From Entomortierella parvispora E1425 (Eukaryota > Fungi > Mortierellomycota), in NCBI GenBank assembly GCA_020891255.1, contig BQFW01000005.1, positions 620,001 through 684,000 of the forward strand: a stretch of 64,000 nucleotides of DNA. Reading direction: 5' to 3'. Numbering within the stretch: the first letter of the stretch is position 1; each line of letters begins with the position of its first letter. Under the pieces are notes generated by a model. The model worked only from the letters and a program-made list of their open reading frames with translations. It was not told the origin of the DNA and ran no database searches. A program made the position numbers and the translations under genes. Below, one piece after another: positions 1 through 64,000 of the stretch.

Positions 1-35
1 ATTATTGGTGTTTTTTTCGTTTTCTTTTACTCTAG

Positions 36-392
36 ACTGCTACAACTTTTGACGAGGCTGAGGCGCTCAAGGCCAAGGCAGAGCCAGAAACCAAGGAGGC
101 CGAAGAGAACAACGCCAACGCACTGGAATTGCTTCGGTCCCTTGGACTGCGCTACTTTACAGAGTTTGAGGTTGCCAAGTTGATGGGCTTCCCTTATGCG
201 GAGGGAAAGTTTTCGTTCCCCAAGTCGACTTCGCTCAAGCAGAGATATCGTGTTTTGGGCAACAGCATTAATGTCAAAGTGGTCTCGCAATTGATCCGCT
301 ATCTCTTGACATCCAAAGATGATGCTTCTTCAGCGGCGAGTACTATTGAGAATGGAGTCGAGGCCGTGCCAGCAACAGAGTCGACAGCGTAA
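36..392 (+). CDS. DNMT2: 3' terminal exon of a DNMT2-type tRNA (cytosine-5) methyltransferase; gene begins upstream of the window
   Basis: Acceptor TCTAG at 31-35. The exon encodes LRYFTEFEVAKLMGFP...KQRYRVLGNSINVKVV, matching C5-MTase motifs IX/X in the form typical of DNMT2/Pmt1. Confidence 0.8.
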   Translation, partial: TATTFDEAEALKAKAEPETKEAEENNANALELLRSLGLRYFTEFEVAKLMGFPYAEGKFSFPKSTSLKQRYRVLGNSINVKVVSQLIRYLLTSKDDASSAASTIENGVEAVPATESTA

Positions 393-536
393 ATCATACC
401 AAAGCCTATCCAGTTCACTTTTTTTTTAGCACTTTTGTAATTATATTGCATTCGCATTGAAATATCTGTCCGACAAATGAAACTTCGTTTTCTGAAAAGC
501 GGGTGTGGTTGGATTTATTTTCGTGAAAAGAGTTGT

Positions 537-2021
537 TTACTTTCTACTCTCTTCGTTTTTGGCCTGGTCTTGAATTGCATCCAGGAATCCTTGCACTCCT
601 ATGAATAAAAAAAACAACGCCCGCCACCGTAATCTTTCGCAGTGAGTGCATGGCCAAATGTTTTTTCACAATGGATCTCCAAGGTAATAGGAGAACCGTG
701 ACCATCACTTACCATCTCCAGCATTGGGCCCGAGTCCAAACTGTCTCAGCAGAGGGCCTAATTGTCCGGATTCCAAGGCGGTGCTCAAGGAGACCAAAGC
801 CTGTGAGAATTGAGGTGTCCGAACGACGGCCTGGATCTCCTCTGGGGTCCTGTTTGAGTTCTCAGGCAAATGAGGGAACAAGGCGGCACAAATCTCTGGG
901 TTGTTCAACAACGGTGCGACGGCTCCTGGTGTCAAAATGTGGTCTAAGCGAAGGTTGGAACGCTGTCGTTGTTGCTGGAGCGCCTCTATTTTCGTTGTAG
1001 ATCAGGTGAAAAATAGAGTAAGGTGTTGCATTGTAAGTACATGAAGAATGAAAGAGGGGAATCCGGGATCCAATGCTGATAAGGTGATATGGGGTTGTTT
1101 TCGGGCCGTTCTTACGAGGTGGAACCTGGATTCCTCCCAAGAGATGACGAAGTTGATCCATTTGTTGTGATGTCAATGATGATCCTGCTGCTCCTGCGCC
1201 TGCGCCTGCAGCGGCAATGGGTGCTGCCGGAGCAAAATCAGTAGAGGGGGCGATGGCTGCTGCAGAAGCTAACAGTAGCACATGAGAAACAAATCGGCAA
1301 TGTCAGTCCTGAACCTCAGCAAACACAACACACCTGTGCACAAAAAAGGTCAAATGTTTTCGTCAAAGCTGAAAGAGCCATGTCTTCTCATACCTTCGAC
1401 ACCTTCCATGGCAACATCCTCTGATTCCAAAAACTCTTGTTCATCCTCGTCCTCTTGCAACTGAATCAAAGAGTTGAGCTGCTCCAAGATGATACTGTCG
1501 CGAGCGGTGCTCGCCTCCTGAAGCCAAAAGAAAAGTTTTTCGGACGACGACTGAAATTGAAGCATGATCACTCGTCCTGTCGTGCACTGAGGAACTGTCA
1601 CCACCTCTGCGTCGCCGGGAAACAGGATGTAGTCCTAGTTCAAACAATACACCATCTCATGGTGTTAGTCTTGTCGAGCTTTCCTTGCGTTCTGCTGGTC
1701 ATACGAGACACACATCGGGTCTTACATCCTCAACCGTTCCTGTAGCAATGTTCTTCCAGTAAAAGTGGGTCAGGCCGTCTTCCTTGTCCAGATACACGAG
1801 CCTAAGGAGAATGAGGAGGAGCGCATTCGATGAGAAGAAAGTGGTGGGTGAGTCAGGCCAAAAGTAAAAGTAGCATTGTCCCTGAGTCATGTCAATGCAG
1901 GGGAGGTGCAACATGCACTGTACCCTTTAGCAGGCTCTGGCTTAACGATATTAGTTCCTGCTGTCCTGAAGCATCGTCCTGCCCTGAATTCCAAGAGGTG
2001 ATTTGGTGATGTGGAGGCCAT
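537..2021 (-). CDS. RPN13: Proteasome ubiquitin receptor Rpn13/ADRM1 (multi-exon)
   Basis: First exon MASTSPNHLLEFRAGRCFR...KG. Pru-domain pieces LVYLDKEDGLTHFYWKN and GRVIMLQFQSSSEKLFFWLQE. C-terminal DEUBAD-like VRTPQFSQALVSLSTALESGQLGPLLRQFGL. Last exon ends ...DQAKNEESRK* at 537. Confidence 0.9.
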
Positions 2022-2570
2022 TGTCTGTGTGTTGATGTGTGAATAAAAGACGAAGTGTGTGACGAATCAGCAATGTCGTGTTTGAGAGAGGCAAAAAATA
2101 TGTAGGTGGGCGGGATCACGTTCTAAAAAGTTGCCACCAATATTTTTTTTTTTTTTTTTTGGTCCCTGTCCCTGTCTGTTGTGCAAGGAACCGACTCCGC
2201 TGCAAGGAAGTTTCCTTCATGTGCGGGTAGGAAGAGTAGCGACACAGGTCTGAGTTTGCATCATTGTAGCTATAGCTATCGCTGTGCTCCAATACATCGG
2301 TCAAGGGACCCCCTGCCTGCTTGCAAGAGGGGGAATGGAGCACTCGTCCTCGTCAACTCCAAGAAACACAAAAAAAAAAGCCGAAAAACAGCTCCACACG
2401 CTCCACCAAGCCAATCTCGCTCCACCCCCCCCCCCCCGCAGTCACTCTCTAGTATTTATTCTTCCCCTTCTTCACCCTCATTGGACCTCCCTCCTCTTCT
2501 CTCTGCATCCTCCCCCCCTCTCTCATTGCATCCTCTCTTCATCTCTTGTAATCATCCGTCCACTCGCTAC

Positions 2571-5500
2571 ATGTCAAAATCAAGTTCAAAAAAGGGTACG
2601 CCTCCATCCCCATGTTACTAGAAAAGGGACTGATCTGCAATGACTCAGCTTTTAACATCATCCCTTCTTTCTTCTAGGGAAACCCGCTGAGGCTCCTACC
2701 AAAGGAGGACCCAAGGGAAAGAACGCAGCTCTGGACGATGCCCCAACACCAGAGCCATCACGGTCCATCTTCCCTGGATGGACAGGGAAAACCCCTTCTT
2801 CTCTTCTTCACGAGCACTGTCAGAAACTTGGATGGGAAAAGCCCACCTTCGACGTCGTAAGCCAGCTTTTCAATTGGATCTCCTGCTGCTTCGACAAGAC
2901 CCCTGGATCAAAGGATGTCTTTTTATTTAACAAGAACGAACTTCTTATCTAAAAATGTAGAAACGCACTTCTCGGGGGTATATCTGCACCGTTGTCCTCG
3001 GAAAGAGAAACAAAAAGACTGGACAGATCGAAACCGCCTCCTTTTCACCCCAAGATATTTTCAAACCAAACTCGGGAGAGGCGCGGCATTATGCAGCAAC
3101 CTATGCTCTTCACAGAGTCAACAGTCATAAAAACATGATGATGGTCTTGCCTCCGGGACCTCGCGATCTCTGGTCCCAGTTGGATGGCGAAAAGGACAAG
3201 GCTGGACCTTCACAGGCGCACATGTATCTCGCCGATCCATTCATCAGTTCCTCAGCCAAAGTTCAACTTCAACAGCAACAGCAGCAGCAACGACTTCAGG
3301 AGCAGGCTAAGGCTAGAGCGGCCACTCCTACAAAGGGAATGGACGATACCCCAGCTTATGTTGGACCCAGCGATTATGCCAGCAAATCCGCCTTGGCTGC
3401 CGGAACTCAGAACGGGGACAAGAAGCAGATCAACTGGGACAAGATGCCCATGGTCCATATGAACCAAGAGATGAGAGCCGAGGTCGAGGATGTTGTCAAA
3501 AAGCAAATGGCAGGCGAGCTCTATCAGGCTGTAAGTGAAATATCAGGTATCTTGAGCGGTCAGACGTTTTGTTTGGCGTTTCCTCTTTTCTGACAAGTCC
3601 TTCCCCATACAGTATATCGAGGAATATGGAGCCAATGGTGAACCCCAGTACAACACTCAACTCTCAAAGGCTCTTACTCGCATGGGATTCCGTGATCGAC
3701 ATGTGGCAGAAGCTCTTCAATACTGCAACGACCAGGCATCTGCTTTGGATTGGCTTTGTAAGTCAAAAATGAATTCAAGGAGAATAATATGATTCTGAAG
3801 GGCTGCTGACAGAATGTTGACATTCACTCTATATTTCTAGGTTTGCACGTACCTGAAGACGATTTGCCACCAAGTTTCTTGCAATCAAACTACAACCCAA
3901 CCATCACCACTATCAACCATACATCTGCCTCTCTTGGACGTGAATATGCCATCAAACGACTCTCAGCCATTGGATTTACCGCGGGAACTGTTGGTCAAAT
4001 TTATGACCTTGTGGGTGGCGACGAGGACAAAGCCATGGAAGAGTTGTTTAAACGCCTGGCATTCCCTAAGGGCGAAATCCCCCCTGATATGGTGCAGGAT
4101 ATGGAGCTAGAGCCCGAATCCCCAGAGTATCTTCAGGAGCTTCGGGAAGATGAGATGCTTGCATTGGAGAGTATCTATGACGATCGATTCAAACGCGAGG
4201 CTGGCTCTTGCGCTAGAATCAAGCTTGATGCGTCCCTTCACAGTGCCAAGAACGCCCCCAAAATCGAACTCGAAATTCGGATACCGGAATCGTCCACCTA
4301 TCCATTCAACCAACCGCCTCTGTTCATCATCAACGAACCCGATCTTCCGTCTTATCTAAGACTTAGCATCATTCAAAAGACAATGCAGTTTGCGTACCGC
4401 TCCATGGTTTTGGCAATGGGAGGCCCGATTGTGTATGATGTGGTGGAATGGGTCCAGGAAAATATCCGGGATATTCTCGATAACCCCCCTAGTTTGGTTC
4501 AGTTGACGGAAGGTCTTGTGAAGATTGACCTTAACCAGGAACCTGAAAGTCAGGATTCTCTTGCGGCACTGGACGACGGCAGCGACCACTCACCCCTAAT
4601 CAAGCCTGTTAGCTCCAAGCCCTCCTCAACCTCTAATGGACCTGCCAAGGACAAGCGAGCTCCAAAACGATTGAACATCAAGCCCAATGGACCAGGATCA
4701 ATTGCCATGTTGAAGGAATACGAGAAACTCAAGGCATCTAATGTCTCCTTCCAGGCTCTTCAAATGGGCCGTGAAAAGTTGCCTGCTTGGAGCTTCAAGG
4801 ATCGCCTTGTCAAGGCTGTCAAGGAGAATTCTGTCGTGATTGTGTGCGGAGAGACTGGATGCGGTAAAACCACTCAGGTCCCACAGTTCATCCTTGACAG
4901 CTGGATTCAGGAGAGCATTGGCGAGCACGCCAACATTGTCTGTACGCAGCCTCGCCGTATTGCCGCCATTGGAGTGGCAGAGCGTGTTGCTGTGGAGCGA
5001 GCGACCGATATTGGGCAGCAAGTCGGTTACGCCATCCGTGGCGAGAACAAATCGAGCAAGAACACAAAGCTCTTGTTCTGCACCACTGGTATTCTGTTGC
5101 GTCGCCTGCATTCGGACCCAACCCTCCAAAACGTTACTCACGTCATGGTGGATGAGGTTCACGAACGCTCTGTGGACTCTGACTTCTTGTTGATTATCAT
5201 CCGGGACTTGATCCGCAAGCGCAAGGATCTCAAGCTGATTCTCATGTCCGCCACAATCAACAGTGAGTTCTTTTCTGGATACTTTGATAACTGCCCCGTC
5301 ATCGAGATTCCTGGATTCACCCATCCGGTCGAGGAACTCTACATGGAGCAGATTATCGCCAGAACCAAGCATACCCCTGACTTCCGTGGAACAAACGTTC
5401 GCCGAACAAAGATGACAGAGGCCATGGAAGAAGAATGGGAGCGCACAAGACAAGAGTATGCCAGTGAAGGATTGGACGATGAGACCATTGCTAAAATCAA

Positions 5501-7354
5501 GACCATGGAAGCTTACGCTGAAAGAATCGACTATGATTTGATTGTGGCCGCCGTCGGGGATATCCTCAAGAGAAAGGAGCCAGCTGGAAGCATTGATGGT
5601 GCCATTCTTATCTTCTTGCCAGGTATTGAACCAACCTTTTTGTGCCTTTTGCGGGAATTGAGAACTTGTTTACTTTTTTTCCCACAGTAGACTAACCCTC
5701 CTTCAACACCACATTGTCACTTTTTTTGAACAGGTGTGATGGAGATTAAGAAGTGTATTGATGCATTGACAACTTTCTCGAGGACCGTGCCGCAAACACT
5801 GGATATCATGGCATTGCATGCTGCCCTTACTCCCAAGGAGCAAAACAGCATCTTTTCGCCTGTTCGCAAGGGTGTACGCAAGATTGTCGTTGCCACCAAC
5901 GTCGCCGAAACCAGTATTACCATGTATGTACTTTCAATCGACGAATATGGTCCCTCCCTATACATCAATGTCCTCTAACAGTCTTGTTGCTTGCCTTTGC
6001 TCTACGTAGTGACGGAGTCGTATATGTTATCGATTCTGGACGTGTCAAGGAGACGAGGATGGAGAACAACATGACCAAGTTGGTGGAGACCTGGACCTCG
6101 TTTGCTTCAACCAGACAGCGCAAGGGTCGTGCTGGTCGTACCAGACCTGGTATTGTCTACAAGCTGTTCTCCAAGAAGCAGTCTGCCAAGCTGGCGCCTC
6201 AGCAAGATCCCGAAATCTTGCGCATTCCTCTCGAGCAACTGTGCCTCTCTGTCAAAGCCATGGGCGAGAAGAATGTGGAGGGATTCCTGGGTCGTGCCCT
6301 CACCCCTCCTTCGCTCACTGCTATCCAAAGCGCTCTGAAGACCTTAGAGGAACTCAGTGCGTTGGATGGAGCAACGGGTGAACTGACGCCTCTCGGAAAG
6401 CATATGGCTGACATTCCCGCGGATCTGCGGGTGGCTAAGATGATGATCTTTGGCGCCGTTTTCAGATGTCTCGAGCCGGTCTTGGTGGTTGCTTCTTGTA
6501 TGAGTGTCAAGAGTCCGTTCTTGTCCCCTATGGATAAACGTGACGAGGCTCAGACCAAGAAACTTCAGTTTGCGACCGCCAAGTCGGATCTGTTGACAGC
6601 CTGGAAGGCGTACGATACCTGGGAGAAGTTGAAGGACAATGGCGCCAGTCGTTCGGAACAGAAATCGTTCTGTGAAGAGAACTTTTTGTCGACCAATACC
6701 CTCTTTGAGATCCAGAACCTCAAATCGCAGTACTTGGAGGTCTTGGACACGATCGGATTTACCTCCAGGGACCCAACTCAGAGCCGTCGTCGATCCGAGC
6801 GATGCTCGAGTCAGGAGGACAATGCGAACTCTAACAATATGGCATTGGTGAAAGCCATCATCCTGTCTGGTCTGTACCCGAACGTGATCAAGGTCAAGAT
6901 GCCAGACGCCAAGTTTGACAAGATGATTGGAGGCTCTGTTGAGCGTGAGACGGTGATAAAAGAGATCCGTATGTTTACAAAGGATGATGGTCGAGTCTTT
7001 TTGCATCCATCTTCGATCCTGTTCCAGAGCAATCAGTTCCAGGTGCCATTCTTGGTGTACTTTTCCAAGCTGGAGACGAGCAAGATCTTTGTTCACGATG
7101 CAACGATGGTGCCCATGTATGGACTGTTGCTGTTTGGAGGACAGGTGCAGGTGGATCATTTGGGTCGTGGACTGGAGATTGGAGACGGGTTCATCAAGAT
7201 GCGTGCGTTTGCTCGTATCGGCGTGCTGGTGAACCAATTGAAGAAGCTGTTGGATGCCATCCTCCAGGCCAAGATTTCCAACCCGGACCTGAATGTGTCG
7301 GAAAGTCCAGTGGTGGAGACGATGATCAAGCTGGTCAGCACGGACGGCATCTAA
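2571..7354 (+). CDS. DHX57: DEAH-box RNA helicase, DHX57/Ucp12/YLR419W-like, with N-terminal accessory region and RWD domain (multi-exon)
   Basis: Helicase motifs GETGCGKTTQVPQ, TQPRRIAA, DEVHER, MSAT, ATNVAETSIT and QRKGRAGR. HA2 and OB-fold-type C-terminus. RWD-like EDEMLALESIY...YP...PPLF. N-terminal WTGKTPSSLLHEHCQKLGWEKP. Confidence 0.85.
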
Positions 7355-7534
7355 TAGAATATCGTAGCAAACACAACAGCATATAACATATAGACCATAT
7401 ACACTACAACACCTAATATAAGAGCTTTTAGTTCATGCAGCAAGCACAGCAAAGATCGCTTGGCCTTCAAATCTTGCACGTGACTCGCACGACACAAAAA
7501 TTATTTTTCTCTGGTTCGCACGCATGTCGCACGT

Positions 7535-7625
7535 CGCACCCCACACCGCCCCACACACATGCAGACACAGACACACACATACACACACATACACATACAC
7601 ACACACACACAGAGACAGAAACAGA
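7535..7625. repeat. Imperfect (CA)n/(TG)n microsatellite
   Basis: Runs of CACA and CATACACA between the helicase and Pumilio genes. Confidence 0.85.
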
Positions 7626-7841
7626 CAAACCCGCAACGCAATTTGCACACCATTTGAATTTGAATTGGGATTCCCATCTCGCCTTTCTTTCTCTCCTTCT
7701 CTTCCTCCAACGCATCATCTCTGCCTCTTCATCGTCGCAAAGGGAACCAGCCTTGCCTCATCTCTCTGTCGCCATCTCTACTTCCCCCCTACCCTGTGCA
7801 TCTACCTGCTCTGACTGACTAGCTTTCGCCCGTCATCAGTG

Positions 7842-10800
7842 ATGCCCCGCGTACCGATGGATGACCACTATCTCCACAGCAATGCTGCCGGTCATCTCCA
7901 CGCCAGCAACAACGCAAACACTGCCTCTGCTGCTGCCACCTCCACTGCCAGCAATAACAACAGTCTTCAAACTGGGCTCGGCTCCGGCCTCCTTTCTCAT
8001 GGCAGCATCCATCAGCCCACGACCATGAACCAGCAAGGCCAGGTAAGACACTCAACACTCATCTCTGCCTGCACCTCCATCTCCTTTCTTCCCTGTCGAC
8101 TCTTTTTTGTGTGTGTGTGTGTGTTATTGTCAGCTTCGCTGTTGTTGTTGTCGACTATTGCCCGACTGGCCTACTTACGGGGATAACTGACCTCCTGTCC
8201 CCCTGGCTGACTCCTGTACTTATCACTCCTTTTTTTCATGTCGATCCAATGACTTTCTAGCAACTTGCCTCCCTTCTACGCGGCAAACTCAACGACTATG
8301 GAAGCGGCATCCCTGGTGCTAGCAGTGGCTTCGACATCTCACGCTCTAGCTCTGCACCTCCTAACCAGCAGGCCCAATCTCGATTCGGGCTGGGCCCAGG
8401 ATTTGACTCGCAGCCATCTTCGGATCTTCGCTCCGAGTCCGACTACCAAAACTTCTACATGTCGCCATCGCGCCAGGATCCGCGACTGGCGCCTTCGTCC
8501 ATGTACTCTCCCGGGTTGTCCTGGCAGATGTGGTCGAACCCTGGGACGTCTTCGTCTGGACTGGGCGCGGATGGCTTGAAGGGACTGGACGATACCAACA
8601 GCAACAGCAGTCGCTTTGGAAAAGGTAATGGGCTGATCTACTTGATGACGATGAGGAAAATCGCTATAAGCAAAACTGTTCATGGCACTAAACGCCTCTC
8701 TCTCTCCTTCTCTATATTGCTGGTCTCTTTTCTTTGGAATCCCGCTTGAACTAGCAGAACTTGGTCGAGAGGATCACTTTGGCTCCACCTCGTCTGCCCT
8801 CCACCCCCGCGCGGCCGATCCATCTTTGCTCTGGAGACAAGATATCAAGTCTACAGATGCTCCTAGAAGCGAGACCCACTCGCCAATGCTTCCTCGCTAT
8901 GGATTGGAACCCGCCAGGAGCGTTGCATCTATGCCAAGCTCACCTCTCTTTGGGGCTCATTCGACTGACCACATGAGCCATATCTGGGCACCCACAGTTT
9001 CATCGCCCGCCCATGATTTCCCTAGATCGCCTTCCCCGCTTCTCAATATGCCCCACCATGGTCATCACTCTAGTCAACAGCAATCCCATCACCTTATGAG
9101 CCAGGGACTCTCGCCCAGTCAGGCGTTGCGATCGCCCTTGTCCCAGTCGTCGACCTTGCGTCACGGTTCTACGGAAGGAAATGAATTGGATGACCAGCTG
9201 AACGACAATGGTCTGAGTGACGACCTGGACGACCGATCCTCTCATTTAAAATCTGTTCTCAATGCAGCACTGGATGGTGGCGATGAGGAACGGATACCAT
9301 CAGCGGTCAGTGCACGGTCACCCCTGTTTCAGACCAAGTTTGCTCCTCCCCCTCGTTCCTCCTCTACCCCTCCTATTCACAACCGCAACTTTACGAAGAA
9401 CGCACCTCCTGGATTCTCGTTGGATCAGGATGCCGGTCAGTCGGAACTGGAGTTTGGCATGCAAAACATGGGCTTTAATGATTCGGTACGTTGGGCCCAT
9501 CTTCTGATAAAAACAATGTTAGTAGGATAAGGACTTGGCTGACATGATACAATACTTTCTTTGATCTTTACATAGGAGGATGAATTGGCTATCCAGCAGG
9601 CGAATATTAGAAGACAGCAGTATGAGCTTGGCCAGCAGCAGTTGAAGCTGCAACAGATGCAACTTCAACAACAACAGCGTCAGCAGCACCAGCAGTTGCA
9701 TCTTTTGCAGCAAAAGCAAGGCTACCATGGATCCCACACTCCCGTGACAGCCTATTCACCTTATTTCGAGAACCAGACCATGCTGAAGGATCCTAGATTG
9801 ATCAACCCTCAGTACGGATACGACTATAACCAGATGACCCACCCAGGGTTCATGGCCAAGAAGGAGCAATTCGCTCCTGTTCAAAAAGGTGATTGAGAGT
9901 TAAATGGATGGGCAATAGCGCAAGCTCCCTTTCGCGCCTTTAGTTTCAAATTCCTGATCTTTACTGTTTGCCTTGTAGATTTTCACTCTATGTTTGAAGG
10001 GCATGATGAGGCATCCCTAGGATTCAGGGCGAACGATCTAGCCTATGATCCCCGTCGTATTCAGAACCCCGGTCTTAGCTTGACGCCTGATTTCCACAAG
10101 GCATCCCTTCTTCAACTTCAGCAGCAACAGCAACAACATGGTGGCGTCTATTCCCCCGGCCCTTTGACATCTGGCTCATTCTCTGGAGAGTTTTCTGGAA
10201 GCGTCAGTGGTAGAGGCTCGGGAATGAACTCTCCCAATTTGGCACAGATGGAGACTCGCGTCGCGGCCGCTAATGCCGCGGCTGAGCAGAAACTTCGCCT
10301 TCAGTCGCAACAGATTCTCTTGCAGCAACAGCAGCTTCTTCTATTGCAGCAGCAACAGCAACAGCAGCAACAATCACAAACGCAACAGACAGGTGGCTCC
10401 ACTCCCAAGCAAGGACACCATAACCAGTCCAAACAGCAGGGTCGATCTAAGCAAAAGCATCATAAGAACCAGGATAATGCCAAGGGTCACTCTGAGGCAG
10501 AGCATCAAGCTTCATCCTGGTCGAGCTCGAACGCCAGTCCACCTAATAGCCACAGCAGACAGCAGCAGCATCATGCCGATGACGAATCTGGCACAGATGC
10601 ACATTCGGACAGTGCTCATGGTCAACGCAGTGCATTGCTGGAGGACTTTAGAAACAACAAGACCAACAAGAAATACGAACTCAAGGTAAGACTTGCTCAC
10701 TCAGTCTTTTTTTTTCCACTTGCTCGGATAATTGACTTTTCTCTTTGAACTCTCTTTCTCTCTGCCCATTAGGACATTGCTGGAAGCGTTGTTGAATTCA

Positions 10801-12071
10801 GCAGCGATCAACACGGATCGCGCTTCATTCAGCAGAAGCTTGAGACTGCGACGGATGAGGAGAAGCAGATGGTCTTTGAAGAGATCCTTCCCCATGCTTT
10901 GCAGCTGATGACGGACGTCTTTGGCAACTATGTGATTCAAAAGTTCTTTGAACATGGACAACAGGACCAAAAGACTGTGCTCGCTCAACAGATGGAGGGT
11001 CATGTCCTGTCCTTGGCCTTGCAGATGTACGGCTGCCGAGTCGTCCAAAAGGGACTGGAACACGTCTTGAGCGACCAGCAAGCCATCCTGGTGAAGGAAC
11101 TGGACGGCAATGTTCTGAAGTGTGTCAAGGACCAGAATGGAAACCATGTGATCCAGAAGGCGATCGAGTGTGTTCCAGCCGAACATATTCAGTTCATTAT
11201 TAACGCCTTCACGGGTCAGGTCTACACACTGGCGACGCACCCCTACGGATGCAGAGTCATTCAGAGAATGTTTGAATACTGCTCTGAGACCAAGACGGTA
11301 TGTTCGCAGTCGACTTTTAGAGGAAACGCTACATCTAATCCAGAGGATTTCTGGCTAACCAAGTCCTTCTTTTTCTCATATCACTTGTATAGCCTTTAAT
11401 GGATGAGCTTCACAAGTACATCCCCAACCTCGTCCAGGACCAGTACGGCAACTATGTGATCCAGCACATCCTCGAGCGTGGTAAACCTTCGGAGAAATCT
11501 CTGGTGGTTTCCAAGATCTTCGGTCAGGTTCTCCCTCTGAGCAAACACAAATTTGCCAGCAACGTGGTGGAGAAATGTGTGGCTTATGGATCGAAATTGG
11601 ACCGTCAAAAGTTGATTGAGGAAGTGATCACGACCAAACCCGACGGTACCATGCCCTTGGTGCTGATGATGAAGGATCAGTTTGCAAACTATGTGATCCA
11701 AAAGATGTTGGATGTCGTTGACGGCGAGCAGAGGGATGTTTTGGTGGCCAAAATCAAGCCTCAGTTGCCGTCGCTCAAGAAGTATACCTATGGAAAGCAT
11801 TTGATCACCAGTACGTTCCTCGCCTGTTTGACTTCTTTGTTTTTGAATTTACTCCGCCCTGTTGCACTGCCTTTTGCTTTTGTGTATTTGCTCTCCTCCA
11901 TGCTAATCTCACCACTCTTCTTCTCTGAAACAATCCACAGAGGTCGAAAGACTCATGGCGATGCAAAACTCCCAGTCTGGAGTAGACAGCTTTGTGAGCC
12001 ACGGCGCCACATCCTCTGCCGCTGCAGGATCCTCCTCCCCCATGCCCGCCAATGCCACTGCACATTCATAA
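7842..12071 (+). CDS. PUF3: Pumilio/Puf3-type RNA-binding protein with long Q/S/H-rich N-terminus (multi-exon)
   Basis: LLEDFRNNK lead-in, then eight PUF repeats with recognition motifs SRFIQ, NYVIQ, CRVVQ, NHVIQ, CRVIQ, NYVIQ, SNVVE, NYVIQ, followed by [10 protein letters not shown]. Confidence 0.92.
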
Positions 12072-12429
12072 CCACTTCGTATTTGTAGATAGTGTACATA
12101 TGTATATCCCCCTTTTCACCCCCCAAAACCACCACCTCTTCTCCACCTCTTCCCACCAGGTAAACCAGTATACATAGCGCTCGCTCTTTTCTCCTTTCTT
12201 CCTTTCCTCCTGCGTGGGTTCTTTTATCCAAATGGAGGGAAATTTGTTTTTAATTTTCCATAGACCAAAATATTACTATTTTTTTTTTCCACTTCGGCAA
12301 CGCTCTTCCCGCGAACGCTCCTTGTTCTATCCCGGTCCTTTGTCATTATGATCACGAAAGAGGTCTGAGGCTGTTTGCTTTTTCTTTTTCTTTTTCTTTT
12401 TAAAACGACGGGAAAGTGGGGGTCGTCCT

Positions 12430-14428
12430 TTATTTTGTTTTTCTGATTCCAGCTACATGTGTCAAGGCATGAGCGAGGATTCCTTCTTTGTTGTCAAAGA
12501 CTTCGGAGCAACCCTCCTCAAAACAAGGATAAGGGGGTCGAGTCTTGAGGTTCTTGTGCATCCAAAGATGGGCCTCCAAAGAAGCCTCGGAGGTCGGGGA
12601 GCAGACACATCCCTCAATTGGGCACTTTAGCTGAAGAAGACAGAGAGAACCAAAAAAAAAAAAAAAAAAAAAATAGAAAAAAAAGGGTTAGTAGAAAAGT
12701 AAAAGGAGACCCAATCACAATACAAACTTCGGCATCCCCTCCCCCGTTCTCCCCTCCCGCACACACAGACACATGGACAAGCGGACTGAAATGTATTACC
12801 TGCTGGAACAGACAGTCATGCTTGTAAGCTGAGCGCTGTGCTGTAAAAACCTCCTTGCAGCGATCATAAGGACAATGAAAGAGATAATTCTCTGGCAAAT
12901 TTCGGTGGACGCGAACCTGATGATCAATCAGTTGCTTGCTCCCGGACGAGACACGACCGCACCTGGGGACCAAGCATCGCCACTCGATCCCCAAGGATTG
13001 CTCGAGATGCAATTGCTTGTGTCGCTGCAGCGTCAATTGGTTCGAGAGAACGACTTTGCAGTCTCCGAAATCACAATCAAAGTTGAGACCGATCAATCCC
13101 TTCTCGTGGTCAAGGACATGACGGCGGACGTAATCCGTACTGCCAAAGGTGACCTCGCACCCCTCGATGGGGCAAGGCAATCGCTTGCCCGACTTGACTT
13201 GACTGCATCGCAGTTGATGGGCACGCATGCACCGGCCCGTGCCAAAAACTTTATCGCATCCGTCAACAGGGCAAGGCAACTTGAGGCCCGCCTTGCGTTC
13301 GACATGGATCTGAATGTGGTCTTTTAGACTCTTGGGTGTGGACAAAACCTTGTCGCAATCGGGCCAAGAACAAGAGAATTTCTTCTTTTTGCTGGAGGAG
13401 GATGTGGTCGACTTGGGCTTTACGCTGGTCATGACGGTATCCCCGTCAGGGGAAGGGGATTCGGCCATGGTGGTATCACTACTGCTGCTCGACCTACTAC
13501 TATCACTGTTGGGTTCAGAGGGACAAGGAGATGCTTTTTCGTGCTCTCGCGCCTTCCTCTCCTCCTCCTCCTCTTCTTCCTCCTCTTCCTCTCCCTGCCC
13601 GTCTTCGTCATCGACATTTAAATGGGCCATTTTCGCCATTCTCAAGACGTCCAACGTATGGTCTTTCATGTGGGCCTTCAACGCTCGGGCAGAGTCCAGC
13701 GTTGTGCCGCATTCGGGCCAATTACACGTATAAGGGGTCCACGCGTGTACCTGAAAGAAGGAATAAGAAGGAATAAGAAAAATAAAGAAGAATCAAGAAC
13801 ATTGTTGTGTTCTTTTTTTAGGGGGAAATCTTATTACCTTTGCAGGAGACCTGTGGGCATCCGCACATCTATAGTGGGTATAGGTGACTCGTTGTGGGAG
13901 ATGTGGTGGTTGCTGGGACTGTGGTTGCAAGTGTGGTTGTTCTGGTCTTTGGTGGTGGTGGTGGTGGTTATGAAGATTGTGTTGTTGTTGTCGTTGTGGA
14001 AGTTGAGATGGATGGTGGGGCTGCTGTCGCTGCGGGTATTGGTGAATAAAATGGTGGCGATCCTCAGAATAGTGGGAGTGTCTATCCTGTGGTTGCTGTG
14101 GCGGGTGGTGGTGATGATGAGGCGGAGACGGAGGTGAAGGCCGAGAAATCTGGGGGTGCTGTGAATGAGGTGAGTGTGGATGAGAAGAAGGAGGACTGGG
14201 CGGATACTCTGAATACCGTGGTTCTGGATCCTGTCGCAGATGGTGGATCGGCTGAGTACGATTTTCTGAATGTTCGGGTCGGAGTGGGTTCAGGGTATGC
14301 TGCGAGTGAGAGTAATGGATGTAATGACGTTGACGGGGTTGCTGGTGGTGCGGAGGTAGCTCGTATCGTGCTGGGCGATCTTGATCTCGGGTGGGTTGTC
14401 TTTGGTACCCAACCATGGGGGAAGCCAT
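12430..14428 (-). CDS. C2H2 zinc-finger protein with nine fingers and an H/Q/P-rich N-terminus (3 exons)
   Basis: The ORF 13793-14428 splices in frame (AAG|GTAATA near 13838 to TTTCAG near 13750) into YTCNWPEC...HMKDH. Six more fingers follow in ORF 12614-13681. The last exon adds CPIEGC...HLWMH and CFEEGC...HALTH, with stop at 12430. Confidence 0.8.
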
Positions 14429-17400
14429 TATGGAAAAAGGAAATAAAGTGTAGGAGGAGAGCTAGAGAACAGAAGCAAACGAGAAAGAGGAGAAGAAAGG
14501 AGAAAGAGAAGAAAGAAGAAGAAAAAAAAATGGTGGGAAATCGAGGGTAATTATATCAAAGAGGAGAAAGAAAAAGAAAAAAAAAATAGAAAGAACGGAA
14601 GTAAGCGCGATAGGTCGCGTTAGTACATTGTCAACAAGTTCCTTTGCTTGTCGTCGAAACAACAACACTCAGTGAACTTCGCAACAACAAGACAGCTCCT
14701 CCACCTTCCTGACTCTCTTTCTCTTCTCCTTTCGCCCGCCACCCTCCCCCCCCCCACCCCAAATCCTCTTTCCAACTTCTCCAATCGAAAGAAAGAGGGT
14801 GATTTAAGACAAAAGAAAAACAGAAGATAAAGGGACGCGGGCGATACAACAACACGCGATGGAATCAAAACGACAGAAAGAACGATCCAGAGTGTTGGAA
14901 AGTGTTGGGATGTAGGGTACCAAAAACACCGCGCTTTTTTGGCGCCTTTTTTTTTTTTTTTGTTTTTTTTGCTCTGTGCTTCCACCATTGTACACCCCTT
15001 CAAAATAATTGGTTGGGATCAACAACAACAAAACAACAACAAAAACCACCATCTCTCCGCGTAGCCTCGAGGAAACGGCCATGATCAACAAAATGCAGCC
15101 CTGCCCTTTCTTTTTTCTTTTTTTTTTTTTTTTGCAATAGGGTGTTGTCAGACTGGTCAGGTGTGAACAGGGTGGCGGCAAACAATTGCCCAGTTGAAAG
15201 AAAACTTAAAGAGAAAATAATAAAAGTTGTGATAGAATAGAATAGAAAACGAAACAACAAGGAGACCCAGGTTGGATGGCGGCCCTTGCGCAGGGCGGTG
15301 CAATAATGAAAGGACGGCTCACCGTCATGGCGCAATGAAAAAGGCAAAGGCGCTCTGTTGAAGCTGGCTAAGAAGAAGGAATGACGAGGAGAGACAAAAA
15401 ACGTGATGGAATTCAAACCCACCTACCCCTTTCCTCAAGGGGGAGGGGGTCACATAACTCGCAGAGCGCAGACCCCCCCCCCCATGCGCCCTCCGGCTGC
15501 ACATTCCAACAAATCCTTTGCAAGACAGATAGGCATGCTACAGAAGAAGGCCTCACCCTCCGAGAACCAGGAGGATGAGAATGAAGAATGGAAAGAACAT
15601 ACCTTTGAAGTCGCTGTGCAGGCTATCGTAATCGGACAGTGGGGCGGCTGTCGAAATCCCAAAGACAAAGGTGTGGGAGTGAAAATAAGGACGTGCGAGG
15701 GAATACAAGTGAGGGGAAAGAGGGGTAGAGAGTGAAGAGAGAGAGAGAGACAGAGAAAGGGGAGAGGAAAAGAGCGAAAGAGAGAGGGGGGAAAGAATCG
15801 ATGGAAGAATTGAGGGACCGCGATAAAGACACAAAAACAAACGCACCAAAGAAAAACGAGGGTGACGAACGAAATCTCACTGCTCGACACGGGCAGAGAC
15901 CAACCTTCTTTGTTTTCCCCTTGTGTGCGTGCGTGCGTGTGTTTTTTTGGATGGACGGTTGGGCTATTGACACAGCGCACCGGACCTCTCGACGACTGCC
16001 TCCCCTCGCTCTCTCACGACACCCGTTCGCAATCTCTCCTTTTTGTCACCCTCTCTTGTTCTTCCGGGTTGCCTATTTGTGCCTTTTTGCATAATCTGCA
16101 TGTTCCTGTCTGGCCGTTTTTTTTTCCTCTTTTCATGCTCGAGGCTCATAATGTTCGAGGACAAATGAAAGAGTGTTTGCCAACACAAACCGGCCGAGCG
16201 CGGTATAGACGCTGCAGGAAACCGCCTGTTTCTCTTCGCTTTTCCCAACACGCACACTCATTTGTTTGTGTTGTCCCCTATTGTTACGCCCACCCGGGAA
16301 CCCTTCCAAGTTGCACTTATTTTCTCATTTTCTCTCTGTCCCTCTTCCTCTTTTTCGCTCCCCACGCAAATACGTTCTAGTTCACTCTGTCCTCCACTTC
16401 TCCATCACCACCTTGGACCTGAAAATCAATTGGACCATCTCGATCACTTTTACTCACTTTGGGTAGTCCACCGCGAGAAAGAAAAAAAAAGAATGGAAAA
16501 AAAAGCATAGCACAAGAAAAACATGCCACCTCCCATCTTGTGTGTGTCCTCTTTTTTTTTGCCTTGGCCTTCTTTCCACCATAACAAGAGCATGGAAAAG
16601 AGCATGGACACAGCATTTGAGATTGAGCGGGCAAACCGTAATTGGACGCTTTCTATTCAAAGAACCCTATTCTGTCCTCTTTTTTTCTCCCACTCTTTTT
16701 TTTACGTTTGCGCACACAATCCTCCAAAAGAATCCACTATCCCACCGTCGTACAAACAAAAGAAGAAGACCAAGCGAAACCAAACAGAAAAAAAAAAAGA
16801 ACCATTCGAGGGTCAATGTCCGAAAGTCGGCAGATGTGTTGTGACCCTTCTTTTTTTTCCCTTTTTCCTGTGCTCTCTCGCTCTCTCGCTCTCTCAGCTC
16901 AATTGTTTTTTTTCTTTCTCCCTTTTCCCCACCTGAAAGGTTGATTTCGTGTTTTCAACGAGGAAACCTGTTGTTGACTACGCTGTCTCTCTCTCCTCTA
17001 AATCGCGCAACAACAATAACAACAACAACGACCCCCTGTCCCGCGTTTCCAAAAGCTTAGAACGTTGTTCATTTTGGTTGGTCATGAATACTTTTCTTTT
17101 GCACCTTGTGTACCTGTGCCTAGTGTATGTTTGTGCAATTGCGAGTGGCCTTGTGGTTGGCCTGCTATCTCCAAGGCGGTCGGCTTGCTATCTCCAAGGC
17201 TCAAAGGCGTGGAACTGGCTCACTTTGCGCCAACGTTTTTCCTCCTCGGAATTCATGCGGGCCGACTTTTTAACTTTTTTTTTGGTCTTCAAAAGTCAGG
17301 ACGCGGGAAACAAAGCATGGCAACTAAGACAACAATGAAAAAGGCGTAAGGACAAGGACTCTTTACTCCATGCAACTTTGCTCATCAACATCCTTTTTTT

Positions 17401-17689
17401 GTGCCTCCTTTTCCCTTCTTTCCCTCTGTCCTTCTCTCTGTGTGTCCCTTCCACCAGTTCCTCATGTATGCATCATGCAAACTATTCGGTACGTTCAATG
17501 AATGTCACGTTCGTTTCATCTGGGACAAAAGAAGGCAAAACGAGGGGAGCAAGAGGAACGATTTTCTGGGAGCTGCGTTCAATTGAACCATGTCGTTTTA
17601 CTTTACTCCCCTGACATGTCGTTATCGTCTTTTGATCAGTCCTGTTTTTTTTACATGCTCGGGTACTTTACACTGTCTAGTCTAGCCTA

Positions 17690-19411
17690 TCAATCACACG
17701 TCTCGATGGTCACTCGACGCGGTACATGAGCGATCTCCAACCCGGGTAGCTGTCCCTGAAGCCAATTTAGGGGTCCTGTCGTCTCTCCCAGGTCATCGTC
17801 CTTGTTCCCGTATTGAATCAGGGACAGAGAGGGCCAGTTCTCCGCCATCCACTCCACTTCGGCCTGTCCAATCCGTGCGGCGTATTCGGGACAGTCTTCA
17901 TCCATTTGGATCTCCAATCGCCTCAGCTTCTTCAATGGCGAAAGGAGCTCCAATCCTGATTCGATTGAGTAATCAAGTCCCAGCACCGCATGTGCCACTT
18001 TTTCATTTTTGGACATTAGGGATCGAGTCTGTGCGTGATCTTCCTCGGCCACTAACGGTGGACGGACCATGAACACCTGCAAGCTTTCCAATTCTGTAAG
18101 AAGACTGAGTTGGAGGTAGACTCGAAGAACATCCTTGTGTGCCCTCGGATACTTGACCGAAAGCTCGTTCAGGGCCTCGTTCGTGAAGATGGCATTCTCT
18201 TGAGGGGTGATGGTAGGTTGCATCTCCTGCAACAGATGAAGGGAAAGTGTCTTGAGACCGAGACAGGTCCAAACCCAGGGCGACGAAAACATGTCCGAGA
18301 GTTCTAGACAAGCCCCAAGGTGACCTGAGTCGTCCTCCACTGCTGAGAAATGCTGAAGTCCTGCCCAGTTCTGCAAGATGGAAGAAATTACTCCACTGGA
18401 GGCGTTTGTACCCTGCAATCGTATGGACTCCAAGGACCTCGAATGAGGTAAAAGGGCTTGCCAAAGGTCCGGCTTGAAGTGTGGGGTACCGATCAAGGTA
18501 ATAGCTTTTAGACGCGGAACAGAATGAACCATGGACAAAAAGTCGCGTGGCTCCATCTCCCCGTCAATTGTGAGATGCTCGAGTTTCGAACACTGGCCAA
18601 GATCCAGGGCTGGTAAGCTGTCATAGGACGAGGTACTTATGTAATCGAGCTGGTAAAGAGCCGGGCATCGTCGCAGGAACCAATCCAAGAGTCGTTTATC
18701 GTTATTGAGGTTCCCTGCCAGATCCAGTCGCAGGGTTACCAACGACTCGTAGACCCAGGGCTCAAATGGAGTCATATCCAGGATGGCCTCCTTCGTATTC
18801 CAGTCGTTCAAGACAGTCAAGTTCAGACTCACGATCGTCGAAGGAAGGCGTCCTAGGATGTGGGCGAGAGTGGGTCTCCTCGATTCATGATTGTTCTCTG
18901 CCACGGTGTGTATTACGATATAAGCCAAGGCGCGTACTTTTGAAAGTCGTTCTCTCCAATAAGCTCTTGAGGCAGCCGTGTCTTCCAAGGCTTCTGGGTC
19001 AGGGATCAGTGATAATGGTGATGATAACGCTCCTTCGTTCCCAAATGCCCCTCCCTGCTCCTGCTCTGATCCATGAACATTTGTTTCTAGAACACTCACG
19101 GCGTCGTTGACGGTTGGCCACCGGAAGATGAATGTATTTTTGTTGATTTCAGTCATATTCACATTCTGGGCCTGCTCACGGGTTAAACTAGAGCTTTGAT
19201 TGCGACTGACGATCCAGACAATATTGTTGTCGACCACAATGTTGTCGCTATAAGGCAAAGCGGGGCCATCTCGGAGTTTGAGCTCAAAGGAGAAAAGTCG
19301 ATACCAAGAACTGCTGACACGAGCACAGCTCGTCAGATCCTGTAGACGAAGATTTGCCCCGATAGCCGTGACGATATGAGGGATAGAGAACAGAGTCTCG
19401 ACTGTATCCAT
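17690..19411 (-). CDS. Intronless F-box-like / leucine-rich-repeat protein, 573 aa
   Basis: N-terminal LFSIPHIVTAIGANLRLQDLTSCARVSSSW is F-box-like. Degenerate LRRs follow (CPALYQLDY, CSKLEHLTI, VPRLKAITL, SRSLESIRL, CLGLKTLSL, LKKLRRLEI), with a C-terminal EVEWMAENWPSL motif. Confidence 0.75.
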   Translation of the reverse strand: MDTVETLFSIPHIVTAIGANLRLQDLTSCARVSSSWYRLFSFELKLRDGPALPYSDNIVVDNNIVWIVSRNQSSSLTREQAQNVNMTEINKNTFIFRWPTVNDAVSVLETNVHGSEQEQGGAFGNEGALSSPLSLIPDPEALEDTAASRAYWRERLSKVRALAYIVIHTVAENNHESRRPTLAHILGRLPSTIVSLNLTVLNDWNTKEAILDMTPFEPWVYESLVTLRLDLAGNLNNDKRLLDWFLRRCPALYQLDYISTSSYDSLPALDLGQCSKLEHLTIDGEMEPRDFLSMVHSVPRLKAITLIGTPHFKPDLWQALLPHSRSLESIRLQGTNASSGVISSILQNWAGLQHFSAVEDDSGHLGACLELSDMFSSPWVWTCLGLKTLSLHLLQEMQPTITPQENAIFTNEALNELSVKYPRAHKDVLRVYLQLSLLTELESLQVFMVRPPLVAEEDHAQTRSLMSKNEKVAHAVLGLDYSIESGLELLSPLKKLRRLEIQMDEDCPEYAARIGQAEVEWMAENWPSLSLIQYGNKDDDLGETTGPLNWLQGQLPGLEIAHVPRRVTIETCD

Positions 19412-22400
19412 GACGACGAAACACACACAGCCAAAGGATGGATAAGGGCTCTCTGCTGGCTGAGTTCCTGGAAGTCCTTGCTTGCGGTGATATGAACGGA
19501 TATGTGGGGAAGAGAACAAAATTGTCCCTCTGGAGAATGACGAAGCTGTGAGCGCCAAGGATTGAGCAAAGCCACCCAATTAATTGGTGGCGCACACCAG
19601 TCACGTTTTTTTTTTTTTTTTTTTTGAACTTGTGTCCCTGTGTGAGATGTACTTCTCGTTTTCTACTTACCTTGGACTCGCCACTAGCTCGTCCATCTGA
19701 AAGGATCAAGCACCGAATGATGATTACAAATTGCCCCCTTGGCGGGAATCGATCGATGCAGGAATCGTGCAGAAATGTTGCAGGAATTGTGAACGGCAGC
19801 AGGTGGGACCAAAAATTACGTCTCCACTGGCAGATTCTTTCACCTTTCGGCTTAGATGTGGCTCAACTGGTTCTGGCCTGGCAATGCATTGTGCGACGAA
19901 TCGATGGGTTGTGTTCGTTTGGACACTTGGATCAAGTCTAAATACAATGACAATGCAGGTGCCATTGCTATCATCAGATTACTGAGTATTACCTACGAGA
20001 ACTTTGCCGTGGATTTCATCGGCTCACCCGGTTCGTGTAGCAAGCACGTATAACCATAATAATGGCCTTCCGACAGCAGTGAAATTCGGGAACGAAACTA
20101 GGTAGAAGGGGTCGCAAACCAAATCACGGCGCGTTGCATAGACCAAGGTGCAGACCATCATTATTTCGGGGATGACTGACAATAATAGCACCAAGAACTA
20201 GATGTGAGAATCGGCTCGCTCCATCGAGAAATTGCACGAAGCCTGAATGCTGTACATCTGTTTAAAAGGATCGGGGAAAGGGGTGTCCCGGTCAACTGGT
20301 TCCCACACAATTCTCCAAGTCTGCCTTGGCTAACAGAGACATATCGCGGAACTATTTCTGGATCCTCGAGTGAATCCTCCATCCTTCCCCTTCCCCACAG
20401 TGTATCTGTCTTGATATTTTTTCCGTTTTGCCAAGTCAGCAGGGCCCTCTGGGGAAGCACGCTGATAGAAATGAAATAAATGTCGAGAATAGCACTGCAA
20501 AGTCTGTGTGAAGCGTGCTGCAATGGTGACTCTTTGCTCAAGGATGAAGGAAGGAACATCGTGTTTAGGATTAGAATAAACGAGACTCATTCCCCCCAGC
20601 TCCTTTACCCCTAATGACACATAAGAATGAGAGCATGCCTGCATGCCTGCATGCATGCTAAGGAGCAGGACCCGCTACACTCTATACCCTCTTTCTTTTG
20701 AGAAAGAAAATGGCGCCATCGCAATCCTTCCAGAGATGAGATTGAGATGGTTTTTTTTTAGTGGCAAAGCGATCTGCGTCTCTCCCTGCCCGAGGAATTC
20801 TAATTGCATCTTTCCTTACCTTCTCTCGGAAACAATGAAAAGTAGATCCGAGAGCTGTAATTAAAACATTGCCCAGATAAACACGCGCTTTGGGCGAAAG
20901 GGGAGGTGCGTGGACAGGAGTGCAGAGGCCCATGTCTCGATTTGGTATTTTGCGGGGTTACCTCATGAGGCACGTCGGAGAAATTGAGGTAAGCGATCAA
21001 TTTGAAAAAGTTGTGGCAGGGAGCAGTCTGTTCCTGATCAACTTTGTGATGAGCTCTCTCCACAAAAAATCAATTGAAATGTGCCCAAGAATCGGCAAGT
21101 AAAGGAGCAAACATCAGTTGTCGTGAAAGAAACAACAATCAAAAATCCCATCACTCATCTCACAGGAGTATGTATGAATAGCGTGTCCTGATTACGACCC
21201 CAGCTGTGCCCCCTTTGGCCCTGTCATTCATTGAAGAAACAAACAAGGACGACAAGGAAGGACCACGCGAAGGTGTGCACGCGTGTTTGGGTTCCGACTG
21301 ACGGTGGCGATCGCGTTGCATGCACTGAGCCCCGCCAATCAGAGGCATGAAGTGCACCCAAGCCACCAGGCGTTTATCTTTGCACATGACAGCGACTCGG
21401 AATCAGTGTGCTCACTCAGGTGTTTGCAAAGGCTCTCTTGTGATGACGATAAGGATGTGCCTTCTTTTCCCTTTAGTCTGCAGGCGTCGTTGTGGCCAGT
21501 GCACCTCATCCACATGCATAGATACAAAGGCAGTAGCATTCTAAGCCCACCTGGAACAAAGAGAGAAACTCCTTTTTTTCCATTGTTGATTGCAGCAGTA
21601 GTGAAGGTCTCAGTGCGAGCTCCCTCAGTCCGTCTTTCAGGGCCTTGCCTCATCTCCTTTCTTTTTCATTCCCCCTTCCATAACTTTCTTCCCAGTTTGA
21701 TCTAAGGCAAGGACGAGGCGGTGGAGACGGGGATGATGAGCCTGGAGTGTCGTAGGAGGGATCAAGAAAAGAACGGGGTAAGCCTATATGGATATTTTTG
21801 TGCACTGGGAGTCACCCGTTGCAGTACAGTCTGGTTTGGCCTCTTTCCCGAGAAGTAAGGAAGCAGTAAGGATGACATTGAAGATGCAGGATTGTTTGCG
21901 GGGCAAGAGCTGATTAAAGGCACCGAATGGAAGGTAAGGGGTCGGGCAGCTCATCTGCACTGCGCTACACTTCAACCGCCAGCCGGCCAGCCGGATGAAG
22001 AACAGAAAGCGATCAAAGAGAGTTGGCCTCCCCCAGTGGTATGATGATAGACTCAAGCTTCTCTTTACGGGTGCGCACGAGAGTAAAGAATATAGAGAAG
22101 ATGGAGGTGAGCCCCAGGCACAGTCTCCTATCTGCGAGACCTTAAATTTCCTTCCTATCGATGCGCCGGAGATGGATAAGGTGTCCTCGTGGCGATGCTC
22201 TCTGGATTTACCACGGACACATTCGGGGGCAGGGGGCAGGGTTCAACAGAATGGAATGGACGCCAATTATATTGTAATGTTGTTTGATGATGTTTGTTTA
22301 CCTCACTGTGTTTGTTTGAACCTGTGTCCGTGTTGTGTGGGGATGCAATTCCTTGGTACAGACCTCCTTTTCCAACGGAGCGAAGTGACAATCCAGAGTG

Positions 22401-22433
22401 CCAGGTTGAAATCAAATCGGCCCTTCCCTTTTG

Positions 22434-22440
22434 TATAAAT
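22434..22440 (+). promoter_or_regulatory. Candidate TATA box of the ammonium transporter
   Basis: TATAAAT about 235 nt upstream of the ATG at 22672, followed by a CT-rich leader. Confidence 0.4.
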
Positions 22441-22671
22441 ACTTCTCTCTTCTTCTACTTTTTCATCATCGTCTCTTTCTCTCCCTCTCTTCTCTTTCTC
22501 TTTCCTTCTCACCTCTCTGCTCCTACCGTCTCAATTCCCAATCCTACTGCAGTCTCTGGTGCAGGTCAGCAACACACTTCCTCTTCAACGGACTACAACT
22601 CTCAACCTCCGCCAACAAACCCTCTTCACCCTCTCTTCTATCGATCGTCAGCCTGCACCCCTTTCTGAAAA

Positions 22672-24222
22672 ATGGACGGCACAACAACCCCACATTACGA
22701 AGCAGGCGACATTGCCTGGACGATGACATCAACCGCTCTAGTGTGGCTCATGATCCCTGGCATTGGTTACTTTTACTCTGGCATGGCCCGTAAGAAGAAC
22801 GCGCTCTCGCTGATCATGCTCTCCTGCTGCTCCGTCGCTGTCGTCTCGTTCCAGGTACTTGTACAGAAGATCAGCTCAATCTATCCTGACCTGATTGATG
22901 AGAGCCAACAACTTACCATCTTGTTTTGATTCATCCATCACATACAGTGGTTCTTGTTTGGATACTCATTAGCATTCAGCAAAACTGGAGGAAGAATGAT
23001 TGGAAATTTTGAGAATGCCTTCTTCAGAGGCGTTTTGGACCAGCCCTCTGTTGGCTCACCCTTGGTCCCAGATATTGTTTTCATGTTGTTTCAGGGTATG
23101 TTCGCTGCCTTGACCCCAGCTCTCGCCATCGGTGCCGCTGCTGAGCGAGGCCGGATACTGCCTACTCTTGTCTTCATCTTCCTCTGGACCACTTTTGTGT
23201 ACGACTTTCTTGCCTGCTGGACATGGAGTGGAAATGGCTGGAGCTTCGTCATGGGCGGATTGGATTTCGCTGGTGGTACGCCTGTTCACATCTCATCTGG
23301 AGGAGCAGCTTTGGCGTATGCCTTGGTCTTGGGTCGCCGTTCCGGTGATCAGAAGGATTTCCGCCCCCACTCGATGAGCAACGTCGTGATCGGCACCTGC
23401 TTCATCTGGTTCGGTTGGTTCGGCTTCAACGGCGGCTCCGCTCTCTCTGCCAACATGAGAGCCGTCATGGCCTGTGTGGTCACCAACTTGGCTGCATCTG
23501 TCGGAGGCATCACCTGGGTTCTCTTGGACTATCGTCACGATCGCAAGCTTTCCGTCCTTGGATTCTGCTCCGGAGCCGTTGCTGGTCTTGTTGCCATTAC
23601 CCCTGGATCAGGATTTGTCTCCCCTGCCTCGAGCGTCGCCATTGGATTCTTGGGCTCTGTTGCCTGCAACTGCGCTGTTCGCCTGAAGCACCACCTCAAG
23701 TACGATGATGCCTTTGACGTCTTTGCTGTGCACGGCGTAGGTGGAATTGTCGGAAACATTTTGACAGGAGTCTTTGCTCAGAAATGGGTTGCAGCTTTGG
23801 ACGGAACTGTAATCAAGGGAGGCTGGCTGGAACGCCACTGGATCCAGGTCCCCTATCAATTGGCCGACTCTTGCGCTGGATTGTCTTGGTCCTTCTGCGT
23901 CACCTTTTTGATTCTTTTCATCATGAACAAGGTCCCTGGTCTAACCCTCCGTGTTGAGGCTGACCACGAGCAGCGCGGCTTGGATCTTGCCGAGCTTGGA
24001 GAGGCCTGCTACGGACATATGGACGAGAAAGAGGCTGCTTCAGTCAACGGTGTTGACGACTCGATGGACTATGGCAAGCCCTCGTCCGCCTCCCAGGTCT
24101 CCTATTCTGACGTGAGCGTGAACGAGATCAAAGTCGGAAGTGTTTCGACCTTGGGACTCCCTCTATCGCCCGACCAACCTGCCAAGCGCCTTCCCGCCGG
24201 TCTCCAAATGACCTCGGGTTAA
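22672..24222 (+). CDS. MEP: Amt/Mep ammonium transporter, 485 aa (exons 22672-22854 and 22948-24222)
   Basis: Signatures DFAGGTPVHISSG, WFGWFGFNGGSA, GAVAGLVAITP and DVFAVHGVGG. Both histidines of the twin-His pair are present. Confidence 0.95.
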
Positions 24223-24498
24223 GAGCGAGCCCAATGCCCCACAATTTCTCTCCCACCTATACCTGCTATCGTCTTTTTCCCTTTTGTTTGCTACGAATGC
24301 CCCCATTAGACTGTATGCCCCCCTTTTCTTTCCCACCCTGTAAAACATCAAATAAATCAAAAAACTTGTACAACGATCATTTTGTCCCTTTCGCCTCTTT
24401 CCCTCTCTCTCCCCTCTTCTATCCCGCCTGTCTCCCATCAGACTTGATCTCTTTTCAAAACAAAACTCGCCCTTTTTCGTTGAAGCTGACGTCCAATA

Positions 24499-26363
24499 AT
24501 GTCCTCCACCATGGACCAAGTAGTTTGCGATCAAGAGGATGCGATCGAGGAGGAAGATGAAGTACGCACAAACAACGCACGAAACTTATGCAACCATAAT
24601 GAATGGATATCGTCACGTCTTTTTTTTCGCCGTTTTTTCGCGCTATGTCAGCAGCCACTAAGTCTGTCGATCTCTTCGCGCCACCATGATCCCCTCATCT
24701 AGGAGATGGACTTTACCCGTAACTTTCAGGAAAAATAGAACTTCGATGATGATGATGTGCCTTTCTCGAGTTGGTGGCAACTGAACACGGCCCCTCCCCT
24801 CCTTGTAGTGGTCGATGATCTTCAGAACCATGGAATCAATGCAGCAGACATCACAAAGCTAAAGCAAGCTGGTGTCTGCACTGTCCAGGTGAGCTCGTCT
24901 TCATCCTCCAACGCCATGCTTGTGTCAAGCTTTGGATTTAAAAAAGTCTAATAGTCCTCTCTCATTTACATTGAGTCTAGTGCGTTCAAATGATGACCAA
25001 AAAGACCCTTTGTCGCATCAAAGGATTCTCTGAGGTAATATCAGTGGAAAAACAGTTGCTCTCCTCACACGGCGTTGCTCGACTCAACTGATGATGGCGG
25101 TATCTTCGTTCGCGACTCATGTTTGCAGGCCAAGGTCGACAAACTCAAGGAGGCCGCAGCGAAACTCAGCAGCGCCTCCTTCATAACTGGGCTCGAGTAC
25201 AGCGTGCAGCGCAAAAAGGTCATGATCATTTCTACCGGGGCCAAGCAGCTTGATGAGCTTATCGGAGGTACTTTCTGACTGATCAAAAAAAAAAAAAAAA
25301 AAAAAAAAATCTTGTGGGACCCTGACCAACCTTCAAAACAACTGTTGTAGGCGGCATCCAGACTATGGCGATCACCGAGGCATTTGGAGAGTTCCGAACT
25401 GGAAAGACTCAGATCGGTCATACCCTGTGCGTGATAGCCCAACTTCCGGTGGCAATGGGCGGTGGCAATGGCAAGGTTGGTGCCTTGCACTGTACGCTAT
25501 CTAAAGGATCGAGTCACTTGAGTCCTAGCTAAAGAATCCTACTTGTCATCGATTTTAGGCGGCCTACATTGACACTGAGGGCACATTCCGTCATGAGAGA
25601 ATCAAATCTATCGCCAATCGTTTTGGTATCGACTCGGAGGCTGCACTCGAAAACATTCTTGTTGCTCGGGCCTATAACTCTGAACATCAGATGGAACTCA
25701 TCACTGAGATTGCTGCTCGATTCGCAGAAGAGAAAGGAATCTTCCGTCTCCTAGTAAGTACTCGGATTATCGACTGAAGGCTCAACCGCTCGCGCCACTT
25801 ATCTGAACAATGAAAATCCAACATATATAGGTGATCGACAGCATCATTGCCCTCTTCCGCACTGATTTCTCAGGTCGAGGCGAACTATCAGAGCGCCAGC
25901 AAAAGTTGAACCAGATGCTGAGTCGGCTGACCAAGATTGCAGAAGAGTTCAATGTGGCTGTCTACCTCACGAATCAGGTCCAGTCAGACCCCGGCGCAGG
26001 AATGACGTTCGTGGCTGACCCAAAGAAACCAGTTGGAGGCCACATCATGGTAAACCAATTGGGCCCTCGTTTTGCGTTTGCTTTTGCTTTGATTTTACAA
26101 ACGTGAGTCAACCAACACTGTTTATATTATAGGCTCACGCTTCGACTACTCGACTCTATCTTCGCAAGGGCAGGGGAGAAGAACGGATTGCCAAGGTCTA
26201 CGACAGTCCTGATGTGCCTGAGGCCGAAGCGCGTAAGCTCCATTAAACATCCGTGCCGATTGGTTTTCCGTTCCAAGACAAACTATTAACAGACTTAATC
26301 TTCACTATCGATCGTGTGGCAGCGTACGCTATCTCGAATGGGGGCATAGTCGATGTCAGCTAA
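24499..26363 (+). CDS. DMC1: Meiosis-specific recombinase DMC1, about 343 aa, 10 exons
   Basis: Exons 24499-24561, 24703-24718, 24809-24888, 24981-25034, 25129-25267, 25351-25475, 25559-25753, 25831-26049, 26133-26232 and 26323-26363 join in frame at GT-AG sites. [25 protein letters not shown] and [14 protein letters not shown] are DMC1-type rather than RAD51-type. Confidence 0.93.
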
Positions 26364-26866
26364 GCAGCTTTTTTGGATTGCCTCATCTTTGTTGCCCTTC
26401 ATAAGAGTGAAGTCAATTCTGCGCCAGATCAACTCTGTGATTTTGATCCCATGGAGATATTCCAATAACCAGACAATAAAAAAAAAGACGATTTTCTGCT
26501 GAACTGAAAAGTGCAGCATGATGAGATGAGAATCCCAATCCATTGAACAATTCGATATGTTCTTTTCAGATAAAGGGTGGGCTTGATCAACCCAGTCGAG
26601 TGCAATTGCTTTGACCACGATGAAACACCTCGGCAGGATTTCTGAAAAAAAAAAAGCGCGAGACCCTTGACCAAGAGCTCAAGCAACAATTGAAGACCAT
26701 GCAAGAAGAGATCACGTTTTGTAGATATTTTTTGGTTTTAATATAAAAATACAATGCAAACAGCAAAAAGACGATGCATGATGGTTCTAAGCTGGTTATT
26801 GAGGGGGATATACACGCAACCCAAGCAAGAGTTGCAATTTTTTTTGTGGGAAAAGATTCCACAGGT

Positions 26867-28480
26867 TTAAGCAGACTCAGCGGCATCGGCAGTCTTGATT
26901 CCACGCTGCTCAATCTCCTCAAGGGACATGCCCTTGGTCTCGGGGATGAGGAAGGTGCACAAGAAACCGAGACCCATGACACCGGCAAAGATGCCGAGCA
27001 ACTGGGGCAAGAAAGCATGCTCACCAGGGGCTCCACCAATCTCGGCAACCTTGTTGAACAAGAAAGTGGCCAAGATGGCACCGAGCTTGCCAGAGGCAGC
27101 AGAGATACCGTGGGCAGTAGCGCGGACACGGGTAGGGAAGACCTCACCGGGAACGACAAAGGTGGTGGTGTTGGGTCCAAAGTTGAAGAAGAACTGGGCC
27201 AAGGTGAAGATGGCAACGAAGAGGGGAACAATCTTCTGCAACTGGTGGAAGGCAGCGGACAAGATGGCGAAGAGAATGGTCAACATGCCGAAACCCATGA
27301 ACTGGATGCGCTTGCGACCCATCTTCTCGATCAGGAAAACGGTGAACCAGTAACCGGGGACGAAACCGAGGAGGGAGACAGTCAAGTTGCCGAGGGTGGT
27401 TCTCCAGAGGGAATCGTAAACGGTCCCGTCACCCTTGAAACCCATGGAGTTCAAAACGTAACCCTGGTTGAGGGAGATACCGTAGAAAGCAATATCGAGC
27501 AAGAACCAAGTCGAGGAAGTTCCAATGAGAACCTTGAGGTTCTCCCAGCGAGAAAAGTACTCGATAAAGTCGCGGTTGTGGTTACGCTTGGCCTTGGCAT
27601 CGGCAACGGCAGTTTGGTTGGCAGCGGCATCGGCAGTGGAGTCCTCGACATCAGTGGAGGTGGCGCGGGCGACAGCAGCGTTGGCCTTCTCGACATCGTT
27701 CTCGACATCCATGGCATAGCGGGGAGACTCGGGCATTGTCAAACGAAGGTAAATGGTAGAGACAGCGGGGATGCAGCCAACACCAACACAGATACGCCAG
27801 ACGTAGTCGAGGTTGTCGACATCGCTGATGATGGCAGTCTTGAAGCAGGCGAGGACAATGAGGGTGACGACCGAGGCCATCATGTTACCGATACCCTGCA
27901 TCGAGAAGATGATCGACATGAGCTGACCGCGACGACCAGCAGAGGCCCACTCAGAGGTGACAGTGGCAGACATGGGGTAATCACCACCGATACCGACACC
28001 GAGGATGAAACGCCAGAAGGTCAAGTACTCAATGACAGTCGAACCCTTGGCGTTGGAACCGACCATAGCGCAGCAAAAGGTACCGAGAATAATGATCATC
28101 AACTCCATTCCGTAAATCTTTTGACGACCGTAGGCGTCACCGAGGTAACCAAAGACGAGCTGACCGACCAAGGTACCGAAAGAGGCCATACCCTTGAGGG
28201 CACCCTCAGTGCCGGAGGGGATGTGACCGCCAGTCTCCTTGTAGTAGACATATCCCAACATGGGGACGATCAAGTTGATGATGAAGACATCATAGGCATC
28301 GGTGAAGAAACCGGTACCAGAGGTGATCAAGGTGCGGATGGTGAACCAGTTCCAGGACTGCTCATCCTCCAAGGCAGCAAGGGCGACCTTGGGCTTGAGG
28401 GTGGCAGCATCTTCTTGCTTGTCCTCGGGGAAGTCGGCAACGAGGGCCTTCTCGTTGCTTGGTGATCCAGCAGCAGACAT
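26867..28480 (-). CDS. PHO84: Pho84-type phosphate:H+ symporter (MFS), intronless, 537 aa
   Basis: Motifs SGTGFFTDAYDVF, GDAYGRQKIYG, GIGGDYPMSA, RLTMPESPRY, FFNFGPNTTTF, FPTRVRATAHGISAASGKLGA and IPETKGMSLEEI. Confidence 0.95.
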   Translation of the reverse strand: MSAAGSPSNEKALVADFPEDKQEDAATLKPKVALAALEDEQSWNWFTIRTLITSGTGFFTDAYDVFIINLIVPMLGYVYYKETGGHIPSGTEGALKGMASFGTLVGQLVFGYLGDAYGRQKIYGMELMIIILGTFCCAMVGSNAKGSTVIEYLTFWRFILGVGIGGDYPMSATVTSEWASAGRRGQLMSIIFSMQGIGNMMASVVTLIVLACFKTAIISDVDNLDYVWRICVGVGCIPAVSTIYLRLTMPESPRYAMDVENDVEKANAAVARATSTDVEDSTADAAANQTAVADAKAKRNHNRDFIEYFSRWENLKVLIGTSSTWFLLDIAFYGISLNQGYVLNSMGFKGDGTVYDSLWRTTLGNLTVSLLGFVPGYWFTVFLIEKMGRKRIQFMGFGMLTILFAILSAAFHQLQKIVPLFVAIFTLAQFFFNFGPNTTTFVVPGEVFPTRVRATAHGISAASGKLGAILATFLFNKVAEIGGAPGEHAFLPQLLGIFAGVMGLGFLCTFLIPETKGMSLEEIEQRGIKTADAAESA

Positions 28481-28855
28481 TGTATGGGATGTGTGAGGGG
28501 GAGGGGAGGGGGAGGGGAGGGGAAGGAGGAAGGAGGTAGAGTGTGCTCGGTTCTGAAGAAGAGAGTACAAACAGTTGCGAATGCAAGAGTGAGAGAGGAG
28601 GAGATGACTGAAGAGAAGAGTGAGGAACCAAAAAAAGACAGGCAGGGGAGCAAGGTATTTATACCATTATACCAGGGAACGAAAAGAGGTAGACAGACGC
28701 CTCGATCCAGCCGTCTGCCTGTCCCCTGGGATACACTCCTCCGCCATCCGTCGGATTCGGGCGGAGAAGAGAAAAGATCGCTCCAAATCGACCGGTCGCG
28801 TGTGGGTTGCACAATGGTACAAAAGGGTTGAGCGCGAAAATTGAGCTGGGCCATG

Positions 28856-28932
28856 TCTAGCCAATCGACGCAGCACCACCCCTGGCCAATCGACTTGTTG
28901 CCCCTAGAACGTGTGGATATTTCTAGCCAATC
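28856..28932. promoter_or_regulatory. Cluster of three GCCAATC (CCAAT-box) motifs plus an AACGTG E-box upstream of PHO84
   Basis: GCCAATC at 28860, 28885 and 28926, with TCTAGCCAATC present twice. AACGTG at 28908. Confidence 0.4.
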
Positions 28933-30833
28933 ACCGCGCTTTTCCTGCATGCATGTCTCGACGGCTGGTCAAAAGCGCACTGCCTCGACCCTATTTTCGC
29001 CATTCTGTTGGCTTCTCCCAGGGGCTGCGCGCTGATCGAAGTGGCAAATTGGTATACCTCCCCCTCTGCCAGAAATACACTTGTTTGGTATTACTGGCCC
29101 TCCATCCGCCCGGCGCTGCGAAAGATTGATTGCCCGGTCCTCTCTTTGGACTACCTAGAATACCTGGATTCGCTCTTCTGATACTCCCATCTCGCTTCTG
29201 CCTCCTGTTTGTGGATGAGCTACTCCTATCTCAGCTCAAGGGAACCCAATCCTAGATCCTCTCATGTTCCAGTCATACCTTTCGGGACAAGGAAAACATG
29301 ATCGAAACCCCTTGGACTGAAAGATTGTGGACTTGCGATCCCTCGCCGAGACCTCTTTTGTCTTGATTTCCTTTACCGGGTCAGTCAAGACACCCACAAC
29401 TCACAAAGATGTTTATGGAAATCATATCCCCCGGGAGCGACAAAAAATGTTTCACTCATCGACTCTTTCCAACTAAAGAGACAAAACGGCGGAGAGGGCG
29501 GACATGCTCCAGCCTGCAACATGCTCGAGTCTGCAACAACATAACTAAGCCCCGCAACTAGTAGCTCAAGCCCGCAGCAATAGCCATAGTAGAGACTATC
29601 GTTTTGACTGAGATAAGCCAACAGACAGGGGGGGAAAGCAACTCTCTGCAGAATCCCAGGAAATGTGCATTTTCAGGCACGACCACCGCCCTTTTCTCTT
29701 TTTTTTTTTTTTTTTTTTTTTGATTTTGTGAGAGAAGATGGGCAAGGAAGATGGTCCCTGCGCGCTCACACAGTTCCACACATTCAAGGGCGCCATCTGG
29801 TCGTGTGAGTTGTGCATTGACTGTCGTGTGGTGTGTTTTCTTTCTGTTCAACTTTTCACCTCAACAACAAAAGGGACGACACAATGAAACGAGCTGCAAC
29901 ACGTTGCGGTTGACAAGAACCCAAAAGGAAAACTGTGCTTCAGGGCCTTCTGCTTTAATACATCTGGGGCGATGAGAGCCCCGACGTTGAACAACGAACC
30001 CACCGACGACAACCACACGTGCTGGTCGGACTGAAGTCGCAGAAAAAAAGATGTTTGGCAGTCACCAAGCGTCCACTCAATTTTTTTCTCTTCGATGTCC
30101 GCCTTGTTGGATTACAGAAGCGGTGCCTGTCCTGTGCGCTCCTTGTCAAGCCAGCCCCTTGTCCCCCCTCCAAAAAATTTCACTTTAACAAAGGTTGAAA
30201 GCTCCAGGATATGATCACCCCCCTCCAGGCTTATTAAGTTCTATGACACAGCCGCTTCAGGTTTTGACCCTGTCAGTACCGGCTAACGACACGACTTTGA
30301 TATTCTCAAACACCGCCAGGAGCATGCGACTCATACAGTGCAACTTCTTCAGCCACCCCCCTCCTCGTCCATGTTGTCTATGGAGAGCAACTCCTCTGAT
30401 GAATATGGCAACGAAATCGAAGAACAGAACTCGTCTCTCGATGCCCTCTCGCCTCTGCCTACCCTTTGATCGTTGATTGCTTTTGTGTATCAAGTCGAAA
30501 CATACCCCCTTTTGCATACCGCCTACTGTACTGGCACCGGAAATGAAGTACCGAGGTAGTTTTCGCGATGCCTATCCTCTTTGATGTCCTCCTATTTGGA
30601 CTAGTCCTGCCTTCCAAAAGCGCCTATTGTGCGAACGCAGTAGAGTCTTGACTAACACCTGCCACGGTCTAATGCCAAGTTGAGCAATTGCCAAGAATCT
30701 ACGACTTTGAGTACCAGCCCTTTTGGTCAGTCGGAAGACTTGATAACATCATTTTTCCGTCACCAGAATATGAAGGCCAAGTTTTGGTCTATGGAGTCAT
30801 GATTTCGATCTGGCACATTCATAGCAGCTCACG

Positions 30834-30865
<32 letters not shown>

Positions 30866-31270
30866 GATGTTCTTCACTGTTGAAAGAGGGAGTGAGGTCA
30901 TTGGGATTTCCTCGGTAATGGCTGCATTGCTTCTTGTACCACCACTGTGGTGCCTCGGTCAAGGAAAAGAGGAGGATGGACAAGCACAGACGCAGCCATG
31001 ACATATTTGTTCGGTGACTGGCCATGAGCATGGGGTCATGGTGACGACATTACCAAGCTTATCTCACTTTGAGTGGAATGACCATCGCGCTTGGATCTGA
31101 CGCGTTGTGCGCCCCTGGGTTTCCCTCCGCTCTCATTTCCCTCCACAGAATCAGGCACACGGCGAGAACTATAAAGATATGTCCGTTTTCCCATCTTCGT
31201 TATTATCAGCTTTTCTCTCGCTCTCAACAATACCCCACCCTTCTTTCCAAGACAACAAACTACAACAAAC

Positions 31271-31597
31271 ATGTGCGGAACCATTGAATGCATTGCCTGG
31301 GTAAGCAGCTCTATCCATCCTCCACCGTTCTTTCTTCTCATGCAGAAAGTACCAGACGATTAACAAACTCCAACTTTGTATCCTTCCCCACAAAAGGACG
31401 GCCTTATCATTGTCGGATTCATTCTCCTGATCGTCTGGATTTTGGGATTGGCCGGAGTTATCACCATCGGATCGACAGCTGGACTCAAGCACATCTTCAT
31501 TGTTCTCGCCGTTGTCTTCATCATCGCGTGGATCTTCACTCGCTTCTGTTGTGGTGGACGTCGCCGCTATGGTCGCCGCGGAGGAGCAATCGTCTAA
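31271..31597 (+). CDS. Small two-TM membrane protein, 76 aa (exons 31271-31300 and 31397-31597); paralogue A
   Basis: MCGTIECIAW|DGLIIVGFILLIVWILGLAGVITIGSTAGLKHIFIVLAVVFIIAWIFTRFCCGGRRRYGRRGGAIV. Canonical GTAAGC...AAAG intron, TATAAA at 31170, and a clear neighbouring paralogue. Confidence 0.85.
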
Positions 31598-32193
31598 GGA
31601 ACTCGCATGGTACATCATCGCCCACCCCTAATTGTAATTCACAAAGATCACTTACTATTTGTATCAACATGCAATAAATCCTGACCTACCTAGTACAAAA
31701 AAAACAGTCTACGCACTCTACATACCTTCCGGCACCCTGAACGTTGTTGTCGTGGCGAATGTTTACAACGCGGTCGAGAAAAGTGCCTCATTCATACCCC
31801 CCTGAAAAATATCGCAACGGAGCACGCGGCGGTCACAGCAAGATCAATCTACTCTTAGTCGCTTTAGCGGACGCATCATGCATCCATTTCTTCAAAACAG
31901 CCGTAATCCCTCAGTCTTCTCTCTGTTTTCCAGCTCATTCACTGTTCAAGCCCCCCCCCACACACAGCTCGGAACGAGCTCCATTCTGTTTTTCAATCTT
32001 GTTTTCAGCATCCTTTTACCTTTTTCTCCCTCTTTTTTCTCAATCTTTTCCTTCTTTTCCTTCACTCACTCACCTCTCACTGTTTGTATCTTTCTATCCT
32101 TCTTGCACTCATTCATTGCTTTGAACAGATTTTGTTCACGTCCAACACGCACCACTAGTTTCCAGTACTCCTGCCTTTTAAGACGAAAAAAGA

Positions 32194-32658
32194 ATGTGTT
32201 TGGCGATCGAGCTTGTAGCCTACGATGGCTTGATGGTCATTGGACTGATCCTCGTAATGAAGAAACACCTCACTTCAAGTCGAACAACCAATTGCTCTTC
32301 CCATGACTAACTCTTTTCTCTCTCCTCCCACCTCCCACCTCACTCAACAACTTGACAGCTGATAGTCTGGATCCTTGCCATGACAGATGTCATCTATATT
32401 CGGACCTACGGTAAAAAACAGAAAAAAATGTCCATGTTGCTACCCTTGTTGAAGGCCAACGATTCCCGCCCCCCTTTTTTCGCAGCATCTCCTTTTTTTT
32501 TGTTTGTTCTAACGATATTGCTGTGGTTTTTTTTGTTGTTGTTCCTGTCACAAGGTCTTGAACACATCTTTGTTGCTTTGGCTGCCGTTTTTATCATTGC
32601 CTGGATCTTCACTCGCTGTTGCTGCAACCGTCGTCGAGGCGTTCCCGTCATTGTCTAG
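32194..32658 (+). CDS. Small two-TM membrane protein, 71 aa (exons 32194-32253, 32359-32410 and 32555-32658); paralogue B
   Basis: MCLAIELVAYDGLMVIGLIL|LIVWILAMTDVIYIRTYG|LEHIFVALAAVFIIAWIFTRCCCNRRRGVPVIV. Both introns are GT-AG with CTAAC branch points, and the spliced product is colinear with paralogue A. Confidence 0.85.
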
Positions 32659-33048
32659 GATGGGCGAAAAAAAAGCACAGAGACAACATACTCTATGTGC
32701 GTTTGACCACTCTATTAGTAATCTCCTACCCACACAAATCTACATCCATAATTAGTCTCGCATCGCAGACAACAGAATTTATTAATCGCTGACAGGCGAC
32801 CAGAAAAAAAAAGAATAAATAATGCTTTTCTTGCGCCAGCTCGTATATAAACCCAGTGAGGGCTTCGAATAGCCTGCCTTCATCTCAAGATCTTCTTGCA
32901 TGGTTGATTCTCAGCAACAATCATATCTCTCTCGCCCGACCGAATCTCACACCAGCAGGGGTAGAATGAACGAGGCCCGGCCTAGGAAAAAAGAGGTGCC
33001 GCAGGAAGTGTTGTCTACCTGGGCAAAAAAAGAAACTGCAAAAGGAAG

Positions 33049-33120
33049 TGCCCACAGCAGGGATCGAACCTGCTACCTTCTGCTTACTAGGCAGACGCTC
33101 TACCAATGAGCTATGCGGGC
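33049..33120 (-). tRNA. tRNA-Thr(AGT), intronless
   Basis: Minus strand reads GCCCGCA TA GCTC ATTGGTA GAGC G TCTGC CT-AGT-AA GCAGA AGGTA GCAGG TTCGATC CCTGC TGTGGGC A. All four stems pair, and T-runs follow as a Pol III terminator. Confidence 0.95.
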
Positions 33121-34607
33121 TTAGAAGCTTGATAATTTGGAATAGTTTTTGCGACCTAAAAAGTACTTTTCCAAAGGCAAACCTTAATAACAAATAATCG
33201 GTATAAAAATATAGAATAAAAAATAAATTAATGGTATTGCACTTCCTCGACATAGCAAATAAAATGTTGCAAAAAAAAAAAAAAAAAAAAAAAATAATAA
33301 AGAAAACGGTCGAGAGAGGGGACACTGCCCGACTGAACTTCAAAACACTGCACAGGATTCCGACACTCACCGTCATACAAGTGCTCTCTGATGACTGTGT
33401 CGCACAGCCTCGGAAGACAAAAATCGTGTTTGGACTTACCTTAACGCTTTCAACCGATAACAGCAACCGATAACAGCTGATATGGAAGAAGCAGTTGTAA
33501 CAATTCTAAAGTGGAGCAGGGCCGCCATCAAAAAGCCAGTGAAGATGCCAGCCAAAGACATCTCAAGCAACAAGCCCAGACACCCAATATTTAGCCCAAA
33601 ATTACTTCAAAGATACCAGTCATTGGACATGGTTGTGTGGGCATCACTGTTACTCTGCCTTCTATGACTTGCCAACGATCTGTCCTCCGGAGTGGGGACA
33701 GATCACCGCCCCATTGATATCGGCTCACCCTATCGTCACTGCCTACCAAGGACTACTACATTCGGCTCTAATCAAGGTCTAGACGCCAATTATTAAAGGC
33801 CCTGGGCTTTTGCCCCCAGTTGCGCGGGGATCCAAAGTCTTAGATCATCTGGACCATACGGCTTTGTTCAGCTTTCAGATAGTTTGGTCTCGCGCTTCAC
33901 TTGTCTGGTTCAACAAGGCAAGTAAAATGTTGGAAAAAACAAAAAAAAAAAAAAAAAAAAAAACCTGTTTGTCTGCGCCTGAGGCCTCCATTCTCTACCT
34001 CTAAAGATGTTGCAACTGACATTTGTACAATCGGCATTTGTGCAATTGGGATCTGGAGACGTCCCCTACGATCTTGAAAGTAGGACGAGAGATGATGGGC
34101 TGTCAGGCCTGCGACCAAAGGTTGGATCTTGAACAGGGGATAAAAAGGGGACCAAAAGATCTGCAGGAAGAGGAGCTGGGTATTGACCTTGCATCTGTGA
34201 TCCTGCACTTTCTCGTTCCTTTCTCCTTGCCAACAACACTCCCTTCCCATGGGCCAAGGAACTGTCAACTTGTTTCTTCATTCAGCGCAGGCGTGCCATC
34301 TACTCCGCCCTCCCCTCGTCCTCCGCATCTCTCTCATTCCTCATAGCTAAAAGCAAAGCAAGGAGTACATTCTTTTAAAAAAGAAGGTACCCAGAGATTG
34401 CCAGAACCTTTTGTTGAAGAGTCGAGGAAGTTGTTTATTTCAAAAGCAAAGATTTGTATTCCAGAGTCTGATTTCTGATCCATTGCAAGTTATTACGAGT
34501 GGAACGCAGAGGATTGTTGCATATGCGATGTTGGGGTCGATGACCGCCTGAGTCGCGTATTGAAAAAGAGGGGCCTATAAAGCGGGCGCAAAAGTGTAGA
34601 GAGGTCA

Positions 34608-37071
34608 TCATGAAGAGATTGTTGTTGCCATTGATGATGTCGTGGGTCTCTCCTGACGATGAAAATAATCCCGGACCCAGCCTTTAACCAGCAGAGGTAA
34701 ACTGCTGTACCTCATGTATTTGCCGAAAGGGGTGGTCTTTGTCACAATTGGATCCTTGAGAAACCGAAACATGTCGTTGATCGCCGGATCCAAGTCTGTC
34801 ACTGTGTATCCAGATTCTCGGACCAGACGATACGTCTACAGAAAATTAAAGGAATGGTTCTTGGTCAACCTGAAAAGTGGATGTTTACGTGTCAACTTAC
34901 TCCCCATTATTTTAAGTCTTACCCACGTGGACCGGCCCATCATCCGCCTTCCAATATTCAACGCTGCAGCTGCTTGGGTGGATGGCTTATGAATCAGAAG
35001 CCTCTGATCGAACAGGGCTACCTCCAAGATGTATTTGGCCACTGTTCTTGCCCAGAGCTCCGCACCATCTGCCCTGGAGAATCGCCTTAAGAACGACAAT
35101 GGACCCGGCCAACCCAATCTATAATCCAAGAACGCCAACATTTCACGCTCTCCTCTACGGAAAGTCTCGGCATCGACTGAAATTCCGAGCTGGCTGATGT
35201 AATTCACGTAGATGTAGGCCGTCGAGTTTCGATTCCGCTCCTCGTATTTCGCAGCGATCAACACGCAAGTAATAGCGATAATGTAGTTTTTGTCTTTTTC
35301 CGAGAGGGATGTTGAGACAAAGTCGGAAAAAGACTTAAATGATAGAACGAGCCTAGGGGATTGAGAAACGGCAAAGTTGCGACTGAGTGCTCGATCTAAG
35401 ATGTTCACGGCCAAGAAAAGAGTTTCGTTGCAGGCGTCGACAAGGACACAGATCTGGCTCATGATTTCCACCCAGTTCTGACGCTCCATCCAATATTCAT
35501 CGCTGTGGTCCCAGAGATATGAAAAATCTGGAGCCAGTAGAATCTAGTGTATCGTGCATCAGAAACACAGAAATAATGAGTCAACTACAACGTTCAGAAA
35601 AGCAAGGTGCGCGTTTCTGTAGGTTCCAAATGTTTTTACCTCCAATTCACGAAGGTGGTCAAATATATCATCAGAGTATTCTGCTACATAGGCTGGATCT
35701 ATATCGCTCGGATGAATTTTTGAAATTCCTGTGTCTGCTTCCGTGATCGTGGCAGCTCTTTGTTCATCCAATTTAGTAGTTATGTTTGCAATACCGACCA
35801 CTACTGTCGCTTGAGCTTCATTCACTTTCTGTCGCTTTGCTGGGTGAGGGGCCGCCTCACCGTCATTGGTTGTCTGCTTAGGTGGTGATCGGTTGCGTCC
35901 AGACGAAAAAGCGGTTGGAAAATCAGCAGCGGCAGCTAGGGACGAACGGGGATTCAACGTGGCAGCGGCTGCTGATGGTAACCGCTCGATAACCGAGTAA
36001 GCGCGCTTTGTATGTCGGATGGGTACCGGGATGTTGGAATTGAACTGGGGCCGACTAGTGACCGGCAAATACTTGTTGACTGGTGGTTTACGGTAAGCTA
36101 TTCTGCTTGCAAGGATGTCGTCAGGTGCATGTCGTCGTGGATATTCAATATCTGCCATCGTCTCTTCTCCCGTTGCACTGTGGTTTGTGGGCTCAATTCG
36201 TTGGCGTTGCCCTCCGCGTCTCACAGTAGCACTGACTTCCTGTTTGGGGGATGCCATGATCGCTGTGGTCGGGCGAAGGCGTCCAGATGGCGCACTAGTG
36301 GTGGGCCTCTCAAGGGTCTTGAATTCGACCATTGAGACTTCATTAGAATTCACCTCTCCTGAGCTTTGTTCCGCCTCGAGGGTGGAGCTATGATTCGGAG
36401 CTTTGTCTGTTGATACTAAATGCGGATATACAACTTGACCAATCGGCACTGTAAAAGATGTTGTCGAACGAGGTGAAGGATTTGTCAGGAGAGGTACTGA
36501 AGGCGGCACGCAGCCTGAAGATTTTCCATGATATGCTTGAATACGATCAGTATACGTGGATCCTCTGACATATGATACCGCCTGCGAAGCAACAGTGGCC
36601 GTGTCAACCCTGGAGATTGTGCTGGGGTGTTTCGATGTAGTTGCCCTGCCATCCAGTTTGAGTGCATTTGCTGCCGTTGTTGTCGTGTTGGGCACCGCTT
36701 TGTAAGTAATGTCCACTAGAGCTGGATCCTTTGTAAGTCGAGTCGAGGCGTAGGTTCTCTGAGATGTATGCCTGATGGTAGTTGGTATGGAGAAGAGCCC
36801 ATCTCTGGGTTCATTTCTGGACGGGAGAGACAGCGAGGATGTAGGCTCTTTGTATCTAGCGACGCCCTTTGGTGCTGATGATCCTTGCTGTTGCCTTTGA
36901 TTCTATTCACCAAGGCGACGCAGGTGGCTATTAACAAACCCATATTCAAAAGTACAGTGGGGATAGAGACTGAAAAGTTTGTACCTCTTTCTCCTCCGAA
37001 AGAACTCGATGCGTGTTGTTGTCATCGCGCCTTGCTGCTTGGGAGGCGCTTCTCTGTGCACGATCATCCAT
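34608..37071 (-). CDS. Divergent B-type cyclin, about 732 aa (exons 37071-36985, 36902-35640, 35543-34923 and 34835-34608)
   Basis: DPAYVAEYSDDIFDHLRELE, ETLFLAVNILDRAL, IAITCVLIAAKYEE, EREMLAFLDYRLGWPGPLSFLRRFSRAD, RTVAKYILEV and ESGYTVTDL. All joins keep the reading frame. Confidence 0.85.
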
Positions 37072-37588
37072 AGTGCTCTTCCTGATCAGAGACTGTATTG
37101 GTGTACGGATACAATATGAGCGGGCAGTGAGGAAGAGGCTAGAGTCTCTGCTTTGAGTGGGTGCGACCGATCGATGTCGACCACAAGTAAGTTGCGCAGG
37201 ATAAAGGAGAGCGGGGAGAGGAAGCAAGCTGATCGAGAGTACGATAGGAGACGACGAGAAAGTATGGGCGACGACGGAAGGAGCGACGGGCGTCGTGTCC
37301 CAAAGTGCTCTGTCCAGTTCAATCCACTACAGTGTTGCGTCTGTCTGACAGTATGTTTCCTTCCTTCCTGGCAGCATGGCATGTCCGCTCATGCCATTAC
37401 TGCTTGGCCATGCTACTTTTCGTCGAATGGGCGGAATTGGACGTGTGTGGTGGGTGGGCACGCTGTAATTGTACTCTGCAGCGCCACCAAAATCATTTAG
37501 CACGTGACGCATGGTGCGTTTCTCTTCTTCGGTTGCGGCGCACAAATGTCGTTTGCATCGATCTACAGAAACACGCTGAAAACAGCCG

Positions 37589-38326
37589 ATGGCGCACATG
37601 TACAGATTTACACACGAGGCGGTCACTGTCGTCGCCACTCAGGATCAGGAGGAGCTCCTGTCAACGGCCGTCCCCGCCGAGATCTCTCTTAGCAGCTTGA
37701 CAATGTTTTGTGCGATTCTCTTCATGAATGAATTCCGTAAGGTCGGAATGGATTCAGTCGATGTCGCCAAAACCTGCAACATGTCAGAATGGCGCCGTCG
37801 TCTCTACAGAGGCGCAGCTACTGCAGGAGAAGAGGATGATGATATTATGGATTTACCACCAAAACCTGTCTCTCGGTCTGGACAAATCTATGCTACAACC
37901 TCCGCAGAGGAGACCTCTGGCAAAGAGAGCTTTAACGCGTTTTTGTTTGTCCACCATCGACCTTCACTCGCCAAGACGATACCATCAACAGGGGCAAGCG
38001 GCAATAGCACCAGTGCCAGCCCCGCTTCATTATCTCCCGAGGCTCAGGATTTAGTCGCTTTGAAGGGTGCAACACATATCTGGCTCTGTGGATCGGATCC
38101 AGAGCAACGTAGACATCATCTTATGTCCAAATGTCTTGATCGAGTTGAACAGGATGTGAGAGACTGGAAAGCCTCGGGTGAAGGATCAGGTGTGCTGTGT
38201 GTTCATACGATCCCCCAGGCCTTCCCTGCCATGATTCAGTTCTTGATCAAGAATGGATTCCAGGGCGGAGAGCGGATCATCGGAGGCGAAAATGGGAAAG
38301 TCTTGTACTGGAAACAGGTCGCCTAA
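37589..38326 (+). CDS. Probable GNAT-family N-acetyltransferase, intronless, 245 aa
   Basis: C-terminal half reads THIWLCGSDPEQRRHHLMSKCL...LCVHTIPQAFPAMIQFLIKNGF, which has GNAT motif A/B spacing. Assigned by eye. Confidence 0.6.
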   Translation: MAHMYRFTHEAVTVVATQDQEELLSTAVPAEISLSSLTMFCAILFMNEFRKVGMDSVDVAKTCNMSEWRRRLYRGAATAGEEDDDIMDLPPKPVSRSGQIYATTSAEETSGKESFNAFLFVHHRPSLAKTIPSTGASGNSTSASPASLSPEAQDLVALKGATHIWLCGSDPEQRRHHLMSKCLDRVEQDVRDWKASGEGSGVLCVHTIPQAFPAMIQFLIKNGFQGGERIIGGENGKVLYWKQVA

Positions 38327-41300
38327 GAGAAGAAAACGCACGTCCCTTCCCTTCCTTCTTTTGCCTAGGATACACGCGATGGTGCAGAACAATAAAGAAG
38401 ATGCAGGTACGAAGCCAGATCGCGTTGCAGCAGGCTTGTTCCTCGCTTGCCCGTGTCAGCAAACAGATAGCTCAGACCCACATGATGTTTGTCTTCTTTT
38501 CTTCCTCTTTGTCCTCACTCTGCTCTTTCGACATGTAAGACGAATTGTTGTATGTCTACAAAAATCAGGCCACCATATCCAAGGTGGCACAAGATAAAAA
38601 AACTCAAAAGCTGTGATGGAGACAAATAAGAGCCATCGAAGGCGAATATGGATTCTGGAGCTGGACGTTCTTGATCCAGATCATAAGATACACAGGAGTC
38701 CGGCATGGTGACCCAAAACGAAGGGTCGATCTGAATCCGTGCCCACCATTGACAAAGTACGTACCCGGAGGGTGTCAATCGTTCACCACGTCTTCACATC
38801 GGAAACAAGGCCGGGGGAACAGTTATCTGTGAGAGAATGCAGTGAGAGTAAACTCTCCCCAAATCGGAAAAAAAGAGGAGCAAGCTGTTTAGAGCATGAC
38901 CGCGGGATTGTCAGAAGCATGTGCTAAAGCTGCTGCTGCATCAACATTTCCGCACTGACGCTGATATCGTTCAATTGGTTTTTATTACAAGCGGACGGTC
39001 TGTTTCTTGAGGACTACGTGCAATTCACTTTTCAGTTTAAAGCCGGAGAATCTGCTAGTTCTGGTACTAAGATCTTTCACGCAATTGCAGATCCGGGCAA
39101 GTAGAGCGGAGGACTTGAGGAAAAAGTAACACCCTTTTTATCTTTCTTGGAGACGGACTTTTCTTGTTCTGTGGAAAAGGAAGCTTTGGGTGTTGAGAGC
39201 CCTGGAGGGAAACTAATCCATTTTCAGGCAAACAAGAACCTGGTGGGCACAAGAAGTGTACAAAAACGAGTGCGATCCAGCACGCGACTTTGAAGTCTCT
39301 TTCTGAAGGTCTCGACCGCGCAAGACCGTTGGAGAAATTGAGGGAACACGCATTGGGCACTAAAACTGCAAATTATTTCCTGTCCGTGAGAGTGAGTCGC
39401 ATACCCAGCTCGTTGCAGAAGTGGGGTAAGAGACGGCAACCGAGGAAATGGACCATCAAGGATCAGCAGTTCCCCACAATGTCATGTTAAAGCTACAATG
39501 GAAATCAGTCGAACAAAACCGCCATCCTTCCTTCTCCAAAGGTTGTTCCAGACTTTCAAGAGCCACAAAAAAAAAACAAAGTCAAACAAACAAATACGCA
39601 AAGCCTCTTTCTGGTACAGTACACAGAAAGAACTGGTAGCTTCCGGCTCAAGGCCACGGTTTACGGTAATAATTCTCCACAGATGCTCCCAAAATGGCCG
39701 CCGATTCAATTGTATTCACTCTGGCGGTTACAAAACTCTGCAAGAATATCGACACAAAGACTGCATTGCATCACAAAGGCGGACAGCTGCAGCATGTTGG
39801 GTTTGCGGAAGATCCATCCAACCCCATTTGCAAGCAGGACTAATTACTACCTACCGGCGAATCATGAAAGGAATCAAACTTGCTGACATTATCATTTACA
39901 CTCATTGCATATGGACGAACAGACTGCAAGTTGAACAGTGGTCATCATATTATTAATTTGTAGACGCTTTGTTGTCTGTCCTCCCCTCTACAATTGTTGT
40001 TTTGATTCCAAGGAACTCTCCATTCTCAATAAAGTGAAGCCAGTGGAGAGAAAGTGACCAAACAACAGCGAGGTGCTCTCAAGTCGAGCAGCAGCAGCCG
40101 TGGTGGAACTTTGTTCATCAGAAATATGCTTTCCGCTGCCTGTAGAGTTTTCACGCTGCCACCTCCACTTCAACGCTGCTGGCGCCCTGTTGTCCCTATG
40201 TATTGTATCGGGCGCAGAGGATACAATACAAGGTGCGTGGCTCTCTATTGTTGTTTCCTTTCTTCTTCTCCACGGGACTGTGCCGTCATCTCATTGGGCT
40301 AGAACACCGTGTTGTGCCTGCCACAGGGGAAAAGATCGGTGAATCGGCAAAAGTCAAAGCCAGCGTGCTGCGTGCAAGGTTGGGATCCATCCTGTTGTGT
40401 TTGCAAGTCAAAGTCGAGTTGTTATGAGAAGGAGCGGCCGTCAGCAAACGAGAGCAGAAGACAAAGACAATTGTCAATGCCAATCCACTTACTCGTCTTG
40501 CCCACCGTTGACCCGACGGAAAGAGTCCACCCACAGCACACAGTCCATCAGTCGACATTCACATCGTTTATATTCTCGCCTCTTTCCTCCCTCTTCTCTT
40601 TTCTCTTCCCTCACCTGTCCCCTCTTCCGCGTCATATACCCTTCGTTGTCCGTCCTCCCCTCCCTCCCTCCCCTCCTCCTCCTCTCCGCCTCCACCTGTC
40701 TCCACCCTCACTCCTTCAACAGGCTTTCACATCCTCCTCTACGAGTCCACCAGGCAAGTGCCCTTGCCCCTTCCACTTCCTCGAGGGTTCTTCTCCATCT
40801 CTGCACCTCCTCCTTTTCCCTTCCACGCTGGATGGAGCATCAATCCCCCTACACAGCGCCAATATCCCGAATTACGCGACTTTAGTGGTTCCACCGCACT
40901 TATCCAAATTAGGCCGGAACCAGCCGCCACACACCCCACTCACACATCTCAGCCCCCACCCCCGCCACCAAGACCGACAGCCGTCCTTTTCTCTGATGAC
41001 GATGACGATCACCTCCCCCCTTTCCCCCTCTTTCCATCAGCATCCATCCTTCGATCCATGTGCCGTGATCGGTACCTTATACGTGGAGTGAACAAACAAA
41101 GAGACAGCTGTGGGCGTGACTTGGGAGCCAATCGGACGCAGACCGTGCTCACCACTTTCTCCACAATAATGCACATATCCCTCCACTGCGCGTCAACTCC
41201 ACGCGCAGATTTGCCAGATGGGGCTCCGTAGACCATGCCTGTCCTTCGACGCTTGACGTTCTTGACCTGGATATCGTTTGCTTACACGTACTATCTCCCT

Positions 41301-41347
41301 CATGAAATAGGAACGAGAAAAGGAGTCGATTCAAAACCCTCGCTTCC

Positions 41348-44300
41348 ATGTCGCCCCCTTCTGCCAACAGGGGCTTTTCCATGAGGTCTCTTCTGGCAAC
41401 AGCGGGAATTGCGGGCCTGGCTCTGTTGAGTTCGACCTTTGTGCCCTCAGCCAATGCTGCTGCAGTAGTCACCCTTGGAGATGCTTCTGATTCTCCTGGT
41501 TCCATCATTCTTGGAGGCTTGTCCAGCATGGTGCCAAAGCCTGCCAGTCTCATCGACAGGTACTTGACGCCCGGTCTCGCTAACGTTACAAACATCGGCG
41601 TCAGTATCCAATCCCCCACTCAAGTTATTGTTCACGCTAATGCCTCGCTCTCGAACCCCTTCGGCCAAGTCACCATGCCCCTGGGCCAGGTCGGCATCAG
41701 CATTTGGTTGGATAACGTTAGCCTTGCCAATGTCACAACCTCGAACCTCACCATCGCTGGCGGCACCGCACCTGTCGCTTTCAACGCCACGATTGATGTT
41801 GCAGATGGATCCAAGTCCCCGGCTCTCCAGACCTCAATCAACAACCTGGTTGTCGCCTTGGTCGGAGGTAGTACCCCCTCAGGCCCCCCACCAGTTATTA
41901 CTCTCACGGATCTCACAGTTGCTGGGAACAATTTGGGTATGCAGCCCATTTCTATCCCTGTTCAGCCCACACCCTCAGGTCCTATCCCGGCACCCAAGAT
42001 TGGTGTCGTGACCTCCAGTCCATCGACTCCATCCTCTCCTGTTACCTCCCCTGCAGCTGCTACTGCTTCTCCTCCAGTTATTGGCTTGGGAGGGCTCATT
42101 AACCCCAATGTTACTCTTGCGTGGCCTGTTCTTAACAAGGTCGTCGTCGAGGCCGTTGCCGGAGCAACATTGACAGCCGGTGTTGGTTTCACTTGGAATA
42201 ACCCCTTGAACATTGATTTGGACATCCCCTACATCTCGATCGACGTTGGCCTGAACGGCACTCGCGTTGTCACTGTTGGTATCGAAGCCATTCAGCTTAC
42301 CCCTGGTCCCATGTCGGCTGATATTCTGGTCGATCTTACGTTCAACAACGATCCTGAGGCTGCTGTCCAAGTCGGTGCTTTTGTTAACGACTTCCTTGCT
42401 GGTATGTTATTAGTTACTCACGAGTATGACAGCTCAATTTTCGCATCTACATTGCCTAACCCATCGACTATCAAACAACAGGTGAGTTGTTCCAGGTGCT
42501 CAACATCGGCAATCTCACTTTTGGCACGCCCGGCAGCAACACCAGCGCAACTGGTCAACTGTTGAACACTCTCTTCAGCGGAATCACTGTCGATTTGCCT
42601 TTGACTGGAATCCAAACTGGTGCAATTGAAGATTTGGTACTTAGTTACATCAAGCCCTACTTGCCCTACAATCTCAGCAATCTCGGCGGCACCGGTGGTG
42701 TCTCGACCCTGTTGCAGTACCTGCAAGGTTTGACTGTTGCCACTGCTTCCGGACACACCTTGGTGATCTCTCCCAAGCTTGTCTTGCCCTTCCCCTTCCT
42801 CTTGGACCTGAACATCCCATACTTTGCCTTGGATATCAACTTGGATGAGAACACCCTCGGTCAGTTGTTCTTGGCCGACCTGGTCGGCTCCGGTCAAGGT
42901 CAGGTTGCGGTCTCGGTTGGTATTGGTATTGTCTTTAAGGAACCCAGTCTCCAGATTCCCGCTACACTGGCCAAGTTGGTCAACGGGTTGATGACAGGTG
43001 CTCCTGGGTCCCTTGATATCCTTGCAGGTGTCTCAAACTTGGCTATCGGTGTATCGCCTTCAGATGCAGTTCAAACTCTGAGTGCCGTCAGCGTTGCAGT
43101 CCCTATCTCAAGTGTCATTACCGGCTCGATCAATACTGGCAACCTGTTAGGATCGATCATGTCCGAGACCAATGTGACCATTGCCAACAACGCCGTCAGC
43201 ATCAAAGTCGGTTCTGTGGCCGATTTGACGATCCACGAGGCCAACATCGATGTTCTACCTAGCAATATGGTCACAGTTGGAATTAACCTGGATGTCTTCC
43301 TGGGTCTCCCTATCGTTGCTGACATTGGATACTTTGGAGTGCAGCTACAGTTGGACGCTGCTCAGTTGGCTGCTGTCTCCATGGACAGTGGAATCAATTA
43401 CGCTGGAGGAACGGTCGACATGAATGTTGATGTTGCCATTGCTGTGGGCACTGGCACGGCAATCAGCGGTAACGTCGCCCAATTGGTCAACGCAGTCATT
43501 GCCCACCAGACTGTCAACAGCACTCTCGGCATATCGGGCATTGTCATCGGTCAGTCGTCCACCGATCTCATCGATGCCCTTTCGGCCATCGCTGTTCAAC
43601 TTCCATTAGGTGGACTCCTTGGCAGCACTGGTAAGGATGACTCTTGTATGTCTTTCATTTGTTACTCACCCGCGAATCTGTGTGCTAACAGTTGTTTCTC
43701 TATTGTTCTAATATAGCTATCCCATCCCTTCCATCTGGATTCTTGAACAGTACCATTTCTCAGCTCGGTCTCACCGTTTCCGATCTGTCTTTGGCCACCA
43801 TTCCCAACGCTGGACTCAGTATTGGCGCTCGTGCCGCATTCTCGAACCCCTTCCCCATTTCAATCAATGTCCCTTATATTGGAATCAGCGGTGGTCTCGA
43901 CAACGTTGACCTCCTCACCATCGGAGTCGAGAACCTTGCCGCTCTGCCAGGTGCCAACTCCCTCCAGGCCGAGATCGACCTCAACTTTAACAATGCCGCC
44001 GCTGCCCAAACAAAGGTTGCCACCTTCCTCGGTGAACTCCTAGGAGGTCAGCTCGGAAACACGCCCGAGGCTTTGACTGCCCACAACTTGAGAATCGGTG
44101 CATCGCCCACAGATTACTTTGATCTCCTGTCCCAGATCGACATTTCGATCCCCTCGAAGGAAATCTTGACTCAAGCCAACGTTAATCTCTTGATCAGCAA
44201 GTTGGGCGTCAATGTTACTCAGGTTGCCGACAACTTGTTGAGCAACCTCCAAATTGGTGCCATTTCTGCAGATCTGACCAAGGCCCCTGTCATGGAGCTG

Positions 44301-47300
44301 GGAGCTTCAGTATCGGTCAGCAACTTCTCGCTGCCTATCTCTGTCAACATTGGCTACTTTGGTGTTGACATTGCTTTGGATACTGCTGCCCTGGCGCACA
44401 TTGACGTGCCCTCGATCAACATCACCACTGCCAACAACAAGCTGACCTTGTCCATCCAGGCAGCAGTCACGATCCAGGACTCGCCTGCCGTCGAGGCCGA
44501 CATTGCCGGGTTGGTCAACTACTTTATTTCCAACAGTACGACCTCGCCTGTCCAGAACTTGGTTATTTCCAACCCTTTGGTCGGCGCCTCAATCACCGAC
44601 AACATTCAGACGTTCGCTTTGATCCAGTACCCGGTCGCCCTCCCTGCTTTGTTGGCCAAGGCCAAGGTCTATGTCAACAACTTGCTCAGTAGCCTCGCAA
44701 GCGGACTGAGTCTCAACAACATTGCTCTGTCTGGTTTGGATGTCAACTTGAACAGCCCCTCGATCATCAGCGTCCAGGGTGGTGTTCAGGTCAAAAACTT
44801 GACCTTGCCTGCTGATATCAGCATCAGCTATGTTGGCGTCTCTCTTGGTCTGGACACGACTCCTTTGGCCAACGTGACGATTCCTACCCTCCAGCTCACA
44901 AACGCCAACAACACCTTGTCGGTCAACTTCCAGGTTCTTGCCAACGTTCTACAGAGCACCGATCTCAGCACCCAGATCGCGAACTTGGTTGGTTCGTTCC
45001 TCTACCCTGGCCAGGTTGTTCCTCCCAACACCTTGTCAATCTACGACCCCGTCTTCGGAGGAGATGCCAGCCATCTGTTCTATATTCTGTCGCAAATCAA
45101 GGTCAACATTGCCTTGGCTCCTTATCTCCAGAAGATTAGTACCATGCTCAACGGCACTTTGGCTGGTAGCACCGGCAGTAACCTCCTCGAAGGTTTGGAT
45201 ATCGGATCTTTGGTCGTTGACCTCAACACGCCTCAGACTATTGGTATTGATGCTGCGATCTCGATCAAGAACATCACCATTCCTGCCGAGATTCAGCTCA
45301 ACTACGTTGGTCTTAACGTTGCGATCAACACCATTGGTCTGGCCAATATTGCCGTTCCCCAGTTCACCCTTGCATCCAGTAACGGTGCCCTGGCCATTAC
45401 TGCCCATGTTGATGTTGCTTTGTTGACCAGTGATGCCTTGACCTCTGCCATCTCTAGTCTGGTGACTGGCGTTATCTCCAACCAGACCACGCCTGCGACG
45501 AACATTGTCATCTCAGGCATCACCTTTGGTGGTTCCTCTACGAACGTGTTCACAATCCTTTCCGGCATCGCTGTCCCTATCAACGTTGCTCCTTACATCA
45601 ACAAGATCCCTGCTCTCCTCGCAAGCTCTAGTTCATTGATGAGCCGCGTTTCTATCGGTCAACTGCTTGTGGACTTGAACACTCCTCAGACTATTGGAAT
45701 CGATACCTCAGTCTCGATCAAGAACATTACGCTGCCAGCTCAGATTCAGTTGAACTATCTCGGTGCCAACATCGCCATCGGCCAGGTTCCCCTTGTTCAA
45801 CTCGGAATCCCTTCGTTCAACATGACACCCAGCAATGGCAACCTCGACATTTCGCTGCATGTCAACCTGGCTTTGCAGGAGAGCACCGCATTGACCCAGA
45901 CAATCAACGGACTGGTTCAAACCGTCCTTGCAGGACAACCCATCCCCACGACTCAGCTTGTTATCTCTGGTGCTGCTTTTGGTGGATCGCCTACAAACGT
46001 TTTCACGTTCTTGCAGGGCGTTCAGATTCCTCTGGATGTTACTTCAATCTTGAACAAGACTCTCGAATCTGCAGGTGGAGCTGCAGGCGCGTCCTCATTG
46101 TTGAACAGCATTGCCATCAGCAACTTGACTGTCGACTTGAACTCGCCCCAGGTCATTGGTATCGATGCTTCCGTCTTGGTCAAGAACTTCACGCTCCCTG
46201 CACAGATCGAGTTGAATTATGTCGGTGCCAATATCGCCATCGGTTCTGTTCCTCTGGCCAGCGTTGCTATTCCCACTTTCACCATGGCGCCCAGCGGCAA
46301 CGACTTGTCTTTGAGCGTCCAAGTCAATGTGGACTTGTTGAGCAGCCCTCAGCTGTCGTCGGCCATCTCTGGCTTGGTTAGTGGCATTCTCAGCAACCAG
46401 ACCTTGCCTACAACCGACATTGTTCTCTCTGGTGCCGTATTTGGTGCTTCCGTTACCAACTTCTTCACGATCCTCCAGGGAGTCACCATCCCTATCAACA
46501 TTACGCCTTATATCTCCAAGATCGAAAGCATGCTTAGTGGTGCAGGCTCACTTCTCGGCGGCATTGGTCTTTCTGGATTGAACATCAACTTGAATCAGGC
46601 ACCTGTTATTGCAATCGCTGCCAATATCGACGTCAAGAACTTGACTTTGCCCGCCAAGCTCAACGTCGGCTACTTTGGACTGAATATTGGTATCAACAAC
46701 GTTTCTTTGGCTCAGGTTGCCATCCCCAAGCTTGTCCTCGGGTCGACCGGATCGGATTTGACCATTGCCACCCAGGTTGATATTACTCTTCAGGAGACTG
46801 ATGCTTCGGAGACCATGGTCGCTGGATTGGTTAACTCTGTTGTCGCTGGTCAGGCACCTCAGGGTACGATCACGATCTCCGGTATTGCTTTCGGTGCTAG
46901 CCAGAGCAACGTCTTTACGATCTTGCAAGATGTTTCGATCCCCATCCCCATCTCCAAGATCATGTCCTTGGTTCCTTCCACCTCTGGGTCTGCCGTCAAC
47001 ACGACCTCGATCTTGGATGCTCTCTCTCTCCAGAGCGCCGATATCAACATGAAGAATCCTCCCAGCATCGGCGCTGATATCGCCATTGCTTTGATGGGCT
47101 ACAGCTTTGATGCGCAACTCCTGTTGTCGTATGTCAGCATCAGTGCTTTCTTGGATACCACTCCCTTGGCCACCATCACTGTCCCTGGAATCTCTCTGAA
47201 TTCAGGAAGCAACCAGGTTGATTTGACCGTCAACACGCTCATCAACTTGGAAAGCGGCTCCGCTATTCAGACCGAAGTTGCCAACATCGTCAATGGCGTC

Positions 47301-48740
47301 TTGAACAACAGCACTGCTGCAAGCACCAACTTGGTCATTTCCAATATTGCATTCGGTGGATCCGCTTCCAGCACCTTCCAGATTCTGGACAAGGTCCAGG
47401 TGTCGCTTCCCTTGACTCCTTACATTCAGCAGATCACCAGCCTTGTTGGTGGTTTGTTGTCTGGATCTACCTCTAATACTACCACCCCCGCCATTAGTGT
47501 CACCCAACTGGACATCAGCGCCACTGGTGCTAATGACTTGTCGATTGCTGTTGGTGCCTCGATTGGCGGCATCGGCTCCAAGATCTCGGTCGAGATGCCT
47601 TATATTGGTCTCCAAGTTACCACCGGTGGGGCAGGCTTTGTCTACCCTACGATCAACAACTTGGCTCTCGCCAATGGTCAGGTCTCGCTCACCTTGGACC
47701 TGCCCTTCCAGTCTGCTGCCCAGAGCATTGTCTCTTCACTCTCGACTCCCGTCAGTCAATTGATGTTCTCTACTGTTGGCACCGTTTCTGGCTCCTTGGT
47801 CGCTGGCAACATCTTGTTTGGCGCCTCTGCCAGCCAGGCCTTTAACATTGCCTCTCAGGTGCAGGTGACAATCCAGTTGAACGATGTCTTCCAAAAGGCA
47901 CAGGCCTACCTGAATGTCCACGACTCTCTTCATCTCTCGGACATGAACACAGTCTTGACCACAACTGGTATTTCTGCCACATTGGGTGTGACCGGTATCC
48001 CCTTGGGCACTTTGCCGTTGAAGATGAACTTCCCCATCACACTCTCGGGAGCCTACCAGAACACGCCTATTCTTAACATCCAAACGACAAGCATGTCCTT
48101 GGCAGCCTCACCATGGTCTCTTGGCGCGTCCATCACAGTTGTGGAGCCCGCCTTTGCTACGGCTCTCGCAGGCATGTTGCCCAACATCCTCGAGTGGAAG
48201 AATGCCCTTCAGGGTGTCACTCTCGGAAATATCACCTTGGGTTCCTTCACGGCTCTCGGTGGATTGACCATCACTCCTCCCGTCGTGACGCTTTGGGATA
48301 TCACCCTGCCCCTTGGATCGCTCAGTCCTCACTTGAGCCCGTTGGGCATGGACTTCTCCGTAACCTTCACGAACCAAGGTCCTATGCAGGTGGATGTGGG
48401 TTCAATCGACATTATGGTCCAGCAGGGACCCACCATCGATGTGATCGAGATCACCAACTTGGGTGGACCTATCCACTTGAACAACGCTGCCGAGTCTGGT
48501 GGAGCCAACACCTTGTCCCTGAACGCCTCCCTCAAGTTCAGCTTCTTGCAGTTCTTTGACATCTTGGCCAAGTTGTTGAACCCTGCCCAGAACTTCCAGT
48601 TTGTCTTTAGTATGACCACATCAGCTGGCCAGCCCATGCCCTGGTTGCAAAACTCGTTGAACCAGGTGCCCGCCGCCATCTTTAGCAACTTGTTGCCCAT
48701 CCTCGGCGACGCTTTGTCTCATGTCAGCTTTGGTCTCTAA
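41348..48740 (+). CDS. Giant predicted secreted protein of about 15 tandem ~150-aa beta-rich repeats, 2408 aa (exons 41348-42401, 42482-43630 and 43717-48740)
   Basis: Signal-peptide-like MRSLLATAGIAGLALLSSTFVPSANA. Three long ORFs are joined in frame by two phase-1 GT-AG introns. The core motif (I/L)x(I/V)xY(I/F/V)G...L recurs. A LEA_2/DUF3712-like fold is inferred, not shown. Confidence 0.85.
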
Positions 48741-49169
48741 AAAAAATATTCTGTGATGAGAGTTCTTCCTTTCCCCCTTCTTTGATGATTTTTCCTTCCT
48801 TGGGTTCTTTGACTCCTAGTTTTCGTTATGTGTTCTGTACAATAGAAAGGAATAACAAGATAGAAAAAAAAAAAAAAACAAAAAGAATAGGGAATCTTTC
48901 TTCGCAAGACAATGGGTCCCCCTCCATTTCTCCTTTCTCATTTCCTTCGACTTGTATTTAAAAAAACACCAGCTTCTTTTCGCAATGCCTTTACTTTCCC
49001 CGTCACAGCCTCTCTCGCCCCAATCCCTTGCAAATGTCTTAATAATAATGGCAACTATTTTCACTACTTTTTTTTTTTTGAACTTGCTGTTTTGCGCATG
49101 GGGCCAGGCTATGGAGGCATGGTTGCGATTGGGCCGAATGGATCTGTTCACTATGAGAACAGTTTATTG

Positions 49170-50912
49170 TCATGTCTCCGTCTCTTCTAGCTTCAGTCTT
49201 TCAGTCTCTGGTGCGTCAATGACCGTGATCCTCTGTCCTCTCAACAACACGTGAAACCTCCCTCCGTCATTGACAAGCCTCCATCGTGGGTACACGAAGC
49301 TCTTGCTCTTGGCCGTCTTGGTTGTTTTTTCTATCAGCGGGAAAAAGCCCATCCTCGCGTACTCATCGTTCACGACCCTGTCCACGATATAAATCACCAC
49401 CACGATACAAGTCAAGGTGATCATAAACACAAATGACCAGTGTTCAAACGTAATCCCAGCCTCATAACTATATCCCTGGACCTCCGCAGAGATAATGGCT
49501 GCAAAAGGATAGAGTCGTTCCGTGATATTGCCCAGCAGCTGCACCACATCGTCCGCCACGGTGTCCAAGCTCTCGAGTTTGAATGGACCGCCAATCTCTC
49601 GGGATTGACTCCGAAGGAACTCACTATTTTCCATCTGGTTGGGTGAGAGAGCGTTGTACATCTTGACCATGGAATAGTGAGGGTACGATGAATTCGGTTG
49701 TGCTCCTGTGTTGAGCATGACTGCGATGCGAAGTTCACGACAGGAGATTCTGTGGACAGCTTTGATGGGTCGTTCCGGTCGCGGCAAGTTGACTTCGTAG
49801 AGGACACAGGTGATTTGGGTCGTATTGTCAGAAAGGGCTGAAGGCGCATTGTATGCCACGGTGACTCTGTTGCTGGCCGTGTCCCCGATCAACGGCGGGG
49901 TTGAGATGGAGGCATTGAATGCGTTAAGGATGGGTGTCAGCAAGGGATGGGCAGAGCCGATCATGACCTGCGCTGTCCAGGAAAACGTAAAGTCTTCCAC
50001 AACTGCTGTCTGGAAACTAGCCGTGGTAAATGTGGCCATGACCGAGACTCCGTTCTTTTCCGGATAGCCCACCAGCACTGTCGTCGGCCGCTCGGCCAGA
50101 TATTGGGTTTCGTAAGAGTTGGCGGTACCTGGCGCTCCAGATATGTTGGCGATAGGAATGCTGTTGCCCTCATGGTCATTGTACATGACGGTCCACGGTG
50201 TTTCAAAAAGCATGGTGTAGTCTGCCCAGCTCGCCAAGGTTGTCCTCATCGACATCACTTCGCAATTGTCGGAGGTGGCTTCGCAGGTGGGGGTGCTGTT
50301 TTGAGAGTAGGTGTAGAGCTGACGAGTAAGCGAGATGGTTCCGGGAGTCGGATGGTCGCATGGTACTGGACCAAGATAGTTGGTATTAACGCCACAGATC
50401 GTCGTATTGGTGGCCTGGGACACAACCTTGAAATCGATCCCTTCATCGGTGCAATCCGAGGTATATTGGAGACCGTTGATCGATTGATATAAGTTAGACA
50501 GGACCACCGAATAGTTCCCCCGAGCGAGCAGGAGGAACGATGGAGTGTTGGTGTCCAGCGGATCGTAGGAGAAAGCGGTGCTCCAGGTGCATGAATCGCC
50601 ATAGTGAATGCCTGTGCCTGGTTTGATGCCAGACGTGACAATAAACGGAATTGTTGCGCTGAACAAGACGAGCACCAACATACCGGTGGCGAAGCAACAA
50701 CTACAGCATCCGCGTCGCCTGTGCATGTTGAGAAACTCGTGCAAGAATAGTTTGAGACTGCCAGAGAGGCCACCTGAGGCTGCGACTCGATAGTGAAGAT
50801 TGTTGCTGTCGTAAAAGTTGTAGAGGGAACTCAAGGCGATACCGAACAGGCCAACAAGGACTGTGCAGATGAAACCGATAAAACCCGGTAACTCGAGGCG
50901 CAGGAAGTACAT
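49170..50912 (-). CDS. Uncharacterised membrane glycoprotein, about 580 aa, with two N-terminal TMs, a large loop and a C-terminal TM
   Basis: Uninterrupted 635-codon ORF with likely start MYFLRLEL. Hydrophobic segments FIGFICTVLVGLFGIAL, MLVLVLFSATIPFIV and WSFVFMITLTCIVVVIYIV. The loop carries N-glycosylation sequons and several Cys. Confidence 0.75.
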   Translation of the reverse strand: MYFLRLELPGFIGFICTVLVGLFGIALSSLYNFYDSNNLHYRVAASGGLSGSLKLFLHEFLNMHRRRGCCSCCFATGMLVLVLFSATIPFIVTSGIKPGTGIHYGDSCTWSTAFSYDPLDTNTPSFLLLARGNYSVVLSNLYQSINGLQYTSDCTDEGIDFKVVSQATNTTICGVNTNYLGPVPCDHPTPGTISLTRQLYTYSQNSTPTCEATSDNCEVMSMRTTLASWADYTMLFETPWTVMYNDHEGNSIPIANISGAPGTANSYETQYLAERPTTVLVGYPEKNGVSVMATFTTASFQTAVVEDFTFSWTAQVMIGSAHPLLTPILNAFNASISTPPLIGDTASNRVTVAYNAPSALSDNTTQITCVLYEVNLPRPERPIKAVHRISCRELRIAVMLNTGAQPNSSYPHYSMVKMYNALSPNQMENSEFLRSQSREIGGPFKLESLDTVADDVVQLLGNITERLYPFAAIISAEVQGYSYEAGITFEHWSFVFMITLTCIVVVIYIVDRVVNDEYARMGFFPLIEKTTKTAKSKSFVYPRWRLVNDGGRFHVLLRGQRITVIDAPETERLKLEETET

Positions 50913-52426
50913 CGTGATGACTTTAATCAAGGCGCGCTGGACAGCGAGAGGAGGAACAAGTTGAGCTGACGATGAGAGGAAAGAATGGAAAGAAAAAGGA
51001 AGGAAGGGAAAGAAGAGGAGACCCCAGCAAAGCAGAGGAGGCAAAGGACTTTTCTGAAGCGAAAAGAGCAATATCAATCACCAGAAAGGTGCAAGGTACC
51101 ATGCACCAATCGAACGCTGATCTTGCCACGCCGTGTTTTTTCTCCTCATGCACAGCCTAAAGCTAAAAAATTATTTTGCTCCCATGTGGCCAAAAGAGCT
51201 CGTTTTGGGAAATGTTGGCTGGAGTGACCCTGGGAGATAACACTGCCCGGGGACATGGCTCCTCAATTGCCCGGCTTCTACTCTGACAACATTGCATTTC
51301 CAGAAAATAGCGTATCACAGACTCATACCATGACGCGCTTCTGCCTCAAGTTCGCGCTGCGGCCTTCTTTCCAGCAGTACTTTCCCACCTTCACGACTTT
51401 ATGACTTTGACGTTCTTCTTTGAGACCTTCCCTTCCGAAGTTTCATCTTGTTCGCCACCTTCCCTTCCCGGGGTCATTATCCAGTGGCGTCTATTCAGAT
51501 TATATAGGAGAGAGTAGCCAGTAAAATATTCATGGTTGTGTGTGTTCATTGATCTTCGTGAAGGCCAATCGGCCCACCATCACGTATTTCGACTCTCACA
51601 GGGCGGGCGTGCTTCGGTACATCGCCGACCCTGAAGACAGAGGCATCTTCACCTGCTGTTTTGAACAGTTGTCAGTCTCCAACGATCTTTAGGTTCTTCA
51701 TGACCAAGTGTACCGAACGATGCCAAGTTCGCTCCTCTAAGGGGGGGGGGGGGGGGGAATGGTAACCGTAGTGCCGTATCCTTCCTTTGATGCCAAAGTG
51801 TGTGGACAGTTGTGCAAATTCGGCAGTTATTTGCAGGGTCTGTGCTTCGCTGGTGGCTTGTCTGGACCAGACCAAAGTGTGGGAGAATGAAAGAAAAAAA
51901 GACTTCGACCAAAATGGATCAGTTCCCTTTCTCATCCTTCCCCTGGCCAGGGGCACTGTGCGTTGAACAAAGAGTCCAAGATCAAGGTTCATCGAGTGCT
52001 ATTTCCCGCCACTGTTTCTTCGACTGCTCCACGCAGCAGTGTCATTTAACGTAATGCTCAGTCATCATTCCATTCCGTCAGCGTTGTCTTTGCAAGAGAA
52101 ACAAGAGAAACAGCGGGTCGCACTCCGCGACTTTCTTTATTTTTGTACTATTGCTGTTGCTGTTGCTGCTACTACTGCTGCATGGAAAGGTGGAAGCAGA
52201 GAGAGAGAAGGAGTGATATGTACAAGTATCAAAAAGAACAAACAGGGAACGAAACATCAAAGAGCAGGAAAGGAGAAAAAAAATGCGGGAGGCGCGAGAC
52301 GCGTTCGGGATCCCCTCAAATGGAGGGAAGGATCTTTTTTTTTTTTTTTTTTTTGCCCACAAGCAAAAAGTGGAAGCGCCCCCCCATGCATCCTAAAAAA
52401 AGGGAAACCACTTTTCCCTTTTTCTT

Positions 52427-53470
52427 TCACACAGTGGTGGAAACTGTGGTCGTTGCACCAGTCGTAGGGCCATGATCAGTCTTGTTGTCAAAAGCCTGCC
52501 CAGATATCTGTTGTTCCTCCAACTTGTTGGTGCCAACGCTGCCAACAACCTGCGCAGCCTGGCTTGAGTCTTGAGCCTGGGCTTGCGCCTGAGCTTGGGC
52601 ATGAGCTGCATTGGCCGTCGCAGCATCAATCCCGACCAAAGTCGACGACAGAGGACCGTTCGCTGGCTGTTCGGTGTAGTTGTTTCCATTGTAGTTGGGC
52701 AGAGACGTTGCGTTCGTCGTCGCAGTAGCCGCGGTAGGCACCAAAGGGGTGAACAGAGAGTCGGTCGGGATAGCGGGTAGAACGGGGGCAGTGGTCGCTC
52801 CCGCAACTGTGTGGGTCGATGACACCTCTTGAGGGTTGGTCACCAAAGGTGCTACCGCAGAAACACTCGAGACTTCAGGGGCGGTAGGGGCTGGTGGAGG
52901 TGGGGCACTCAAAGGCGCAGAGTTTGTCACAAGAGACTCGATAAGTTGGTCCGTCACTGGACCCGTCAGGATCGTGGTCACTTCTGGCATCATAGAGGTG
53001 GGTTCGGGTGCCGGTTCCTTGACAGCCTCCAACCTTTGCTTGTCTCCACCTTCCTCCGGGAGTGAGGCAGTAGGCGCAAGAGGAGGAGCAGATGGAGCGG
53101 CGGTTAGGGGCATTTCTGGCTTGGAGATATTGAGGCTGTTTTTGTCTCCGTTTCCATTGTTGATGTGGCCCGTGCTGTCACTGTTACTGCTGCCGAAAAA
53201 AGGATTCGCTTGAAGCTCCTTTGCGTTCGAGGCGTCGTTGAGGATGGTCGGGGTGGGTGCTGGAGTCTGTGGGAGTTGGGCCTCTGCTAAAAGATCCGAC
53301 TCGAGAGTTGTCCTGGGGATCTTGGTAGGTGTCGCAGATGATCCTGCCGAGGTCGAGGACACGGTGCTCTTGCGCTTGAGAGTGGGTGCAGCGGCAGACT
53401 GGGCGTTGACGACATCCTGACGAGGTTGTCCGCCAGCCTGCTTGGAAACTCTGGAACGTGTGGTGACCAT
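52427..53470 (-). CDS. Uncharacterised low-complexity A/T/P/S-rich protein, 347 aa
   Basis: 347-codon ORF starting at ATG, with basic N-terminal segments (MVTTRSR, LKRK, KIPR) and an AQAQAQ repeat. No domain recognised. Confidence 0.55.
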   Translation of the reverse strand: MVTTRSRVSKQAGGQPRQDVVNAQSAAAPTLKRKSTVSSTSAGSSATPTKIPRTTLESDLLAEAQLPQTPAPTPTILNDASNAKELQANPFFGSSNSDSTGHINNGNGDKNSLNISKPEMPLTAAPSAPPLAPTASLPEEGGDKQRLEAVKEPAPEPTSMMPEVTTILTGPVTDQLIESLVTNSAPLSAPPPPAPTAPEVSSVSAVAPLVTNPQEVSSTHTVAGATTAPVLPAIPTDSLFTPLVPTAATATTNATSLPNYNGNNYTEQPANGPLSSTLVGIDAATANAAHAQAQAQAQAQDSSQAAQVVGSVGTNKLEEQQISGQAFDNKTDHGPTTGATTTVSTTV

Positions 53471-53629
53471 TGTGGGGTGTGTATTTAGTGGAATGTAGTG
53501 GTGTTCAAAGGAGTTGCCTGTGTGTCAGCGAGTTGATGTTTTGAAGACTGAGGAGTGAAAGAGTGAAGAAGAAGCGAGAGGAAGGCAAGGTGTGGTGTGG
53601 TGATGTCCACTCCAGTGCCCTCGGTGTAG

Positions 53630-53639
53630 ATCACGTGAT
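53630..53639. promoter_or_regulatory. Palindromic E-box ATCACGTGAT
   Basis: Perfect 10-bp palindrome about 160 nt upstream of the ORF starting at 53470. Confidence 0.3.
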
Positions 53640-54444
53640 ATATGAAGTCATTTTGCCGTACACAGCGTGGCCTGGGTGACCCGCATGATGACGATCATTT
53701 GGATCACCTTGAACACTCTCGGGCTTTCATCCCTCTGACCTTTTTTTTTTTTTTTTTTTTGTGATGAAGACAATGAATAAAGAGTTGGAACTGTCTGTAC
53801 TCGTTGGTATACGGCGCACCATAGAAAAAAAGGACACACTATACGTTTTAATAGAGCACACAAATGGGGTCATTCTTAGGCGCCTGTCTGGGCAAGCGAC
53901 CCATGTCCCGATCTGCAGTTTTTCAGGCCGCAGGAGGAGGGTCACAAGCAATTGAAGCCCTGTATTCGTTTGTGAGACGATAAAGAGAAAAACTGTCTTG
54001 CAGGGAGCAGCGCTTATTTATACCACCGTGACTGTATTTCCTTCCTACAACACAGGTCACAGCGCTCGAAAGTGCACTCTGGGATGAAAACTTTTTCCAC
54101 AAGACGTCTCCGACGGCAAGACCGCTGTCCCAACGGATTGTTGTTGGGCAGTCAATTGAGTTTGCCCACGACACTCCTGGAGCGTTGTTCTCGGTTCAGT
54201 TGCTCCGACGCTGGCACCTCAGGACCTTGCCTGCAAGGGAACTCTTCATTGCAACCTCCTCAGTCAGTTCATGGACAATGTCAAGATTCATACATCGAGA
54301 CGTCCTTTTTTTCTTTTTTTTTTCTTGTTTATTTGGAGAGGAGAGGAGGAGGCGGAGGAGGGGGGTCTAATATACAATGAGGAGTGATAGTAATAGTGCA
54401 AAGGAGGGAGCGGGACAGAGAGCGAGAGGGAAGGATGAAATTCT

Positions 54445-56589
54445 TCAACTCTTGTCCAAATGCAGGATCCATTCCCGAACAAAGATGGATGCTCTCATGA
54501 ACAGCTTGGTCGAGTACTTTTGGAAAACAAAAGACTCGCTGCGACTGCGACGAACCGCTACTACGATGCGCTCCATCCACGGCAACAACTCGTCCTGAGT
54601 GTATCCCGAATAGTGCACCAAACCGTCCTCCCAATCAAAGTTGCCAATCATCCGCCGGGCTAGGCACATGGACGCCGCCGCCAAAACTGAAGGGGGACAC
54701 TCCAAGAAGGCGTGGTCCATCAATGGCACCTCCATCAAGTACTTTGCCACCGTGCGTGAGTGGATATCATAGTTGTCTGCCTTGCTGATCCGTCTCAAAA
54801 AGTTCATCGGGCTTGGGTAACAGATTTGAAAGTCCAGGGCCTGGAGCATGAACCGCTCAGCACTCAGGATTTCATAGTCCTTGAACCCCTCATCTGCCAT
54901 AAATGCAAAGTTGTAGATGGAGGGCGCCATCACCTCCTCGTACTTTGCAGCAACAAAGAGGGCGGTGACACCAACCAATTGGAACTTTGCCGACGCTACC
55001 GTCCGTGAAGAAAGGAACCGGTCCATCAGATTCACGGCCAAGTAGAGCGTTTCGGGCAAGAGGCGGAACTTGTAGTGGACCTCAGACATCCAGTCAATGA
55101 GAACATATCTCATCTTCCAGGCCAAGTGCTTTTGGTTTTCCATATAGTTGGGGTCGGGCATAGTCTTGCACTATTGATTCAATTGGACAAAGCGAAAAGA
55201 GAAATTGTCAGCAATTACACCATAATAAATGGCCAACATCAATAGATGCACCTCTCCACCGCATCCTCCACTGCAATAGCGATTGATCCTACCTCAAGCT
55301 CCAGCATGTACTGGAAGATGTCGGTAACATATTCCGACACCATTAGAGGGTCCTTGTCCTCCTTGTCAATATCGTCCCATTGAGCAACTTCCTCAGGAAC
55401 AGGCCGCCTTTGGTTAACTTCTTCCTCGTGTCTGAGGGCCGCTTCTGAATTCGTCAAGGTGACAGGTACAGGACGGTCGGGTGTGAGATTGGCTAGAGAA
55501 CGCGCCGTCTCCTGCTTAGTCCGTGGGATCTTGATGCTGCTCCTTTCCCTGACAGCTGGAACATCCAGTTTTTGAAACTCGATCTTTCCAAAGTCAAGCT
55601 TCGTCACCGTCGATCTTGCGTCGAGGTTATTGAGAGGAATGTCCCGAAGGGCTGTTTTCCGAGCCACTGGAGGTGGACCTGCTTCTTTTGTCGATGCCGA
55701 AACTGGCTTGATGTCTGTCACTTCTCGCCTCAGTCTGACGACGGGCGCATCGGCCTCCGATGGAGGCGGCCCTGTCGCACGGACCTGAGATTTGGAGGCT
55801 GTGGGCGGTACCTGGGATGTTCCTGACACTTGGGCGTGCGTCCTCTTGCCCAGGATGGGCGCGACAGCATCCTCGGTGGCAGATGGTCTCTTGGAGGGTG
55901 CAGGCGCAGCGGGTGCAGCAGCGGCTGTAGTCGACAGGACCACACGAGACTTTGTCAGTGGAGCTCTCCGGACACCTGCATTCTGTTAGCAAGAGGTTAG
56001 AGAGACGAAGTTGAGATTCACCATCGGAGAAGTATGAAAGAACAAGTGTGGAATTTTGCGGATAGTCAATTTTTTTTTTCAGGCTGCCAGGGAAGTCTCC
56101 GTACGAAGTCGCGTTTTGGACGTGACAAGTGACAACGAAAAAAAAAAAAAAAAAAAAAAACCAAAATACAAGGGGCGGACTTCTGGTCATCAGGGGGGGA
56201 GGGAATGAAGGATGGGAGTGAAGATGGAGCACCACATCAGGGTGGACTATCAGGAGACTTACTTCTTTTCCTTTGACGGGGGGTGCGGTATTGACCGCTG
56301 AGCTGCGGTTGGTAGCATCACCCAGGGCCATGCGGCGTGTTGCGGTTCCTGTATTAGAGGCGGGGACCACGTTGGAGGACTTCAACACATCCGTGGACCG
56401 TCTGACAAAGACGGAGGGTTTTTGAGTGTTGGTTGGAGCAGCAACATTCTCCAGCTCCTGCGCTCGATTACTCTGAACTCGGGTTAGCTGAGAAAATAGA
56501 GAGAAAATGATATTAAGTCATGCAGGTCATGCAATGTAATTAAATGCCGGATAATTCCCAATGAAAATGACACCTACTGGCTGTGCCAT
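54445..56589 (-). CDS. Canonical mitotic B-type cyclin (Cdc13/Clb-like), multi-exon
   Basis: First coding exon MAQP (56589-56578). D-box RMALGDATN. Cyclin motifs DPLMVSEYVTDIFQYMLELE, WKMRYVLIDWMSEVH, LLPETLYLAVNLMDRFL, FQLVGVTALFVAAKYEE and YPSPMNFLRRISKAD. Confidence 0.93.
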
Positions 56590-57443
56590 GACGGTGGCTG
56601 GCTGTATAAAGTGAGGATTACACTACTCAGGTGCAAGACAGACAGGTGTAGGATCTTTACACACTAGAGCAGGGTGAAATGACAAGGGTATAGGCGTTCG
56701 TTGTGTTCTGGTGACGATGTAATGTGGAATGGGCACATGCAGGAGGTATCAGCAAAACAATGATAAATTAGGCCATCAAAAACAGGGGCAGACGCTGGGA
56801 TATCGTACACAATGGACGGCTTGAGGAGGAGGAGGAGGAGGGGAAGGGAGAGGTCGAGGCTGAGGAAAGGAAAAGAGGGCCAGATGATCGCTGTGGGGTT
56901 GGCGAAGACAGACAGCGACAGACAGCGACGGACAGCAACGACGGTGATGGACAAAAGGGCGCGAAACGACCTTGCGCGTGTGGACAACATTGATTGTGTT
57001 GGAGCGAGTCCGTTAAGGGGCGGCGTGCGGCAGGTCGCTTTTTTCAGCCATCTGCAAACAAAAGAAAAGGAAAAGGGAGAGCCACTCTGCATGGAAATAC
57101 AGAGCAGGACACCGTGGCAGGAAATAACCTTTTTTTTCCGCCCCCCGTCTGTCTGTCTGTCTCTTCTCTGTCTGTCTGACTGCCCTTGGCCCAGCCATCA
57201 ATCACATCCATCCATCCATCCATTTGTTGCACACGCATCCCTTTCATCTCATTCTGCATCTCTTCTATCTCCTTCCTCACACGACGCTCCATCTCAATCC
57301 CCATCTCTGTTCCCTTTTCTCTTTCCTCCCAGCCGCACCGTCGACACCCGCTCCCACTTTCACTGACGAGCCAGGCAAACGGGACACTTACACTCCACTC
57401 TCCAACAGACCCCACAAAGAGAGAAAATACAATCTCTACTAGT

Positions 57444-59121
57444 ATGCATTCCCTACAGGGACAGCCACCTTCCTCCTTACAGTACATGCACCAAGCCGGA
57501 ATCACCAACCAGAGCAGACAGGGCGCCGGAGGCCTCTCAGGTGTGGGGCCCAATCAGATGGGCTATGCTGCCGGAGGAATGAACAGCAGCCAAATGGCCA
57601 TGCAGTTGCACCAGCAGCAGCAGCAACAGCAGCAACAACAGCAGCAGCAACAGCAGCACCTTCAGCAACAGCAACAACAACAACAACAACAGCAGCAGCT
57701 TCTCCAACAGCAGCAGAGACAGCAGCAGCAACAACAGCAACAGCAACAACAGCAACAGCAGCAGCAGCAGCAGCAATTTCGACTTGCTAGTATCGAGGAT
57801 GAAAAGATCTACTATCTGATCTTGGAACTCACCAATCCCAACAACCGCGAGCAGGCCCTCCTGGAGTTGAGCAAGAAACGCGAGCAGTTTGAAGAGCTGG
57901 CTCTTGTTCTCTGGCATTCCTATGGTACGCGCCTTTAGCTTGGATGAAAAGTCTTTTTTTCTTTTCTTTTTTTTTGCAAATTGCTAATATCTGCTTTTGA
58001 TGAAATGGTATAGGTGTCATGGCCGCTCTTCTTCAAGAGATCGTCTCTGTCTATCCCCTCTTGGCACCTTCTGGTTTGACTGCCCACGCTTCCAACCGTG
58101 TTTGCAATGCCTTGGCTCTTCTGCAGTGCGTGGCGAGTCATCCCGATACCAGGGGTTTATTCTTGAACGGTAATACGACAACCTGCGCCTCCGGCTTGCT
58201 GAAGGAAGGTGCACCTCCATCGAAAGCCTGGACTGACGACTGATCTGCCATTTTTTCTATTGGTATCCTATAGCCCACATTCCATTGTTCCTCTACCCGT
58301 TCTTGAACACAACCAGCAAGACGCGTCCATTTGAATATCTTCGTCTGACAAGTCTTGGCGTCATTGGAGCCTTGGTCAAGGTAGTTATCATCCCTTTGCC
58401 AACACTTCCGCACAGTCCGCCTGATATCTGGAGTATGCTAACCCGTGGCCCATTACTTAGAACGACAACACCGAGGTGATCACGTTCCTTCTCTCCACAG
58501 AGATCATCCCCCTTTGCCTCCGCATCATGGAAACAGGAAGCGAGCTGTCCAAAACCGTATGTACCTCTGGAAAACTGACAAATAGGCTCATCTGCGGATC
58601 GACGGAATCTTGTCTCTGACAGTCTTTCTTTTTTTGTATTTTCATACAAGGTCGCCATCTTTATTGTACAGAGAATCTTGTTGGATGACATGGGACTGGC
58701 CTATATTTGCCAGACTTATGAGCGCTTCTACGCCGTCGGTACCGTGCTTAGCAACATGGTTCACCAGTTGGTCGACACTTTGGCAGTCCGTTTGCTGAAG
58801 CATGTTGTAAAATGCTACCTCCGTCTTTCGGACAACCCAAGGTAGGCACCTGCCCGTTTAATGTTCGCTCTATCCACCTGCCACACTAGCTGATGGTAGC
58901 TTTATTTGCGCTTTTACTTATACCTGCTGGACCTTCCACTTGTTGAAATTAGGGCGCGCGAGGCACTTCGACAGTGCTTGCCTGAGCCCCTCAGGGATGC
59001 CACTTTTGCCATGGCGCTCAAGGACGACATTACGACCAAGAGGTGTCTTGCTCAGTTGATCATCAACCTGTCCGACAATGGCAACGCCACTGCTACCACC
59101 ACCAACGGCGCGGCCAACTAA
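57444..59121 (+). CDS. CAF40: CCR4-NOT subunit CAF40/RCD1/CNOT9 with N-terminal polyQ (multi-exon)
   Basis: [13 protein letters not shown]...[72 protein letters not shown] and [16 protein letters not shown]. Confidence 0.95.
57611..57777 (+). repeat. CAG/CAA trinucleotide repeat encoding an interrupted run of about 50 Gln
   Basis: Mixed CAG/CAA codons in the first CAF40 exon. Confidence 0.9.
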
Positions 59122-59973
59122 GACTTTTACTGGGCTTCACCCCCCGGACCGTCGCCACCACCTCTACAGGTTGATGAAGATGCTGGGGAAAAAAAATGTC
59201 TCTATTCGCGTAATTCATTATGCGTTTTGTAAACGGATCCTCCTCGGAGGACGCTATCACCCTGTACACCTTGTCATTCTTTTTTTTTTCCCTCTCTCTT
59301 TCTTCTCTTCTACTCTCCGTACTGACTGTCACCCTGTACATTTTTTCTTCCTCGCTCCTTGAACTCACTCCCCCTCACCCCCGTTGTAATTTCTCCTCAT
59401 CCTCTGTAATTTTTTTTCCCATTTTATCGTGCATGGGGAGCGATACATCCTGCTCTTTTTTCATTATTATTTTTTTTTTCTTCCTTTCTTCCTTGGAGTC
59501 TTGAGTATCCGGACCGTCTGTTTTTTTTTTGTCTCTTCCTTTTTCTCTCTTTATATACACCAGATGAAGTAGGATTTTGGGGGGGAAAAGGAAACCACCC
59601 TGCCCTTGTCTCCCCTTCCCACTTGGGAAAGGTCTAATGGTTTGGCAGCTCAGTTGGTCTCAGTATTGAGATACCCTTTCTCCCTTCATTCTTTTTTCTA
59701 CTTCGAAATTCGGCCTAGACGAAATTGTGCAATAAAAAAAAAATCCTCTCTTTGCTTTTTACATGGCGGTCCACTTGGCTGTGTCCAAGGAACGGAACAG
59801 GAAGAATGAGAAAATGAGAAAATGAGAAAATGATAATATTTTATTTCTTTTTTTACTTTCGTCGTTTTCATCTCTTCAGCCTTTCGTGGCACGACCACCT
59901 TTCCACCCTGTCTCCCTCTGTATACTCCCATAAAAACTTTTTTCCGCGCCAAGGTATCCTTTTTTTTCTTTGT

Positions 59974-60896
59974 TTAACGAGAAGTCCAGAGACCGGTAGG
60001 GACTTCGTGAGGACGGGTCGTGACCTCGGTTTGGATCATACGGTGGATCGCACAGAGATAGTCCACATAAGACATGGCATCGTTGTTCTTATCCTCCACC
60101 AAGAGGTTCGAGAACTCGAGCTCGGCCTGGTCCTTGCCCTGTCGAACCACAATCAAGTTCAAGTACTTGGCACGCTGCTCCTGCATGTAGTTGGCGATCG
60201 TGCGAACTTGAATGTTCAATGGGCTTTCCAACTCGGGCAAATAACGCTAATAGAAGAAAAGAAAAAAAAAGATGTTAGTTTCACAAGAAATGATACTAGG
60301 CAGACTCAGCAATTGCCTCTAGTTTACCATTTGAGGGTCGACATCATCCAAAGTTGGGACACCAAAGACATCCGACAGGAATTCAGAGGAAATATCTCGT
60401 CCCAACCAGATGTACAAACACTGTCCGTTCTCGAGCATGTAAGCTCCACTGGAGTTCAAACGCGCGTACGAAACACGAATCAATCTTGGGAGACGCACGC
60501 GACCAGTCAAATCCGTGACACCGACCTAAAGAATAAAGATGGGTAAAGGGGGGTGGAAAAGGGTCAGAAACAATCATACACCTAGAGCAAAAAACCGTAA
60601 ATAATGGCGAACCGTCTTTACCTTGGGATCCAACTCGTGAATGGGAGCCATGCGTGGGTAAAAGAAGGCAATCGACTCACTGACACCCATGCCCTTGAGC
60701 ATGCGCATCTGATGTACGCGCAAGTCGCTGTTGATATCTTTGCCACCACGCAATGACTTAGACTTGAGGAGTGTCAAAGCATACAAGGGGAACAACTTGA
60801 AGGATTCGGGAAGAATCAACTAATGGGTTCCGAAGTAAGGGTGTTAGAACCATGGACTTTTTTCTTTTACAAAAGAGCAGCGATGACACTCTTTCC

Positions 60897-60928
<32 letters not shown>

Positions 60929-63900
60929 TTACCTGTCCAGGGGCGGTAGACGATGCACAGTTCTTGCGATAAGCGGACAAAATCTTGACACACTTTTCTG
61001 TCAAGGCGTCGCGCACTTCGTTCAAAGGCTTGCTCAAGGCTTGCGCGATGGCTAATGTATCACAAGTCATAATAGATTGTCAGAATGCTGTAGTGCAAGA
61101 AGGGCACGCGTTGGACCAAATACAAATTGGTTTTGTGGCCAGATGGGGCTTACCTCCTTTGCTCAAAAAGTTGATAGTTGTGTCCATGTCTGCCCATCGG
61201 AAAACATTGCCCAGTAACGTAGTCACGGGTGTACTGAAGTTGTGGACACGCACCCGACGCAAACCGTCCGCGGTCGTGTACAACAACGCGACCTGGAACG
61301 AAGCCTCGGTCTTCTCATCCAACTTGCCATCGTGCTTGACCAACACACCAAAGGCCTTCTCGGAATCCACACCGGCCAACTCCAAATCCGTAGAGTTCTT
61401 CATGTGGAAGTTTCCAAAGTGTTCGGTGATTCTCAGGCCAGCAGAGCATCTTACCCTCATAAGGGCATTGAATCCGAAGGGTCGTCCAACCATCTTGATC
61501 ACATTGCCCTGGAACTTGACTCCGTCTCTGGTGGCGTTGAAGTTGGGGAACATGACAGTTTCTCCGCCAGTAATGGTCGACAGGCATCCCAAAGTGGCCA
61601 CGTCCACGTAGGCATTGGGGAACAAGAACAAATCGATTGAAAGACCAGCATCCACACAGGACTCGGCCAACTTCTTGTAGAAATCGTCCTGAGGGGCATA
61701 GAGAGTCTTTTCCTTGTCTGTGCCATACAGTTTGGAATCATCACGATGCTTCAATGATCCAGGTCCATATGTGGGAAGCGAGGTCTGGAACAACATCAAC
61801 TTTCCGCCGCGATCCTCCAAGGCCATGCGCACTGCTTGGACCACAGCTCCGATAACGGGTTCCGTCGTTTTGTTTTCAGCAAAAATTTGAGGAAGCATCT
61901 CCAAGAGTGTCTCGACGGTAGCCCTATAACAGTGTGAATGCGTTAGTGGCGATAGTCTATTATAATCATCGCGACTATACAAAAGTTCTTGGGACGACAG
62001 CACTTACTTTGAAGAGTCTGGGCTCACAAGGAATCCCTCACTAAGAGGCACAAACATATCATTTACGTCCGACACAACCATCATTTGCGCTTGATCCAAG
62101 CTTGGCTAGAAAACAAAGGTAAAAAAAAGTTGACTAAAAACATTCAAATGATATTCTTGAGCCCATTTTCTTTTGTAGATTAATCCTTACGTGGAGGTTG
62201 TAGAAATGAACGTGCTTGTCATAGGTCATGATACCGATCTGGGCTCCAGGAACCAAACGCGATGCGCCATTGTCATCCCAAATGGCGCTCTTGATGGCCT
62301 GCACGCACTGGCTCAGCATGCCGCTCTGGATCGCGTTCCAAGACACGTCAATCGCGAAAACGTAGGCAGCAGGGGCGGGAGTCTTGTTCCAGTATTCCTT
62401 TGGAACTGCAAACTCAATAGTTCCGTTCCTGAGCTCTGGTCTTTGCTCCAAGTCCAAACGACGACCGTTCATGTCCAAGTTGCAGAAATAGCCGGGCTCG
62501 ATCTCGTTCTCGAAAAGACACATGTTGCAGACAAAGCGCTGTCCACCATTCGTAAAGATCATATAGGGGTTGATGTATGCTTTGCATCGACGGCATCGGG
62601 CTGGACCAGCGTCGCCAAAATCGACAGTCTCGACAGGAGCCTGTTTTTAAAATATAAAAAAAGCAGTGTTATGATCAAGATCAAGGTAACACTTGAGCAA
62701 ACTCACCAGATATGTGGCGGAACTATACCTCTTCTGGACGAAGCTTCGCCAGTGGCTGAATAACAAGTCCCATGGGCATTTGAGCAGTGCTCAAAAGATC
62801 CTCCGTGTTAGGAACGTTGTAAGTGGTCATCCTGAAGAAACGGGGATTACAGTTGCCTGTATTGACGATGGTATTACAAAAGAACAATAGTTAAGATCAC
62901 GTTGGATCCCATACAACTTTTTTGTTTGCATCAGGTCAACATTACCTCCATCGACTGCAATAAAGTCTGAGCTTGCCAAGGGTGTAGCGTGTGTCCTGGA
63001 CGAGGTCACAAAAGGGGTGTCTTCCCACTCTTGCTGGTCAGCCTCCTGCACTGCCACAGGCGATGGGATCTGGTCAGGGTCTATCCTTGACTTTGAGCCG
63101 GGCTGAACTGGTGCCTGAGGTCTGAACTGCTGCTGGGGTTGTTGATGTGGCTGCTGCTGCTGCTGTTGCTGTTGCTGGTGCTGAGGGTACACAGGTGGAA
63201 CCATGGGCTGCTGAGGTTGAGGCTGATGCTGTTGTTGTTGGTATGGAGGAGGAGGAGCCATAGGTTGCTGCTGCTGATGTGGCTGAGGATATCCATTGTT
63301 TGCAACAGGGGCAGGCTGTCCAAAGTTCTGAGATCCGTAGGGCTGCTGCTGTTGCTGCTGCACTGGAGTTTGAGCATCAAATGTGTTCATTCCTGGCAGA
63401 GGAGGCATCATGCCAGCCTGTCCTTGCGAAGGTGGGGGTGCGGATGGGTCAGCGGCGAACACTCGCTTAGCCCTTGCTCCTGTCTTGGCCTTGAACTACA
63501 ATATCATGGGATTGCCCTTTGGTTAGAATCGGGCAGCTAGATCCAACGATATGTCCATCAAGATATTCCATACAATTAATTATCCTCAACATACCTCGGT
63601 TTGCACTGGTGGTCCAGCAGGTGGCATGGCAGAGAAAGTGTTGGGCTGCTGATCTAATCCTCCGTTGGATCCAACATTCATGTTGGACATTTGGTTATAC
63701 AGGCCATTCATATCTCCGCCGTTCTGATGACCTTGTGCCGAAGAAAGGGGTGATGCTGGCTGGGGGGCCTGCTGCTGAAGTGGCTGCTGTTGGTGCTGTT
63801 GGTGCTGTTGGTGCTGCTGCTGCTGATGGTGTGGCTGTGGCTGTGGCTGTGATGAAGGAGGAGCATTATGTCCAAGGGGTGTTGCGGCACGCTGGTAGGA

Positions 63901-64000
63901 AGGCTGCTGGTGTCCGGATGGTTGCCCAGGGGCCGATCCAGGAGCTCCCATAGGCGAAGGAGCCTGGTTGACGTTGACAGGGCGAGGAGAAGGAGCATGC
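59974..64000 (-). CDS. SEC24: COPII cargo adaptor SEC24 (Sec24C/D, Sfb3-like), 5' end outside the window
   Basis: Zinc finger RCRRCKAYINPY...FVCNMC, RPELRNGTIEF, AYVFAIDVS, GFNALMRVRCSAG, ILPESFKLFPLY and AYMLENGQCLYIWLG. The Q/P-rich N-terminal frame stays open to base 64000. Confidence 0.93.

Follow-up and report, generated by a model that had tools for sequence, protein, structure and literature searches.

Very small membrane proteins have, to our knowledge, rarely been traced across domains of life. Pmp3/RCI2/YqaE (UPF0057, PF01679) are tiny two-helix membrane proteolipids that are linked to stress and occur in bacteria and fungi. DUF1328/UPF0391 is a small bacterial two-helix membrane protein. 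The bacterial lmo0937/DUF5670 proteins (NCBIfam NF033488, Pfam PF18919) are about 48–50 aa long and have a core of ~45 residues with two hydrophobic helices, followed by a basic tail after helix 2. Helix 1 contains a Leu-Trp-Ile/Leu-Leu-Gly stretch, the short loop bears glycine, and a histidine opens helix 2. In Listeria, expression of lmo0937 is regulated by sigma-B/PrfA (PMC3225968, PMC11394854).

The window, a 64,000-nucleotide stretch of DNA from the soil fungus Entomortierella parvispora E1425, contains two adjoining genes at positions 31271–32658 of the forward strand. Predicted splicing of g1 (31271–31597) and g2 (32194–32658) at canonical GT..AG introns yields proteins of 76 and 71 aa, respectively, each with two hydrophobic helices. 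The initial annotation described a tandem pair of colinear, ~70-aa, two-TM paralogues with a common sequence pattern, and this description holds, as the spliced products are 63% identical and both carry the pattern. It also observed that open reading frames give only fragments of the pair; the ORF list has four pieces across g1 and g2 (31271–31363, 31376–31597, 32194–32310 and 32380–32658).

A TATA-box-like motif, TATAAA, lies at 31170–31175 on the forward strand, 96 nt upstream of the g1 start codon, and may have a promoter role. Exon 1 of g1 (31271–31300) encodes residues 1–10 with a Met-Cys N-terminus. It is followed by a 96-nt intron (31301–31396, GTAAGC..AAG, with TTAAC at 31360) and by exon 2 (31397–31597), where residues 11–76 and the stop codon are found. 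Exon 2 encodes both helices, the loop with the family-wide His42, a Cys-Cys pair, the polybasic tail and a C-terminal IV. An AATAAA motif at 31673–31678, 76 nt past the stop codon, resembles a polyadenylation signal and could act as one. The first exon of g2 (32194–32253) encodes residues 1–20 and is separated by intron 1 (32254–32358, 105 nt, GTAATG..CAG, after codon 20, phase 0) from exon 2 (32359–32410), which encodes residues 21–37 plus one base. Intron 2 (32411–32554, 144 nt, GTAAAA..AAG) lies after codon 37 in phase 1. Exon 3 (32555–32658) encodes the conserved His, helix 2, a Cys triplet, an Arg triplet and a C-terminal VIV, and ends with the stop codon. A second putative polyadenylation signal, AATAAA, occurs at 32814–32819, 156 nt past the g2 stop. 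Every intron of g1 and g2 has a branch-point-like CTAAC/TTAAC motif 36–51 nt from its 3' end.

The pair had been called unannotated. Both genes are in fact GenBank CDSs for hypothetical proteins, EMPS_03691 (g1) and EMPS_03692 (g2), with identical splicing and products that match letter for letter (P0001 for g1; GJJ71342.1, our P0030, for g2). The E. parvispora annotation was produced with AUGUSTUS and transcript hints, using RNA-seq of an endobacterium-cured line (PMC8759367). Substitution patterns were determined against relatives of each gene. For g1 and its Mortierella claussenii relative pN is 0.10 and pS is 0.65, and for g2 and Linnemannia elongata P0050 pN is 0.21 and pS is 0.88. These values indicate that both genes are under purifying selection. 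Because the GenBank models are identical, homologues in other fungi number more than 50 and non-synonymous change is far rarer than synonymous change, g1 and g2 are beyond what chance would produce.

The two proteins were compared with the described systems. The core with two hydrophobic helices, the basic tail, the helix 1 stretch, the glycine-bearing loop and the histidine of lmo0937/DUF5670 are all shared. g1 has Trp24, Gly39 and His42, and g2 has the equivalent Trp and His. In contrast to the bacterial proteins, the fungal ones are 68–79 aa long (averages 68–76), and their genes have introns. They also have an N-terminal segment of ~10 residues that starts with Met-Cys and ends with an invariant Asp, a loop that is 1–2 residues longer, juxtamembrane cysteines, a longer Arg-rich tail and a C-terminal V/I. 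The fungal proteins thus fall outside the class of bacterial proteins of ~45–55 aa without extensions.

Curated models were then used to score the likeness to lmo0937/DUF5670 that the initial annotation had proposed. Against NF033488 (cut-off 30 bits) g1 reached 16.4 bits (E 0.007) and g2 10.8 bits (E 0.39), both below the cut-off. Against PF18919 (gathering score 23.5 bits) g1 reached 10.8 bits (E 0.53) and g2 had no match. DUF1328/UPF0391, which had been offered as a weaker alternative, gave no Pfam match to g1 or g2 even at E ≤ 10 and is absent from the fungal family tallies, and it was rejected.

One explanation for such low scores is convergence, with the fungal family unrelated to lmo0937/DUF5670 and the likeness due to the constraints on short hydrophobic two-helix hairpins. 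Besides the scores of g1 and g2 themselves, a Pfam PF18919 scan is consistent with this explanation, as 24/81 aligned sequences matched (E ≤ 0.01), 22 of the 81 being bacterial, and almost no fungal member did. A protein atlas feature search returned DUF5670 at a score of 0.68, which is no more than a lead, together with DUF6131, DUF3309 and DUF6458. Weak matches to other membrane families also occur, for example to FliO in 9/18 fungal members.

The family as a whole nevertheless points the other way. NF033488 matched 14/18 fungal members at E ≤ 1 (best 1.5e-8), Jimgerdemannia P0056 reached 26.9 bits (E 3.5e-6), and a metagenomic fungal-type sequence, P0036, was the sole relative to pass the cut-off, at 34.5 bits. 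The match spans essentially the whole 43-position model (on g1, residues 14–58 align with positions 2–42), and the helix 1 Trp, the loop Gly and the His that opens helix 2 align between the fungal and bacterial sets. When a database of 5.8e9 was searched with fungal profiles, every named match past the fungal ones was PF18919, with PF18919 proteins beginning at E 8.6e-4 in one search and 1.3e-5 in another. Comparison of fungal and bacterial profiles with hhalign gave 97.4% probability (E 1.4e-11, score 55.9) over 45 columns spanning both helices, in a test biased toward similarity by a bacterial alignment built from fungal-profile hits. The score depends on residue order, since the reversed alignment gave 2.6%, 30 column shuffles gave at most 2.4%, and no control scored above 15.2. 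These results argue that the ~45-residue two-helix core of the fungal family is remotely homologous to lmo0937/DUF5670 at the family level, and make convergence unlikely. The proposed likeness therefore stands for the family, with P0036 inside the curated limit, and does not extend to membership of g1 and g2 by either curated cut-off.

The more than 50 homologues bear out the proposal of a fungal family of small membrane proteins. They come from Mortierellaceae genera, Umbelopsis, Jimgerdemannia, four chytrid genera and a blastoclad, and the genera beyond Mortierellaceae include Geranomyces, Powellomyces, Rhizophlyctis, Thoreauomyces and Sorochytrium. Mortierellomycotina, Mucoromycotina, Chytridiomycota and Blastocladiomycota are thus represented. 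Dikarya, Mucorales, Glomeromycotina and non-fungal eukaryotes yielded no homologue in searches that were not exhaustive at the profile level, and vertical inheritance therefore needs many losses.

Phylogenetic trees were built with bacteria imposed as the outgroup root and with ~45–60 hydrophobic columns as the entire source of signal. Fungi and bacteria are split at 97/87, and the Mortierellaceae form one clade (96/92) nested within the fungi. In a second tree the Mucoromycota form a clade (97/89) with the chytrids outside it, and a separate blastoclad group that includes giant-virus-like sequences is recovered at 100/99. P0151 and P0197 were placed among eukaryotic sequences. They had been labelled bacterial by length alone, lack both PF18919 and the His, and were rejected as bacteria nested in fungi. 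Since the tree follows the fungal phyla, the fungal branch is an old one that has been passed down within fungi. A single ancient transfer, into the fungal stem lineage or earlier, best accounts for the link to bacteria, and we give this reading even odds.

A far more recent origin had been suggested by the initial annotation, namely acquisition from Mortierellaceae endobacteria followed by duplication. Strain E1425 naturally carries a Mycoavidus endobacterium (PMC8759367), and outside the fungi the closest relatives of the family are found in bacteria. Transfer from Mycoavidus or Mollicutes-related endobacteria with subsequent local tandem duplication is, however, extremely improbable. Broad, vertically inherited eukaryotic homologues were found, in three fungal lineages other than that of the Mortierellaceae and including zoosporic phyla, and the Mortierellaceae sequences are nested inside the fungal clade. 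Introns are common to several genera, and the fungal cysteines, basic tail and C-terminal V/I have no bacterial counterpart. Furthermore, the genome was obtained from a cured line (PMC8759367), and synonymous sites between g1 and g2 are saturated.

The giant-virus-like sequences, P0128–P0137, raise the question of horizontal spread within the fungi. They share the length class, the hairpin, the invariant Asp before helix 1 and the C-terminal V/I of the fungal family. They differ in that most have Tyr in place of the conserved His, the genes are intron-free and the contigs are AT-rich, and they are no close relatives of the Mortierellaceae pair in this window. Their contigs are gene-dense, intron-free and 25–28% GC, and encode a D5-type primase-helicase, topoisomerase II, an ERCC4 nuclease, an mRNA-cap methyltransferase and HMG-box proteins. 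Going by these neighbouring genes only, the contigs seem giant-virus-like.

Giant viruses of zoosporic fungi are documented (PMC13533422), and such viruses might have moved the gene between lineages or brought it from bacteria, making its distribution partly horizontal. The viral hallmark genes on the contigs and the grouping of P0128–P0137 with Blastocladiomycota at 100/99 are in line with this explanation. Against it, the viral nature of the contigs is read from neighbour genes alone, and neither the blastoclad/virus-like alignment nor the fungal alignment detected a relative in IMG/VR. The Sorochytrium copy lies among ordinary eukaryotic genes (PIAS-type zf-MIZ, Sec7 and Zn_clus), and the tree agrees with taxonomy in its Mucoromycota and chytrid parts. 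Capture from host to virus is at least as likely as the reverse. Spread by viruses accordingly seems improbable as an account of the distribution, and inheritance within fungi is preferred.

Because the proposed duplication can be read as local and recent, the age of the g1/g2 pair was examined. pS between g1 and g2 is 0.84, meaning that synonymous sites are saturated, and the intron positions of the two genes differ. The g1 intron after codon 10 (phase 0) recurs in M. claussenii, E. lignicola and L. elongata, which makes four genes in four species with this intron. The g2 intron after codon 37 (phase 1) is common to g2 and L. elongata P0050. None of the other annotated family genes that were examined has an intron where g2 intron 1 lies, after codon 20. 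This position is apparent in a g2-like tandem relic of L. elongata, which looks disrupted. Because synonymous sites are saturated, intron positions differ and L. elongata retains this tandem relic, the duplication is old; g1 and g2 are ancient paralogues that happen to sit in tandem and not a fresh duplication. Neither the L. elongata locus nor the LAMTOR5-WD40 locus, where the M. claussenii and E. lignicola relatives lie, has flanking genes in common with the window locus, and therefore positional orthology of g1 could not be set. No second family copy was found within ~6 kb in M. claussenii or Sorochytrium.

We also considered whether g2 is a decaying or non-functional duplicate that leaves g1 as the sole working gene. 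Among the Mortierellaceae sequences, none has a longer terminal branch than g2 (0.63; median 0.16). The gene also has a divergent loop and lacks the usual family intron after codon 10, and its tandem counterpart in L. elongata is the disrupted relic. However, its reading frame is intact with three canonical splice sites, and GenBank has a CDS with the same model. g2 keeps the family-invariant Asp11, Trp-Ile-Leu, His, Trp and Arg together with its runs of Cys and Arg and the VIV at the C-terminus, and the low pN relative to pS against P0050 adds to this evidence. Decay of g2 therefore has a low probability. With a probability of roughly 0.75, g1 and g2 are intact, constrained nuclear genes for hairpin membrane proteins, ancient paralogues belonging to an old fungal family that is remotely related to lmo0937/DUF5670.

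The features that set the fungal proteins apart are concentrated at their ends. Cys2, and two or three cysteines right after helix 2 beside the Arg run, are conserved in fungal members. Cysteine occurs in the tail of 51/52 named fungal sequences and 1/73 bacterial ones. The last residue is V or I in 51/52 named fungal sequences, the exception being one Mortierellaceae row. The mean number of Lys plus Arg in the last 20 residues is 5.6–5.8 in Mortierellaceae, Mucoromycotina and chytrids, 3.3 in the three blastoclad sequences and 2.6 in bacteria. The hydropathy profile has two peaks. An AF2 model based on an 81-sequence alignment predicts helices at residues 2–28 and 38–63 with low confidence (pLDDT 60.6, pTM 0.35).

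From these features and from analogy a mechanism can be sketched, tentatively, in its topology, lipid modification, trafficking and role. The strongly basic tail would keep the C-terminus cytosolic. A hairpin of two helices would bring the N-terminus to that side too, and direct the short loop with the conserved His toward the lumen or the outside. The fungal-specific cysteines at position 2 and after helix 2 would then lie on the cytosolic side, on which DHHC enzymes work, and S-acylation of the hairpin at Cys2 and at the cysteines directly after helix 2 is therefore probable. The C-terminal V/I could serve as an ER-export signal. By analogy with the regulated expression of lmo0937 in Listeria, the protein might act as a small proteolipid or an accessory subunit and adjust membrane or ion homeostasis when the cell is stressed. 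The resemblance to Pmp3/RCI2/YqaE is one of functional analogy only; the conserved motifs differ, g1 and g2 have no Pfam match to PF01679 at E ≤ 10, and no homology is claimed.

A fuller history, which we regard as possible though rather doubtful, can be proposed from the same sequence comparisons. The lmo0937/DUF5670 family would have entered fungi once, before the split of chytrids, blastoclads and Mucoromycota. It would have been remodelled there as a eukaryotic protein, with introns, cytosol-facing S-acylation cysteines, the polybasic tail and the export-type V/I, then given rise to several Mortierellaceae paralogues, been lost from Dikarya and been captured by giant viruses of zoosporic fungi.

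These results show that NF033488, which is curated as bacterial, has a divergent, intron-bearing branch in early-diverging fungi with eukaryote-type additions. A family assignment is gained for the hypothetical proteins EMPS_03691, EMPS_03692 and EMPS_01323 and for dozens of orthologues. An attractive but wrong story of transfer from endosymbiont to host is corrected. The relevance is modest unless a function emerges, as GenBank had annotated both genes beforehand and no role is known for any member of the family in any organism, lmo0937 included. Mortierella is transformable and its paralogues are few, which makes it a tractable system for the role of lmo0937-type hairpins. If a single ancient entry followed by viral capture proves true, one hairpin fold would be common to bacteria, early fungi and the giant viruses of those fungi.

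Two neighbouring genes for two-helix membrane microproteins were spliced by hand from the window sequence, of which positions 30900-33100 were read. g1 (exons 31271-31300 and 31397-31597, + strand) encodes 76 aa, and g2 (exons 32194-32253, 32359-32410 and 32555-32658, + strand) encodes 71 aa. This confirms the two spliced microproteins of the initial annotation, and the mechanical ORF list, as noted there, has just pieces of them. The genes share a strand and are spaced 596 nt apart. Their three introns (96-144 nt) begin with GTAAGC, GTAATG and GTAAAA, end with AG and carry a CTAAC or TTAAC motif 36-51 nt ahead of the acceptor. Motif matches were found to TATAAA 96 nt upstream of the g1 start, and to AATAAA 76 nt past the g1 stop and 156 nt past the g2 stop. 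A long A/T homopolymer run lies upstream of g1 (about 30797-30918), and ORFs across it contain poly-Lys or poly-Phe stretches, depending on the strand. Immediately upstream of g2 the + strand has an 83% pyrimidine (C+T) tract (31980-32120), which may be part of the g2 promoter or 5' UTR. The g2 stop is followed, 390 nt further on, by a tRNA-Thr gene with anticodon AGT (33048-33120, - strand).

The pair had been described as unannotated, which is not so. The g1 and g2 products are identical in every letter to the GenBank proteins EMPS_03691 and EMPS_03692 (GJJ71342.1), respectively. EMPS_01323, a third E. parvispora paralogue, is on a different contig. All three are named "hypothetical protein", and family assignment is what the annotation of g1 and g2 is missing. 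The E. parvispora CDSs are AUGUSTUS predictions made with RNA-seq transcript hints (PMC8759367), which gives indirect support to both models. Since the line that supplied the DNA had been cured of its endobacterium (PMC8759367), bacterial contamination is ruled out as their source.

Comparative sequence data identify g1 and g2 as real, constrained genes. A word-indexed search found 28 relatives of 62-129 aa, 27 from Mortierellaceae and one JGI metagenome protein, and mean column identity of the family alignment is 76%. Exon chains were compared exactly for four relatives. An intron after codon 10 (phase 0) is common to g1 and the M. claussenii, E. lignicola and L. elongata genes, and one after codon 37 (phase 1) is common to g2 and L. 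elongata P0050. Nei-Gojobori counts gave pN 0.10 and pS 0.65 for g1 versus M. claussenii P0005 (dN/dS about 0.08), and pN 0.21 and pS 0.88 for g2 versus P0050. In the alignment g2 retains all residues that are invariant in the wider family.

Taken by themselves, the sequences of g1 and g2 are no proof of kinship with the bacterial lmo0937/DUF5670 proteins. Against NF033488, the NCBIfam lmo0937 family model, g1 scored 16.4 bits and g2 10.8 bits (cut-off 30); against PF18919, the Pfam DUF5670 model, g1 scored 10.8 bits (cut-off 23.5) and g2 had no match. At the family level the link is solid, as judged from profile comparisons. NF033488 is matched by 14/18 diverse fungal members (best E 1.5e-8); the metagenomic fungal-type protein P0036 clears the cut-off with 34.5 bits, and Jimgerdemannia P0056 reaches 26.9 bits. 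When a fungal profile was searched against 5.8 billion sequences, the matches past the fungal ones all carried PF18919, from E 8.6e-4. A profile of divergent non-Mortierella members only, searched against the same number, gave PF18919 matches from E 1.3e-5. The fungal alignment was then compared by hhalign with 44 bacterial DUF5670 proteins, giving a probability of 97.4% (E 1.4e-11, score 55.9) over 45 columns that cover both helices. Because similarity guided the choice of the bacterial set, and because the proteins are hydrophobic, controls were run. The reversed alignment scored 15.2 (2.6%), and 30 column shuffles scored at most 14.7 (at most 2.4%). A helix 1 Trp, a loop Gly and the His opening helix 2 are invariants that align between fungi and bacteria. 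DUF1328, suggested earlier as a weaker alternative, gave no match. We read the fungal family as a eukaryotic lineage that has diverged within the DUF5670 superfamily; by the curated thresholds it does not qualify as a member.

An exhaustive single-sequence HMMER search over 1.84 billion representatives returned 15 proteins at E <= 1e-3. Exact look-ups placed family members in Umbelopsis ramanniana, the chytrids Geranomyces variabilis, Powellomyces hirtus and Rhizophlyctis rosea, and the blastoclad Sorochytrium milnesiophthora, where the neighbours are ordinary eukaryotic genes. Profile searches added Thoreauomyces humboldtii and Jimgerdemannia flammicorona, whose member is already named "Lmo0937 family membrane protein" in UniRef. 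Among the word-sharing candidates, which alone were scored in the profile searches, none was seen from Dikarya, Mucorales, Glomeromycotina or non-fungal eukaryotes. G. variabilis has a head-to-head pair of family genes about 900 nt apart (L001/L002:3749-4095, - strand, and 5001-5305, + strand). The minus-strand gene is modelled as 62 aa in one of the two assemblies and 104 aa in the other, and the longer model apparently includes an unspliced intron. P0064, P0065 and P0066, from Logan assemblies, match the family through the loop (His-Ile-Gly) and continue with unrelated sequence, as would be expected if the second intron were left unspliced. In E. lignicola and M. claussenii the family gene is directly downstream of LAMTOR5 and WD40 genes (L003:1960-4935 and L006:827-4235). 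Neither g1 nor g2 has these neighbours in the window; EMPS_01323 may be the paralogue that sits at this locus instead.

Acquisition from Mortierellaceae endobacteria, as had been proposed, is not supported by the trees, which rest on about 60-70 columns and an imposed root. A 70-sequence tree set fungi apart from bacteria (97/87), with Mortierellaceae as one nested clade (96/92). A second tree included more bacteria; in it Mucoromycota formed a clade (97/89), chytrids fell outside it as a weakly supported group (85/74), and blastoclads formed a separate clade together with giant-virus-like sequences (100/99). At this coarse level the second tree agrees with fungal taxonomy. All fungal members also carry extensions without counterpart in bacteria. 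The fungi-bacteria split, the nested Mortierellaceae and the shared extensions thus describe a vertically inherited clade with homologues spread widely among eukaryotes, an outcome that the initial annotation had itself named as refuting its proposal. On the simplest reading, any bacterium-to-fungus transfer would have been one ancient event.

Nor is the tandem pair a fresh duplication. Synonymous sites are saturated between g1 and g2 (pS 0.84), no intron position is common to them, and the 70-sequence tree places them in different Mortierellaceae-wide groups. There g1 joins sequences from Gryganskiella, Dissophora and M. claussenii, and g2, whose branch is long (0.63), joins L. elongata and L. 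gamsii (96/87); the thinned second tree leaves this grouping unresolved. Two L. elongata assemblies contain an unannotated g2-like copy that follows P0050 on the same strand at a distance of about 880 nt (L004:7438-8050; L005 about 7430-8040). Its exon 1 has 55% identity to g2 residues 1-20. Exon 2, of g2 exon 2 length and bounded by g2's two intron positions, encodes the Trp-Ile-Leu helix, and exon 3 can be translated only if frame changes are allowed. It may thus be a pseudogene in tandem or else a strongly diverged gene copy. A tandem with a downstream g2-type copy therefore seems, from these sequences, older than the Entomortierella-Linnemannia split, the copy being intact and constrained in E. 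parvispora and apparently decayed in L. elongata.

Ten metagenomic relatives (P0128-P0137) have the conserved His replaced, by Tyr in 9/10 and Asn in 1/10. P0127, also metagenomic, retains this His, and its partner in the second tree is a blastoclad-like sequence. Tyr-for-His members occur on two metagenomic contigs (L007:2085-2363 and L008:3376-3600) of 25% and 28% GC, both densely packed with genes that lack introns. Their products include topoisomerase II, a D5-type primase-helicase, ERCC4 nuclease, methionine aminopeptidase, an mRNA-cap methyltransferase, HMG-box proteins and DUF5872, a set typical of giant viruses. Giant viruses of zoosporic fungi were recently described (PMC13533422), and the giant-virus-like members group with Blastocladiomycota (100/99). 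IMG/VR scans found no relative, so the contigs are putatively viral; a giant-virus offshoot is probable.

The hydropathy profile has two peaks, and AF2 predicted helices at 2-28 and 38-63 at low confidence (pLDDT 60.6). Glu6 and Asp11 make the N-terminal segment acidic, the loop holds Lys41 and His42, and the g1 tail has seven Arg. By the positive-inside rule this tail would be cytosolic, which would put both termini in the cytosol and the His-bearing loop on the lumenal or external side. Nearly all fungal members have Cys as the second residue and again right after helix 2, as compared with 1/73 bacterial proteins. Both positions would lie on the cytosolic side, the side on which DHHC acyltransferases work, which leads us to propose, tentatively, an S-acylated hairpin whose basic tail would rest on the membrane surface. 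A C-terminal V/I, found in 51/52 named fungal sequences (the exception is one Mortierellaceae row), is similar to known C-terminal hydrophobic ER-export signals and could serve as one. Only analogy with lmo0937 suggests a function for the fungal hairpins. Sigma-B and PrfA control lmo0937, which is induced during infection and bound by the sRNA Rli51 (PMC3225968; PMC11394854). Among the papers found to mention lmo0937, none reports a biochemical role for it.

Being annotated and conserved, g1 and g2 are ordinary genes. From the initial interpretation the family resemblance stands, without the unannotated status or the endobacterial transfer. The new element is the link documented here between a microprotein family of bacteria and a fungal branch that underwent eukaryotic-type remodelling, together with a probable giant-virus offshoot.
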